A stretch of DNA of 64,000 nucleotides, from contig CAKPEV010000001.1 of assembly GCA_934149405.1 (NCBI GenBank), positions 64,685-128,684 of the forward strand, in the 5' to 3' direction. A program made the position numbers and the translations under genes. Numbering within the stretch: position 1 is the first letter of the stretch; each line of letters begins with the position of its first letter. This stretch comes from an uncultured Clostridia bacterium (GTDB taxonomy: Bacteria; Bacillota; Clostridia; TANB77; UBA1234). This document shows, piece by piece, positions 1-64,000 of the stretch. A model generated the notes under the pieces. That model saw only the letters and a program-made list of their open reading frames with translations, was not told where the DNA came from and did no database searches.

Positions 1-9752: not shown

Positions 9753-10481
9753 TTATTTTTTATCCGTCAATTTTAGCTTTTCTATATACTTTTTCAAATA
9801 TTCTTTAAGTGGTTCTCTTGTACTAAAAGCAAATAAGAATCTATATTTTTCTTTTGCATCTTCTGCAGATTTTCTAATATGATGTTTTAATTCTTCATAT
9901 TTGATTAGTACATTGTTCTCTTTTGCGAACTTTCTAATCTTGCTAACAACGTTGAAAGAATAGCATACGTCGACCATGAATATGCCAAAAAATGTGCCAA
10001 GTATAAATGAAAACTCTAAATTTTTAGAGAACCAGTCTAGTGCATTTATAATATATGGATGAATACAGAAATAATATATTGCTCCAAGTATTGCCCAAAT
10101 TATAGAAAATCTTAAACAGATTATTCCTTTGTAATTAAACTTCTCTTTTGAATAATCCCAAAGTTTTACTTTCATACCAACTATAAAGATTACTCCGGCA
10201 ATATATTCAATTAAAGTCATGCAAAATGCCATTGCTATAAATAAAACAATCTTATTCCAAATAGGATTTGCTATCAAATTATACTTTTCAAGTCCTGCAA
10301 GCAAATACAAAATGCAAAGTCCGAAACCATAAAGTGGCAAATATGGACCTGTTAGAAATCCTGGGTTTATCCACTTTCTATCTACATTTTGCTTATTAAA
10401 TCTCCTAAATAAAACTTCCATAATCCAACCAGCGGTACAACCAATAAAAAATAAAAAGAATAGTTTTAATATTTCGCTCAT
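9753..10481 (-). CDS. Polytopic membrane protein of the PF06541 (putative ABC-transporter type IV / DUF1113) family.
   Basis: FLFFIGCTAGWIMEVLFRRF...NPGFLTGPYLPLYGFG signature. Multiple TM helices. Confidence 0.6.
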   Translation of the reverse strand: MSEILKLFFLFFIGCTAGWIMEVLFRRFNKQNVDRKWINPGFLTGPYLPLYGFGLCILYLLAGLEKYNLIANPIWNKIVLFIAMAFCMTLIEYIAGVIFIVGMKVKLWDYSKEKFNYKGIICLRFSIIWAILGAIYYFCIHPYIINALDWFSKNLEFSFILGTFFGIFMVDVCYSFNVVSKIRKFAKENNVLIKYEELKHHIRKSAEDAKEKYRFLFAFSTREPLKEYLKKYIEKLKLTDKK

Positions 10482-10544
10482 AATCTGCTCCTTTTCTGCT
10501 TTTTAGGTAATTTTATCATATTTTATTAAATTTTCCAATATTGC

Positions 10545-10584
10545 AATAAAAAAATGACACTCTACTTTTAAATAGAGTGTCATT
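10545..10584 (-). terminator. Rho-independent terminator for SLH protein A. Stem atgacactcta/tagagtgtcat with a T-run on the minus strand.
   Basis: aaaaaaatgacactctacttttaaatagagtgtcatttt. Confidence 0.55.
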
Positions 10585-10608
10585 TTGATTTTATTAATTA
10601 TTTTCTTC

Positions 10609-13404
10609 TTATTGATTTTGATTGTCTCCACTTTGTGATGTAGGCTTTTTAGTATTCTTAAAATCTTCTAATGCAGTATCTAATTCATCCACTGCTGTTG
10701 ACAATTCATCAGATGTGACTTTGGCTTTATTCAAAACATTCTCAGCCTTAGTAATAGCAGTCTTCAAAGCTTTTATTCCTTCAGTTGTATACTCATCGGT
10801 CTTTTCCACTTCGATTTTAGCAACTTCGATTTTAGCGCTCAATTCTTTTTTCTTCTTTGTTACATTGCCTTTTTCTATTGTTACAGCATCATTTATTTCT
10901 TCTATTTTTGTTATTTTTTCTGCTCTAGTTGTTTCTGGCAAATTCAATGCCTTTGATACATCTGTAGCATTCTTGTAATCCTCTGCAGAAGTTTTAGCAC
11001 TCTTTAATACATCACTTATCTTATTTTTATTCATATCGTCTATAGCTTTTTCAAGATTTGCTCTAGCTGTTTTTATGTCAGATGCCTTACTCTTTTCTGT
11101 TAATTTATCCGCATTATTACGTGCTGTTTCAAATTTTGCGTACTCAGTATCGAAATAATCATCATTAGTTATCTTTGCAGCATCTTTTAATAAAATCAAC
11201 AACTCTGCATATTCTTTTTCAGAATTACCTTCTAAACCTGCAATTGCGTTATTTAAGTTCTTTGTAGCTTTTTGTATTTGCTCTATTGTTGCTGTTGTCG
11301 TATTTATAGCTTTTGCATCATCCCACATTGCTTTAAACAATTCATAAGAAGTTTCTGTATAATTTTCTTTAGCACCAACTTTTGATGCATCTGCTAAAGC
11401 AACTTTTAATTCTGCAATAGCTTTCTCCTTATCTGCATCCGCTGTTGTTTTTGTCAAACCTTTTAAAGCTGAACTCAATTTTGTTTTAGCTGAATCCAAG
11501 CTGCTCTTCGTCGCATTTGTTTTTGCAAGTAATGTGTTTGCTGAAGATAAAGCTGAATAAAATGTATTATACGTACTTGTTACATATGATGACTTATTCT
11601 TTACTGCATCTGTAACGTCTTTACTGTCTACTAATGCTCTTAGTGCAGCTTTTGATTTTGCAATTTCTTTTTCAGAAGTAGTTGTAGCTTTCTTCAAACC
11701 ATCATACGCACTCTTTAATGTATTATAAGCTTTCTTTACCTCTGTTGCATTCTTCCATTTTGTTGAGGAATTCTTTACTGTTTCAGCTTTATTAAGTGCA
11801 GACATTAAATTAGCATAAGTTGCTTGTGTGTATCTTTCTTCATTGACATCATAAGCATCATTCATCAAATCTTTAAGATCTGTTTGATACTTCTTCAAAC
11901 TAGCTGTGCTATCACCAGCATCATCAGCTCCATCAACGAAAACAATGATATATGTTGTTCCACCAAATTCGAATACTACTGCAGAGTCATCATCTTCAGA
12001 AATATCAGAATAAGACATTGACCTAAGTGTTGATTTATACACTTTAGCAATTTGACAAGATGAATCTAAATCAATTCTAGTTTTATCATCTAATGTTATT
12101 CTTGATTTAGAAACTGTTGCAACAACCTCTGAATCATCGATTGAAGCACTCTTTAAAATTATAACTTCATTATCCGAATTTAAATAATATAAAATTATAT
12201 CATCTTCATCTGGCATATCATCTTCATCTGCCATTGGATATGTTTTAGAAGATGATGTTTTATAATTAGCTACCTTTATTCCATCATTCTTTTTAGAGAT
12301 AGAAACATCAGATTCTGTAACAATTCCTAAATAAACTTGCTCTGGTGGAAATGCAACTATATATTCAACAGTTGAACCACTAAATACCAATATTGCCTCA
12401 ACAGCCTCATCTATGCTATCTACGCCATATAATAGTATACGACTGCTCTTTGGCAAATCATATCCTTTTGAGCTACCACCATCAATGTAAATCTTTGAAG
12501 ATGTAACTTTTTCTATAAATCCTTGCTTTGTTGTATTATTAGAAGTCTTTTCAGATTTTATAATTTTTTTAGTAGTGTTATTGTACAAAATATTATACTT
12601 TTGACCATACATCTTTGCCGCTTCGCCAGCATCCATAGTAACTGTTACTGTCTTATCGCCCTTTAATTTGATAGTCGCAGTTTCATAATCATCATCAAAA
12701 TTAATTGAATCGATTAACACATCAGAAAAATAAGTGAACTTTGTCATTTTTTTGTTTAACAATTTTTCGCCTTCTCCATAAATAACTCCTGATGAATTTT
12801 GTCCAACTGGAGATGCAACACCAGTTCTAAGCATATTCCAAAGCATAATTGCTACATTTCCTCTTTTAGCGCCATCATTTGAATTAACTGTACCTACTGA
12901 AGAGTATAGTGATAACTTTTTAGCTTGGTTAATATAATTATTTGGCCAAGACTCTTTGCTCTTTGAAACAACATCTTCATATTCCAAAGCTCTTAAAATC
13001 ATAGCTGTAGCCTCTGCATATGATACTGTATTATTAGGTCCAAAATTTCCATTTGGATATCCATTTATAACACCAAGTTCAGATGCCAAATTTACATACG
13101 CATATGCCCAATGACCTTTCATATCTTTAAACTTTGTAGTCTTATTTCCAGCCGCCGTAACTTTGCTTTCTTGACCTAGGGCCACAACCATAAGCTTTGC
13201 CATCTCAGCTCTAGTAACCGCCTTTTCCGGTCTATAAGTATTGTCTTCTGGGTATCCACTTACTACCCCAAGTGTAATAAGAGTATCTACGGAATCTTCA
13301 TATTTAGTATTTTTTATATCCTTAAGTGAAGTCGCCGCAAAAACCACACTGCTAACACACAAAATAACAATCGTACAAATTATAATCATTATTCTTTTTC
13401 TCAT
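10609..13404 (-). CDS. SLH-domain surface protein A. It has a signal peptide, three SLH domains, a beta-rich middle region and a K/A/T-rich coiled-coil C-terminal region. The start is trimmed to MRKRIMIII..., which follows an AAGGAGG RBS.
   Basis: SLH motifs (FKDMKGHWA..., ITLGVVSGYPEDNTYRPEKAVTRAEMAKLMV). It is a distant paralog of the 17181..19817 protein. Confidence 0.85.
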   Translation of the reverse strand: MRKRIMIIICTIVILCVSSVVFAATSLKDIKNTKYEDSVDTLITLGVVSGYPEDNTYRPEKAVTRAEMAKLMVVALGQESKVTAAGNKTTKFKDMKGHWAYAYVNLASELGVINGYPNGNFGPNNTVSYAEATAMILRALEYEDVVSKSKESWPNNYINQAKKLSLYSSVGTVNSNDGAKRGNVAIMLWNMLRTGVASPVGQNSSGVIYGEGEKLLNKKMTKFTYFSDVLIDSINFDDDYETATIKLKGDKTVTVTMDAGEAAKMYGQKYNILYNNTTKKIIKSEKTSNNTTKQGFIEKVTSSKIYIDGGSSKGYDLPKSSRILLYGVDSIDEAVEAILVFSGSTVEYIVAFPPEQVYLGIVTESDVSISKKNDGIKVANYKTSSSKTYPMADEDDMPDEDDIILYYLNSDNEVIILKSASIDDSEVVATVSKSRITLDDKTRIDLDSSCQIAKVYKSTLRSMSYSDISEDDDSAVVFEFGGTTYIIVFVDGADDAGDSTASLKKYQTDLKDLMNDAYDVNEERYTQATYANLMSALNKAETVKNSSTKWKNATEVKKAYNTLKSAYDGLKKATTTSEKEIAKSKAALRALVDSKDVTDAVKNKSSYVTSTYNTFYSALSSANTLLAKTNATKSSLDSAKTKLSSALKGLTKTTADADKEKAIAELKVALADASKVGAKENYTETSYELFKAMWDDAKAINTTTATIEQIQKATKNLNNAIAGLEGNSEKEYAELLILLKDAAKITNDDYFDTEYAKFETARNNADKLTEKSKASDIKTARANLEKAIDDMNKNKISDVLKSAKTSAEDYKNATDVSKALNLPETTRAEKITKIEEINDAVTIEKGNVTKKKKELSAKIEVAKIEVEKTDEYTTEGIKALKTAITKAENVLNKAKVTSDELSTAVDELDTALEDFKNTKKPTSQSGDNQNQ

Positions 13405-13545
13405 GTATTTTATCCTCCTTCTTATTTCCCTAGCAACATTATACATTAATGGAATTTTTAATACAACTATAAAGATTAAAATATTTTAAAAATTGTTATA
13501 TCTCAATTAATACAATTTTTCAAAAATACACATACAATACACAAA

Positions 13546-14580
13546 TCAACATTTAATCTTGTTTATTTCTTTGTTAATATCTTTTTGCAATCTATGTGTA
13601 TATGTTCTCTCCGTAAGGTCTTTTATCTTATGACCAATCACTATTTTTAGAACATATTCATCAACTTTACATCTTTTTGCAAGGGTTACAAAAGTGTGTC
13701 TCGTATCATGTGGCTTATGTTTCATTTTTAATGCTTTCATTATTTTTCTAAACCTATTTCTATAATCATCATAAGACATAATATCACCATTCTCTTTATT
13801 GCAAAGTCTCTCATTTTGTATGTTGTATAAACTAGATATAAGCGGGTAAATAGCGTCATGAATAGGTATAATTCTGTTTTTGCCGGCATCTGTTTTTAAT
13901 CCACCTTTCATTACTTTTTTCTTTAAATCTATATTCGAATTTTTTATTTCGACTAATTCCCTTGGCCTTAATCCTGTATAAATATTTATTAAAACCATGT
14001 TTACAAATGGCATATCAACATTCTTCCAGAGTTTTTCAATTTCTCTATCCGAAAATGGGACTCTTTCAAAAGTCTTAGATAAATGCGGAATTTCACAATA
14101 CGTAGCATAATTTTTGTCAACGATTTCATGTTTAATCGCATATCTATACATCATATTATATAAACTCTTCATTCTACTTTTAGTAGCACTTCCAACATCT
14201 GCATGATTTATCGAATTTTCTAAATCACAAACTCTTATATCTTTAAATTTGAGATTTAATAGTTTTTCACTGTGATTATAAGCTGCAATCCATGTTCTTC
14301 TCGAAGAAGGTACTATGTTTTCAAAATGTTCTTTGCTCCATAGCTCATAAAGTTCCGCAAAAGTAACATTTTGATTTTCAAGTTTATAAGGCGACTCATT
14401 AAAATTCGAAAGTGCAATTAATCCCTCCTCTTTAGTTTTAAAATACCCAATCGTTTTATAAGCCTGCACCTTTCCTCTTTCGTTACTCACTTTCCATCCT
14501 ATCGTAATTCTAACCCTGTATGGATTTCTTCTGTTTCCTGGCAATTTATGAACTGAGCCAAAACCATTTGGTAATCTCAT
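13546..14580 (-). CDS. Tyrosine-type site-specific recombinase (phage-integrase family). The start is trimmed to MRLPNGFGSV..., which follows a GGAAGGAGAGG RBS.
   Basis: C-terminal catalytic region HDTRHTFVTLAKR...IGHK...YTH (R...HxxR...Y). There are no phage, ICE or plasmid genes on either side. Confidence 0.85.
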   Translation of the reverse strand: MRLPNGFGSVHKLPGNRRNPYRVRITIGWKVSNERGKVQAYKTIGYFKTKEEGLIALSNFNESPYKLENQNVTFAELYELWSKEHFENIVPSSRRTWIAAYNHSEKLLNLKFKDIRVCDLENSINHADVGSATKSRMKSLYNMMYRYAIKHEIVDKNYATYCEIPHLSKTFERVPFSDREIEKLWKNVDMPFVNMVLINIYTGLRPRELVEIKNSNIDLKKKVMKGGLKTDAGKNRIIPIHDAIYPLISSLYNIQNERLCNKENGDIMSYDDYRNRFRKIMKALKMKHKPHDTRHTFVTLAKRCKVDEYVLKIVIGHKIKDLTERTYTHRLQKDINKEINKIKC

Positions 14581-14702
14581 ACTACCTCTCCTTCCATCTA
14601 AAATACACATAAATAAGTACCATATAATACACAAAGTATCAAATACCATTTAAAAAAAGCCTATATAATCATTATCTCCAGAAAAGCATAAAAAAATTCA
14701 GT

Positions 14703-14935
14703 TACATATGCAGAAGCTGTAACTATGGCAATCAGAGTTTTAGGCTATAAAACAGTAGTTGAAGCCAAAGGAACATGGCCAACAAATTATATAGCTAAAG
14801 CTCAAGAATTAAAAGTATTAAAAGACGTTAAATACAAAGCTTACAACGACGGTGCTGTAAGAGGAAACGTAGCATTATTAATCTGGAACATGTTAAGAAC
14901 TAACATGTGGGATGTAAATAGCGAAAGCGAAAAAG
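14703..14935. repeat. Copy 1 (in cassette B') of an inverted near-identical block. The 68-nt perfect core is at 14851..14918.
   Basis: Manual reverse-complement comparison with 19205..19440 gives about 93-95 percent identity overall. The identical core is ggtgctgtaagaggaaacgtagcattattaatctggaacatgttaagaactaacatgtgggatgtaaa. Confidence 0.7.
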
Positions 14936-17076
14936 ATGGTCTTAATTATTCAAAAGCTGGCACAATGATTAATAAGTATTTCGACGATTATACTTATGCA
15001 ACAGCTACATTTACAGGATTCAATATTACAGATGGAAAAGTTGAAATGGGAGTAACAGCTGAATATGAAGAAAATGGTAAGTTATTTAACCTTTTCAAAA
15101 AAGACCAATACGAATATGCTGGCAATGATTTCTACACATTTGTTTCAGGAGAAGAAGTTGAAGTACTTGTAAATGAAGAAGATGAAACATTGTTAACAAT
15201 AGTTTCAACAGGTGCTGATAAACTAGTTGATGGTTTGAAGAAGGATATCAATGATGATTACGATGAACTTAAAGATAATCAAAATGATTATGATTATGCT
15301 TACGCAATAATCAAAAATAAAAAAGTTAAAGAATCAACAAGATTAAAAGTTGTTTCTGATACATATATCAATGATGTTGATACTTCAAATAAGAAATATG
15401 TTAAATTTAATGAAACAAACTCATTAAAATTCGTATACGATGACGAAGAAGATAATATATACATTAAAGATGGTGAAAGAGTTACAGTAAAAGATATTAA
15501 AGTTGGTGATGTACTATCTAAAGTAGCAGTTCAAACAGAAAAAACAGATGAAATCATAGAAAAAGTACCAACATTTTATGTTGTTTCAAATTCAACAATT
15601 AAAGGTAAATTAACAAAAGTTGTACTAGATAAAGAAGAAAATGAAACTACAGCAACAATCGGTGGAAACGAATATACTGTTGATGGTTCAGCTGTATACT
15701 ATGAAGACCCAGAAGAAGATAATGATTATGATAACTTCACAGAAGGTAATTTCACAAGTGCCATGAAAGGTGAAGTTGTTGAAGCAAAATGTGACTTCTT
15801 AGGAAGAGTTGTTGCTGTGTTATTTGACGGTGAAATAAATGAAGGCGACGATGAAGAAGACATCAAAGTTGGTTTCTACGCAATTACAAGCGATGTTGAA
15901 GGTAGATATGAATTATCTTTAGAAAATGAAAAAGGAAAAGATACATATCAATTTGCAGATAACCATACTGGAAGACAATTACTAGATGAAGACTTGAAAG
16001 GTACATTCTCAATAGTATCATTTGATAAAGACAGTGATATAGAGGATTTAACAGATTACGCAAATGGAACTTTCCAATTAAAAGCTAATAAATCTGGCGA
16101 ATATGATGAAGTTTTCGAGAATTTACCAACTGAATTAGTATATGATAAGGATGGACATAAATACATTATTTCTAAGGATTTGAATGCAAGTTATGATAAA
16201 GACAATAAGTCAATAACAGTAGGAAACGAATCTGTAAAAGTAAATAGCGACACAGTTGTTGTTACATTAGTTTATGATGACAAAGGAACAAAAAGATTAA
16301 AAGATGATGAATGCAGAGTTGAATTCTCTGAAGGAACAAAAGCTATTGAAAAACTAAAAGGTGAACCAGCAGTAGTAATTACTGATGGAGCAAACAGATT
16401 TGCAAAAGCTAAATATGTTGTAATATTTGATGAAGTATCTAACAAAGAGGAAAATCTAGTTGGTATAATAGCAAATATTGAAAAGAATGAATTAGGTGAT
16501 TGGTACATTACTATCGCTGACACAAGAATTACAAGTGAAAAAGAATTAGCAAAAGCAAAGAAAGATGCTAGAGTATTAAAAGATGTATCAGATGCTCAAG
16601 CAAAGGATTACAGAGATAACTATCAAGTTGTTCTATATTCTTTAGAAGAGAACAAAGACGGTGAAGAAGAAGTTGTAATCGAAAGAGGAATTACAAATGA
16701 CGAGTTGAAAAATAGTGAAATAAACCATGCATATATTGCTAAGAGTGATGATTCTAAGAATAAGAATGTAAGCTCAGATGGTAGAGAAGCTGTTATAACT
16801 CTAAATGAAGATGCACCTCAAGAAATAAAAGCTTTATTAAACGGAGACAAATTAGATCTTGATGACGAAGATGTTGTTGATTTCTTTGAAGATTACAAAA
16901 TAGTCATCCTTGATGTTGAAACTGACACTGATGAAGATGAGACAGAAGACCAACGTTATGCTACTGGATACAAAGAAGTAGATTACTCAAAAGTAGAATT
17001 AAAGGAATTAGACAGAATTTCAATTGATTCTAATAATGACGTTGTTACAATAATCAGAGGTTTAGGAGAAAGATAA
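14725..17076 (+). CDS. 5'-truncated, promoterless paralog of the 17181..19817 SLH surface protein. It begins inside SLH domain 3 and lacks a signal peptide, SLH1-2 and an RBS. Candidate silent variation cassette.
   Basis: The first ~95 codons are near-identical to B residues ~166-260 (MAIRVLGYKTVVEAKGTWPTNYIAKAQELKVLKDVKYKAYNDGAVRGNVALLIWNMLRTNMWDVNSE...). The remainder is 45-70 percent identical with a different C-terminal tail. Homology to B stops about 25 nt upstream of the ATG, where a stop at 14689-14691 closes the frame. It is inverted relative to B. Confidence 0.6.
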   Translation: MAIRVLGYKTVVEAKGTWPTNYIAKAQELKVLKDVKYKAYNDGAVRGNVALLIWNMLRTNMWDVNSESEKDGLNYSKAGTMINKYFDDYTYATATFTGFNITDGKVEMGVTAEYEENGKLFNLFKKDQYEYAGNDFYTFVSGEEVEVLVNEEDETLLTIVSTGADKLVDGLKKDINDDYDELKDNQNDYDYAYAIIKNKKVKESTRLKVVSDTYINDVDTSNKKYVKFNETNSLKFVYDDEEDNIYIKDGERVTVKDIKVGDVLSKVAVQTEKTDEIIEKVPTFYVVSNSTIKGKLTKVVLDKEENETTATIGGNEYTVDGSAVYYEDPEEDNDYDNFTEGNFTSAMKGEVVEAKCDFLGRVVAVLFDGEINEGDDEEDIKVGFYAITSDVEGRYELSLENEKGKDTYQFADNHTGRQLLDEDLKGTFSIVSFDKDSDIEDLTDYANGTFQLKANKSGEYDEVFENLPTELVYDKDGHKYIISKDLNASYDKDNKSITVGNESVKVNSDTVVVTLVYDDKGTKRLKDDECRVEFSEGTKAIEKLKGEPAVVITDGANRFAKAKYVVIFDEVSNKEENLVGIIANIEKNELGDWYITIADTRITSEKELAKAKKDARVLKDVSDAQAKDYRDNYQVVLYSLEENKDGEEEVVIERGITNDELKNSEINHAYIAKSDDSKNKNVSSDGREAVITLNEDAPQEIKALLNGDKLDLDDEDVVDFFEDYKIVILDVETDTDEDETEDQRYATGYKEVDYSKVELKELDRISIDSNNDVVTIIRGLGER

Positions 17077-17116
17077 AATTTAACAACAAGAAATGAAACC
17101 TAGTTAAATGAATCGC

Positions 17117-17153
17117 AAAACCCCCGAGGCATACGCCCCGGGGGTCTCTTTTT
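17117..17153. terminator. GC-rich bidirectional rho-independent terminator between the convergent SLH genes.
   Basis: aaaacccccgaggcatacgccccgggggtctcttttttc. Confidence 0.7.
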
Positions 17154-17180
17154 TCAAAGATTTAATAATCTATTCAATTA

Positions 17181-19817
17181 TTATTTCTTGAAAGCTCCTC
17201 TGATTACAGCAAATACTTCGTTTGCTTCATCAACAGATATTCTATCGCCAACTTTAAATGTTATTGTGTTATATTCCTTAGTTGTGAATGAATCAACGTT
17301 ATATAATCCATCAACATCATCATCTTCAGAAACGTTAACTATAACAAATTCATAGTCTTCATATGTATCTTTGAATGATTGTTTTGCTGTGTTGATTTCT
17401 TTTTCTCCTTCAGTAGTCTCAACTATTGCTTTCTTACCACCGTTTGCAACTTCAGAAACATAACCATGTCCTTCAAATTGACGGTCACCAGAAGTTAATT
17501 GAGCCTCTGTTAAACCAGTAACAAGTGTGAATTCTAATTCTTTATCACTGTTTTCTTCTGTAGAGTACATTACTACAGCATATGTATTTAGTAAATCTCT
17601 ATAGTCTTCTGCTGTTGTATTAGCTGGAACTGGAACTATTAATTCATCTTCTTCGCCTTTTTCATCGATGACTGTAATTATTAAATCACCAATTTTATTG
17701 ATTTCAACAGTATCTACTTTACCGAATAGATTGTCTTCTTTGTTTGAAACTTCATCAAATAATACAACATATTTAGCTTCAGCAAATTTGTCGTCTGTAT
17801 CACTAATTACAAGAACTTTTTCTTCGTTCTTTAATTTCTTAATAGCTTTTGTTCCTTCTGAGAACTCTACTCTGTACTCATCATCAGTTGTCTTTGTTGT
17901 ACCCTTATCATCGAATATTAATGTAACAACTACAACATCTGCTGATACATCCATTCTGAATTCGCTAGATCCTGTGATTTCCATATCATCTTCGTCGAAT
18001 GTAGCATTTTGAACTCTTGTTACTTCTAAGTACTTACCATCTTTATATTCACCTGATGTGAATGCTGTATAATCTTCACTAGCATTAGCTACCAATCTCA
18101 ATTCTTCGATGTTTCCATCATTATCAAATCTAACGAATGCATATGTTCCTACGTAATCTGTATCATCAGCATACATATCTTTTGCTGCTTGTGTAGCTGC
18201 ACCTTTTGCAAATGTGTAATCATCTTTACCATTTTCATTTTCAAGACCTATTGTATATACTCTTGAAGATTCTTTTTCAACGTTAGCTGTTATTGCATAG
18301 AATCCAGCTGTGTAGTTGTCAGAATCATCTCCGATGTTTCCATCGAATTCAACTGCAACGATGTTTCCTAAGAAGTCAAGTTTTAATACAACTACTTCGT
18401 TCTTCATATCTGAATCCCAAGCACTTGCATCGAAATCTTTAGCCTCTTCATCTTCATCCTTAGGATCTTCTACATATGTAGCATTTTCAGCAACAACATA
18501 TTTCTTGTCACCAACTGTAGCTATTGTATAAGAACCAGCTTGTGTATTGTCATATTTTTCTTCAACTATCTTTGTTAATTTTCCTTTAGCTTCTGTGCAA
18601 GAAACAATATAGAATACTTCGTCACCATTTACAGTAACCTTAGAAACGATATCTCCTTCTTTGATATCTTTAATTGTTCCTCTTTCACCGTTTACGATTA
18701 CAACTTCATCTTCGTAAGTATCATATTTCCAAGCTTTATCATTTATTTTAACTGCTTTCTTAGAAGACTTATCTAAATCATAAACATATTCGCTTTCAAC
18801 TACTAATTTTGTAGCATCAGCGATCTTTTTTCTTTCGATTCTTGTGTAAGCATAATCATATGCATCACCAGAAATCTCATCATAGTCTTCGTCGATATCT
18901 TTCTTTAAGCCATCAACTAATTTGTCATTAGCTGTAGCAACCATCATTAATAATGTTTCATCATCTTCGTTTACAAGAACTTCAACTTCTGTTCCAGCAA
19001 CGAATGTATAGAAATCATTACCTTCATATTTGTATTGACAGTTCTTTTGTCCTAATTTGTCAGCTTTATCAGCCTCTGAATCGTCTAATGTTACTATTAC
19101 TTCACCATCAGCATTGATTGTGAAATCATCGAAATCTACAGTTGTATATGTGTAATCTTCGAAATATTTGTTAATCATTGTGCCAGATTTTGAATAGTTA
19201 AGACCATCTGTCTCATTCTCGCTGTTTACATCCCACATGTTAGTTCTTAACATGTTCCAGATTAATAATGCTACGTTTCCTCTTACAGCACCATCGTTGT
19301 AAGCTTTGTATTTAACGTCTTTTAATACTTTTAATTCTTGAGCTTTAGCTATGTAGTTTGTTGGCCATGTTCCTTTAGCTTCAACAACTGTCTTGTATCC
19401 TAAAACTCTGATTGCCATTGTAACAGCTTCTGCATATGTAACTGTTGCTTCTGGAGCGAATCTTCCATCTGGATATCCGTTAATGTAACCATATTGAGCA
19501 GCTACATTGATATATCCTGAAGCCCAATGATCTGCAGATACATCTGAAAAGTTTGTTGCACCTTTTGCAACGTTAGCAGCTGGCTCTAATCCAGCAGCTA
19601 CTACTAATAATTTAGCCATTTGTGCTCTTGTTACTATTGCATCTGGACGATATGTTCCATCTGGATAGCCTTCAACAACACCAAGCTCTACTAATGCACT
19701 AACTGCGGCTTCATAATCTGTTCCTTTGATATCTTCAATAGATGTTCCAGCAAATGCTGTTGTGAACATAGATAGAACCATTGAAAGTGCAAGTACTAAT
19801 GATACTATTTTCTTCAT
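17181..19817 (-). CDS. SLH-domain surface protein B. Full length, with a signal peptide, three SLH domains and a variable acidic beta-rich body. The start is trimmed to MKKIVSLVLAL..., which follows an AAGGAGG RBS.
   Basis: Signal peptide ...TTAFAGT. SLH motifs FSDVSADHWASGYINVAAQYGYINGYPDGRFAPEATVTYAEAVTMAIRVLGY. Confidence 0.85.
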   Translation of the reverse strand: MKKIVSLVLALSMVLSMFTTAFAGTSIEDIKGTDYEAAVSALVELGVVEGYPDGTYRPDAIVTRAQMAKLLVVAAGLEPAANVAKGATNFSDVSADHWASGYINVAAQYGYINGYPDGRFAPEATVTYAEAVTMAIRVLGYKTVVEAKGTWPTNYIAKAQELKVLKDVKYKAYNDGAVRGNVALLIWNMLRTNMWDVNSENETDGLNYSKSGTMINKYFEDYTYTTVDFDDFTINADGEVIVTLDDSEADKADKLGQKNCQYKYEGNDFYTFVAGTEVEVLVNEDDETLLMMVATANDKLVDGLKKDIDEDYDEISGDAYDYAYTRIERKKIADATKLVVESEYVYDLDKSSKKAVKINDKAWKYDTYEDEVVIVNGERGTIKDIKEGDIVSKVTVNGDEVFYIVSCTEAKGKLTKIVEEKYDNTQAGSYTIATVGDKKYVVAENATYVEDPKDEDEEAKDFDASAWDSDMKNEVVVLKLDFLGNIVAVEFDGNIGDDSDNYTAGFYAITANVEKESSRVYTIGLENENGKDDYTFAKGAATQAAKDMYADDTDYVGTYAFVRFDNDGNIEELRLVANASEDYTAFTSGEYKDGKYLEVTRVQNATFDEDDMEITGSSEFRMDVSADVVVVTLIFDDKGTTKTTDDEYRVEFSEGTKAIKKLKNEEKVLVISDTDDKFAEAKYVVLFDEVSNKEDNLFGKVDTVEINKIGDLIITVIDEKGEEDELIVPVPANTTAEDYRDLLNTYAVVMYSTEENSDKELEFTLVTGLTEAQLTSGDRQFEGHGYVSEVANGGKKAIVETTEGEKEINTAKQSFKDTYEDYEFVIVNVSEDDDVDGLYNVDSFTTKEYNTITFKVGDRISVDEANEVFAVIRGAFKK
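19205..19440. repeat. Copy 2 (in expressed gene B) of the inverted near-identical block. The core is at about 19223..19290.
   Basis: Reverse complement of copy 1. Confidence 0.7.
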
Positions 19818-19963
19818 TAGAAAATCCTCCTTGTAAATTTTTTGTTTTTCGAAAGAAAAGTTTTGTTTATTAGATTGCCCCCTTCTTTCATTTTCTGCTC
19901 TAAACAATCTAACATGTACCTATTGATTATGGAATTTCATGCCATTTCCTTAAGTACAATGTC

Positions 19964-19991
19964 ATTATATATTTTCTAAAAAATCTGTCAA
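19964..19991 (-). promoter_or_regulatory. Near-consensus sigma-A promoter (TTGACA-16-TATAAT on the minus strand), about 145 nt upstream of the SLH protein B start.
   Basis: Plus strand tgtcaa at 19986-19991 and attata at 19964-19969. Confidence 0.5.
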
Positions 19992-20166
19992 CAAAGTTTA
20001 TAAATCATTTACGGATTTTACAATTTGTTTACAAGTTGGTATATTTTTGTTTATTTAAAGTATACATAATGTAGCTTTGCTAGTTGTTACTATTTCCCTT
20101 AACTCCTTAAAACTAGCATTTCCGTAGCAATTTATCATTTTTGTAATATAACCATAGAAATATCCA

Positions 20167-20680
20167 TTAAAACATATCTAACGGATTAATAAATTTCCCA
20201 TTCCTGCGTATACCTAGATGGAGATGGACACCTGTCGTAGCCCCATTCAACTTACCATTCTCTATATATTTGGGTCCAACTTTCCCTATTTTTTCTCCAC
20301 GCTCAATTCTATCTCCTTTTTTTACAAAAATATCAGAATCCATATGTGCGTAACGAGATTCTAAATTATTTGAGTGTGAGATTATAACCATGTAGCCTCC
20401 GATATTTATCAAAACCGGAAAATTTAACAATTCCACTTTCTATTGAATGAATAAAACTTCCTTGATTGGCTAAGATATCAATTCCTTTATGGTACGTAGA
20501 CGCACCTTTGGTAGGACTTTTTCTATAACCAAATTTTGAAGATATGCCAGTAAAACTAGGCGTGGGCCAATAACATTTTGATTCAATTTTAATATTTGCT
20601 GAATTTTCACCTGATAAAATAGTGATAAAGATAGTAAAAAAAATCATCACAGAAATAAAACTATAATAAAACTTTTGCAT
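20167..20680 (-). pseudogene. M23 family metallopeptidase split into two overlapping ORFs by a +1 indel in an A4/T4 homopolymer (around 20411-20414). Probably a sequencing artefact.
   Basis: The N-terminal part carries HKGIDI. The C-terminal part carries GGYMVIISHSNNLESRYAHM...GVHLHLGIRRNG. Removing one T restores ...KFSGLINIGGYMVI... Confidence 0.7.
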
Positions 20681-20849
20681 TTTCTCTCTTTTCTAGGTCC
20701 AAGTTTTTTATATTTCCCCAACACTTGCATTTTAACACATAGATTTACTTTTTTCAATCATAAAGTACCACTCTTTCTGATTTTAATTTTTCACATGAAC
20801 TTAGTCTTTGAAACATCTGCCTTTTATATTTTAGTTTCTAACATAAAAA

Positions 20850-20899
20850 ATACTTTTTAAGTAGACTTTGGCTATTTCAAGTGTCTACTTAAAAAGTAT
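20850..20899 (-). terminator. Strong 17-bp perfect hairpin (atactttttaagtagac / gtctacttaaaaagtat) with a flanking T-run on the minus strand. Terminator of the nrd operon.
   Basis: Read directly from the sequence. Confidence 0.6.
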
Positions 20900-20922
20900 C
20901 ATATATGGCTTTTATATCTTTT

Positions 20923-21132
20923 TTATTTATTCAAATATAATTTGCAACAACATTTGCTTTCTTCTCTCATTTTTTTGCATGGACATATTGTATCATCGTT
21001 TTGTGTTATTACGCATGGGCAATGTCCATCTTTTCTTTTTATTCCTTCTAATATTTTTTCTACATGTTCGCTATTTTCATTTAATTTCATATTTGGATTT
21101 AATTTTAATCCTTTTTCTATTAGTTCGTTCAT
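20923..21132 (-). CDS. Small Cys-rich protein resembling the ferredoxin-thioredoxin reductase catalytic subunit (ferredoxin:disulfide reductase-like). Motifs CPC-x10-CPC-x8-CCC.
   Basis: ...GHCPCVITQNDDTICPCKKMREESKCCCKLYL. It is the last gene of the nrdD operon. Confidence 0.5.
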   Translation of the reverse strand: MNELIEKGLKLNPNMKLNENSEHVEKILEGIKRKDGHCPCVITQNDDTICPCKKMREESKCCCKLYLNK

Positions 21133-21146
21133 ATTCTTTACCTCTC

Positions 21147-21812
21147 CTATATTATTCCTCTTACCGTTGTTGGCAAGTATTCGTTACATTCTTTTTGTAT
21201 TTCTCTTAATTTTTCTGCAGCGTATGGTATTACTGTTTTGTTATGATCAAAATAATTTTGTAACACATATTTTTTTGAGCCAACACTTTTTAGGTATTCT
21301 GCTATTTTTAATACATTTTCTGTATTTACATACTTTGGATATACTGTTGTTCTAAACTCGTATTTTATTCCGCTTTTTAATATTATATCAACTGATTTTT
21401 TTATTTTTTCCACATCGATTTCTGTTTGTGTTATTGCATTATAATTGTCGAAATCATTTTTTATATCCATACCGACATAATCGATTTTATCTATTACTTT
21501 TTCAAGTATTTCTGGTGCATATCCATTTGTGTGTATGCCTATTACAAATCCATTATCATATAATATGTTTATTATTTTTTCAAAATCTTTATGGATTGTG
21601 CATTCTCCACCCGAAATTATTACATGATTTACGAAGTCTTTTCTTTCTAATAATTTAGGTAATATTTCTTTTTCAAAATCTAATTCTTTTTCTTTTAATA
21701 ATCCTTTATTATAACAAAATTCACAATCAAAGTTACATACTCCTGTAAACATTGTTGTACAAACATTGTCCGGATAGTCTATCATACTTGACCATATTAC
21801 TGATTTAATCAT
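21147..21812 (-). CDS. nrdG: Anaerobic ribonucleoside-triphosphate reductase activating protein NrdG (radical SAM). The start is trimmed to MIKSVIWSS..., which follows an AGGGAGG RBS.
   Basis: CNFDCEFCYN (CxxxCxxC). Confidence 0.85.
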   Translation of the reverse strand: MIKSVIWSSMIDYPDNVCTTMFTGVCNFDCEFCYNKGLLKEKELDFEKEILPKLLERKDFVNHVIISGGECTIHKDFEKIINILYDNGFVIGIHTNGYAPEILEKVIDKIDYVGMDIKNDFDNYNAITQTEIDVEKIKKSVDIILKSGIKYEFRTTVYPKYVNTENVLKIAEYLKSVGSKKYVLQNYFDHNKTVIPYAAEKLREIQKECNEYLPTTVRGII

Positions 21813-21991
21813 TTGTTTTTCCTCCCTTTGGCACATGGTTGTGTTCATCTCTTATGGAGCACACTTAAGCCATATTTATGCGATATACTTTATGCCTTTT
21901 CGTAAATTAATTTACACTACCGCATATAAAGCATTAGAAAAAATTAGGCGAGCTTTTGGGCTCGCCTTAAGACCATACTTATAATAATTTA

Positions 21992-22213
21992 TTACATTAC
22001 AACTATGCTTTTTAATTCTTCTAAATCTCCTGAATATACCTTGCCATTAACTTCTACAGCTGGCATTTGTTCTATATCTAGGCTTACAAGTTTTGCTCTT
22101 GCTTTAAAATCCTCTTCTACATTTGTTTCTTCATATGATATATGACTATTCTTCATATAAGATTTTAGCTCCTCACACATTGGACAGTTTGGTATTGTGT
22201 ATGTTTTTATCAT
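21992..22213 (-). CDS. NrdH/glutaredoxin-like small redoxin (thioredoxin fold, CPMC active site).
   Basis: MIKTYTIPNCPMCEELK... 73 aa. Confidence 0.7.
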   Translation of the reverse strand: MIKTYTIPNCPMCEELKSYMKNSHISYEETNVEEDFKARAKLVSLDIEQMPAVEVNGKVYSGDLEELKSIVVM

Positions 22214-22253
22214 AATAATTTCCCCCTAAAATATTTTCTTATTATGTTTTTAT

Positions 22254-24446
22254 TTAAGCTTTGTCGATTTCAGCTTTTTGTTTTGCAACTTGTTCTGGAT
22301 CAATGTTTTCTCTTAATCTATCTGCAAGTTCTGCTCTCTTTCCGCTATTGAATTTGTCTATAAATACATAGTAACCTGTAATTCTTGTAACCCCTCTTAA
22401 ATTGATGCTTCCGCATTTTGGACATTGGTCTAATAATCCGTTGCTCTTTGTTCTGCAATCTTGGCAAAGTGTATATTCTGGTGAAAGAACCCATTGTACA
22501 CATTTTGTTTTATACCAAGTTGTTTCAAGCAAATTATATATTGCTTTTGGACTTGGAGCATTATTTCCAGACCAAATATGAATCATGCTTCCAGCTTCGA
22601 CTAATGTATGAAATTTTGATTGTTTTTGTAATCTTGTTATATAATCAACGTCACTGTCTGCTGCGAAGTGAACAGAGTTTGTGTAATATACGCCAAAACT
22701 ATTTTCTTTGTGATATGCTAAATCTCCATATTTCTTAATATCTAGTTTTGCAAATCTACCAGCTGTGCTTTCTGCTGGTGTCTCTTCTAGTTTTATTGCT
22801 ATGCCATATTTTTTAGATAGCTCTTTTGTTTTTTGATACATGAATGAAACTATTTCTAATCCTAACATATAAGCTTCATCTGACTCATGTAATTGTTGTC
22901 CTATTAAGTTATATACGCACTCGTTTAGTCCAACGATTCCTATTAAGTATGATATATTTTTTAATCTTATGTATGCTTTTCCATCCATTCCTTTTGTATA
23001 GAAGCTTAATGGTGAATTTTCTAAGCTTGCTAGTTTCCATACATAATTTTGTCTTTGAATATGAGCTCTAGCACACATATCCATTCTCTTTTCAAGTTCT
23101 TGATAGAAAGCTTCTTTATTCTTTCCAACTTTAAGTGGAATGTTTGGCATGTTTATTGAAACATTTTGTCCACCAACAAATCTTAATTCTTCTGGTGTGT
23201 TTATTAACTTTTTATCCTCTTCTGAGAAATCTATTTTTAGTCTGCAACATTGTGAAACTGAAAATGCATTTCTGTCGAATATGAAATAAGGGCATCCATT
23301 TTTACTTGCTGATTCACAAGCAACCATAAGCAATGCTTTTGTTTTTGGATCTGTGAAGCATTCTTCGTTTATATGTAAATTTATCTTTGGGAAAGCAAAT
23401 GGCATTCCATCTGCATCGCCTTCTCCAACAACCTCTAGTAATGCTTTTGCAAACAATCTAGATTCTTTTTCGAAATCTTTATATAATAAAACTCTGTATC
23501 CATTTTCTTCTGCAAATGCTTTTGCTTCTTCTTGAGTATCAAATCTAAAGATGTTGTCTAATTCATCTGTTACCATATATTTGCCTTTTGGTCCCATTGC
23601 ATAAACTGATGCATAGTGATGAGGAATTGATGCATAAACATTAAAATCTGAGAATGCAACTTGTCCACCTCTAGCTCCTGCAAGTTGAGATAAGTCAAAT
23701 ATAAGTGTTTGTGCTAATTGTTTAATGTCTTTGTATGGCATACCTACAAGTAGTGGGGCAAAGAATACATTTATTGCTTCCCAACCAATTGCTCCTGCAA
23801 ATTGACCTTGTAAGAATTGTGTAAATGAACATATATGTCTTGCTAAAACATTTGCACTATTTGCTGGTTTTGAATTTGATGGAATTGTAGGTATATTTCT
23901 AATTCCGTTCTTTTTAACATACTCTGGTGAGTGTCCACTACAATAGAATCTGTCTATCATTCCTAAGTCGTGGATATGTAATTCACCAGCCAAGTGTGCT
24001 CTTGAAATATCTTGATCAAATACATTTTTTAATGCATACTCTTTCAAAATTCTTTCAGCTAATGTAAGGTTGATTGATTCTGGATTGTGTGCTGTGTTTC
24101 CATTTTCTTTATTTGCGTTTTCGATAATCTCTGTAATGTTGTAGAATGGAATTGAAGCTTCAGAATTATTCTTTAACTCTTTATTTAAACCTTTCTCTAG
24201 TAATACATTGTTAACCATTGATCTTATAAGAGATGTACTAACTTGTGTTAGGTTTGCACTCATTAGTCTTTCTGTAACAATTCCTGCAACTTCTTTTGCA
24301 AGTGGTTTGTCACAACCGGCTTCTCTTATTAGTGCGTCAACGATTGCACTTTCATCGTACTCTTGTGATTCTGCTTTTGTTGCTGAGTCAACCATTAGCG
24401 CTATGTCTAATGCGTTGTTTTCTCTTTTTAATTTGATTACGTTCAT
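22254..24446 (-). CDS. nrdD: Anaerobic (class III) ribonucleoside-triphosphate reductase NrdD. It has an N-terminal ATP-cone, a C-terminal Zn ribbon and the glycyl-radical motif.
   Basis: C-terminus CQDCRTKSNGLLDQCPKCGS...TRITGYY. Confidence 0.95.
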   Translation of the reverse strand: MNVIKLKRENNALDIALMVDSATKAESQEYDESAIVDALIREAGCDKPLAKEVAGIVTERLMSANLTQVSTSLIRSMVNNVLLEKGLNKELKNNSEASIPFYNITEIIENANKENGNTAHNPESINLTLAERILKEYALKNVFDQDISRAHLAGELHIHDLGMIDRFYCSGHSPEYVKKNGIRNIPTIPSNSKPANSANVLARHICSFTQFLQGQFAGAIGWEAINVFFAPLLVGMPYKDIKQLAQTLIFDLSQLAGARGGQVAFSDFNVYASIPHHYASVYAMGPKGKYMVTDELDNIFRFDTQEEAKAFAEENGYRVLLYKDFEKESRLFAKALLEVVGEGDADGMPFAFPKINLHINEECFTDPKTKALLMVACESASKNGCPYFIFDRNAFSVSQCCRLKIDFSEEDKKLINTPEELRFVGGQNVSINMPNIPLKVGKNKEAFYQELEKRMDMCARAHIQRQNYVWKLASLENSPLSFYTKGMDGKAYIRLKNISYLIGIVGLNECVYNLIGQQLHESDEAYMLGLEIVSFMYQKTKELSKKYGIAIKLEETPAESTAGRFAKLDIKKYGDLAYHKENSFGVYYTNSVHFAADSDVDYITRLQKQSKFHTLVEAGSMIHIWSGNNAPSPKAIYNLLETTWYKTKCVQWVLSPEYTLCQDCRTKSNGLLDQCPKCGSINLRGVTRITGYYVFIDKFNSGKRAELADRLRENIDPEQVAKQKAEIDKA

Positions 24447-24891
24447 TACTAAAACCCCCTCTTATGTTTTTACATTTTTGTTTTCTTTTGTAATTGTTGT
24501 CCTTTTATCTTTTGTATTTTTTATCTATATTTATAATTAAAATCTTCTTAAAAAATTATCGAATCATTTTTAAAATCTAAAATCATTTTAACACAACTAA
24601 ACGATTTTTTACAACAAAAAAAGCAAAAAAAATAATCTTTTTTATTTGCCAGCAAATCAGCCTATATCAAGCATTACACGGTTTCCATTAAAAGTAAAAC
24701 TGTATTATGTTTTTTGTGTTTACATATGTGTATTTACATAGTTTTCTTATGTCAATTTTTTATTTTATAATGATTTATATAATTAATTTTATGTAATTTT
24801 TAAAACAGATTTTATTTGAAATTTTTATTTAAATAAATCTAACTAGAATTTATTTTAAAATGTAAATTTAATAATATATAAATTTCCTATC

Positions 24892-24946
24892 ATAAAAAAA
24901 TGAATTATCATTATTAATCAACTTGATTTTATAATGATAATTCATT
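24892..24946 (-). terminator. Terminator for 24961..25587. A 16-bp inverted repeat (aatgaattatcattat / ataatgataattcatt) plus a T-run on the minus strand.
   Basis: Read directly from the sequence. Confidence 0.6.
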
Positions 24947-24960
24947 TTAATTAGTTATTA

Positions 24961-25587
24961 TTAAAATTTAATGCTTTTAATTATTCGATTTATTTCTTTT
25001 TCATTATTTTCAAAGAATTTTTTTGGCGTTATAAAAGTTACTGTTATTTCTTTATCTGGCAAAGATATTAAATATGCTGTTAAAATCGAATTTTCTTTTT
25101 TGCCTTCTACTTCTATCGTAACCTTTCCAATCTGCTCTCCATTAATTTGTATTACTTCCTTCTCTGTGGTTACTATTTTCGCCTCATCATTATATATCTT
25201 AAACATAACAACATATCTCTTGCAAATCTCTTCCATCGTTAATTGCGTTTTTTCTTTATTTATTGCTTCTATAATTAATCTTATTTGTTTTTTATCATTT
25301 TTCAATTCTTCCAATACTTCAACAAATTTTAAGTTTTTCATATAATCAGATATTTGTTCTCCAGATTCCGTCACTGTCAAATTTGATAAAATATTTTTTT
25401 CACTATCTCCAGATTTTTTTTCATCTTTATATAAATTAGAGTATGAAATTTCAAAGTTATATTGTTCATACTCGTGCTTTACTAGCTTATTTTCTTTTAT
25501 TCTTTCAAATAAAAAACTACCTATTCCAAATATTATACCTAATAATATAATTATTAATATTAACTTGTACCCAGTTTTTTTCATCAT
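24961..25587 (-). CDS. Hypothetical membrane-anchored protein (N-terminal TM, Lys/Glu-rich ectodomain).
   Basis: N-terminal TM KLILIIILLGIIFGIGSFLF. Confidence 0.5.
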   Translation of the reverse strand: MMKKTGYKLILIIILLGIIFGIGSFLFERIKENKLVKHEYEQYNFEISYSNLYKDEKKSGDSEKNILSNLTVTESGEQISDYMKNLKFVEVLEELKNDKKQIRLIIEAINKEKTQLTMEEICKRYVVMFKIYNDEAKIVTTEKEVIQINGEQIGKVTIEVEGKKENSILTAYLISLPDKEITVTFITPKKFFENNEKEINRIIKSIKF

Positions 25588-25699
25588 TTTTATTCCTTTC
25601 TTTTTATTTTACTACATATTATCATTTTTAATTTAATACTTCAAGTAGACTTTTTTTGCATTTTAGAGTATAATCTTTTGCTAGAAAGGACGTGTTTTT

Positions 25700-27373
25700 A
25701 TGGCTTTTGATGGCATTACAACAAAAAATATTTTAATCGAATTAAATAATAATTTAATAAATGCTCGCATAGAAAAAATATATGTTCCTACCAAAAATGA
25801 TATTTTTCTATGCTTTCACACTAAAAACAGAGATAATTTAAAATTGCTTATTTCTATAGATGCAAATAATGCAAGAATTCATTTTTCTAATAACGTAAAG
25901 GAAAATCCTTCAAAAGCACCTCAAATATGCATGATTTTAAGAAAACATTTACAAGGTGCTAAGCTATTATCTATTTCTCAATATGGACTTGATAGGGTTA
26001 TAACCTTTAAATTTGAAAATATAAATGAACTTGGCGATTTAGTTCAAAAATCACTAATTGTTGAACTTATGGGAAAATACAGTAATGTAATATTAATAGA
26101 TGACAAAGAAAAAATTATTGATTCAATGCGACATGTTGATATTACTATGAGTTCTGTACGTGAGGTGTTGCCTAACAAAAATTATATTTTACCAACCACA
26201 CTTGGAAAGAAGAATTTTACTGCATTATCTTTTGATGAATTTTCAGAAACTCTAATTAATTCTGATTCTTTAGATTTGCCTAGTGCGATTTCAAATAATC
26301 TTATTGGATTTAGCAAATCATTTGTTAATTCATTTTTAAAAGAATTGCAATTATCAAATGTTGATGTATCAAGAGAAAATTTGAAGATAATTTACGATAA
26401 ATTAATTGATGTTTTTAAGACTATGGAGAATGCATCATTCAATTTCAAAATGACAGAAAACGAAAAAGATTATCACTTAGATATTAATGATATTTGCAAA
26501 GAAAACTTAGCTTTATCAACGTTTTTAGATGAATACTATTCTAAAAAAGAAAGTGTGTCTCTAATAAAAAATGCAAAAATGAATATCGAACATGACGTTA
26601 ATTCTCACATTTCTAAATTGAGTAAAAAATTAGCAAATGTTAATGAAATTTTATTAGATAGCGAAAACTTAGAAAAATATAAACAGTTTGGTGAACTATT
26701 AAATTGCAATATGCATAATTTGAGCATTGGAATGGAAAAAATAGACGTAATTAATTTTTATGACAATAATAATTTAATTACTATTCCTCTACAAAAAAAT
26801 CTTACTCCATCAAGAAATGCTCAAAACTATTTTAAAAAATATAACAAATTAAAGAATTCAATAGTTCATGCAACCGCTTACAAAAAAGAATTTGAAACAG
26901 ATATCGATTATTTAAACTCTGTTGTATGCGAATTAGAGCTTGCTGAATCACTAAAAGAAATTGATGAGATTCGTGAAGAATTAGTAAGTAGTGGATATAT
27001 TAAAAAAGCGTATAAATCAAATAAAAAGCGTGACGACTTACCTTCGGAGCCAATAAAATATGAATATAACGGCATTACAATTCTTGTTGGAAGAAACAAC
27101 GTTCAAAATGATAAACTTACATTTAAAATTGCCAAAAAGACAGATATGTGGCTGCACACAAAAAAGATTCATGGAAGCCATGTGATAATAAAAAGTGATA
27201 ATGTTTCAGATGACGTACTGCTTTATGCTGCCAAACTCGCTGTTATGCACAGTGCCGGAAAGAATTCTTCTAAAGTAGAAGTAGACTATACACAAGTAAA
27301 ATTCGTCCATAAAGAAGCTGGTGCAAAACCAGGAATGGTTGTTTACACAGACTATCACACTGTAATAGTTTAA
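25700..27373 (+). CDS. rqcH: Ribosome quality control factor RqcH (NFACT / FbpA family).
   Basis: N-terminal MAFDGITTKNILIELNN..., coiled-coil middle region, and C-terminal NFACT-R (...WLHTKKIHGSHVII...). Confidence 0.85.
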   Translation: MAFDGITTKNILIELNNNLINARIEKIYVPTKNDIFLCFHTKNRDNLKLLISIDANNARIHFSNNVKENPSKAPQICMILRKHLQGAKLLSISQYGLDRVITFKFENINELGDLVQKSLIVELMGKYSNVILIDDKEKIIDSMRHVDITMSSVREVLPNKNYILPTTLGKKNFTALSFDEFSETLINSDSLDLPSAISNNLIGFSKSFVNSFLKELQLSNVDVSRENLKIIYDKLIDVFKTMENASFNFKMTENEKDYHLDINDICKENLALSTFLDEYYSKKESVSLIKNAKMNIEHDVNSHISKLSKKLANVNEILLDSENLEKYKQFGELLNCNMHNLSIGMEKIDVINFYDNNNLITIPLQKNLTPSRNAQNYFKKYNKLKNSIVHATAYKKEFETDIDYLNSVVCELELAESLKEIDEIREELVSSGYIKKAYKSNKKRDDLPSEPIKYEYNGITILVGRNNVQNDKLTFKIAKKTDMWLHTKKIHGSHVIIKSDNVSDDVLLYAAKLAVMHSAGKNSSKVEVDYTQVKFVHKEAGAKPGMVVYTDYHTVIV

Positions 27374-27410
27374 AAAGCAAATCACTACTAGAATTTTGTC
27401 TTTTAACGTA

Positions 27411-27458
27411 AAAAGTCCATCCAATGCTGAAATATATAGCATTGAGTGGACTTTTTAT
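27411..27458 (+). terminator. Hairpin (16-bp stem with one mismatch) plus T-run after rqcH.
   Basis: aagtccatccaatgct...agcattgagtggactttttatt. Confidence 0.55.
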
Positions 27459-27504
27459 TTACTCGATACTTTCATGCGTGCTTAATAAATTATTTTTTCT
27501 TTAT

Positions 27505-28833
27505 CTATGCACACATTTTCAAATTAGGTTTAAAGTTCTTTTTCGAATATGTTTTTATTAAAATCTTTTTGTCTTTTACAAATTTCAAATTTTCGTTAAT
27601 TTCAATAGCCTCAATAATTTCATACTTCTTTTCTGCTAATTCTTTAAAATTGCTTATATCCCTAATACTTACGCCTTCGAATTTTGTTTTTTTCCATGGA
27701 ATATTTATTTTTATTTCAATTGGTTTTACTTTGATTATTTTTGCATATGCATCCGCTCTTTTTCTGATTCTTATTTCATCTTCGCTTTCATATGCAGTCT
27801 CATTTAAAGCATCCTTGTAATACTCCCAAAATGCCTTGCTTTCATTATCTAATGCCCATAATCCAGCACCCAACAAATTATATTTATTTATAAGCTTTAA
27901 TTTTGCTTTTATGCTATTTTCATTTTCATACCATATATTGTATACACCTGCATCTAGATATCTTCCATTAACAAATGCATTTGTACGTATTTCATCAATC
28001 TCCACCTTTAGCTTTGGTGTCATCGTGTGAGTATCAAATTCCGGAACATTCCTATACTTCTTAATTATATTTTCAACACAACCGATTACTATGGCCTCTC
28101 CTCCATATTCTTCTCCCTCTTTCCAAAACCTGCCGTACAATGGTATTCCAAGTACTAACTTGTCTTTAGAAACATTTTCTAGGACTGCTTTTATTGACTT
28201 TTCAACAAAGTCAATACCCGCTACAGGTCCCGGACTTCCACCTTGGCAATGTTCATCATATGCCATTAAAATTAAATAATCCGTGCACTGAGCCAACTTT
28301 TCGTAATCATATGCAGCTACCCACGTCGTTTCAAGTTTTTCTGGATTAGCTGCAACAGCAATTGATAACATTTTATCATCTGGAAGCGCTTCTCTAAGTA
28401 GTTCCATAAATGTTGTTAATTTATTTCTATAACCGCTTGTTAAATTTTCAAGATCTATATTTATTCCGTCTAAATCATATTCGTTTACAGCATTTACAAT
28501 ATCCTCAACTAATTTTTCCGGCTTATCCAATGCTTTTTTCGCCTTTTTTCTCTCCCAATGGTTACTTAAAAAAGGGGTTACTTTTATATTTTTCTCATGC
28601 ATTTCTGCTATAAATTCTTTATTCATTAAGCTATTTATAACAAGTCTTCCATTTGAATTTAAATCAAAGCTAGTTGGGGAAACTACGTTTACCGACTCAT
28701 TGGTGTTTTCAACTATCTGCGAGTGGGTTATTGAAGAATTGTATATGTATCCAATGCTTAGACGCTCTTTCGCTAATGTCGACGTTGGAATAGCTATTAT
28801 AATTAGACTTGCTATTAACATTGCTTTCTTCAT
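27505..28833 (-). CDS. Secreted GH18-family (chitinase-like / YaaH-like) hydrolase with a C-terminal extension. The start is trimmed to MKKAMLIASL...
   Basis: DLDGINIDLE catalytic DxxDxDxE. Signal peptide. Confidence 0.8.
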   Translation of the reverse strand: MKKAMLIASLIIIAIPTSTLAKERLSIGYIYNSSITHSQIVENTNESVNVVSPTSFDLNSNGRLVINSLMNKEFIAEMHEKNIKVTPFLSNHWERKKAKKALDKPEKLVEDIVNAVNEYDLDGINIDLENLTSGYRNKLTTFMELLREALPDDKMLSIAVAANPEKLETTWVAAYDYEKLAQCTDYLILMAYDEHCQGGSPGPVAGIDFVEKSIKAVLENVSKDKLVLGIPLYGRFWKEGEEYGGEAIVIGCVENIIKKYRNVPEFDTHTMTPKLKVEIDEIRTNAFVNGRYLDAGVYNIWYENENSIKAKLKLINKYNLLGAGLWALDNESKAFWEYYKDALNETAYESEDEIRIRKRADAYAKIIKVKPIEIKINIPWKKTKFEGVSIRDISNFKELAEKKYEIIEAIEINENLKFVKDKKILIKTYSKKNFKPNLKMCA

Positions 28834-29000
28834 ATACTCACCCTCTTCCTTTGTTATCATATATAAATATTTTAACATCATATACAGGGCTTTTCAATGG
28901 GTAAAAGCCTTGTAACCCTTGTGGCTCTTATATCCGTACAAAAGAAAATTTTCAAAAGAAAAAGGAATGATTAAGGTTATTAATCATTCCTTTTTGAATT

Positions 29001-29216
29001 TTACCGTTCGTTCTTACGGGTTACTATTGCCATGATAATTGTTACAATGATTGAAATTATCATACAACACACAATTGTCCGCCAATCCGTAGCAATTCCA
29101 AAAGCTTTCGAAGCGCTTGCAATAATCGCCTTAATTGCTTCAAAAACCTCGTAAGCTATGAAAACCGTAAGAACTGTCCCTGCCCATAATGCAAGAAAAT
29201 TCCATAAATGTTTCAT
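29001..29216 (-). CDS. Small two-TM membrane protein, hypothetical.
   Basis: Hydrophobic 71-aa ORF with no family assigned. Confidence 0.3.
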   Translation of the reverse strand: MKHLWNFLALWAGTVLTVFIAYEVFEAIKAIIASASKAFGIATDWRTIVCCMIISIIVTIIMAIVTRKNER

Positions 29217-29289
29217 TATGAACTCCTTATATAATTTTTTTATTGCAAGAATATATTAACATAATTTGTGTAAAATGTCAACCTTATCC

Positions 29290-30868
29290 CTATTTGTACA
29301 TGTTTTTTAACAAAACTGCGATTTCAGCTCTTGTAATACTATTTTTAGGTTTAAATGTGCCATCTGCATATCCATTTATTATACCTCTTTGAGCTAGTTT
29401 CATTATATATTGATATGACCAATCATTTTCAGACACATCCGAAAAACCGTTCAACCGTAGTGCTTGCATCATTTTCTTCAATTAACATACTTAGAATTTT
29501 GGCAACCTCTTCCCTTGTTATACTCTCGTCTGGTCTAAAACTTTTATTTGCATATCCTTCTATTATTCCGGTTTTTGTAAGGACGTTTATTTCATTTTTT
29601 GCCCAATGCTTATTTACATCGTAATAAAGCGTATCATTTGTGTGCGTAGTATCTAATTCTAGTATTCTTGTAATAATCACCGAAAATTCCGCCCTTGTCA
29701 GTTTTTCATTAGGTTTATAATACTCACTTGTTTTGCCGTTAACCCAACCTTTTTGCTTTACAAATTCTATAGCGTCCTTTGCCCATGCTACTTCGCCTAC
29801 ATCCAAAAATTCTTTTTTCTCATTTCCTAAGTATTTAGAATAATCGCTCCACACATCACTAGTTTCCTGTCCTAAACTCCAACATCCAATGCCTTTCAAG
29901 TTATATTTTTTTATAAGTTGTATTTTTTCTTGAATACTCTTAGAATTTTCAAAATAAAATGTATATGTTCCTGCGTACAAAGTTCTTCCATTTATAGAAG
30001 GCTTTAAGTCTCCTGCTCTAATTTTTATAATCGCACGTGCCGTAGCAGTTTCTTCATCATATGAAACTTCCGAATTGTAATTATTAATAAGACTTTGTAT
30101 TTTATTTAATGTTACGCCATAGCCTCCTGCCGTACTACCATTCTTCCAATATCGACCGTAGAATGGCAATCCTACAACTATTTTTTCAGCAGAGACTCTT
30201 TGTAATGCATACTTAATTGAATTTTCTATAAAACTTTTACTAGCTACTGAGCCTTCTGTTCCACCTTCATAATGTTCATCATATGCCATAATCATTAAAT
30301 AATCTGCATACTGGGCTAATCTTTCATAATCGTATGACCCCTGCCAACCATTTTTATAATTATTTGGATTAGCTGCAACCGCTACAGAAACAGTCTTTTC
30401 TTCTGGCAATTTACTACGTAATAATCTAACTAATTCAATATAATTCTCCTTATCTTTTTCTGTCACATTTTCAATGTCAATATTTATTCCATCTAAATTA
30501 TATTGATTAATTACATAAGCTAAATCATTTGAAAGCTGTTCTCTATTACTAAGAGCAGCTCTTCCCTTAGCTCTGTCCCAATGATTACTTAAAAAAGGAG
30601 TTACTCTAATTGATTTACTATGCATTTCTTTTATTAATGTTTTATCAACATAGTTAAGCGACAAGTTTCCGTTATCATCCAAATCAAAATAACTCGGTGA
30701 TACAACATTTACAGAGTTATCATTTCTATTTACTAAAGAAATATAATCATAATTGCCGTACAGATATGCCATACTAATCTTATTAGCATTGCTAATTTTC
30801 AAGTTGCCAATTAATATCATTAGCAAAATAAGTATCGCTACAAACTTAATTCTCAATTTATTATCCAC
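29290..30868 (-). pseudogene. GH18 hydrolase fused to three C-terminal SLH domains (GTG start after an AAGGAGG RBS). The last SLH domain is in a different frame because of a T5 versus T4 homopolymer indel at 29441-29445. Probably a sequencing artefact.
   Basis: NLDGINIDIE. SLH motifs in both frames. Deleting one T gives ...TTVERFSDVSENDWSYQYI... Confidence 0.75.
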
Positions 30869-31045
30869 TCTTGTTTCCTCCTTATGTAATCTTCTACTTT
30901 TATTTTAAAATCACATAATTCTATAAACAATGCAAAAATTTTTCCTCTTTTGTAGATTTTTTGTAATAATCAATTTGATGATTAGATTGATATTTTACTA
31001 AAAATATTTTTAAACATAAGCAAAACGGAGGTCTATAACCTCCGT

Positions 31046-31381
31046 TTAATTTTCTATACCACCTTGCAAATTATATACGTTTGCATATCCTAATCTTTCA
31101 AGCATGTCAGTTGCTGCAACGCTCCTTATACCTTTTAAACAATAAACAACAATTAATTCATTTCTATCTGGTAAATAATAATATGCATAATTATTTATTT
31201 GCTCGACAGGAATATTTATACTACCTTGCAAGTGCTTTCTATAGTAATCCTCTTCTAACTGAGTATCTATGAGCTTTGCATTATAATTTACAACTAAATC
31301 CATAGCTTGGTCATATGATACATTTTTCATAAGCACCACTCCATACTCATATTGTATGCGCCTATGGCAAATATGTGCCAA
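31046..31381 (-). CDS. Rhodanese-domain sulfurtransferase.
   Basis: VVYCLKGIRS active-site Cys loop. Confidence 0.8.
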   Translation of the reverse strand: MAHICHRRIQYEYGVVLMKNVSYDQAMDLVVNYNAKLIDTQLEEDYYRKHLQGSINIPVEQINNYAYYYLPDRNELIVVYCLKGIRSVAATDMLERLGYANVYNLQGGIEN

Positions 31382-31383
31382 GC

Positions 31384-31629
31384 CTATTCTTCAATTATTT
31401 TAAACATTTCTGATGCTTCTTCTTTTTTTATTATTTCATCTACTCTTGTTATCTCAAATTTTATTGTTTTCTCTCCGAATTTTATTTCAACTATATCTCC
31501 ACATTTTACATTTGATGAAGCTTTTGCAATTCTTCCATTTATCATTACTCTTCCAGAATCACACGCTTCGTTAGCTACCGTTCTTCTTTTTATAACTCTG
31601 CTAACTTTTAAGAACTTGTCTAATCTCAT
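31384..31629 (-). CDS. rqcP: S4-domain ribosome quality control factor RqcP (YabO).
   Basis: MRLDKFLKVSRVIKRRTVANEACDSGRVMINGRIAKASSNVKCGDIVEIKF is very close to B. subtilis YabO. Confidence 0.8.
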   Translation of the reverse strand: MRLDKFLKVSRVIKRRTVANEACDSGRVMINGRIAKASSNVKCGDIVEIKFGEKTIKFEITRVDEIIKKEEASEMFKIIEE

Positions 31630-31697
31630 ACTTTTGTTATTCCCTCCGATATATTAATTTAAAAAAATGGACTGCCGAAAGGCAATCCATAATTAAA

Positions 31698-31976
31698 CTA
31701 TTTCTTATTTACTAAATCTTTTAATGGCTTACCAGCTTTGAATACTGGAGCTTTAGAAGCAGGTATCTTAATTTCCTCTTTAGTTTGAGGGTTTCTACCT
31801 TTTCTTGGAGCTCTTTTTCTAACTTCGAAAGAACCAAATCCAACTAATTGAACTTTGTCACCTTTCTTTAAAGCTGTTTCAACAGCGTTAATAAATGCAT
31901 TTAAAGCAGCTTCTGCTGATTTCTTAGAAATATCTGCATCTTCTGCAATTTTAGCAACTAAATCAAGTTTGTTCAT
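31698..31976 (-). CDS. hup: HU family DNA-binding protein.
   Basis: [12 protein letters not shown]...[20 protein letters not shown]. Confidence 0.9.
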
Positions 31977-32139
31977 TATAATACTACCTCCTAATTAAAT
32001 TTTGTTTTGATATAGCCTTTACATCTATATTCCTATATTTATATTTCGCCATTTCTTTTAATAATCCTGCTTTTTTTCTGCTATTTTTCAACTTTTTTTA
32101 TAAAAAATGTTGATTTTTCAACGTTTTATTCAATTATGT

Positions 32140-33882
32140 TTACTTTGTTTCTGTTGTATGAGACTTTACAAGTTTTATTTTTTCTAAAAATCTATATATT
32201 TTATCACCATATGGCAACATATGATAATCATCTCTGTCAAAAACACCGATTAAGATTATTCCAAAGAAATAAACTATTATTGCAATTAGTATTGCCATCA
32301 ATGTAGCAATTGATGTACGATTCAATATCATTAAAACACCTTTATGAGTTAACACTGCCATTATTCCCATTATTAATGTTACAATCAAAGGTTTTAAAAT
32401 ACCTTGTTTATAATCCATATTTAATTTCAAACTTCTATGTAAAAATACTATGTTTATTATCATTGCAACCAGTGAACATACAATAGAACCTATTGCTGCT
32501 CCATTAATTCCTATTGCCGGAATTAATAAGACATTTACAACTACTTTTGCTAAAGCTCCAATCGCAAGTCCTATCGCTGGCACCATTACTTTTCCAAGTC
32601 CTTGTAATGCTCCACTCAACGTTTGATTCATAAGTGTAAATATTACTACTAAAGAACTTAATTTTAGTAACATTGGTGCTTCAACTGCAACTGCATTTGG
32701 GAATAGCAATGTTAATATCGGTTCAGCTAAAACTGCCATTCCTACTGCACATGGTAAAGCAATTAGTAATGTTGTTCTAATCGAAAAAGCAATTCTTCTT
32801 CTTGCTGTTTTTTCATCATTCTTTGCCATAGCTTCCGATATGGTTGGTACCAAAGCTGTTGAAAACGCTATATTTAACGCTGTAGGTAAACCTATTAGCA
32901 TATCTATTTTCCCTGATAATATTCCATACAATCTTGTTGCTTCAGCCGTTATCATTTCAGTAGTTCCAAACATTTGACTTGTAAGTCTTTTTTTCAAACC
33001 ACCAATTACTGTGAATGTATCTATATTTCTATTAATAGCGGAAATTATTGATGCTAATGATATTGGTATTGAAAACTTTAATATTGTTTTTATTATATCT
33101 TTTTTAGCATGTTTTTCATAAGTTCCTGTAGCCTCATTTATGTCCTTCCAAATTTCTTTTTTTCTCTTATTATAAAATCTGAATAGATATATAAAGCTGC
33201 AAAATGCTGCAAGTGTTGATGCAAAGTTTGCTGCTACCGCCATTGCTTCTGTAACATTTGACTCTGATACATTTAATAATCTTGATATTGCACTCGGATT
33301 GGTACTTGCTAAAAATCTTATTAAAAGAACAAGAATTATTGTAAAAGAACTCTTAAAAAATTGTTCTAATATCTGCGAATTAGATGTTGCTTTCATGTTA
33401 TACATTCCATTAAAGTAACCTCTAATAACTGCAGCTATCGCAACAAAAAATATCGCTGGCGATAATGCTTTCATAACTCCTGTTACAGCCGGATTTCCAA
33501 TCCATTTAGTTGCTATAAGTTCCGCTCCAAAAAATAGGAACAACGCACCAGTTAATCCAATGGCTCCAAATAACATTAATGCAACTTTAAATATATCATG
33601 TGCCTCTTTGTTTTTTCCTAATGCAATACGCTCTGAAACAAGTTTTGCAATCGCACTAGGTACACCAATTGATGCAAATGCTAAAAGTAATGTGTATATC
33701 TGATATCCAGCACCATATAAGCCATTTCCTTCATCACCGAATCCATCTACATTGGTAATTACAAGTCTATATAAAAGTCCCAACACTTTTACTATTATCT
33801 GTGCAAAAAGGATTGTCATTACGCCTTCCATAAAAGTTTGTTTTTTATTTACTTTTTTCTCCATATGTATTTTCTCCATCAT
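32140..33882 (-). CDS. MOP-superfamily flippase (YabM / SpoVB-like polysaccharide biosynthesis protein).
   Basis: About 14 TM helices. Synteny spoVT-yabM-...-yabO matches Bacillus. Confidence 0.75.
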   Translation of the reverse strand: MMEKIHMEKKVNKKQTFMEGVMTILFAQIIVKVLGLLYRLVITNVDGFGDEGNGLYGAGYQIYTLLLAFASIGVPSAIAKLVSERIALGKNKEAHDIFKVALMLFGAIGLTGALFLFFGAELIATKWIGNPAVTGVMKALSPAIFFVAIAAVIRGYFNGMYNMKATSNSQILEQFFKSSFTIILVLLIRFLASTNPSAISRLLNVSESNVTEAMAVAANFASTLAAFCSFIYLFRFYNKRKKEIWKDINEATGTYEKHAKKDIIKTILKFSIPISLASIISAINRNIDTFTVIGGLKKRLTSQMFGTTEMITAEATRLYGILSGKIDMLIGLPTALNIAFSTALVPTISEAMAKNDEKTARRRIAFSIRTTLLIALPCAVGMAVLAEPILTLLFPNAVAVEAPMLLKLSSLVVIFTLMNQTLSGALQGLGKVMVPAIGLAIGALAKVVVNVLLIPAIGINGAAIGSIVCSLVAMIINIVFLHRSLKLNMDYKQGILKPLIVTLIMGIMAVLTHKGVLMILNRTSIATLMAILIAIIVYFFGIILIGVFDRDDYHMLPYGDKIYRFLEKIKLVKSHTTETK

Positions 33883-34039
33883 ATATAATATTATTTTTAC
33901 TATATAAATTATAGTGTTTCAATCTTAAAATATCAAGGTATTTTACAAACAATGCACAATTATGAACATTGTTTAATGTGTATTCATCGCCATACATATT
34001 TTAATAAAAATTGTTATTATACGCAAAAATGGAGAAGTT

Positions 34040-34594
34040 CTACTCCTCCATTTGTTTTCCTAAAAAACCAGCAGCTGATTGAACTACTTTCATTTCAACT
34101 TCATTCATTTTTGCACTTGGTTCAGTTGAAAGTAGCATTACAGTCCCTATTGTGTCCCCTTCAGCTATTATTGGATATATAACTTGCGATGTGTACTTTT
34201 CGCTTTCAGCATCAGTTAATAAAACTGGCATGTGCTTTTCATCTTTATTCTTTGATGCCCAAACCATTTTATCTTCCATTAGCTTTTCTAGTTCTGTACT
34301 TACGCTTTTTTCTAAATATTCTTTTTTTGGTGCCCCAGAAACAGCTATTATTGTATCTTTATCACTTATGCATGCAATATGCCCAGTAGCCTTTGCAAGA
34401 GCTTCTGTATATTGAGTAGCGAATTCACTAAGTTCACCTATCGGAGAATATTTCTTTAAGATTATTTCTCCTTCTTTATCAGTGAAGATTTCTAGTGGAT
34501 CCCCTTCTCTAATTCTAAGTGTTTTTCTTATTTCTTTTGGAATTACTATTCTTCCTAAATCATCAATTCTTCTGACAACTCCAGTTGCTTTCAA
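34040..34594 (-). CDS. spoVT: Stage V sporulation protein T (AbrB-type N-terminal domain plus GAF).
   Basis: MKATGVVRRIDDLGRIVIPKEIRKTLRIREGDPLEIF... Confidence 0.85.
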   Translation of the reverse strand: MKATGVVRRIDDLGRIVIPKEIRKTLRIREGDPLEIFTDKEGEIILKKYSPIGELSEFATQYTEALAKATGHIACISDKDTIIAVSGAPKKEYLEKSVSTELEKLMEDKMVWASKNKDEKHMPVLLTDAESEKYTSQVIYPIIAEGDTIGTVMLLSTEPSAKMNEVEMKVVQSAAGFLGKQMEE

Positions 34595-34678
34595 ATTTCT
34601 CCCTCCTTTTTTAACATCCTGCTCTTATTATTGTGCTTTCTGTCAAAAAATATACATTATGGGAGAAATTTATTCATT

Positions 34679-36709
34679 TTATGCACTCTCTTCTTCTGCA
34701 ACCTTTTTTCTGCCTCTTCTAGCCTTTGGCTTTGGTCTTATAAGAATCATATCTAATGTTTTTATAAAATCTTGCATTAATATAACCTTTATTGTTGGCA
34801 CTTTTCCTCTTATATATTCTTCCATTGTTTGTTTTAATAATCTTATGTTTCTTTCCTCATTTTCTATGTCTCTTACTTTTTCATATCTCGCCGTTATCAA
34901 ATCTTTTAATAAAACAACATCTTCATTTTCTAATAACAATATTCTTTCAAATAATGTGTTCATATTATAGTACTTCATTATAGGAACATCTAAATGTTCT
35001 TCTGCAAATATATCTGATAACTTATCCATCTTGTCTGGAATCATTTCAAACATTTCCTTTGAAATCTCAATATATTCTTTCTCTTTCGTTTGAAGATTCA
35101 AGTTATTAAAATGTTCTAACATATATGTTATATTGTCGTCTGTATCAATCAAATTAGTGCCAGACATATATGCATCAATATCTTTACAATATTTAGACGT
35201 AGCTGCCGCAAGATTCATTCCATTTACAAATGTCAATTTTAAATATTCTGAATCTATATCTATTAAATTCTTTTGAATAAAGAAATTAAATATAACATAC
35301 AATTTAAAATATTCTGCTAATTGAAGTTTTCCAGCCTTAACGTCTTCTAAAGTTTCTGTTATAACTTTGTTAAACTCACTATCAGCAATCTTCCAATAAT
35401 CCTCTGTCAAAAGTCTCTTATAGCTTGGCATCTGTTCTCTATTTTCTTGTGCAACTATAGTTTCCATATCATCTTTAAATGTTCTCATATCAAATATTCT
35501 TGTTCTTACATATTTCTCAACGAATTTAAAGAATCTATAATCTGTTTTAAATGTAAAATAATAATTATTATCAAATTCTTTTATATAAAATTGTCTATTA
35601 TCCTTTAAGACCTTAGAAGCAACTAAAATTGTTTTATACTCTTCTAATGAATTAATATCTTTTAGTTTATCTTTTGTAACCTTACCAGCTTTTATTTCAA
35701 AAGATATTGCTATTGTAAATATCAATAGTGATTTTAAAACTATATCACTTATATCCGGATAATACTTTTTAGTTGTTTCAAATATTTTTTGGAAATCATT
35801 TAATGCATGTTTTAATATTCTTAAGTTTCTAGTTCCGCTTCTATTAAAAGTTTGTGTAATTAAATTAGAATTTCTTCTCAAAAATTGAATTAACGTTGGA
35901 TTACTTTCATATCTCATTAAAACTCCGTTTATTATATAAGTGAACTCCGGAATATACTCAAAAGTTTCTCCAATTAGTTTTTCTTTTATTCTTTCGTAAT
36001 CATTTGCTTTATCGAATATGTGCTCTATTTTATCTTCGATTAATTCTACCATAGGTTTATCTTCTTGTTCTTCTGCTAGTGAACTATCGGTTTCTTCGTT
36101 TTTATTTTCTGCTTTTATTTTTCCTTCATGGCTTAAGATATATGTAGCAATAAATGTCTTCATTTCAACATTTGTGCTTTTCAATTTCTTAGAAAGTTCT
36201 TTTTCATTACAAATTATTATTGTTTTCATATGGTCATGTTCAACGAAATTATTTATATATCCAAGTACATCTATTACATCCACATTTGCTCTCTCTAAGT
36301 CATCAAAGCAAAGTACTTTATCGTCTATATCAAAAAACTTAGCATAATCTACTTTATCATTTGTTTGCATAAAGCCAAAAGAATTTGCCATGTCTATACC
36401 AGTTTTCACATACTCTGGAATGCTCGAAACATTACGCATATCTAATATCTTTTTTATAGACTTATTTAGATTTGGATTCATCTCTATAAATATTTTTTTA
36501 CTTATATCATCTAAGTTAGAAATTCCGTACAATGACATATATATTGTTTTGTACCTTTTTCCATCTATTTCTGTTGACTCTATTTTATTTTTAACCTTAT
36601 TGTTCCAAAAATAAGTTTTCCCACTTCCCCATTCGCCATTTATCATAATAGCATGGTCTGTATAAGGCTTTCTAACATAATCTAAAATACTTTCAACCAA
36701 TTCATCCAT
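34679..36709 (-). CDS. KAP-family P-loop NTPase (676 aa).
   Basis: Walker A GEWGSGKTYF. Walker B LCFDDLER. A long helical C-terminal region typical of KAP NTPases. Confidence 0.7.
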   Translation of the reverse strand: MDELVESILDYVRKPYTDHAIMINGEWGSGKTYFWNNKVKNKIESTEIDGKRYKTIYMSLYGISNLDDISKKIFIEMNPNLNKSIKKILDMRNVSSIPEYVKTGIDMANSFGFMQTNDKVDYAKFFDIDDKVLCFDDLERANVDVIDVLGYINNFVEHDHMKTIIICNEKELSKKLKSTNVEMKTFIATYILSHEGKIKAENKNEETDSSLAEEQEDKPMVELIEDKIEHIFDKANDYERIKEKLIGETFEYIPEFTYIINGVLMRYESNPTLIQFLRRNSNLITQTFNRSGTRNLRILKHALNDFQKIFETTKKYYPDISDIVLKSLLIFTIAISFEIKAGKVTKDKLKDINSLEEYKTILVASKVLKDNRQFYIKEFDNNYYFTFKTDYRFFKFVEKYVRTRIFDMRTFKDDMETIVAQENREQMPSYKRLLTEDYWKIADSEFNKVITETLEDVKAGKLQLAEYFKLYVIFNFFIQKNLIDIDSEYLKLTFVNGMNLAAATSKYCKDIDAYMSGTNLIDTDDNITYMLEHFNNLNLQTKEKEYIEISKEMFEMIPDKMDKLSDIFAEEHLDVPIMKYYNMNTLFERILLLENEDVVLLKDLITARYEKVRDIENEERNIRLLKQTMEEYIRGKVPTIKVILMQDFIKTLDMILIRPKPKARRGRKKVAEEESA

Positions 36710-36743
36710 TTTTAAAATCTTTTCCTTTCATTACAAATTTCTT

Positions 36744-37370
36744 TTATGCATAAGCAACTGTTACAGCTATAACTTTTTTAGCACCTGCTTTTTTCAAAGT
36801 TTTAGCACATTCATTTAACGTAGAACCTGTTGTACAAACATCATCTACAAGCAATATAACCTTTCCTTGTACTAGTTTTTCATTCTTGACTTTATATGCA
36901 CCGAGTACATTGCTTTTTCTATCTCTTTCATGTAATTCGCTCTGTCTTTTATTATTCTTACTTTTTATTAATACGTTATTTAAAGATTTCTTAGCCAATA
37001 TCTTTGCCATCTCATCAGTTATTATTTTACTTTGATTAAAGCCTCTCTCCATAAATCTTTTTAGACTTATTGGAACAGGAATAATATAATCAAACTCAAA
37101 TTCTTTTATTCTCTGACTAAGCAAATATGCAAATGTTTTTCCAATATATTTTCCATCTCTAAACTTGAATTTGCAAATCTGTTTTCTTATATTTCCCACG
37201 TATGAATATAAACTAAGAATTTCGTCATAGCCATCCGAATTACATTTGTTTAGATGCTTTTCTCTATAACATTTTAATATATTTAAACATTTTTCACAAG
37301 CATAAGTATTGGTTTTTATATTTTTTTCACATATTCCACAAACATTTGGATATATCAAATTAAAAAGCAT
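36744..37370 (-). CDS. comFC: ComF-family protein (double zinc ribbon plus phosphoribosyltransferase domain, ComFC-like).
   Basis: N-terminal CGICEKNI...CEKCLN. PRTase loop VLLVDDVCTTGST. Confidence 0.65.
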   Translation of the reverse strand: MLFNLIYPNVCGICEKNIKTNTYACEKCLNILKCYREKHLNKCNSDGYDEILSLYSYVGNIRKQICKFKFRDGKYIGKTFAYLLSQRIKEFEFDYIIPVPISLKRFMERGFNQSKIITDEMAKILAKKSLNNVLIKSKNNKRQSELHERDRKSNVLGAYKVKNEKLVQGKVILLVDDVCTTGSTLNECAKTLKKAGAKKVIAVTVAYA

Positions 37371-37412
37371 AAGGGGACCTCCTTAAAAATTATAATTAGG
37401 TCCCCTTTAATT

Positions 37413-39077
37413 TTATATTTCTAAACTACGTATTATTTCATCAAATAAATAATCACCAAGTTCATCCATTACATCTTCATTTGCGGTCAATATCAAGTCA
37501 TATAAATTATTTCCAACAACTATATACAAAGAGTATATCATCTTATTCTCTGATGTTAGAATTTTAAATTTAACTGCATCATTACTGATTATTTTCATGT
37601 TTTCAGTTTTTACAAGCTCGCCATCTTTTCTTGCTATCTGTTTAAGCATAGCTTGTAGCTGATCAAAAGAATAATCTGACATATCTGTAACAGTATTTAC
37701 TTGTATAAATAGTTTAAATGGCGCATCTCCACTATATATCTTCTTTGTGTTATATGAATCATCTACCCCCACATAGCCTGATCTATAAGTAAATTTCAAA
37801 CTTAGTTTTCTATTTTGATATATCTCAAAATTTCTATCTGATATTTTTTCACCATCAATTAGTTTTAATGTAGTTAATACATTATCTACTAAATTATCTA
37901 ATGTTATATTTCTAAAAAGTATTGTATAAACAGTATTATCTCTCTTTATTACTAAGTACTTATAATTCTCGCTCCTACTTAGTGGTTCATACAACAAATA
38001 AAACGCATTATTTATTGTTCCTCTTTCTGTAATTTTATAAGATCTATCAACATCCCTTATCTTTTTCTTTCCTATGCTTTCTATGCTTTTTAAATAATAA
38101 TCGTCAGATTGTTCGATATTCATTAAAAGCATATTGTTTTCGAAATAATCAATATCTTTTTCCTTCCAAGCCTCTATAATCTTAACTTGATTAGAAATTG
38201 AAAATTCTATTCCGTATTCATCATTTTTGTATTGTTCTAATGTGTCTGATTCTCTTTCATATGCATATATCTTTTTGCCTTGAACATAAATTTTTTCTAT
38301 GTCCATTTCTTCGCATAAAATAAGATTTCCTTTTACTTCGACGTTCTTTAATGTTAATGTTTTACTGGTTCCAGCAGCGATTACTAAATTTCCATTAATA
38401 GTTAAATTGTTAAGCACAACATTATCACCAGCAATTATTATATTTCCATCTACTTTCCCCGTATGCATTCCACCAACCGCAATAGTATTAAACATTCTAC
38501 CAAGTAATGTAACAAACTCCGAACGTGTAATATATGCTTTTGGTCTTATTGTTTCATCTTCATACCCCATAATATATTTATAATTAACAAATGTTGCAAA
38601 ATAATCTTTTGACCATTTTGATATTTCTTCTTCGTCTATATAGTTTTTTGCAAGTGTCGTATTACCAGAAACGTAAAATGCCCTTGAGAGCATTGTCACA
38701 ACTTCTTCTCTTGTTACGTATGATGTTGGTTTAACGTAACCATTTTCATCACCCATTATTACCCCAGTTTGAACTGATTTTCTTATTTCAGAACTATACC
38801 AACTTTGCCTATCTAAATCTGGTATATACTTTAAAGATTCCTTTTGGGCACCAATTAGTCTATTAATTATCGTAGCAACTTCAGCCCTTGTCATATTTTT
38901 GTCTGGTCTGAAGGTATTGTCCTCATAACCTTTTACAATATTTATTTGGCTTAATTTTTCTATTGAATCTTTTGCCCAGTGATTATCTACATCTGAAAAA
39001 GCATATACTGACGATGAAACTGTCAACATAGACATTAACATAATAGGAATAATCTTTTTTTTCATTTTTTCCTCCAT
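37413..39077 (-). CDS. SLH-domain surface protein with a beta-helix-like middle region and a C-terminal domain.
   Basis: Signal peptide. Three SLH motifs (FSDVDNHWAKDSIEKL...). Confidence 0.8.
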   Translation of the reverse strand: MEEKMKKKIIPIMLMSMLTVSSSVYAFSDVDNHWAKDSIEKLSQINIVKGYEDNTFRPDKNMTRAEVATIINRLIGAQKESLKYIPDLDRQSWYSSEIRKSVQTGVIMGDENGYVKPTSYVTREEVVTMLSRAFYVSGNTTLAKNYIDEEEISKWSKDYFATFVNYKYIMGYEDETIRPKAYITRSEFVTLLGRMFNTIAVGGMHTGKVDGNIIIAGDNVVLNNLTINGNLVIAAGTSKTLTLKNVEVKGNLILCEEMDIEKIYVQGKKIYAYERESDTLEQYKNDEYGIEFSISNQVKIIEAWKEKDIDYFENNMLLMNIEQSDDYYLKSIESIGKKKIRDVDRSYKITERGTINNAFYLLYEPLSRSENYKYLVIKRDNTVYTILFRNITLDNLVDNVLTTLKLIDGEKISDRNFEIYQNRKLSLKFTYRSGYVGVDDSYNTKKIYSGDAPFKLFIQVNTVTDMSDYSFDQLQAMLKQIARKDGELVKTENMKIISNDAVKFKILTSENKMIYSLYIVVGNNLYDLILTANEDVMDELGDYLFDEIIRSLEI

Positions 39078-39101
39078 ATCTAATTAAAACTTACTTTTTT
39101 A

Positions 39102-41287
39102 CTAAATTTCTTCAAAGATTTTTTGGTATTTATTAATTTTATACACTAGTCCCGTATTTCTTACTTTTGTTTCATTATTATTTATCATATATTTTATCAT
39201 ATTTTCACGCCCAATTATTATAAGCATTTTTTTAGCTCTCGTAACACCTGTATACAATAGATTTCTAGTATAAAGCATAGGTGGCCCACTCGTAATTGGC
39301 ATTACTACAACAGGAAATTCGCCACCCTGACTTTTATGTATTGTTATTGCATAAGCATGTTCCAATTCTTCTAAAACAGATGACTCATATCTTACAACTT
39401 TCTCATCATCAAATATAACTTCTATATAGTCTTCCGTTATTTTATTTATAATACCTAAATCGCCGTTATAAACACCACTTCCATACGACTTTCCATCAAT
39501 TCCTTCCCAATAAATATCATAGTTGTTCTTTATTTGCATAACTTTGTCGCCTTCTCTAAAAATTATATTACCATACTCTTTTTCTCTTTTAAAATTACTT
39601 TTTGGATTTAATACTTTTTGGAGCTCAATATTTAAATTTCTAGTGCCGGCGTCGCCTTTTTTGGTTGGTGTTAAAACCTGTACGTCCTTTAGTATATCAT
39701 ATGTTCCGTATTTTGGGAAGTCTTGTCCCAATTAATTCTACAATTTGTGATAATATATTTGTCTCTCTTATAAAAAAGAAATCCCCATCTTTCATATTTA
39801 AATCGATGTCTTGACTGCCAGAATTTATTTTATGCGCATTCATAATAATTTGGCTTTCTGCAGCTTGTCTATATATTTCTGTAAGCTTTCTCGTTGATAT
39901 CGCACCAGAATCAATCAAATCTTTTAGCACACTGCCAGGGCCTACAGAAGGCAACTGATCGCTATCTCCAATGAGAATAAGTCTCGTCTTTTCCTGCAAA
40001 GCCTTGCAAAGGTAATTCATCAAAATTATATCCACCATAGACATTTCATCTACAATTACCACATCTTGTTTTATTCTAGTGACCTCATAATTTATGTTAA
40101 CAGTTTCATCATCAACTTTTCCGTAATTCCAAAAAACGATGCAATGTTTTTGCCTCTTCACCAGTTGTTTCAGTTATCCTTTTAGCAGCACGCCCTGTAG
40201 GGGCACAAAGTGCAAATTCTGTTTCATCATATTTAAAAAGTTTTATAAGCATTTTTATTATTGTCGTTTTACCTGTACCTGGTCCACCTGTTATTATAGA
40301 AACTCTATTTTCAAAAACGGATTTAACAGCTTCTTTTTGTTCCTTTGAAAGAGTTATATTTAGTTCTTTTTCAAATTCTGCTATTTTCTTGTCTAAATTT
40401 ATATTGTTTTTGTTATGTGCATTTGTAAGCATGAGTAGTTTTTTGGCAACAACTTCCTCTGCTAAATAATAATCACTTAAAAACGCATACCCATTTTCAA
40501 AATATACTTCTCTTGAATAGCAAAGATTAGTAAATTCGTTTTCAACTAATTCTGGATATACATTCAAAATGTTTGCAACATACTCAATCAATTTTTCCTT
40601 TAATACACATGTGTTCCCATTCTTAGTGCTTTGACTCATTGCATATTTTATGCCACTTGAAATTCTGTGTGTAGACTCATGTTCAATACCGAGTGTAAGT
40701 GCCATTCTATCTATATTTTTAAAATCAACCCCATATAAAAATTTAAGTAATATGTATGGGTTTTCTTTTATCTTTTCTATTGCTCCGATTCCAAGTTCTT
40801 TATATACCCTATTTGCATTCGTTGTGCCAATTCCATATTGTTGCAAAAACATTACTATTTTCCACAATTCCCATACATTATTAAATTCATTTGAAATTTC
40901 ATTTGCTTTGCTCTCGGTTATTCCTTTTATTTGTGAAAGCTTGCTTGGTTCATACTGTAGCACATATATTGTGTCCTCTCCAAATCTACTAACTATTTTT
41001 TTACTAGTCGCAGGTCCTATTCCCTTTATTATTCCACTCCCTAAATACTTTTCTATTTCTTGAGTAGTGTTCGGCATAGTTTTTTCAAAAGTATCTATCT
41101 TGAACTGTTCACCATATGTAGCATGCTTTACAAAATTTCCTTGTGCAACAATTATATCTCCAATATTTATAAACGGCAAATAGCCAACCGCAGTTATTAT
41201 TTCTTTTTCTAGTATTATAGTACAGACGGTGTAACTATTCGATTCATTTGAATATATTATATCTTCAATCTGACCTTTTATCTCCAT
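39102..41287 (-). pseudogene. recD2: RecD2-type ATP-dependent DNA helicase split into three ORFs by two indels (around 40112-40161 in an A-run, and around 39697-39731). Probably an assembly artefact.
   Basis: HhH N-terminal part, GGPGTGKTT Walker A, DEMSMVD Walker B and the C-terminal SH3/helicase part, all in consecutive frames. Confidence 0.8.
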
Positions 41288-41544
41288 ATTTTTTCCTTTC
41301 TTATATTACAATGCAATTATATATTTATCTTGAAAGTTTAGCAATGAATTTTCTAAAAAAAGTACATATGTTCATAAGATGTCTCAATATGTATGCAAAA
41401 AAGTCAAGAATAAACTCATCAATAAAATTCAAAAAACCATATATTGAAAACGACCAAATAATTAAATCGATAAAAAAATTATACATCAAGATTCACTCCC
41501 TTAATGTATAATATGTAAAATAATTATTAAAGTGATTATTAGTT

Positions 41545-42057
41545 CTAGTCACCTATTTCAACTAATATATCTGCCAACCCTTTTACTATTCCAGACACTT
41601 CGCAACTAGAATCATATATCGCTATAACAGTACCTGTATAAAAATTTATTATATAATTACTTTTCGCATCTTTAACACTTATTTCCGAATTAGAAAAACT
41701 TTTATCCGCTAATTTTTCGGCTGTTATGTAGTGATACTTGTATTTAGGACTTAGTGTTGAAATGTTAACTTCTATAATATGATTTATTTGTGTGCTAGAA
41801 AGAAAATCTTCAACTAAGTGTAGCATCTCCTCTGTTGCAACAGTATCTTCGCTAAGTGTAAGTTCATCCATTAGTAATCTTGTCTTTAATACAGAAGTGT
41901 ATTCTACTACATCAGACATTTCCTTTTTTTGATTTGAAATATAACTGTTTTTTATGCTATCAATAGAATAATATCCAGCAACGCTTATTAATATAATCAT
42001 TACAATAATTGTTATGACAAGATTCATTATTGTTATTCCATTTTCTCTTTTCAACAT
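41545..42057 (-). CDS. N-terminally anchored hypothetical protein with a pilin-like hydrophobic N-terminus lacking Glu5.
   Basis: ENGITIMNLVITIIVMIIL. Confidence 0.45.
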   Translation of the reverse strand: MLKRENGITIMNLVITIIVMIILISVAGYYSIDSIKNSYISNQKKEMSDVVEYTSVLKTRLLMDELTLSEDTVATEEMLHLVEDFLSSTQINHIIEVNISTLSPKYKYHYITAEKLADKSFSNSEISVKDAKSNYIINFYTGTVIAIYDSSCEVSGIVKGLADILVEIGD

Positions 42058-42071
42058 ATCTTACCTCCATG

Positions 42072-42554
42072 TTAAGGATTTACTAGCTTTACACTTACAG
42101 GACCATAAACTTCGCATTCGTTGTAGTCGACAACATAGTAATGTTCAATATCAAGGCTGTCGACGCCAAGCTTTTCTGCTTCTGTTCTTCCAACCAATCT
42201 ATAATAATCAGCTGTTTCTGAAGAATAATTTTCAGATATTTGTGCAATCACATTGCTTATCTCTTGTGATCCCATATTCTCTATTGAACGTATATATTCA
42301 AACACCGTATCGCCAATCTTTTCGCCAATTATAGGATACATCATAGGATTTCTTTCATAATTCGTCATTCGATCATTAACAGCATCTTTTAAATTTCGTA
42401 TTTCATTTTCTATCCTTGTTGCATTAGTTTCGTCCACACTCTTCAAGCTAGAACTTATCGTAATCGTCAATACAATAAGCATGACAACAATTGTAATTAC
42501 TAAAGTTATTAATGAAACTCCTTTTTTATTCTTCAGCATTTTTACTCCTTTCAA
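42072..42554 (-). CDS. N-terminally anchored hypothetical protein with a pilin/pseudopilin-like N-terminus lacking Glu5.
   Basis: KKGVSLITLVITIVVMLIVL. Confidence 0.45.
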   Translation of the reverse strand: MKGVKMLKNKKGVSLITLVITIVVMLIVLTITISSSLKSVDETNATRIENEIRNLKDAVNDRMTNYERNPMMYPIIGEKIGDTVFEYIRSIENMGSQEISNVIAQISENYSSETADYYRLVGRTEAEKLGVDSLDIEHYYVVDYNECEVYGPVSVKLVNP

Positions 42555-42591
42555 TTACAAGAGCCGCCATATGGCGACTCATTGCAATTTA

Positions 42592-44187
42592 TTATATTTG
42601 CCACTTTAAATATGGCGTATCTTCTCTTTCAGTTATTCCCCATATATCAAAATTCCAATTTGCAAAAGTGCTACGTATTCTCATATCACTATAAGATTTA
42701 CTGTCAAAGCTTAAAACGAACGTACCACTCGCTCTATCACCAATATCTTTTAGGTTTTCTCCAGGTGCCAAATCTTTCTCCCAGAAACAATCTGCTAAAC
42801 TAACTGTAGATGTTACAGCTATGTCTGTATACCCTATACTTCCACCTGTTGTAGTGCCTTTTACTAAAATATCTAAAGTTGTATATAGTGCCTTAAATGA
42901 TATATTTGCATCTTGAATACTTGAAATAGAACCTATTAAGCCACCAGCATTTGTTACTGTTCCGTTAATAGCACCCTTTGCATACGAATTAGCAAAATCT
43001 AATTTATTATTTGTTAAAATTTGAATCTTACCAACTATTCCACCGATGTCTTTCATTCCATTAAGTGTTGTGTTTCCTGCAACTTCTTGAACATAAGTAG
43101 CAGAACTTACAGAAACTGTTCCAACTACGCCACCAATTGAATCATTGCCACTTATTGTAGCTTTAGCACTACATCTAGTCAAAGTACCTGAATATAAAAT
43201 TCCAACTACACCACCAACTGATGAACTTCCATTTATTCTATCGACACTTACTTTACAATTTGAAATAGTGCCATTATTTTGAGATCCTACTAAACCACCA
43301 GTATAATTAGTTTGTCCAATTACCGTACCGCCTTTTATACTAACATGACTAATACTTCCGGCACCAACACCTGCTAATGTACCAACGTACTCTCCACCAC
43401 CGATTGATACGTTTTCAAATGTCAAATTTGTGATTTTGGCAGTGCTTAACAGTTCTCCAAACAAACCAACATTTTTAGTTGAAGGTCTTGCAATCATCAA
43501 ATTGCTTATCGTATATCCTCTTCCGTCTAATGTTCCGCTGAAATTTGCTATTGGATTCCAACCTTCACCATATGCATATTGTGACATATCTATATTTCCA
43601 GAAAGCCTAAAGTATCCACTTGGATTTGCTCTAATCTTTTCTAAATCAGCTGCTGTTCTTATTATCTGTTTTGGCGAAGGTTTCATACCTTTTTCAATTA
43701 AAAGAATATCTTCCATTGAGTAATACTTAGATTTTTGATAAACTACACCATTACAATTTATTACATCATATGTATCATAATTTACAATATAATATTCATT
43801 TGGCAAATTCAAAGCATTTGTTAAATTACCAAGCATTTCTGGCGTTACGTAGTAATATCCGTACCTGTACTCTTCTGTTATTCCATTAGTTGTAATCGAA
43901 TATGGTGAATCTTCCAAACTCAAGCCAACTAATTCTGTAGAAGTCGGATTTATTCTATATTCATTAGACTTGTTTTCTACCGCTGATTCCAAAACTTTTA
44001 TATCCTGAATAATTTTGTTTCTTCTAACAGCATCCTTATCTCCAGAATATTTCACAATAACTGCAATAACTATCACAACTGCAACAACAGCAGACATAAT
44101 AATTAATGTTTTTATCGCATTTCTACTTCTATTTACGACAAGTTCCTCTTCATTCTCATTAAAAACATTTTTTAGGTTAATCCCCAT
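42592..44187 (-). CDS. Membrane-anchored GLUG-repeat protein.
   Basis: Repeated hGGhhG motifs (VGLFGELLS, GGLVGSQNNG, VGGVVGILYSG, IGGVVGTVS, IGGIVGKIQ). Single N-terminal TM. Confidence 0.6.
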   Translation of the reverse strand: MGINLKNVFNENEEELVVNRSRNAIKTLIIMSAVVAVVIVIAVIVKYSGDKDAVRRNKIIQDIKVLESAVENKSNEYRINPTSTELVGLSLEDSPYSITTNGITEEYRYGYYYVTPEMLGNLTNALNLPNEYYIVNYDTYDVINCNGVVYQKSKYYSMEDILLIEKGMKPSPKQIIRTAADLEKIRANPSGYFRLSGNIDMSQYAYGEGWNPIANFSGTLDGRGYTISNLMIARPSTKNVGLFGELLSTAKITNLTFENVSIGGGEYVGTLAGVGAGSISHVSIKGGTVIGQTNYTGGLVGSQNNGTISNCKVSVDRINGSSSVGGVVGILYSGTLTRCSAKATISGNDSIGGVVGTVSVSSATYVQEVAGNTTLNGMKDIGGIVGKIQILTNNKLDFANSYAKGAINGTVTNAGGLIGSISSIQDANISFKALYTTLDILVKGTTTGGSIGYTDIAVTSTVSLADCFWEKDLAPGENLKDIGDRASGTFVLSFDSKSYSDMRIRSTFANWNFDIWGITEREDTPYLKWQI

Positions 44188-44426
44188 ACTATAACCCCTT
44201 TCAAATAATCATTCTAACCACTAACTTTAGATTACTATTTATGTACTTTTTTGTCAATAGAAAAAATATGATAAAAAATAAACAAAACGTTGTATTTCAA
44301 GCAATTTAGTTTTAAATTAAGCTCATAATATTTATTCCACACTTTCCGGTAATATATCACTGAATAAAAGAATATAAAAAACAGCCAACGCACTTTTTGT
44401 ACATTAGCTGTCCTTAGCATTCTATT

Positions 44427-44867
44427 TTATTTTAAAAATTCTCTTACAATATCATTTATAATTTTACTGTCAGCTCTACCTGCAGCTTTTGTTTTTGCCA
44501 TTTGCATTACCTTTCCCATGTCTTTTATTGTTGTTGCTCCTGTCTCTTTGATACTTTCTTCAACTATTTTCCTAATTTCTTCCTCACTAAGCTCTTCTGG
44601 CAGATATCCTTTTAATATTGCAATTTCATCATTTATTTGCTTTATTAAATCTTCTCTACCGCTCTTTTCATAATCTGCAAGTGATTCTTTTCTCTTTTTA
44701 ACTTCTTTTGCTATTATTTCTAAAATTTGATCATCTAGCACCTCTTTTTGTGTATCTTTTTCGATTTGCAAAACAGCTGCTCTAACCATCATTACCGTAT
44801 TTTTCTTTAATTCGTTTTTTTCTTTCATAGCATCTTTAAAATCTTGTAGTAACTTTTCTTTTAACAT
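44427..44867 (-). CDS. yqeY: GatB/YqeY domain protein.
   Basis: MLKEKLLQDFKDAMKEKNELKKNTVMMVRAAV... Confidence 0.8.
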   Translation of the reverse strand: MLKEKLLQDFKDAMKEKNELKKNTVMMVRAAVLQIEKDTQKEVLDDQILEIIAKEVKKRKESLADYEKSGREDLIKQINDEIAILKGYLPEELSEEEIRKIVEESIKETGATTIKDMGKVMQMAKTKAAGRADSKIINDIVREFLK

Positions 44868-44902
44868 AAAATCACCCTTTCTTTAGGTACATATATAATT
44901 TT

Positions 44903-44932
44903 AAAGGGTCACATTATATTATGCGACCCTTT
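44903..44932 (-). terminator. Hairpin aagggtc/gaccctt downstream of rpsU. The T-run is weak.
   Basis: aaagggtcacattatattatgcgaccctt. Confidence 0.35.
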
Positions 44933-44943
44933 AATATGTATTA

Positions 44944-45117
44944 TTAAAACTTTCTCTTTCTAGCTGCTTCAGATTTTTTCTTTCTCTTTACACTAGGTTT
45001 TTCATAATGTTCTCTCTTTCTAACCTCTTGCAAAACTCCACTTCTAGCACAATCTCTCTTAAATCTTTTTAAAGCATTATCTATAGATTCATTATCTCTA
45101 ATTTTTATTCCTGACAT
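44944..45117 (-). CDS. rpsU: 30S ribosomal protein S21. It is below the ORF-track threshold.
   Basis: Manual translation gives [57 protein letters not shown], preceded by a GGAAGGAGGG RBS. Confidence 0.9.
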
Positions 45118-45366
45118 TCTTTTCCCTCCTTCCGAAGCTACACTATATTGTTATTAACCCTCTACTGCATACATCTCAATTGGCCTTCTCTATTTCATAA
45201 CATAAGCTATTATACTTAAGTTTTGTGATATTGTCAATAGCATTAGCAAAAAAATATAGAACTTAAGTTCTGTTTTAGAAAATAATTTATGCTTGCTTTT
45301 TGTCAAAATGTGTGCTAAACTATTTTTCGTAAATTGACTACGATGCGTATAAAGGAGGTGCCAATA

Positions 45367-45630
45367 ATGCCAAATATCAAATCTGCTATCAAAAGAGTAA
45401 ATACTATAAAAACAAAAACAGAGGACAATGCTGTTGTAAAAACTGCATATAAAACTGCAATTAAAAACTTTAAAGCTGCTGTTGAAGCTGGCAACAAAGA
45501 ATTAGCTGAAGAAAAATTCAAAGTTGCTACAAAAGCTGTTGATAAAGCTGCTAATAAAGGTGTAATAAAAGCAAATACAGCTTCTAGAAAGAAAGCTAGT
45601 CTTGCTAAAACATTTAATACTGTTAAATAA
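45367..45630 (+). CDS. rpsT: 30S ribosomal protein S20. The start is at the internal ATG, which follows AAAGGAGG.
   Basis: MPNIKSAIKRVNTIKTKTEDNAVVKTAYKTAIKNF... Confidence 0.9.
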   Translation: MPNIKSAIKRVNTIKTKTEDNAVVKTAYKTAIKNFKAAVEAGNKELAEEKFKVATKAVDKAANKGVIKANTASRKKASLAKTFNTVK

Positions 45631-45637
45631 GTAAATT

Positions 45638-45675
45638 GGAAATAACTAAAAGGTTATTTCCAATTTGTTTTTTAT
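45638..45675 (+). terminator. rpsT terminator. Stem ggaaataac/gttatttcc plus T-run.
   Basis: ggaaataactaaaaggttatttccaatttgtttttt. Confidence 0.6.
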
Positions 45676-45973
45676 AAGAAATTTCAATTTGCTGGCATTT
45701 TTCTGTTTATCCTTCTTTTCACAGAAAAAAGGCTTGTTGCTTATTTCCCTAAGCTTTCTCAATTTTTCAATTCTTTTTGTCTTTTGCTCTGCAAAAATTT
45801 TTTTCATTTTTTCGTAATTATGTAACTAGTACTTCCGTAAGATGTTTGCCGTGTACTTCTTCTCCGCCAAGGTTTTCCATATGTTTTTTGATTGATTTTT
45901 TATGTTCACCATGCTATAATTATGTTATACAAAATGATTCATGGATTGTAAACTTATTTAGGAGATGGTTATT

Positions 45974-46237
45974 ATGTTTAATAAGATTATAGAAAAATTA
46001 AATTCTATTAACAAATTTTCAAAGCATGTCATTGTCAGTGGATGTATAATTTCACTTGCTATCTGCTTAATTGGTATAGGAATAATAACTTACAACGATA
46101 ATGTACTTCAAAAAATCAGCCTATACACTTTAGGCACCTCATTAATATACTCTGCAATAACCCTATTCTCTGAGTTTACAATTGGTGGACTTGTTATAGA
46201 TGTTGCTGATAATGTTATAAAAAACCATAATGACTAG
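45974..46237 (+). CDS. Small two-TM membrane protein, hypothetical.
   Basis: TAGGAGA RBS 9 nt upstream of the ATG at 45974. Confidence 0.4.
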   Translation: MFNKIIEKLNSINKFSKHVIVSGCIISLAICLIGIGIITYNDNVLQKISLYTLGTSLIYSAITLFSEFTIGGLVIDVADNVIKNHND

Positions 46238-46247
46238 ATTTCATAAG

Positions 46248-47093
46248 CTAGTTTTTATCTCTCATATAGTAAAATAAGTATTGTTGTGCTATTCCTGCGT
46301 ATTCTCCAAATCGCTCAGTAGCACATTTTTCTATGTCTTTTAAGCTATTTTTTGTGCTATATAATTCTGTCATAACTTTTCTTATCCATGTATCTATCGG
46401 GAAAGCTTCGATTTTATTCATTGAAAATAAAAGTATACAATCTGCAACTTTAGCTCCTACTCCCTTTATTTTCATCAACTCTTTCTTGGCCTCTTTATAA
46501 TCCAATTTATTTATTTTCTCCAAATCAACTTTCCCGCTCACAACATCTTGAACTGCTCCATATACATATTTGTCCCTAAAGCCCAAATTTAATTCTCTTA
46601 AATCTGTAATTGTTGCTTTTGACAATTCTTCTGGCGTCGGAAACAAATAATATTCCATTTCATTAAAATAAATCTTCTTTCCATATGCCTTAGAAATATT
46701 TTCTATTGTTTTTGAAATCCTTGGAATATTGTTTGCAGCAGATATTATATAGCTTATTAGCATCTCCCAAGAATCTTGTCTTAATATCCTTATTCCATAC
46801 CCATATTTTATTGCTTCTATCATATTTTTATCTTCGACAGATATAATATCTTTTATTTTTTTATAATCTCTTTTCATATCGAAATAATTTTCTATTATTT
46901 GATTGGCGTCCCCCACCAGCTCATATGTAAAACATATATCTTTTTCACCATTTGAACTTACATTCATAACACCAGCTTTTATAACTCCAGTGTAACTTCC
47001 GTCACTTTCCTTTTTCCATCTAAAACATTGTCCACATTCTAAAATATGCGTCAAATTAAAATCCTCAACATTCTTTAGTTCAATTCTATCCAT
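46248..47093 (-). CDS. 8-oxoguanine DNA glycosylase (OGG-type, HhH-GPD superfamily). The start is trimmed to MDRIELKN..., which follows GAGAGGTG.
   Basis: HhH-GPD motif LMKIKGVGAKVADCILLF...D. Confidence 0.75.
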   Translation of the reverse strand: MDRIELKNVEDFNLTHILECGQCFRWKKESDGSYTGVIKAGVMNVSSNGEKDICFTYELVGDANQIIENYFDMKRDYKKIKDIISVEDKNMIEAIKYGYGIRILRQDSWEMLISYIISAANNIPRISKTIENISKAYGKKIYFNEMEYYLFPTPEELSKATITDLRELNLGFRDKYVYGAVQDVVSGKVDLEKINKLDYKEAKKELMKIKGVGAKVADCILLFSMNKIEAFPIDTWIRKVMTELYSTKNSLKDIEKCATERFGEYAGIAQQYLFYYMRDKN

Positions 47094-47226
47094 ATTTACA
47101 CCTCTCACATTAATATACAAAAATCTACATATTTCTGCAATAAGGAATTTATAATTTTCACTTTATTTACATTAAAAACTTTTCATGATATCATTAAATT
47201 TATAAAAATGTACATGGAGGTATTTT

Positions 47227-47904
47227 ATGTCTTCTTTCGCTTTAAAATTAGTTGCTTGCATAACAATGTTTGTAGACCATTTAGGTCTAGCTCTTTTTGA
47301 TAATAATAGACTCATGAGGATTATAGGAAGAATTGCAATGCCTATTTTCGCTTTTCAAGTCGGAGTAGGTTTTAAACATACACATTCTAAATCAAAATAT
47401 ATTCTTAGAATGTTGCTTTGCGGAATAGTTTCAGAAATTCCCTTTTTACTGTTACTCTCGTCAGCAAATTTCATTCCAGCACTTATACCTGAAAACATTT
47501 CACATTTTTCACTAAATATATGCTTTACATTTACTATTGCTCTTTTAGCATTATTTTTCATAGAAAAAGGTAAAGAAACGCCTGTTTTTTATATCGTATC
47601 GATATTTGTAGCATTATTATCGATTGTGATTCCTATGGATTATGGTATATTTGCTGTCTTAATCGTAATCTTGTCTTATTTTTGTAAAGATAAAAAATGG
47701 CTTATGGTGCCTGGCATGGTAGCAATTGCAGTTGCCTACTTACTCATAAGAAAAAGCACATTGCAGATGTACATGTTGTTTGCCCTTCCTTTTATCTTGC
47801 TCTACAATGGCCAAAAAGGAAAATCGTTAAAATATTATTTTTATGTTTTTTACCCTTTACATATGCTTTTGATAGCACTAATTAAAATTTATTTATTAAA
47901 ATAG
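47227..47904 (+). CDS. TraX-family membrane protein.
   Basis: LKLVACITMFVDHLGLALF. Polytopic. Confidence 0.7.
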   Translation: MSSFALKLVACITMFVDHLGLALFDNNRLMRIIGRIAMPIFAFQVGVGFKHTHSKSKYILRMLLCGIVSEIPFLLLLSSANFIPALIPENISHFSLNICFTFTIALLALFFIEKGKETPVFYIVSIFVALLSIVIPMDYGIFAVLIVILSYFCKDKKWLMVPGMVAIAVAYLLIRKSTLQMYMLFALPFILLYNGQKGKSLKYYFYVFYPLHMLLIALIKIYLLK

Positions 47905-47990
47905 TTTTCTTAAAATATATGTTTTTTTCACCAAAAAAACATATAAAAATTATAAAATTCAATAAGTATTAACGAAAGGAATGAGAATTT

Positions 47991-48659
47991 ATGAAAAAAT
48001 TTAAAATACTTGTCGTAGATGATGAAAGTAGAATGAGAAAGCTTTTAAACGACTTTTTATCTGCTAATAATTATGAAATTTTAGAGGCAGAAAATGGGCA
48101 AAAAGCACTTGATATTTTTGAAGAAAACAAAGATATAAGCTTGATTTTGCTAGATGTTATGATGCCAGTTTTAGATGGTTGGGCAACCCTTAGAGAACTT
48201 AGAAAAACTTCAAAAGTTCCTGTTATCATGCTCACAGCAAGAGGCGAAGAAAGGGATGAATTATTTGGCTTTGAGCTTGGAGTTGATGAATATATATCAA
48301 AACCATTTAGTCCAAAGATTCTAGTTGCTAGAGTCGAAGCACTACTTGCAAGATGTTATCCTGAAAACAAAGAAATAACAGAATTTGATGGTATTGTTAT
48401 AGATGAATCCGCACATGTTGTTACAATCGATGGACAAAATGCTGATTTAAGTATGAAAGAATTTGAATTATTGCAATATTTAATTTCTAACAAAGGTGTA
48501 GCTTTATCTAGAGAAAAAATCTTAAATAATGTATGGAATTATGATTATTATGGAGATTCTAGAACAATAGATAGTCATATTAAAAAGCTAAGAAAGAAAA
48601 TGGGCAAAAAAGGCGAACACATTCAAACAATTCGCGGTCTAGGATACAAATTTGAATAA
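47991..48659 (+). CDS. OmpR-family response regulator.
   Basis: Receiver domain (DDE...D...K) plus a winged-helix C-terminus. Confidence 0.9.
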   Translation: MKKFKILVVDDESRMRKLLNDFLSANNYEILEAENGQKALDIFEENKDISLILLDVMMPVLDGWATLRELRKTSKVPVIMLTARGEERDELFGFELGVDEYISKPFSPKILVARVEALLARCYPENKEITEFDGIVIDESAHVVTIDGQNADLSMKEFELLQYLISNKGVALSREKILNNVWNYDYYGDSRTIDSHIKKLRKKMGKKGEHIQTIRGLGYKFE

Positions 48660-48679
48660 TTTTGAAAGGAATGTTACGC

Positions 48680-50191
48680 ATGAAAAAGTCTGTAAATGAT
48701 AAATTATTTTTATGCTTTGCTTTACTAGTTTTTATTGTTGTGAGCATTATTTGGATTTTAAATACTCTCGTGCTTGAGGAATTTTACATATATACAAAAA
48801 AGCACGATCTTAGCCACTTATATTCACAAGTAAACAAAATCTATAGCAATTATGACTATGACACTGATTCAAAAGATATAGAGTCTGAACTTGAAAAAAT
48901 TGATTCAATGAGTAATGTTGATATTGTTGTTCAAAATGGTGGTGAAATAACGATTTACACTACTTCAAAAGATTTTACCAGAAATAGATTTTTACTTTCA
49001 AAATTAGATGTTAGCCTTTACCTAAATAATGATTATTTTAGAGAGAATTTTCAAAATGGAAATAATTATTATACCGGTGTTATAAAAGACAGTAGTTTGA
49101 ATTCGGATTTCGTATTTTTAGTTGGTAAATTAGATAACAACTTTCATATTTTTATGAGAACCCCAATGGAGTCAATAAAAGAAAGTGTTTCTATAACGAA
49201 TAGATTTTTGATAATCGGTGGTGCATCTGCCATAATAATTAGTGGAATTATAGCTCTTATTATTTCTAATACGTTCACTAAACCACTAAAAGAACTTAAT
49301 CAAATATCTCAAAAAATGTCTAAGCTTGACTTCTCACAAAAATATGAAGTCACAACCGATGATGAGATTGGAATGCTTGGAACTAGTATAAATACGCTAT
49401 CCTCTAATCTTGAGAAAACAATACAAGAACTAAAAAAAGCAAACATGGAATTAGAAAAAGATATTGAACAAACATCTAAAATTTCAGAAATGAGGAGTCA
49501 GTTTATATCTGATGTTTCTCATGAATTGAAAACACCAATCGCCTTAATTCAAGGGTATGCAGAAGGTTTATGCGATGGAATCGTACAAGATGAAGAAAGC
49601 AGAAAATATTATCTTGATGTTATTCTTGATGAAGCAAATAAAATGGCTGAACTTACAAGAGGATTACTTGATTTATCAAATCTTGAATATGGCAAAAATG
49701 AATTAAATATACAAAACTTTAATATAACAGAACTTATAAACAATCTAATTAGAAAACAAGAGATATTATTAAACGAAAAAGAAATCAAAGTCACATTTGA
49801 TTATGAAAAAGATTTAGAAGTAAAAGGTGATACATTCAGAATAGAGCAAGTACTAACAAATTATTTTAACAATGCTATAAAACATTTAGATGACAAGAAA
49901 GAAATTAAAATCTCTATTGATGATAGCAAACCAAATGGAATTGTTAGAATATCTGTATTCAATAGTGGAGAAAATATAGCTGATGAGGATATTCCAAGAA
50001 TCTGGAATAGATTTTATAAAGTAGACTCTTCTAGAAACAGAGAAGTTGGCGGAAGTGGCATCGGTCTTTCATTAGTTCGTGCAATAATGAAACAACATCA
50101 TATGAATTACGGTGTGCAAAATGTTGATGGTGGAGTTGAATTTTGGTTTGAATTAGAAAAAGTAAATCCCGAAAACGACACACAAAATTGA
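48680..50191 (+). CDS. Sensor histidine kinase (two TM helices, HAMP, HisKA, HATPase_c).
   Basis: H-box SHELKTPIA. N, G1 and G2 boxes. Confidence 0.85.
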   Translation: MKKSVNDKLFLCFALLVFIVVSIIWILNTLVLEEFYIYTKKHDLSHLYSQVNKIYSNYDYDTDSKDIESELEKIDSMSNVDIVVQNGGEITIYTTSKDFTRNRFLLSKLDVSLYLNNDYFRENFQNGNNYYTGVIKDSSLNSDFVFLVGKLDNNFHIFMRTPMESIKESVSITNRFLIIGGASAIIISGIIALIISNTFTKPLKELNQISQKMSKLDFSQKYEVTTDDEIGMLGTSINTLSSNLEKTIQELKKANMELEKDIEQTSKISEMRSQFISDVSHELKTPIALIQGYAEGLCDGIVQDEESRKYYLDVILDEANKMAELTRGLLDLSNLEYGKNELNIQNFNITELINNLIRKQEILLNEKEIKVTFDYEKDLEVKGDTFRIEQVLTNYFNNAIKHLDDKKEIKISIDDSKPNGIVRISVFNSGENIADEDIPRIWNRFYKVDSSRNREVGGSGIGLSLVRAIMKQHHMNYGVQNVDGGVEFWFELEKVNPENDTQN

Positions 50192-50373
50192 TATTCTATT
50201 CACAAATCTTACACAAATGTATTGTAATATAATCTTAAGGTAATCGTGAATACCTTTAAATAGCAGACTTGATTTTAGGTTCCCCCTTTATAGAGTCTGC
50301 TATTTAATTATTGATTTTTCGGGTATTTACGATTATACTTAACCTAAGAAGTTTTAAATTGAAAGGAATTTTT

Positions 50374-51046
50374 ATGATAGATATAAAAGATATGTCAAAA
50401 ATTTATGAAATGGGAGAAAACAAAGTTTATGCACTTAACCATATAAACCTTCACATAGAAGAGCATGAATTTGTTTCTATTATTGGTCCATCTGGTTCAG
50501 GAAAATCAACACTTATGAATATGCTTGGTTGCCTTGATGTTCCAACTGAAGGAACATATATTTTAGATGGAAAGCCTATTTCAAAAATGAGTGATGACGA
50601 ACTTGCAGATATTAGAAATAATAAAATAGGATTTGTATTCCAAGGATTTAACTTACTCCCAAAGTTAACAGCAATCGAGAATGTTGAATTGCCTTTAATA
50701 TATCAAAATGTACCAGCAAAAGAGCGCCGTGAAAGGGCTTTAAAAGCATTAAAAAGTGTTGGGCTCGAACTAAGAGCAGACCATACTCCGAATGAGCTTT
50801 CTGGTGGACAACAACAAAGAGTTGCAATAGCTAGAGCTTTAATAACAAATCCTCCTCTTATTTTAGCCGATGAACCTACGCGGAAATCTTGATTCTAAAT
50901 CAGGAAAAGAAGTAATGGAAATATTTAAAGAATTAAACTCAAAAGGAAACACGATCGTTTTGATTACACATGACAGCGGTGTTGCCGAGCAAGCAAAAAG
51001 AATAATAAGAATACAAGATGGTGTTTTAACAGAAGTAAATAAATAG
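50374..51046 (+). pseudogene. ABC transporter ATP-binding protein (MacB/LolD-type ATPase) with a 1-nt insertion near 50880-50881 that truncates it after ADEPT. Probably an artefact.
   Basis: Walker [10 protein letters not shown], signature [15 protein letters not shown], Walker B ILADEPT, then the frame break. The downstream frame encodes GNLDSKSG...ITHD. Confidence 0.8.
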
Positions 51047-51061
51047 TATTCATATCACAAA

Positions 51062-51098
51062 AAATCGTAGTGAAGTAATATCCACTACGATTTTTTTA
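51062..51098. terminator. Bidirectional terminator (atcgtagtg/cactacgat plus T7) between the ABC ATPase gene and trxA.
   Basis: Read directly from the sequence. Confidence 0.6.
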
Positions 51099-51108
51099 TA
51101 AGCAAAAC

Positions 51109-51426
51109 CTATTTCATTTCTTCAATCCAATTTGAAAGTTCATCTTCATCTGCGAATCCCACTTGCCTATCTATTTCTTCACCATCTTTAAAAAATATAA
51201 GTGTTGGTACTGATGAAACGCCATAGCGTATTGCAGCATTTTCACTTTCATCAATGTTCACTTTATAAAACTCAACTTCATCACCATATTTTTTTTCTAA
51301 TTCAATAAGCACTGGTGCAAGCATTTGACATGGTGCGCACCAAGTTGCAAAAAAATCTACTACTACTAATCCTTCGTTCTTTAATACCTCATCAATTATT
51401 TGACCTGGTTCTATATGATGTACCAT
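51109..51426 (-). CDS. trxA: Thioredoxin. The start is trimmed to MVHHIEPGQ..., which follows a GGAGGAG RBS.
   Basis: WCAPC active site. Confidence 0.85.
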   Translation of the reverse strand: MVHHIEPGQIIDEVLKNEGLVVVDFFATWCAPCQMLAPVLIELEKKYGDEVEFYKVNIDESENAAIRYGVSSVPTLIFFKDGEEIDRQVGFADEDELSNWIEEMK

Positions 51427-51554
51427 AATTCTCCTCCTCTTCTTTATTGTATTATCGACCATTTAATGATATTTTATTATAAATATATAAAAATAGCAAT
51501 ATATATAAAACAATGGTATAATAAACTTAACTTTATCAAAAGGAGATTGATTTA

Positions 51555-52316
51555 ATGGATACAAGACCAATAGGAATGTTTGATTCAGGTTGCGGTGGAC
51601 TTACTGTTCTAAAAGAATATTTAAAACTAATGCCAAATGAAAATTACATATATTACGGTGATACAGCTCATCTTCCATATGGCGATAAATCTAAAGAAAA
51701 AATTATAGAATTTTCAAGAAATATTGTAGAATTTTTAATTTCAAAAAATGTAAAAATGATTGTTATAGCCTGTGGAACTGCTAGTGCTCAAGCATTTAGT
51801 ACTATTTGTAAAGAATATGATATTCCAATAAAAAATATAATAACTCCAACAGCATCTAGCATAAAAGATGAAAACATTGGTGTTATTGCAACAAAAGGAA
51901 CAATAAAAAGTAATGCTTGGGAAAATGCAATAAAAAAATATAATCCAAATGCAAATGTTATATCACTTGCTTGTCCTCTTTTTGTGCCAATAGTTGAAGA
52001 AGGATTTGCAAAAACACAAATTGCTGATTTGGCAATAAAAGAATATATATCAAAATTTAAAGGAACAAATATCACATCTTTAATTTTAGGTTGTACCCAC
52101 TACCCTATTCTAGAAGACAAAATACAAAAAGAAATAGGAAACGGTGTAAAGCTTGTGAATGCAGGTGTTATCTCTGCATTAGACTCCATAAAATATTTAA
52201 AAGAAAACAACATGCAAAACTTAAACACTGAAAATGGAACTAGAGAATTTTTCACAAGTGATGATTTTGAACTATTTAAAGAAAACGCAAAGCAATTAGG
52301 ATTTGAAATTGAATAA
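51555..52316 (+). CDS. murI: Glutamate racemase.
   Basis: IGMFDSGCGGLTV ... GCTHYP. Confidence 0.9.
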   Translation: MDTRPIGMFDSGCGGLTVLKEYLKLMPNENYIYYGDTAHLPYGDKSKEKIIEFSRNIVEFLISKNVKMIVIACGTASAQAFSTICKEYDIPIKNIITPTASSIKDENIGVIATKGTIKSNAWENAIKKYNPNANVISLACPLFVPIVEEGFAKTQIADLAIKEYISKFKGTNITSLILGCTHYPILEDKIQKEIGNGVKLVNAGVISALDSIKYLKENNMQNLNTENGTREFFTSDDFELFKENAKQLGFEIE

Positions 52317-52486
52317 AAAATTATTATTTTTACTGTGTATATTACGCACTATAACTAATTTGTGTTTTTGCTAAACGATTTCTTAAAAATGGTCTGTTTT
52401 TGCTATTTTTTGTCTTTTTTAGGACGTTTTTTGAACACTTTATATGCATTTTTATAACTGTTTTACATATAATAATATTAGAATTG

Positions 52487-52516
52487 TTGACAATTTTCAT
52501 TATACCATAGTATAAT
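52487..52516 (+). promoter_or_regulatory. Consensus-like sigma-A promoter (TTGACA-18-TATAAT) on the plus strand in the convergent murI / 52574 intergenic region. It would drive transcription antisense into the 3' end of the 52574..53113 gene.
   Basis: ttgacaattttcattataccatagtataat. Confidence 0.4.
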
Positions 52517-52573
52517 AAATGTAACTCAACTACCATGTTGTAGTAGGAGATTCTGGAGACGTTATTGATAAAC

Positions 52574-53113
52574 TTATGTCAATGGCGTCTTCTGCTTTTT
52601 GTATCTTTCATATTTATTTACATATTTTTCTAGCATATTATCATACTCTATATAATATCCTGTAAGTAACAAATTGTAATCTTTCCTTTTTTCTATTATT
52701 ACAATGAATCTAGCATTCTTAAATAAAAAGTATGCCTTTATTTTGTTGTTAATCTTTTCCTCAAAATATAAAATCTTTTCACAATCATTGCAATTTTCGT
52801 TACACGGATAATGTTCTATTATCGCTTTGTTCCAACCAATCCTTGCAGCTCTTTTTGGATCAGGAACCCTATCATTTGGATCATTAGAATTGTGAAACTC
52901 ATCCTTGTGAGTCAAATGAATGAATGCATGCTCATATTTTCCATCCATTGGTGCTCTTCTAAAATTAACAAATTTTCCTTCAAATTTCACCCTATCTTCA
53001 ACAAAATCTTTCTGAAACACCTTATACAATTCATATAAATATTCATTCCATTTGTTATAGTCTTTACACTCTATAATTTCAGGTAACCATTTACATTTAT
53101 TCAAATCTAACAC
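52574..53113 (-). CDS. Hypothetical cytoplasmic protein (179 aa, His/Cys-containing). It overlaps the upstream DUF3800-like gene by 17 nt.
   Basis: An ORF with no recognisable family. Translationally coupled to 53097..53903. Confidence 0.5.
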   Translation of the reverse strand: MLDLNKCKWLPEIIECKDYNKWNEYLYELYKVFQKDFVEDRVKFEGKFVNFRRAPMDGKYEHAFIHLTHKDEFHNSNDPNDRVPDPKRAARIGWNKAIIEHYPCNENCNDCEKILYFEEKINNKIKAYFLFKNARFIVIIEKRKDYNLLLTGYYIEYDNMLEKYVNKYERYKKQKTPLT

Positions 53114-53903
53114 CTACCTGTAAATCTATATGGAATAAATTAAATTTCTTTTCAGATAGTAAAGTACTATTTAATAACGAATAACCGCTTTTATCAGCTA
53201 TATATTTCATCAATTCTGTTTTAGCATTGCTTGAATTCTCTCTTTCAAACATTTCCCTATTTTTATAGCCAATTGCACCTATTAACAAATCTGCTAGTTG
53301 CAATATTGCACTTTCTTGTGAATTAATTGATTGAATTCGTTTTATTGGTTCATATTCAAACTCTTTCATTCTTGTATTAAGATAATTTCGCAAAACTTCA
53401 ACTTTTCGAGCACTTTTAGTATCTTTTATATCTAAATAAATATAATTATCTGCTTTAGGTTCAGCAAGATTTTTAAGTAATTCATAATACATTTTATAAT
53501 ACCAATCATCATGTGTTTGATTAAATCTCTCATGGTCAATTTGATTTTTGTCAATAATCATTGCTCTAAATCTCAACAAATCACTGTTAAAGAAGTAATC
53601 TACTAGTTCTTTATAGTACTTCAACTTTGATGGCGAAACCTTATTCCATTTTATTTCTGTGTTCTCTTTTATTTGATTCTCTAATTTTATAGAAATCAAA
53701 TCTTTTTTTATTGTTTTTCTATCATCTTTTTCACAGATAATCCCACCAAGTATCATATATCTTTGCATATCATGCTCCAAATGACAGCTTTCATCACAAT
53801 ATATATTATATTCCACTAATAACACCTTCTCCCTATAACCTTTCATTTTTTCAATACTCACCAAATTGAATTGTATCATATTTTTCAGCAAAATCCAAAG
53901 CAA
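53097..53903 (-). CDS. DUF3800-like protein. The true start is possibly an internal Met, since the listed start overlaps the end of pgeF.
   Basis: N-terminal ...YNIYCDESCHLEHD resembles the DUF3800 YxDESG start. About 250 aa. Confidence 0.5.
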   Translation of the reverse strand: MLWILLKNMIQFNLVSIEKMKGYREKVLLVEYNIYCDESCHLEHDMQRYMILGGIICEKDDRKTIKKDLISIKLENQIKENTEIKWNKVSPSKLKYYKELVDYFFNSDLLRFRAMIIDKNQIDHERFNQTHDDWYYKMYYELLKNLAEPKADNYIYLDIKDTKSARKVEVLRNYLNTRMKEFEYEPIKRIQSINSQESAILQLADLLIGAIGYKNREMFERENSSNAKTELMKYIADKSGYSLLNSTLLSEKKFNLFHIDLQVGVRFE

Positions 53904-54705
53904 TTACTGCACTTCCAACTCCAAAGTTTGCTCCTTCTACTCTTCTTGAATGTACTTTTTCTGATGAACATACACTACAAATACCAGAATCTAATATATT
54001 TTCTTCTTTTAATCCTTCTTCTTTTAGCAATATTTTATTTATTAGTATTGTGTCTATATTGTATTTTTGTTTTTCTTCAAATACTCTTCCACGTTTTATT
54101 ATTTCATCTAATTTATTAGTGTATTTGAATATTCTTTCACATTCTTCTTTAACATCTGTATCAACCTCAAAGTGGCACACCCTAATCGCCGGACATATGC
54201 AAGCTATTATATCCTCTGGATTTGAGTTGTACTCTTCTTTCATTTTCCTTACTGTTTTTTGTGCTATCTTTTGGAATGTACCTCTCCAACCAGAATGCAC
54301 ATTTGCTATTACATTTTTATTTTTATCATAAAACATTATTAAAATACAGTCTGCATTTGTTGATGCAAGTGTTATTTGAGGTTTGTTTGTTATGCTCGCA
54401 TCAACTCCATCTAAATATTCTAAATATATATCTGGCAAATTTTTATTTTGCTTTTTTTCAATTTTCAGAATATTGTCACTATGTGTTTGATTAGGTTTTA
54501 CAAGTGTTATAGGATTTATTTCTACTGCTTTTAAGAATTTTTCATACTCATTATATTTTGAATCTTCTCCATCTAATCTCCTGAAATTCAACGGTTTTAA
54601 TGCATATGCATGTTTTAAATTTGGATATTCTAATAACCTTCTAAATCTTAAAACTTCAACACCATTTATATTTTCTTGAACAACAATCTCGTTAGATAAA
54701 TCCAT
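53851..54705 (-). CDS. pgeF: PgeF/YfiH-family (DUF152) purine nucleoside phosphorylase / peptidoglycan editing factor.
   Basis: NQTHSDNI...TNADCILIMF...HSGWRGT...CICPAIRVCHFEV. Confidence 0.8.
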   Translation of the reverse strand: MDLSNEIVVQENINGVEVLRFRRLLEYPNLKHAYALKPLNFRRLDGEDSKYNEYEKFLKAVEINPITLVKPNQTHSDNILKIEKKQNKNLPDIYLEYLDGVDASITNKPQITLASTNADCILIMFYDKNKNVIANVHSGWRGTFQKIAQKTVRKMKEEYNSNPEDIIACICPAIRVCHFEVDTDVKEECERIFKYTNKLDEIIKRGRVFEEKQKYNIDTILINKILLKEEGLKEENILDSGICSVCSSEKVHSRRVEGANFGVGSAVIALDFAEKYDTIQFGEY

Positions 54706-54749
54706 AAAATTTAAGCATAACTTTAATGTTATGCTATTCTCCTTTCTAA

Positions 54750-55490
54750 TTATTTATAAAAAACTTTCATCAAGTACAAACCATGTGGTGGCAATGTCTT
54801 GCCGGCTCTGGTTCTGTCACCTGAAAGTATTATATCTTCTATTTCATTTTCATTTATTTTTCCAAGACCGACATCTACTATCGTTCCGCAGACTATTCGC
54901 ACCATATTATATAAAAATCCATCGCCTGTTAGTTCTATTTCTATTTTTCCATCGTGTTCTCTCATTTCTGCCTTTGTTATTGTTCTAACAGTAGTTTTTT
55001 TAGGGCTGCCACCTGATGATTTAAAGCCTTTAAAATCATGCTCTCCCTCAAATTTCTTTAATGCTCTTCTCATAGCCTCTTTATCTAAATGGCTTGGCAT
55101 ATAAAACTCTCTATATCTATCTAGTGCTGATGGAAATTCGTTATTGTTTATAATATATTTATATGTTTTTCCTTTTGCATTATATCTTGAATGAAATCTT
55201 TCATCAACTTCTTCTGCAGATTTTACAACTATGCTCTTAGGAAGTTTGGCATTTAATGCATAAGGTATTTTTTGAATTGGCACTTTCGAATTTGTTTTAA
55301 AATTGGCTGTTTGGCCATAAGCATGAACACCCGCATCAGTTCTGCCTGAAGCTATTATTTCAATATCTTCTCCTGTTACATCTTTTAATGCTCTTTGCAT
55401 TTCTCCTTGTATACTTGTTTTACCAGGTTGAATTTGCCACCCAGCAAAATTTTTTCCGTCATATTCTATTATTATTTTTATATTTCTCAT
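54750..55490 (-). CDS. truA: tRNA pseudouridine(38-40) synthase TruA.
   Basis: IIIEYDGKNFAGWQIQ...ASGRTDAGVHA. Confidence 0.9.
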   Translation of the reverse strand: MRNIKIIIEYDGKNFAGWQIQPGKTSIQGEMQRALKDVTGEDIEIIASGRTDAGVHAYGQTANFKTNSKVPIQKIPYALNAKLPKSIVVKSAEEVDERFHSRYNAKGKTYKYIINNNEFPSALDRYREFYMPSHLDKEAMRRALKKFEGEHDFKGFKSSGGSPKKTTVRTITKAEMREHDGKIEIELTGDGFLYNMVRIVCGTIVDVGLGKINENEIEDIILSGDRTRAGKTLPPHGLYLMKVFYK

Positions 55491-56119
55491 TATTTTATAT
55501 AAACCTTAACTTCCTTTCCATTAACTAGTTTAGCAAATTTTTCGCCATCTTCTTTTTCACCGACAATGCTTCCATAATGAGTTGGGACTACGACATCTGC
55601 TGTGATTTCGTTTGCCAAATATGCTGCCTCATTATAATCCATTGTGTATTTTCCGCCTACAGGCAAAAATGCTACATCGCATTCTATGTTTAATAGTTCA
55701 TCAATAGCATCTGTGTCTCCTGCTATATAATATTTAAGACCATCTAATTCTATTATATAACCAACCCAGTTTTCTTTTTTCTGATGATACATTTTTTCTT
55801 TATTGTATGCTGGCGTTGTTTCAAATTTTATATCATCAATTTCATATTCATTATTAGGCTCTACTATAATAATTTTGTTTTCATCTTGAAACAAACCCCT
55901 AGCCATTCCGTGTGTACACTCTACAGTAATTATTTTGGTCTTTTCATTCATTACTTTTAATATATCTTCTTCTGAAAAATGATCATAGTGCCCATGCGTA
56001 CAAAAAATATAATCTGCATCACTATAATCTTTATCTATCATAAAAGGGTCTATATATATCGTCTTGCTTCCCTCTATTTTTATACTACTATGACATGGAA
56101 GTTTTACATTATCTAACAT
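55490..56119 (-). CDS. MBL-fold metallo-hydrolase.
   Basis: CTHGHYDHFS motif. Confidence 0.8.
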   Translation of the reverse strand: MLDNVKLPCHSSIKIEGSKTIYIDPFMIDKDYSDADYIFCTHGHYDHFSEEDILKVMNEKTKIITVECTHGMARGLFQDENKIIIVEPNNEYEIDDIKFETTPAYNKEKMYHQKKENWVGYIIELDGLKYYIAGDTDAIDELLNIECDVAFLPVGGKYTMDYNEAAYLANEITADVVVPTHYGSIVGEKEDGEKFAKLVNGKEVKVYIK

Positions 56120-56285
56120 ATTCTCTCTCCTTTTTAGGTTCTATAATTTTAAACTTTGCATAAAGTTAATTGATGCCTTTATTCTATCATACATAACCTA
56201 TGATTTCAAATTTTATAATTGGGTATTGATTTTTAAAACGAAAATTTATATAATGGCAGTATAATTTAATAAAGGAGGTATTTTT

Positions 56286-57570
56286 ATGACGTTTCTTAAA
56301 AATTACAAGCAAACGCTCATCCTGGTAGGATCTATAATTATAGGTGCTATTGTCGGAGTTATTTGGGGAGAAGGAGCTAAGGTGCTTAGCCCACTAGGAG
56401 ACTTATTCATAAACTTAATGTTTATGGTAATCGTTCCTCTTATCTTTTTAACCATTTCAACTTCTATTTCAAAAATCAGCCATCCAAAGAGAGTTGGCAA
56501 AATACTTGGTACAACTGTACTTGTATTCGTTATAACATCAGTAGTTGCGGTCTTAATTGGTCTTGTTTTCACTTTTCCATTTGAGCTTGTTTCAAATACT
56601 GATGGTGCAAAAATCCTTGCTGAGCTTGGTGGCGAAGCAGCTGAAACAGAAGAATTATCTCTTTTACAAAGAACTGTTAGTGTTTTGACAGTAAATGATT
56701 TTTCAAAGTTACTATCAAAAGATAACATTATTGCAATTGTAGTATTCTCTATAATGTTTGGTTGTGCCATGAGAATGGCAGGAGAAAAAGCAAAACCTGT
56801 GCAAAATGTTTTAGAAGCTTTAACAGAAGTAATTATGAAAGTTATAACAATCATAATGTACTATGCACCTATCGGACTTGGTTGCTATTTTGCTTCATTT
56901 ATTCGGTCAATTCGGTGCAAGCATTGCGGTTGGTTATTTAAAAACATTCGTAATCTACACTATCGCTTGTCTTTTCTGTTTCTTTGGTATGTATACATTG
57001 TATGCATTCATCGCGGGAGGCAAAGAAGGTGTTAAAAGATTTTGGAAGTTTGTTTTACCAGCAACATTAACAGCACTTGCAACATGTTCTAGTGCTGCAT
57101 CAATTCCAGTTAACATGCAAACTTCTAAAAATATAGGTGTTTCTGATGATATTGCTGAAACTTTGATTCCTCTTGGAACAAGTTTTCATAAAGATGGTTC
57201 AATAATCGGCTCTGTATTTAAAGCAATGTTTTTGGTATGCTTATTTGGAACAAATGTATACACAGCAGGTGGTGTGCTTCAAATATTAGGTATTTCACTA
57301 ATTGCAACACTTCTTGTAACTGCAGTTCCTATAGGTGGTGGAACAATATCTGAGACAATGATTATAACAATGCTTGGATATCCGCTTACAGCAGTTCCTA
57401 TACTTACAACAATTGCTACAATTATAGATGCACCTGCAACTGTTTTAAATGTTGTTGGTGACAGTGCTTCTTCAATGCTTGCCGCAAGAATAGTTGATGG
57501 TAATGATTGGATGAAGAAAAGCGATTCAGCATCACCATCTAAAGATAAAAAACAAAAAATAAAAGCTTAA
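56286..57570 (+). pseudogene. Dicarboxylate/amino acid:cation symporter (DAACS family) split by a T3 versus T2 homopolymer indel near 56893. Probably an artefact.
   Basis: Two overlapping ORFs whose translations join as ...APIGLGCYFAS(L)FGQFGASIAVGYLK... Confidence 0.75.
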
Positions 57571-57577
57571 CAATAGC

Positions 57578-57615
57578 AAAAGTTCCAGCCCTCTTGGGCT
57601 GGAACTTTCTTATTT
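57578..57615. terminator. Bidirectional terminator. Stem agttccagccc/gggctggaact.
   Basis: aaaagttccagccctcttgggctggaactttcttattt. Confidence 0.65.
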
Positions 57616-57616
57616 C

Positions 57617-58771
57617 TTATTCTTCCTCTTCTTTCTCAAAAGATATACATTTCCCGGTGTATTTTTTATTTTCGTCCAAGTACGTTAACTCGAAGTTTCC
57701 ATCGGCTGTAACACAAAGTCTTCCACCTCTTGTATGTTGAAAAGCTTCAAATATAATTGGCATAAAAAGTTTTTCGATTTTACTGTTTAAATCTCTTACT
57801 CCCAGCTTTTCAATGTCAACTTCATCTACTATTCTTTCCCACAAAAGCGGATCGATAGATATTGTATCAACTCCAAGTGAGGCAAGCACTCTACATCCCT
57901 CTTGCATCGCAGACTCTTCCGAAAAGTAAATGATATCAATCAAATCGTCCTTTGTCATTTTTCTAAACTCTTCAATGATGCTGATTCTTCCAACAAGTTC
58001 AGGAATAAAGCCATAATCGATGAGATCCTGTGCTGTATATTCCTCAGATTTGACAGATTTTTCTTCGGTTTTACTTGCAAATCCAATCCGCGTTTTCCTC
58101 GTTCTCTTATCCCTTATCTCATCAAGCCCAACGCAAGCACCTGCCAAAATTATGGTGAGCTTTCCTGTATGAAACGGGATATTTTTTCCTATCGCTTGTT
58201 CTATTCCCTTATACCTTTCAGTCAAAGGAACATTTACGGTTGCGTCCTCAAAAAGTTTAAGTAACTCTTGTTGAACGGATTTTCCTGCAACGTCACGCTC
58301 ATTAGTTGTAGAAATAACTTTCTTATCGATTTCATCTATAAGAAGAATTCCTCTTTCTGCAATATCAAGCTCTCCTTTCGCTCTCTCAAGCAATCCTAAA
58401 AGCATGTTTTCAAGTTTGTCTCCAACATATCCTGCGGAAGTCATGGCTGTAACATTGGCTCTATACACAGGCACGTCAAAAGCCTCTTCAAGAGCTTTGA
58501 GCATTGTTGTCTTGCCAGTTCCAGTAGGTGCAATGAGAAACATTGACTTCATCTTTCCTTGGTATTCCGACATATACTCCTCAAGGAAATTCATGTACTG
58601 ATTGTAGTAAGCAACATACAGCAAATCCTTAATAGCCTTGTCTTGCCCAACAACCTTTCTTTTTATTAAAGGGATGTAAGATTCAACATTCTTCCGCAAG
58701 CAAGGAAATTCTTGATACATAGCTATTGCTTTGTCGAAGTCGCTGTCCAATTCTTTCTCAATATCATACAT
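57617..58771 (-). CDS. ClpX-like AAA+ ATPase lacking the N-terminal C4 zinc-binding domain. The start is trimmed to MYDIEKELD..., which follows GGAGGAAG.
   Basis: PTGTGKT Walker A, LLIDEIDK Walker B and AGYVG pore-loop-like GYVG. ClpX-like sensor and C-terminal domain. Confidence 0.7.
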   Translation of the reverse strand: MYDIEKELDSDFDKAIAMYQEFPCLRKNVESYIPLIKRKVVGQDKAIKDLLYVAYYNQYMNFLEEYMSEYQGKMKSMFLIAPTGTGKTTMLKALEEAFDVPVYRANVTAMTSAGYVGDKLENMLLGLLERAKGELDIAERGILLIDEIDKKVISTTNERDVAGKSVQQELLKLFEDATVNVPLTERYKGIEQAIGKNIPFHTGKLTIILAGACVGLDEIRDKRTRKTRIGFASKTEEKSVKSEEYTAQDLIDYGFIPELVGRISIIEEFRKMTKDDLIDIIYFSEESAMQEGCRVLASLGVDTISIDPLLWERIVDEVDIEKLGVRDLNSKIEKLFMPIIFEAFQHTRGGRLCVTADGNFELTYLDENKKYTGKCISFEKEEEE

Positions 58772-58854
58772 ATCTTTCTTCCTCCAATAACAAAATCTTT
58801 GGTTTACAAAATACATTTTTGACATATTATATATTGTTTTTTGTGTCATTTCAA

Positions 58855-59472
58855 CTATTTTATGTTTTTTTCGGCATATATATTTAATTTTTTAGTTTCT
58901 TTCATATATGTTATCTCTACCAAATCACCATTTTCATTATATATTTTATATTGCAACATGATTTTCCCATCATCTTTTTTTTCATTTACATTAAAGCCCA
59001 CTTCTTTAACTTTCTTTAAATAATCTCTAGCATCTTTTTTATTCGAATTTTCGATAAATACTTTTATCCATGTACTATTATATTCAATTTTATCAAGTTC
59101 ACCATATTCAGGTACAGGAATAAAACTTCCAATTTCCTCACTTACAGGCCATGTGCTTGTCATTATTTTTTGTAATTTACCAGAATAAATGCTTTCTGCA
59201 TATATTTCAACACCTCTATCCGTACATTTCATAACATCTGTGTATATATTGCTTAAATAGTCCACCTGCTCTGCAGAAAGATTGTTATAATCTATTTTCT
59301 CAAATTTATGAATTTCTTCAAGATTTATTTCCGTAGTTTGCTTAGTTTGTTCTACATTGTCTCTCTGAATATCATTATTATCATTGGATTTTTTAGTTTT
59401 TGGAATAAAAATTAGTAAAATCAAAGCTATTAAACATATTAAAAATATAATTTTCAACTTCTTCTTAGACAT
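58855..59472 (-). CDS. N-terminally anchored hypothetical protein. It is immediately upstream of, and co-oriented with, the ClpX-like gene.
   Basis: TM LKIIFLICLIALILLIFI. Confidence 0.5.
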   Translation of the reverse strand: MSKKKLKIIFLICLIALILLIFIPKTKKSNDNNDIQRDNVEQTKQTTEINLEEIHKFEKIDYNNLSAEQVDYLSNIYTDVMKCTDRGVEIYAESIYSGKLQKIMTSTWPVSEEIGSFIPVPEYGELDKIEYNSTWIKVFIENSNKKDARDYLKKVKEVGFNVNEKKDDGKIMLQYKIYNENGDLVEITYMKETKKLNIYAEKNIK

Positions 59473-59583
59473 TCAAACGCCTCCTTATATATTTATCTTA
59501 CACTATTTATCATTTAGAATCAATTGACTTTTTCTGCTTTTTTATTTATTATATCCTTAGTAATTAAGAAAAGGAGAAACAAT

Positions 59584-64000: not shown

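What the first reader, a model, noticed from the sequence alone, without database searches (positions are those of the whole stretch)
20850..24446. nrdD operon carrying its own reductant chain: NrdH-like redoxin plus a ferredoxin:thioredoxin-reductase-like Cys-rich protein
The operon order is nrdD (22254..24446), then a CPMC redoxin (21992..22213), nrdG (21147..21812), and a 69-aa protein with CPC-x10-CPC-x8-CCC (20923..21132) that resembles the FTR catalytic subunit. A 17-bp hairpin terminates the operon. In Methanosarcina a ferredoxin:disulfide reductase plus NrdH delivers electrons to a class III RNR. A bacterial operon with the same trio would point to ferredoxin-dependent rather than formate-dependent turnover of NrdD here. 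About 450 nt of AT-rich leader lies upstream of nrdD.
Basis: partly seen in the sequence, partly recalled or inferred. Interest (0 to 1): 0.5.

Follow-up and report, generated by a model that had tools for sequence, protein, structure and literature searches.

The report
Thiol-type anaerobic RNR with mini-FDR
A gut Clostridia bacterium encodes its oxygen-sensitive DNA-precursor enzyme (class III ribonucleotide reductase) next to a small redoxin and a 69-residue iron-sulfur disulfide reductase that probably feed it electrons from ferredoxin; the same gene set recurs in related bacteria and in phages, but no function has been tested.

Summary

- NrdD has the disulfide-type signature (C169, Q-C400-C401-R, E554 aligned with T. 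maritima C125, SCCR and E495). It lacks the formate-type residues.
- The 69-aa protein misses Pfam by itself. A family profile hits only M. acetivorans FDR and FTR catalytic chains in the PDB (E 3e-9 to 7e-8). An AF2 model (pLDDT 95) matches only those folds.
- All six FTR cysteines are invariant. The His of CHC is replaced by Cys, and that position varies across the family.
- The four-gene order is kept in 24 of 35 genomes that carry a relative of the small protein.
- Mini-FTRc genes also sit near CCR+Glu-type NrdDs in at least 22 of 34 viral contigs and in Clostridium phage c-st.
- Grx::NrdD, Grx::FDR and NrdD-like::FTRc fusions exist.

Corrections: the spacing is CPC-x9-CPC. A conserved terminator-like hairpin separates nrdD-grx from nrdG-FTRc. 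The real leader is probably about 130 nt. The redoxin is not a bona fide NrdH. The electron donor is inferred, and biochemistry is untested. I rate it a new variant of a known kind.

The parts
24585..24614 (-). Promoter-like element: TTGTAA, 18-nt spacer, extended -10 TG-n-TAAAAT. It lies about 140-170 nt upstream of the nrdD start codon.
   Evidence: Consensus scan. It is the best-conserved block in a MAFFT alignment of the upstream regions of the window and 20 related loci. The function is inferred.
22254..24446 (-). nrdD: class III ribonucleotide reductase, 730 aa, disulfide-type (NrdD2-like). Key residues are C169 (bottom-face Cys), C400 (extra Cys), C401 (thiyl Cys), E554, a Zn ribbon (C661/C664/C675/C678) and the glycyl-radical motif RITG691Y. 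The N-terminal ATP-cone is weak.
   Evidence: Pfam NRDD 3e-133 and TIGR02487 418 bits. Alignments to T. maritima, T4, S. thermophilus and P. copri NrdD. Motif positions, and their invariance in 24 orthologues.
21992..22213 (-). Glutaredoxin-fold redoxin, 73 aa, active site C10-P-M-C13. It is the presumed direct reductant of NrdD.
   Evidence: PF00462 1.4e-10. The closest solved relatives are a 78-aa CPPC 'thioredoxin' (3ZIJ, 6e-10) and NrdH of C. ammoniagenes (1R7H, 9e-6). It lies next to NrdD in all 24 conserved genome loci and in five of the six relatives sampled from the NrdD side, and is fused to NrdD in the sixth, L077. dN/dS is 0.04-0.25.
21946..21967 (-). Internal terminator-like hairpin (AGGCGAGC-CCAAAA-GCTCGCCT followed by a T-rich tail, AATTTTTTCT) between the redoxin gene and nrdG.
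   Evidence: Scan and fold. A GC-rich hairpin plus T-run sits at the same place in L001-L020, with different stem sequences. It is absent from the tightly packed operons L022, L024, L030 and L031.
21147..21812 (-). nrdG: radical-SAM activase of NrdD, 221 aa from the start codon supported by the ribosome-binding site.
   Evidence: TIGR02495 158 bits against a 131 cutoff. AGGGAGG lies upstream of the ATG at 21812.
20923..21132 (-). Minimal FTR-catalytic/FDR-like protein, 69 aa: C38-P-C40, x9, C50-P-C52, x8, C61-C62-C63. By alignment to Synechocystis FTR, the predicted [4Fe-4S] ligands are C38, C50, C52 and C61, and the redox-active disulfide is C40-C63.
   Evidence: Profile and fold evidence. 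The six Cys are invariant in 120 family members. JGI names the identical sequence 'ferredoxin-thioredoxin reductase catalytic subunit'. dN/dS is 0.04-0.23. The ligand assignment rests on published FTR structures, recalled from my own knowledge.
20843..20900 (-). Intrinsic terminator: 18-bp stem (20849-20900) plus a T-run (20843-20848).
   Evidence: RNA fold dG -24.9 kcal/mol, z = -7.2, with 0 of 200 shuffles as stable. The weak Rfam miRNA hits here are the hairpin itself.

Best explanation
The cluster encodes a disulfide-type (NrdD2-like) class III ribonucleotide reductase together with a private electron-supply chain.

Proposed mechanism, step by step:
1. NrdG installs the glycyl radical on G691. 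This step is established chemistry for the family.
2. Each turnover oxidises the C169/C400 thiol pair to a disulfide instead of consuming formate. This is inferred from the active-site residues.
3. The 73-aa CPMC redoxin re-reduces that disulfide. This is inferred from its invariable adjacency to NrdD and from a natural NrdD::Grx fusion.
4. The 69-aa protein is a stripped-down homologue of the ferredoxin:thioredoxin reductase catalytic subunit and of ferredoxin:disulfide reductase. It would bind a [4Fe-4S] cluster through C38, C50, C52 and C61, and use the adjacent C40-C63 disulfide to pass two single electrons from a low-potential donor to the redoxin. The donor is most likely ferredoxin. This step is inferred from homology, from the six invariant Cys, and from a natural Grx::FDR fusion.

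The donor is not encoded nearby.
For: NrdD subtype:
- QCCR aligns with T. maritima 328-SCCR-331 and T4 288-MGCR-291 (motif correspondence from PMC4493059).
- C169 aligns with Tm C125, and E554 with Tm E495. T4 and S. thermophilus have Tyr at that column and P. copri has Leu.
- These residues are invariant in 24 orthologues.

Small protein:
- A family profile hits only FDR and FTRc chains in the PDB.
- The AF2 model has pLDDT 94.9, and all 13 Foldseek hits are FTRc or FDR with TM 0.62-0.72.
- Six Cys are invariant across 120 diverse members.
- It is under purifying selection.

Linkage:
- nrdD-grx-nrdG-FTRc order is kept in 24 of 35 genome loci, down to 72% NrdD identity and 46% small-protein identity.
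- In viral contigs, at least 22 of 34 mini-FTRc genes lie within 6 kb of an NrdD. All 17 full-length ones are of the CCR + Glu type, although only 21-28% identical to the window NrdD.
- Clostridium phage c-st has grx-nrdG-nrdD-FTRc-like.

Fusions:
- NrdD::Grx (L077).
- Grx::FDR (PDB 7PWE).
- NrdD1-like::mini-FTRc (L036).

Precedent:
- FDR plus NrdH supports the M. barkeri class III RNR. I know this from the title of Wei et al. 2015 and from Table 1 of PMC9176816.
Against: - There is no biochemistry. Cluster binding, the donor and the acceptor are all inferred.
- The window protein itself gets no Pfam or NCBIfam hit.
- The His of the FTR CHC motif is Cys here, and that position is free to vary in the family.
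- No ferredoxin-motif ORF lies in the 64-kb window or in the flanks of the 24 loci.
- The small gene is absent from some close relatives of the cluster (L075, L037), so it is not obligatory.
- Many family members are not nrd-linked (11 of 35 genome loci; one sits next to a WCGPC thioredoxin).
- In the window's clade a terminator-like hairpin groups the small gene with nrdG rather than with the redoxin.
Confidence: 0.65

Rival explanations
1. The redoxin is kept reduced by the cell's general thioredoxin reductase (NADPH- or ferredoxin-flavin type). The mini-FTRc has a different job in the cluster: it supplies the electron that NrdG needs to cleave SAM and activate NrdD, or it otherwise serves the activase.
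For: In the window's clade the small gene is tightly coupled to nrdG (14-nt gap). It is separated from nrdD-grx by a conserved terminator-like hairpin. NrdG needs a low-potential one-electron donor (established knowledge). The small gene is missing from some nrdD-grx-nrdG clusters.
Against: A pure electron carrier would need only four cluster ligands. Here both cysteines equivalent to the FTR redox-active disulfide (C40, C63) are invariant in 120 members. Every detectable homologue of known function is a disulfide reductase. Grx::FDR fusions exist. [quoted passage not shown]
Confidence: 0.12
2. The mini-FTRc acts directly on NrdD, by reducing its active-site disulfide or docking on the enzyme, without passing through the redoxin. 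The redoxin would be a parallel or alternative route.
For: Two proteins (P0337, P0338) are NrdD1-like bodies with the mini-FTRc fused in place of the glycyl-radical domain. That suggests physical proximity of the FTRc domain to an NrdD dimer. My loose pattern scan found no Grx-like ORF in most of the NrdD-containing viral loci (not tested rigorously).
Against: Known FTR and FDR enzymes reduce thioredoxin-fold proteins. The redoxin is the most constant neighbour of this NrdD type and is sometimes fused to it. The fusion is rare, with only two sequences; their close relatives are ordinary 713-aa NrdD1.
Confidence: 0.12
3. NrdD here is an ordinary formate-dependent enzyme, and the two small redox genes are unrelated passengers.
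For: Formate is the reductant of the best-studied class III RNRs (E. coli, T4, L. lactis; PMC4493059).
Against: The active site carries the CC pair and the Glu that define the thiol-type. At the Glu column, T4 (a formate-type NrdD1; PMC4493059) and S. thermophilus NrdD have Tyr and P. copri NrdD has Leu, none of which the window shares, and its Cys loop reads QCCR rather than T4's MGCR. The gene association recurs across NrdDs only 21-28% identical to this one.
Confidence: 0.03

Closest known systems
Methanosarcina barkeri class III RNR (NrdD3) with NrdH and ferredoxin:disulfide reductase (Wei et al. 2015, Biochemistry 54:7019; paper not held, so known from its title and from Table 1 of PMC9176816)
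   Same: The proposed chain has the same logic: low-potential donor, then a [4Fe-4S] FDR, then a small Grx-fold redoxin, then a thiol-dependent NrdD. The redoxin is encoded in the RNR cluster.
   Different: The host is a bacterium or phage, not a methanogen. NrdD has the active-site Glu (NrdD2 signature), whereas NrdD3 lacks it (PMC4493059). The reductase has 69 aa, against a 173-residue deposited chain for M. acetivorans FDR 4TPU (named 'Rubredoxin' in the PDB). Its spacers are shorter (x9/x8) and its third motif is CCC rather than CYC. It is encoded inside the nrd cluster.
NrdD2-type class III RNRs of Neisseria bacilliformis and Thermotoga maritima (Wei et al. 2014, not held; Aurelius et al. 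2015, PMC4493059)
   Same: Third Cys next to the thiyl Cys (xCCR), bottom-face Cys preceded by Tyr (Y168-C169, like Tm Y124-C125), and a Glu aligned with Tm E495. Reduction by a protein dithiol rather than by formate.
   Different: Identity to TmNrdD is low, with only partial phmmer alignments (E = 2e-17). The motif is QCCR, not SCCR. The N. bacilliformis enzyme was run with Trx/TrxR/NADPH. Here a dedicated Grx-fold redoxin and an Fe-S reductase are encoded alongside. The physiological reductant of TmNrdD was left unidentified (PMC4493059).
Ferredoxin:thioredoxin reductase catalytic subunit (PF02943; Synechocystis 1DJ7/2PU9, Arabidopsis 7BZK) and FDRs (M. acetivorans 4TPU; Desulfotalea Grx/FDR fusion 7PWE)
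   Same: Same fold (TM 0.62-0.72). Same six cysteines in register, including the ...CPC..MRE..C.C.L[YF]... block.
   Different: About 40% shorter. There is a 7-residue deletion between the CPC motifs relative to FTRc. Cys replaces the catalytic-site His (FDRs have Tyr). No variable subunit is encoded nearby. The window protein itself falls below Pfam detection.
Clostridium phage c-st genes CST074-CST077 (AP008983)
   Same: Same four components: glutaredoxin, nrdG, nrdD (mature SCCR motif plus NIEQIPAE) and a 63-aa CPC/CMC/CHC protein. The depositors noted that protein as 'weakly similar to ferredoxin-thioredoxin reductase catalytic chain'.
   Different: The gene order is grx-nrdG-nrdD-FTRc. 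Its NrdD appears to carry an intein inserted between the two Cys of SCCR (my reading of the sequence). The third motif is CHC. As far as I could find, no function was proposed or tested.

Membership tests
Class III ribonucleotide reductase (NrdD) | NRDD catalytic domain above the curated thresholds | tested here: met
   PF13597 445.9 bits (cutoff 26.2) and TIGR02487 418 bits (cutoff 326).
Class III ribonucleotide reductase (NrdD) | C-terminal glycyl-radical motif, a four-Cys Zn ribbon, and an adjacent NrdG activase | tested here: met
   RITG691Y, C661xxC664...C675xxC678. NrdG TIGR02495 is above cutoff in the same cluster.
NrdD2 (thiol-dependent subtype of Wei et al., as summarised in PMC4493059) | Third active-site Cys adjacent to the thiyl-radical Cys (xCCR) | tested here: met
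   Q399-C400-C401-R402, corresponding to Tm 328-SCCR-331 and T4 288-MGCR-291. Invariant in 24 orthologues (PMC4493059).
NrdD2 (thiol-dependent subtype of Wei et al., as summarised in PMC4493059) | Active-site Glu (absent from NrdD1 and NrdD3) | tested here: met
   E554 in KLEETPAE aligns with Tm E495 in NIEQVPAE. T4 and S. thermophilus have Tyr there and P. copri has Leu. That E495 is the defining Glu is recalled from Wei et al. 2014, which I could not re-read.
NrdD2 (thiol-dependent subtype of Wei et al., as summarised in PMC4493059) | Turnover supported by a protein dithiol and not by formate | not testable with these tools
   This needs an anaerobic enzyme assay.
NrdH-redoxin | Family HMM above cutoff, with the C[VM]QC and WSGFRP[DE] motifs | tested here: not met
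   TIGR02194 scores 36.7 bits against a cutoff of 85.75, and NF007657 scores 18.5 against 131. The motif is CPMC and there is no WSGFRP. It is a Grx-fold redoxin closest to the YruB type (51 bits, also below cutoff) and to PDB 3ZIJ. It may work like NrdH but is not a member. The motif definitions are from my own knowledge.
FTR catalytic subunit / FDR (PF02943 FeThRed_B) | Six Cys arranged as CPC...CPC...CxC (four cluster ligands plus the redox-active pair) | tested here: met
   C38, C40, C50, C52, C61 and C63 align with the FTRc and FDR cysteines and are invariant in 120 family members.
FTR catalytic subunit / FDR (PF02943 FeThRed_B) | Significant sequence match to the family model | tested here: inconclusive
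   The window protein has no Pfam hit even at E <= 10. 8 of 15 close homologues hit PF02943 (best 7e-7). The family profile hits FDR and FTRc chains at 3e-9 to 7e-8, and nothing else in the PDB at E <= 1.
FTR catalytic subunit / FDR (PF02943 FeThRed_B) | FTRc fold | tested here: met
   AF2 pLDDT 94.9 and pTM 0.81. All 13 Foldseek PDB hits are FTRc or FDR, with probability 0.96-1.0 and TMq 0.62-0.72.
FTR catalytic subunit / FDR (PF02943 FeThRed_B) | His between the last two Cys (CHC) of canonical FTR | tested here: not met
   CCC here and in all 24 nrd-linked orthologues. The position varies in the mini family (C, H, R, I, K...). Solved FDRs have Tyr. This argues against canonical FTR but not against FDR-like chemistry.
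FTR catalytic subunit / FDR (PF02943 FeThRed_B) | Heterodimer with a variable subunit (FTRv), as in cyanobacteria and plants | not tested
   I did not search the cluster, the window or the genome for an FTRv homologue. The four cluster genes are otherwise accounted for.
FTR catalytic subunit / FDR (PF02943 FeThRed_B) | [4Fe-4S] binding and ferredoxin-dependent disulfide reduction | not testable with these tools
   This needs protein chemistry (UV-vis, EPR, activity assays).

The most novel reading that the evidence does not exclude
A previously uncharacterised family of minimal (about 55-90 aa) FDR-type iron-sulfur disulfide reductases is the dedicated physiological electron entry point for NrdD2-type class III RNRs. 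The module (mini-FDR plus Grx-fold redoxin plus NrdD2 plus NrdG) is mobile. It occurs in gut and rumen Clostridia and is carried by many phages of anaerobes, including the C. botulinum toxin phage c-st. That would let a phage couple dNTP synthesis directly to the host's reduced-ferredoxin pool. It would also suggest a candidate for the unidentified protein reductant of enzymes such as T. maritima NrdD.
Probability: 0.5. Interest if true: 0.62.

Novelty: new variant of a known kind. Interest (0 to 1): 0.48.

Why it matters
For class III RNRs, how the enzyme is re-reduced is the least settled part of the mechanism. Formate, Trx/TrxR/NADPH and FDR/NrdH have each been shown for one or two enzymes. 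The physiological reductant of T. maritima-type NrdD2 enzymes is still unidentified (PMC4493059).

A compact, self-contained gene set that recurs across Clostridia and phages gives a directly testable candidate chain. It would tie anaerobic DNA-precursor synthesis to the ferredoxin pool rather than to formate or NADPH.

The 69-aa protein would also be among the smallest FTR-type disulfide reductases, which makes it useful for dissecting that unusual cluster-plus-disulfide chemistry. It lacks the active-site His thought to matter in plant and cyanobacterial FTR.

The module's presence in phages, including a botulinum-toxin phage, suggests it serves as an auxiliary metabolic module during infection of strict anaerobes.

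Tried and rejected
- **Direct Pfam and NCBIfam scans of the 69-aa protein.** No hit even at permissive E. Homology appeared only with family profiles and the fold search.
- **Riboswitch or NrdR control of the leader.** No Rfam family at E <= 1 apart from two spurious miRNA hits on the terminator hairpin. No NrdR-box match at 3 or fewer mismatches near nrdD; there were 5 matches elsewhere in the window against 2.6 expected.
- **A ferredoxin gene as the nearby donor.** No CxxCxxCxxxCP ORF in the 64-kb window or in the 24 conserved loci.
- **The primary papers.** Wei et al. 2014 and 2015, and Prakash et al. 2018, are not held. Subtype definitions therefore come from Aurelius et al. 2015 (PMC4493059) and from memory, and are marked as such.
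- **Literature searches for an nrdD-FTR/FDR link in bacteria or phages.** These found nothing relevant, and nothing on PDB 7PWE. Most subscription papers are not in the library, so this is weak evidence of novelty.
- **The fusion protein P0337 as a widespread architecture.** Rejected. Only one further example exists (P0338); the other 118 listed relatives are ordinary NrdD1 with a glycyl-radical domain.
- **The crAss-like phage hits (cr106_1, cr112_1).** Marginal (E 2e-4 to 7e-4); for cr106_1, the one I inspected, the match is unannotated, lies in a tRNA array and has no NrdD nearby. Not used as evidence.
- **Lak megaphages.** They carry a good mini-FTRc ORF, but there is no NrdD within 9 kb.

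Full report
**1. What is in the sequence**

The minus strand of 20843-24614 carries four co-directional genes.
- nrdD (22254-24446, 730 aa) matches Pfam NRDD at 3e-133 and the NrdD equivalog TIGR02487 at 418 bits, above its 326 cutoff.
- Forty nucleotides downstream lies a 73-aa glutaredoxin-fold protein with C10-P-M-C13 (PF00462, 1.4e-10).
- After a 179-nt gap comes nrdG (TIGR02495, 158 bits against a 131 cutoff). AGGGAGG precedes it, and orthologues align only from residue 10-13 of the longer ORF.
- Fourteen nucleotides after the nrdG stop, behind a GGAGAGG ribosome-binding site, starts the 69-aa ORF at 20923-21132.
- The cluster ends in an 18-bp stem (20849-20900) plus a T-run, with dG -24.9 kcal/mol and z = -7.2.

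The small ORF is a real gene. Its dN/dS against 15 orthologues is 0.04-0.23. The identical protein occurs on 278 public contigs.

**2. Corrections to the observation**

- The Cys motif is CPC-x9-CPC-x8-CCC, not x10.
- The '450-nt leader' is a 514-nt intergenic region at 16-21% GC. It contains the terminator of the upstream gene.
- About 140-170 nt before the start codon sits its best-conserved block among 21 related sequences, a promoter-like TTGTAA-18-TGnTAAAAT. The 5' UTR is therefore probably about 130 nt.
- No Rfam family and no NrdR box were found there.
- A GC-rich hairpin plus T-rich tail lies between the redoxin gene and nrdG at 21967-21946. The same feature sits at that position in the 20 closest loci, with different stem sequences. 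It is absent from four more distant loci whose genes are packed 1-26 nt apart.
- The cluster in this clade may therefore be two units (nrdD-grx and nrdG-FTRc) or an attenuated operon. This qualifies the word 'operon' but does not undermine the functional link.

**3. NrdD subtype**

Aurelius et al. (PMC4493059) summarise the Wei et al. scheme. NrdD2 has a third active-site Cys and a Glu. [quoted passage not shown] They equate T. maritima 328-SCCR-331 with T4 288-MGCR-291.
- The window protein has Q399-C400-C401-R402 at that place.
- Its Y168-C169 aligns with Tm Y124-C125, the universally conserved bottom-face Cys.
- In the phmmer alignments, window K-L-E554-E-T-P-A-E lines up with Tm N-I-E495-Q-V-P-A-E. 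T4 (LYSTPAE) and S. thermophilus (VYSTPSE) have Tyr at that column, and P. copri (ILATPAE) has Leu.
- That E495 is the subtype-defining Glu is my recollection of Wei et al. 2014, which is not in the library.
- These residues are invariant in all 24 orthologues.

The enzyme is thus of the disulfide-forming, protein-thiol-dependent kind.

**4. The 69-aa protein**

On its own it hits nothing in Pfam or NCBIfam. The family-level evidence is clear.
- 24 close homologues were found. Two carry precomputed PF02943 hits and two are named FTR catalytic subunit by JGI. 8 of 15 hit PF02943 when scanned (best 7e-7).
- A profile of these 15 hits the Desulfotalea Grx/FDR fusion 7PWE at 1.6e-4, and FTR catalytic chains more weakly, with all three Cys motifs in register.
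- An exhaustive profile search found 1101 clusters (50% identity level) at E <= 1e-3. Among 147 of the 150 best hits (ids P0025-P0171), the median length is 73 aa and the dominant spacing is x9/x8.
- A 120-member alignment has exactly six invariant columns, the six cysteines.
- Its profile hits only M. acetivorans FDR 4TPU (2.8e-9), Arabidopsis and Synechocystis FTR catalytic chains (3-7e-8) and 7PWE (4.7e-8), and nothing else in the PDB at E <= 1.
- An AlphaFold2 model has pLDDT 94.9. All 13 of its Foldseek PDB matches are FTRc or FDR, with TM 0.62-0.72.

By alignment to Synechocystis FTR, C38, C50, C52 and C61 are the cluster ligands and C40-C63 is the redox-active disulfide. This assignment rests on the published FTR structures, from my own knowledge.

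Differences from canonical FTRc:
- The protein is about 40% shorter.
- It has a 7-residue deletion between the CPC motifs.
- The His of CHC is Cys in all nrd-linked orthologues. That position is variable in the family (C, H, R, I, K...), and the solved FDRs have Tyr.

**5. Is the association real?**

Searching one genome per GTDB species with the small-protein family gave 35 loci, mostly gut and rumen Clostridia MAGs.
- Twenty-four have nrdD-grx-nrdG-FTRc in that order on one strand, down to 72% NrdD identity and about 46% small-protein identity.
- The other 11 are more distant paralogues in unrelated contexts. One sits beside a WCGPC thioredoxin.

Sampling from the NrdD side gave a mixed picture.
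- L076 (74% NrdD identity) has the small gene after nrdG.
- L077 (55%) has NrdD with a C-terminal fused CPNC glutaredoxin, then nrdG, then a mini-FTRc.
- L038 (55%, phage-like) has nrdD-grx-nrdG and then an ORF cut by the contig end that reads ...DGYCPC.
- L075 and L037 lack the small gene.

The redoxin is therefore the constant partner and the mini-FTRc a frequent but dispensable one.

The viral data are the most telling.
- IMG/VR holds 34 viral contigs with a mini-FTRc.
- At least 22 of them have an NrdD within 6 kb, only 21-28% identical to the window enzyme.
- All 17 full-length ones carry xCCR plus E-x-[VT]PAE.
- In GenBank, Clostridium phage c-st has CST074 glutaredoxin, CST075 NrdG, CST076 NrdD and CST077. 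CST076 has NIEQIPAE and, by my reading, an intein between the two Cys of SCCR. The depositors annotated CST077 as weakly similar to the FTR catalytic chain.

The chance that an nrdD lies within 6 kb of a random gene is well under 1% per genome, so this linkage cannot be coincidence.

**6. Mechanism**

*Shown:* the gene identities, the active-site residue pattern, the FTRc/FDR homology and fold, conservation of the redox-active Cys pair, and the recurrent linkage.

*Inferred:*
- NrdD forms a C169-C400 disulfide on each turnover.
- The CPMC redoxin reduces that disulfide.
- The mini-FDR reduces the redoxin, using a [4Fe-4S] cluster and the C40-C63 disulfide.
- The donor is reduced ferredoxin or flavodoxin. 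No donor gene is nearby.

Three natural fusions support the order of the chain:
- Grx::FDR (7PWE).
- NrdD::Grx.
- An NrdD1-like body with a mini-FTRc fused in place of its glycyl-radical domain.

The precedent is the M. barkeri FDR/NrdH/NrdD3 system.

The main rivals are that the small protein serves NrdG activation, or that it acts on NrdD directly. The invariant disulfide pair argues against a pure electron-carrier role.

**7. Family membership**

- NrdD: a member.
- NrdD2 signature: met on all sequence criteria.
- NrdH: not a member, because it falls below the cutoffs and lacks the family motifs. It is a Grx-fold redoxin that probably works like NrdH.
- FTRc/FDR: a member at superfamily level (six Cys, fold, profile). 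It is not a canonical FTR, because it has no CHC His and is below Pfam detection. Whether it has a variable-subunit partner was not tested.

**8. Novelty and score**

The type of chain is known from one methanogen. Annotation pipelines already label this protein FTRc, and the c-st depositors noticed the resemblance in 2005.

What appears not to have been described, in the literature I could search, is threefold:
- A minimal FDR family is systematically linked to NrdD2-type RNRs in bacteria and phages.
- This family lacks the FTR His.
- The module is phage-borne.

I could not read Wei et al. 2015 or Balsera et al. 2013, which might already mention it. I rate it a new variant of a known kind, with interest 0.48.

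Noticed in passing
L036:1800-3935 (ENA ERZ27257320 k141_1810799); also protein P0338: This is a 711-aa protein with an ATP-cone and a formate-type NrdD1 body (SPMGCRNF, LYGTPSE). Its Zn ribbon and glycyl-radical domain are replaced by a mini-FTRc domain (...GYCPCVLVKSEDTICPCKKMREENECICGLYIIE). It sits directly upstream of an NrdD2-grx-(truncated?) nrdG cluster that has no free-standing FTRc gene. Only two such fusions were found (81% identical to each other). The other 118 listed relatives are normal 713-aa NrdD1 with PF01228. It could be a functional docking scaffold or a rearrangement product.
   Followed up: partly
L077:408-2849 (NCBI GCA_046128215.1, protein P0336): NrdD (55% identical to the window's) with a C-terminal fused glutaredoxin domain (CPNC) after the glycyl-radical motif. 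It is followed by nrdG and a 68-aa CPC/CIC/CHC mini-FTRc.
   Followed up: partly
L073:4020-6956 (Clostridium phage c-st CST076): The 979-aa phage NrdD seems to contain an intein inserted exactly between the two cysteines of the SCCR active-site motif (...LASC|CFDGQ...ITHN|CRLTSS...). This is my reading of the sequence and I did not test it further.
   Followed up: no
window 20167-20680 (- strand): An M23 peptidase gene is split into two overlapping ORFs in different frames: 20366-20680 holds the N-terminal part and 20167-20436 the C-terminal part. The same frameshift is present in the independent MAG contig L001 (93% identical DNA). It is therefore a real pseudogene or a programmed shift rather than a sequencing error.
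   Followed up: partly
L001:5833-6000, L002:5802-6000, L019:5844-6000 versus window 21133-21146: In three related genomes, 150-200 nt of unrelated sequence is inserted between nrdG and the mini-FTRc gene, where the window has only 14 nt. The L002 insert holds two copies of a hairpin-forming repeat (GGAGC..AGTGTGCTCCATAAAA). A similar copy (CTTAAGTGTGCTCCATAAGAG) lies just upstream of nrdG in the window, at about 21850-21872. This may be a small REP-like intergenic element.
   Followed up: no
L078:9001-9174 (Prevotella phage Lak-B5) and 14 other Lak megaphage records: Lak megaphages encode a mini-FTRc (CPC-x9-CPC-x8-CCC, 41-43% identical to the window protein). In the one record I inspected, Lak-B5, no NrdD, NrdG or Grx was detectable within 9 kb, so its partner there is unknown.
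   Followed up: partly
L034:82-575: A stand-alone CPC/CMC/CHC mini-FTRc lies immediately upstream of a classical WCGPC thioredoxin gene in a sheep-gut Clostridia MAG. This fits the wider family being general ferredoxin:thioredoxin-type reductases.
   Followed up: no
window 17181-19907 (- strand): A 908-aa ORF downstream of the cluster. From its sequence it looks like an S-layer-homology-repeat surface protein with a signal peptide. I judged this by eye only and ran no family scan.
   Followed up: no

What the first reader, a model, noticed from the sequence alone, without database searches (positions are those of the whole stretch)
52487..53903. DUF3800-like gene plus overlapping unknown 179-aa partner wedged between pgeF and murI, with a consensus promoter firing antisense into its 3' end
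Two translationally coupled genes (17-nt overlap) of unknown function interrupt a housekeeping neighbourhood (truA-MBL...pgeF | X | murI-trxA). The upstream gene has a DUF3800-like N-terminus (YCDESCHLEHD). DUF3800 proteins recur in variable genome islands but have no assigned function. The partner has no recognisable family (HxH, CNENCNDCEK). In the convergent intergenic region sits TTGACA-18-TATAAT (52487..52516). It points toward the pair, so it would make an antisense RNA over the partner's 3' end. This organisation is reminiscent of type I / type III toxin-antitoxin or abortive-infection modules. Candidate small accessory (defence- or TA-like) module.
Basis: partly seen in the sequence, partly recalled or inferred. 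Interest (0 to 1): 0.55.

Follow-up and report, generated by a model that had tools for sequence, protein, structure and literature searches.

The report
RlfAB-like defence pair with partner RNA
A 1.5-kb accessory insert carries relatives of phage P1's unexplained rlfA and rlfB genes plus a previously unannotated small RNA that accompanies this gene pair across four bacterial phyla. Many phages carry that RNA on its own, which suggests it is an RNA antidote in a phage-defence arms race.

Summary
Window 52362..53889 is a strain-variable insert between murI and pgeF; an otherwise near-identical contig has the empty site.

It carries three components:
- **Gene A:** Pfam DUF3800, with a predicted RNase H2/H3-like fold.
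- **Gene B:** overlaps A. It has no Pfam family and only a weak RelE/HigB-like fold signal.

A and B are not orphans. They match PADLOC candidate defence system PDC-M04 and are homologues of phage P1 RlfA/RlfB. Relatives sit inside BREX and next to type I restriction-modification systems.

The new result is the RNA. It matches no Rfam family and shows strong covariation. It lies next to every full-length B homologue examined, including in Clostridia, Bacilli, a Bifidobacterium phage, Methylobacterium, P1 and P7.

The RNA also survives where B has decayed. About 27 phage contigs carry it alone, often beside DUF3800-VII/VIII, drum and abiF RNAs and tRNA arrays. In two loci it lies on the same strand as A-B, so antisense overlap is not essential.

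Best reading, untested: a toxin/abortive-infection-like nuclease pair held in check by a trans-acting RNA antidote that phages copy.

The parts
52362..53889 (.). The 1528-bp accessory insert. In contig L065 a 137-bp spacer with a bidirectional terminator occupies this site. The insert also supplies a new C-terminus to pgeF (284 vs 272 aa).
   Evidence: blastn of window 51000-55500 against L065, L063 and L068; gene tables; empty-site sequence.
52458..52486 (+). Conserved A/T-rich box just upstream of the -35 element (consensus TTTTGCATAAAATA..TAGAATTG). Possibly an UP element or operator. Conservation between loci stops beyond it.
   Evidence: MAFFT alignment of 13 Clostridia-type loci.
52487..52516 (+). 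sRNA promoter TTGACA-18-TATAAT, a 12/12 match.
   Evidence: TTGACA is invariant and the -10 element nearly so in 13 of 13 Clostridia-type loci.
52521..52603 (+). The small RNA gene. Transcription is predicted to start near 52523, giving about 80 nt.
   Evidence: Covariance model R1 scores 92.3 bits, E 2.1e-15, and finds only this copy in the window. Fold energy is -28 kcal/mol, z -4.96. No Rfam match at E<=10.
52525..52549 (+). Hairpin 1: CUC..GAG closing stem plus ACUAC/GUAGU, followed by the conserved GGAG..CUG linker. This is the part conserved across phyla.
   Evidence: Pair counts with compensatory changes. Recognisable in P1, P7, Bbif-1 and Methylobacterium.
52555..52602 (+). Hairpin 2, the intrinsic terminator: stem 52555..52592 and U-tract 52593..52602.
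   Evidence: Terminator scan. 15 pairs are 98% paired with 5 covarying. The invariant U.G and frequent G.U pairs fit only this strand.
52574..52603 (.). Overlap between the sRNA 3' end and B's C-terminal codons (..KKQKTPLT plus stop). Synonymous sites here are frozen.
   Evidence: In 25 distinct B frames, Gln is CAG 25/25 (41% elsewhere), Thr is ACG 25/25 (14% elsewhere) and Pro is CCA 25/25 (58% elsewhere).
52574..53113 (-). Gene B, an RlfB / PDC-M04B homologue: 179 aa from GTG 53113, or 176 aa from TTG 53104.
   Evidence: PADLOC 9.6e-47. hhalign against P1 RlfB gives 99% probability. Model pLDDT 87.9. Weak RelE/HigB/colicin D-like fold hits.
53097..53816 (-). Gene A, an RlfA / PDC-M04A / DUF3800 homologue: 239 aa from GTG 53816. 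ATG 53846 would give 249 aa.

Best explanation
**Shown**
- Window 52362..53889 is a mobile three-part module: A, B and a small RNA.
- A is a DUF3800 protein with an RNase H2/H3-like fold, homologous to phage P1 RlfA.
- B is a 176-179-aa partner homologous to P1 RlfB. Its start overlaps A's end.
- The structured RNA is about 80 nt, with its own strong promoter and terminator, placed at B's 3' end.
- The protein pair is PADLOC candidate defence system PDC-M04.

**Inferred mechanism**
- A and B form a nuclease-type effector that is toxic or abortive-infection-like.
- The abundantly transcribed sRNA acts in trans as its antidote, probably by binding the proteins through the invariant hairpin 1 and linker.
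- Infection that stops or depletes the RNA would release the effector.
- Phages counter this by carrying their own copy of the RNA, among other defence-associated RNAs and tRNAs.

**Not shown**
- Which of A or B is the toxic activity, what it cuts, and whether the RNA is processed.
For: **Identity**
- PADLOC hits for A and B.
- P1 RlfA and RlfB hit the same models at 1e-95 and 1.3e-51. Direct comparisons agree.

**Accessory and defence context**
- Contigs encoding an identical MurI carry alternative cargo at the same site: nothing, a HicB-like gene, or a 182-aa membrane protein.
- Relatives lie between BrxC and PglX, between a methylase and SNF2/PglZ, or next to hsdMSR plus Fic.

**The RNA is real and integral**
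- It is present in all 36 loci found through proteins, and in loci where B is only 43-44% identical.
- It is also present in P1, P7, Bbif-1 and Methylobacterium.
- 96% of cells are paired, against 42-54% in slid controls, and 8 pairs covary.
- In the cross-phylum alignment, which is fitted to the model, 16 of 24 pairs covary.
- G.U pairs fix the strand, and synonymous sites are frozen.

**The RNA is selected on its own, as an antidote would be**
- It stays intact, with its promoter, beside a pseudogenised or truncated B and no A (L043, L045, L054).
- Four phage or prophage contigs carry it after the endolysin gene, keeping only an 'NIKKYKKQKTPL' relic of B.
- Of 55 model hits in viral contigs, 23 have no A/B-like ORF anywhere in the stored locus.
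- Orphan copies lie 52-133 nt from DUF3800-VIII, DUF3800-VII or abiF RNAs, near drum RNA, and inside tRNA arrays.

**Precedents**
- Phage pseudo-ToxI RNA mimics the ToxIN antitoxin (PMC3475682).
- DUF3800 genes are known to associate with 11 other structured RNAs, on either side and in either orientation (PMC5737381).
- DUF3800 is the effector of type VII retrons (PMC7736814).
Against: - There is no experimental evidence here or in the literature searched that PDC-M04 or RlfAB is toxic or stops phages.
- In P1, rlfA sits behind a C1-controlled operator next to repL and is annotated 'possibly associated with lytic replication'.
- Orphan RNAs in phages could serve some other phage function that RlfAB systems exploit.
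- An RNA cofactor could also persist if it works with unlinked proteins.
- RNA-protein binding is pure inference.
- The stored viral loci are only 3-14 kb, so A and B could lie further away on some contigs.
Confidence: 0.55

Rival explanations
1. RNA as obligatory cofactor. The sRNA is a structural or guide subunit of an RNase H/PIWI-like ribonucleoprotein (A-B-RNA) and is needed for target recognition or activity, not for inhibition.
For: - A's fold neighbours include PIWI/Argonaute and Cas9 RuvC domains, as well as RNase H2/H3.
- The RNA co-occurs with every full-length B examined.
- TPR-DUF3800 proteins accompany Cas12a2/a3 loci (PMC10910872, PMC13594972).
Against: - The RNA has no variable 'guide' segment. 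Its single-stranded parts are invariant.
- It is kept intact where A is lost and B is decayed.
- It is carried alone by many phages. That is hard to explain for a cofactor, unless phage copies are dominant-negative.
Confidence: 0.2
2. Type I-like cis-antisense control. The sRNA pairs with the 3' end or 3' UTR of the A-B mRNA and changes its stability, as in Bacillus subtilis txpA/RatA or bsrG/SR4. Phage copies would silence the mRNA in trans.
For: - In the window and in most loci the RNA is convergent with B and overlaps its end.
- No - strand terminator follows B, so the mRNA probably reads through the RNA gene.
- Phage copies keep the arm complementary to the QKTPL codons.
Against: - In L081 and L107 the RNA follows B on the same strand, with its own promoter.
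- In P1, Bbif-1 and Methylobacterium hairpin 2 and B's C-terminus have diverged, while hairpin 1, which lies outside the CDS, is conserved.
- Cis-antisense pairing would not require an invariant linker and loop across proteins 26-45% identical.
- No conserved second target was found in the A-B mRNA.
- A and B are not small membrane peptides.
Confidence: 0.12
3. Replication-associated function, as annotated for P1 ('replication-linked function'). An RNase H-like enzyme plus an RNA would process primers or R-loops for element replication.
For: - In P1 and P7, rlfA-rlfB (rapA-rapB) follow repL/oriL behind a C1 operator.
- The fold is RNase H2-like.
Against: - The window insert has no replication, integration or other mobile-element genes.
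- Homologues are embedded co-directionally in BREX and restriction-modification operons.
- rlfA and rlfB are non-essential for P1 in a CRISPRi screen (PMC10695390).
- The rlfA-rlfB-pmgF segment is swapped for other cargo in P1-like plasmids (PMC6906374).
Confidence: 0.05
4. No function for the promoter-terminator unit. It would be a chance consensus promoter next to an ordinary terminator.
For: Promoter-like sites at 9/12 or better are no commoner than chance in this AT-rich DNA: 26 found against 30 expected.
Against: - Perfect matches are about 24 times more frequent than expected in the window.
- The unit is conserved with covariation across four phyla and in unrelated genomic contexts.
Confidence: 0.01

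Closest known systems
Phage P1 rlfA-rlfB (P7 rapA-rapB)
   Same: - A is 45% identical to RlfA. B matches RlfB at 99% hhalign probability.
- Gene order is the same and the reading frames overlap.
- Both pairs hit the same PADLOC models.
- A homologous convergent sRNA with promoter and terminator lies at the rlfB stop codon, at about NC_005856.1 52904-52979 on the complement strand.
   Different: - The P1 genes sit in a phage-plasmid next to repL under C1 control. They are annotated, without a test, as replication-linked.
- P1 RlfB lacks the QKTPL tail, and P1 hairpin 2 has a different sequence.
- The sRNA is not annotated in the P1 record.
PADLOC phage-defence candidate PDC-M04 (Payne et al., bioRxiv 10.1101/2024.01.29.577857)
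   Same: - Both proteins match strongly.
- Relatives are embedded in BREX and lie next to type I restriction-modification systems. Embedding of that kind is how PDC candidates were predicted.
   Different: - PDC-M04 is defined as two proteins, and the paper mentions no RNA.
- It is one of 145 predicted candidate systems. I found no test of PDC-M04 itself in the paper's main text, but did not check its tables S3-8.
- The instance here is not embedded in another system. It sits alone in a housekeeping hotspot.
DUF3800-associated RNA motifs DUF3800-I to XI, drum and skipping-rope (Weinberg et al. 2017, PMC5737381)
   Same: - A structured RNA next to a DUF3800 gene, ending in an intrinsic terminator, found in either orientation.
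- A UAA triplet is common in the loop.
- In phages the new RNA lies 52-118 nt from DUF3800-VII or -VIII RNAs and close to drum RNA.
   Different: - It matches none of the Rfam models for those motifs, or any other Rfam family, at E<=10.
- It is tied to the B partner's 3' end.
- The function of the known motifs is also unknown.
Type III toxin-antitoxin / abortive infection (ToxIN) with the phage pseudo-ToxI mimic (PMC3475682)
   Same: - The proposed logic is the same: a protein effector neutralised by a small structured RNA expressed from its own strong signals.
- Both are defence-associated, and phages carry copies of the RNA alone.
   Different: - The RNA is a single copy, not a tandem repeat array.
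- It lies downstream of the protein genes and is usually convergent, not upstream.
- There are two proteins, with RNase H-like and possibly RelE-like folds, not a ToxN-type RNase.
- No evidence of self-processing.
Type VII retrons (RT + msr/msd + DUF3800 effector; Mestre et al. 2020, PMC7736814)
   Same: A DUF3800 RNase H2-like protein is paired with a dedicated structured nucleic acid in a defence-type module.
   Different: There is no reverse transcriptase and no msr/msd. The partner is a plain sRNA plus protein B.

Membership tests
PADLOC PDC-M04 | Protein A matches a PDC-M04A HMM | tested here: met
   PDLC04353, E 3.5e-88, covering nearly the full length.
PADLOC PDC-M04 | Protein B matches a PDC-M04B HMM and is adjacent to A on the same strand | tested here: met
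   PDLC04355, E 9.6e-47. The ORFs overlap by 8-17 nt.
PADLOC PDC-M04 | Anti-phage activity | not testable with these tools
   PDC systems are predictions. No paper names PDC-M04.
P1 RlfA/RlfB family | Sequence homology of both proteins to RlfA and RlfB, in the same order | tested here: met
   BLASTP 45% identity, E 2e-69. hhalign 99% probability, E 6e-18. tblastn hits to P1 and P7.
Pfam DUF3800 (PF12686) | Score above the gathering cut-off, with the N-terminal DE motif and C-terminal QxxD motif | tested here: met
   63.4 bits against a cut-off of 21. D8, E9, Q173 and D176 are invariant in 41 sequences.
RNase H2/H3-like fold | Structural similarity of the core fold | tested here: met
RNase H2/H3-like fold | A complete catalytic carboxylate set positioned as in RNase H | tested here: inconclusive
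   Conserved D8, E9, D129/D132 and D176 exist, but no residue-level superposition was done. The literature notes a rearranged site (PMC10910872, PMC7736814).
RelE/HigB/colicin D-type (BECR) RNase toxins, for protein B | Significant fold match | tested here: inconclusive
Type III toxin-antitoxin (ToxIN, CptIN, TenpIN) | Antitoxin RNA encoded as tandem repeats upstream of the toxin gene | tested here: not met
   Each locus has one RNA copy, placed downstream of B.
Type III toxin-antitoxin (ToxIN, CptIN, TenpIN) | The toxin RNase processes and is bound by its RNA | not testable with these tools
   Needs biochemistry.
Type I toxin-antitoxin | The toxin is a small hydrophobic peptide | tested here: not met
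   A is 239 aa and B 176-179 aa. Both are predicted as soluble alpha/beta folds.
Type I toxin-antitoxin | The antitoxin RNA is antisense to the toxin mRNA | tested here: inconclusive
   True in the window and in most loci. Not true in L081 and L107, where the RNA is on the same strand.
Rfam DUF3800-I..XI, drum, skipping-rope RNAs | Match to one of the covariance models | tested here: not met
   No hit at the sRNA at E<=10 in the 201-nt scan, or at E<=1 in the 4-kb scan and in the P1/Bbif-1 loci. The models are in the library: DUF3800-VII, -VIII and drum were found elsewhere.
Rfam DUF3800-I..XI, drum, skipping-rope RNAs | A structured RNA with a terminator, consistently next to DUF3800 genes | tested here: met

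The most novel reading that the evidence does not exclude
The small RNA found here and the unexplained 'DUF3800 RNA motifs' may be one functional class: RNA antidotes, or switches, of a very large family of RNase H-like defence nucleases. That family would include phage P1's RlfAB. Phages would then assemble 'RNA antidote islands', with orphan copies of these RNAs beside tRNAs and abiF RNA, as a general counter-defence. This would be an RNA-protein immune system distinct from type I and type III toxin-antitoxin systems, retrons and CRISPR. It would also give a function to RNA motifs that have lacked one since their description in 2017.
Probability: 0.4. Interest if true: 0.88.

Novelty: new variant of a known kind. 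Interest (0 to 1): 0.75.

Why it matters
- **Linking separate observations.** The locus ties together P1's unexplained rlfA/rlfB genes, PADLOC candidate PDC-M04, and the 2017 finding that DUF3800 genes keep company with structured RNAs of unknown role.
- **A missing third component.** PDC-M04 is described as two proteins, with no RNA. If the RNA matters, tests that clone only the two ORFs, or cut the 3' flank, could give misleading toxicity or no-defence results.
- **A testable counter-defence idea.** Orphan copies in many phages, next to other defence-linked RNAs and tRNA arrays, suggest that phages carry RNA decoys. P1 and E. coli offer an easy system to test this.
- **A mapped hotspot.** The murI-pgeF spacer is an accessory-gene hotspot in an uncultured gut Clostridia lineage.

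Tried and rejected
- **Rfam matches.** Scans of the window region at E<=1 and E<=10 gave no family for the sRNA. The only hits were a spurious RT-6 match on the opposite strand across the promoter and chance snoRNA/miRNA hits.
- **A small peptide in the RNA.** Rejected. Loop length varies by non-multiples of three, and changes are compensatory at the RNA level.
- **The phage copy as an attachment site.** Rejected. In L070 three ORFs and about 2 kb separate the RNA from host DNA, and the phage copies are full length with their own promoter.
- **A second target of the sRNA in the A-B mRNA.**
  - The RNAduplex run timed out.
  - The k-mer complementarity test found nothing consistent across 15 loci.
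- **Other database searches for A and B.** PDB sequence search with the B profile gave no hits. NCBIfam gave none for A or B.
- **Reaching more distant B subfamilies.** Whether those subfamilies, which lack the QKTPL tail, carry this RNA or another was therefore tested only through P1, P7, Bbif-1 and Methylobacterium.
- **Composition of the insert.** GC content does not differ from the flanks.
- **Papers not held.**
  - A 2026 preprint that mentions DUF3800.
  - The P1 genome paper.
Full report
**1. What is at the coordinates**

On the - strand lie two overlapping ORFs.
- **Gene A.** Its stop is at 53097. The likely start is GTG 53816 (239 aa, behind GGGAGAAGG), with ATG 53846 as an alternative. 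Most homologues are 239 aa.
- **Gene B.** It spans 52574..53113 from a GTG start. A TTG start at 53104 would give 176 aa and the 8-nt overlap seen in relatives.
- **Families.** A is Pfam DUF3800 (E 5e-17). B has no Pfam or NCBIfam family.
- **Neighbours.** These are pgeF, truA and an MBL-fold gene on one side, and murI and trxA on the other.

On the + strand, TTGACA-18-TATAAT sits at 52487..52516. An intrinsic terminator follows at 52555..52592 plus TGCTTTTTGT. The promoter therefore drives a discrete RNA of about 80 nt whose 3' arm and U-tract are the antisense of B's last codons and stop. Perfect consensus promoters occur 4 times in the window against 0.17 expected.

**2. It is an insertion in a hotspot**

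I looked up contigs that encode exactly the window's MurI.
- L064, from a Hadza gut metagenome, is 100% identical to window 51000-55500.
- L065 has murI and pgeF separated by only 137 bp carrying a bidirectional terminator.
- L063 and L066 carry a 182-aa membrane protein at the site.
- L068 carries a HicB-like gene there.

These comparisons bound the insert at 52362..53889. The insert also replaces pgeF's last codons, giving 284 instead of 272 aa. GC content is unremarkable.

**3. The proteins are known candidates**

- PADLOC-DB models PDC-M04A and PDC-M04B match at 3.5e-88 and 9.6e-47.
- PDC systems are untested candidates predicted from gene cassettes embedded in BREX, DISARM and type I restriction-modification systems (10.1101/2024.01.29.577857).
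- I saw that context directly.
  - L073 and L074 have BrxC | A | B | PglX-like.
  - L071 and L072 have methylase | A | B | SNF2 | PglZ.
  - L007 has A | B | Fic | hsdM-S-R.
  - L011 has AAA_21, an MBL-fold gene and an integrase.
- tblastn against GenBank phages showed that B is homologous to phage P1 RlfB and P7 RapB, and to an unannotated ORF in Bifidobacterium phage Bbif-1.
- About 100 plasmid records, nearly all Escherichia and Salmonella and apparently P1-like (most ~75-150 kb, and H5 matches phage JL22 in length), also hit.
- In the P1 record, rlfA is annotated as a DUF3800 protein. Both genes are marked 'possibly associated with lytic replication'.
- P1 RlfA and RlfB hit the same PADLOC models at 1e-95 and 1.3e-51. 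A is 45% identical to RlfA. The B profile matches RlfB with 99% probability.
- rlfA and rlfB are non-essential in a P1 CRISPRi screen (PMC10695390). The segment is replaced by other cargo in P1-like plasmids (PMC6906374).

**4. Folds**

- Invariant residues in A include D8, E9, D129, D132, Q173 and D176.
- The B model (pLDDT 87.9) gives only weak matches.
  - Foldseek's best hit is HigB1, E 0.036.
  - I treat this as a lead, not an assignment.
- The wider B superfamily has 1242 cluster representatives at E<=1e-3.

**5. The small RNA is the main finding**

*Conservation.* The promoter-to-terminator unit is almost unchanged in loci whose B is 65-75% identical and whose neighbours are unrelated.
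- A simple motif found it in all 36 loci then in hand, every one of them retrieved through protein B. These include 18 species-representative gut MAGs of Clostridia, Bacilli and Tenericutes.
- Searching instead with an RNA pattern found 24 more loci, most with A and B convergent.

*Structure.* On 30 distinct sequences the two-hairpin structure is 96% paired, against 42-54% when partners are slid.
- Eight pairs show changes on both sides.
- The covariation score is 0.358, against 0.06-0.12 in the slid controls.
- RNAalifold adds a CUC/GAG closing stem, which covaries to AUC/GAU.
- An invariant U.G pair and frequent G.U pairs would be C.A on the other strand. The structure therefore belongs to the promoter's strand.
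- The window RNA folds at -28 kcal/mol, z -4.96.

*Nucleotide-level selection.* The B tail QKTPL is invariant. Its codons are frozen at CAG, ACG and CCA in 25 of 25 distinct frames, against 41%, 14% and 58% for the same amino acids elsewhere in those frames.

*Not a known family.* No Rfam family matches, even at E<=10. The DUF3800 models are present in the library, since they were found elsewhere.

**6. Reach across phyla**

A covariance model built from the gut sequences finds a single copy in the window. It also finds the RNA:
- next to B proteins only 43-44% identical;
- at the stop codon of P1 rlfB (43 bits, E 6.5e-7), with a TTGAAA-17-TAGATT promoter and a terminator;
- in P7 (39 bits) and in Bbif-1 (40 bits);
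- on a GC-rich Methylobacterium bullatum replicon (32 bits), beside ORFs of A-like and B-like size, the latter matching B by tblastn.

Nothing is annotated at that position in the P1 record.

In the 15-sequence cross-phylum alignment, 16 of 24 pairs show changes on both sides and 95.7% of cells are paired. This alignment is fitted to the model and so leans towards the structure.

Across phyla the conserved sequence is hairpin 1 plus the GGAG linker. Hairpin 2 keeps its place and pairing but not its sequence.

**7. The RNA also lives alone**

- **Decayed chromosomal loci.** L043 and L054 share a site where B is pseudogenised. L045 has a truncated 105-aa B and no A. All three keep an intact RNA with its promoter, scoring about 92 bits.
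- **Phage and prophage contigs.** L037, L038, L049 and L070 carry the RNA with its own TTAACA-17-TATACT promoter just after the endolysin gene.
  - It sits beside moron-type genes such as HicAB and AbrB-like genes.
  - Only a 12-codon relic of B remains.
  - L070 shows that the RNA is not at the prophage-host junction.
- **A wider viral scan.** I estimate roughly 17 would be expected by chance.
  - The model confirmed 55 matches in the 80 loci listed.
  - Twenty have A and B convergent with the RNA.
  - In L081 and L107, A and B are on the same strand as the RNA. L143 has a 50-aa B relic.
  - Twenty-three have no A/B-like ORF anywhere in the stored 3-14 kb.
  - The remaining matches sit too close to a locus edge to classify.
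- **What surrounds the orphan copies**.
  - DUF3800-VIII RNA lies 52-56 nt away (L155, L111, L132).
  - DUF3800-VII RNA lies 118 nt away (L090).
  - abiF RNA lies 133 nt away (L114).
  - drum RNA and tRNAs are close by (L106).
  - Others sit inside or beside phage tRNA or tmRNA arrays (L152, L140, L154, L093, L134, L148, L124).

**8. Interpretation**

The identity of the locus is secure: an RlfAB / PDC-M04 module with a third, RNA component. For mechanism, four facts matter most.
- The RNA is under purifying selection without A and B, both in decayed loci and in phages.
- Its orientation relative to B is not fixed.
- The conserved part is a hairpin outside the CDS.
- Phages place orphan copies among other defence-associated RNAs.

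These facts fit a trans-acting RNA that neutralises the A-B effector and that phages copy as a decoy. This is the ToxI / pseudo-ToxI logic (PMC3475682). It is also analogous to the RT-msDNA antitoxin of retrons, as I recall it from the retron literature. One retron type uses a DUF3800 effector (PMC7736814).

The same facts fit a purely cis-antisense mechanism or an obligatory cofactor less well, although neither is excluded. No toxicity, defence or binding has been shown by anyone, as far as the searchable literature goes.

**9. Novelty**

The protein pair is a new member of a known candidate family. The RNA component, its cross-phylum conservation (including in phage P1) and its orphan copies in phages are not described in any paper I could find. 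The RNA is not in Rfam. I rate the finding a new variant of a known kind, with a substantial chance that it opens a broader class.

Noticed in passing
window 52317..53889; loci L063, L065, L066, L068: The murI-pgeF spacer is a cargo hotspot. Contigs encoding an identical MurI carry nothing, the A-B-sRNA module, a 182-aa membrane protein, or a HicB-like gene. In the HicB-like case pgeF is split into 183-aa and 94-aa ORFs.
   Followed up: partly
L034, L036, L039 (upstream of the sRNA): In these rabbit-gut Bacilli MAGs and one viral contig the usual promoter position is occupied by extra hairpins (e.g. GGAAGCGATATGCTTCG). A TTGACA promoter lies about 70 nt further upstream, which suggests a 5'-extended variant of the RNA.
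   Followed up: no
L155 4146-4332; L111 3296-3484; L132 8947-9135; L090 2653-2931; L114 10230-10468; L106 5820-6380: Phage contigs hold tandem 'ncRNA islands'. The new sRNA sits directly beside Rfam DUF3800-VIII, DUF3800-VII, abiF or drum RNAs and tRNAs, with no DUF3800 gene in the stored locus.
   Followed up: partly
L081 ~8024-9435 and L107 ~2138-3497: Here the sRNA follows B on the same strand, about 70-85 nt after the stop, with its own TTGACA/TATACT promoter. This is unlike the convergent layout seen elsewhere.
   Followed up: partly
L043 4830-5234, L054 2368-2592, L045 2215-2640: Chromosomal relics: B is truncated or full of stop codons and A is absent, yet the sRNA and its promoter are intact.
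   Followed up: partly
window 50311..51046: An ABC-transporter ATPase gene is split into two overlapping ORFs (193 aa and 58 aa). The same split is called in related contigs (172 aa plus 43 or 58 aa). It may be a frameshift or a programmed feature.
   Followed up: no
window 56286..57570: A sodium:dicarboxylate symporter (SDF) gene is split into two overlapping ORFs (249 and 235 aa). L003 has it as one 427-aa gene and L063 as 249 + 193 aa, so the frameshift varies between strains.
   Followed up: no
window 19964..19991(-), 45209..45237(-), 63548..63577(-): Three further perfect TTGACA-N16-18-TATAAT promoters lie in the window. I did not examine what they drive.
   Followed up: no
sRNA hairpin-2 loop, window about 52570..52577: The hairpin-2 loop contains UAA in at least 90% of sequences, including phage copies that have no B stop codon there (the window itself has UAU). 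This echoes Weinberg et al.'s remark that UAA is common in DUF3800 RNA motifs.
   Followed up: no
NC_005856.1 about 52904-52979, complement strand (L075 3428-3503): Phage P1 has an unannotated candidate sRNA, with promoter and terminator, between rlfB and pmgF. It is homologous to the window's sRNA.
   Followed up: partly
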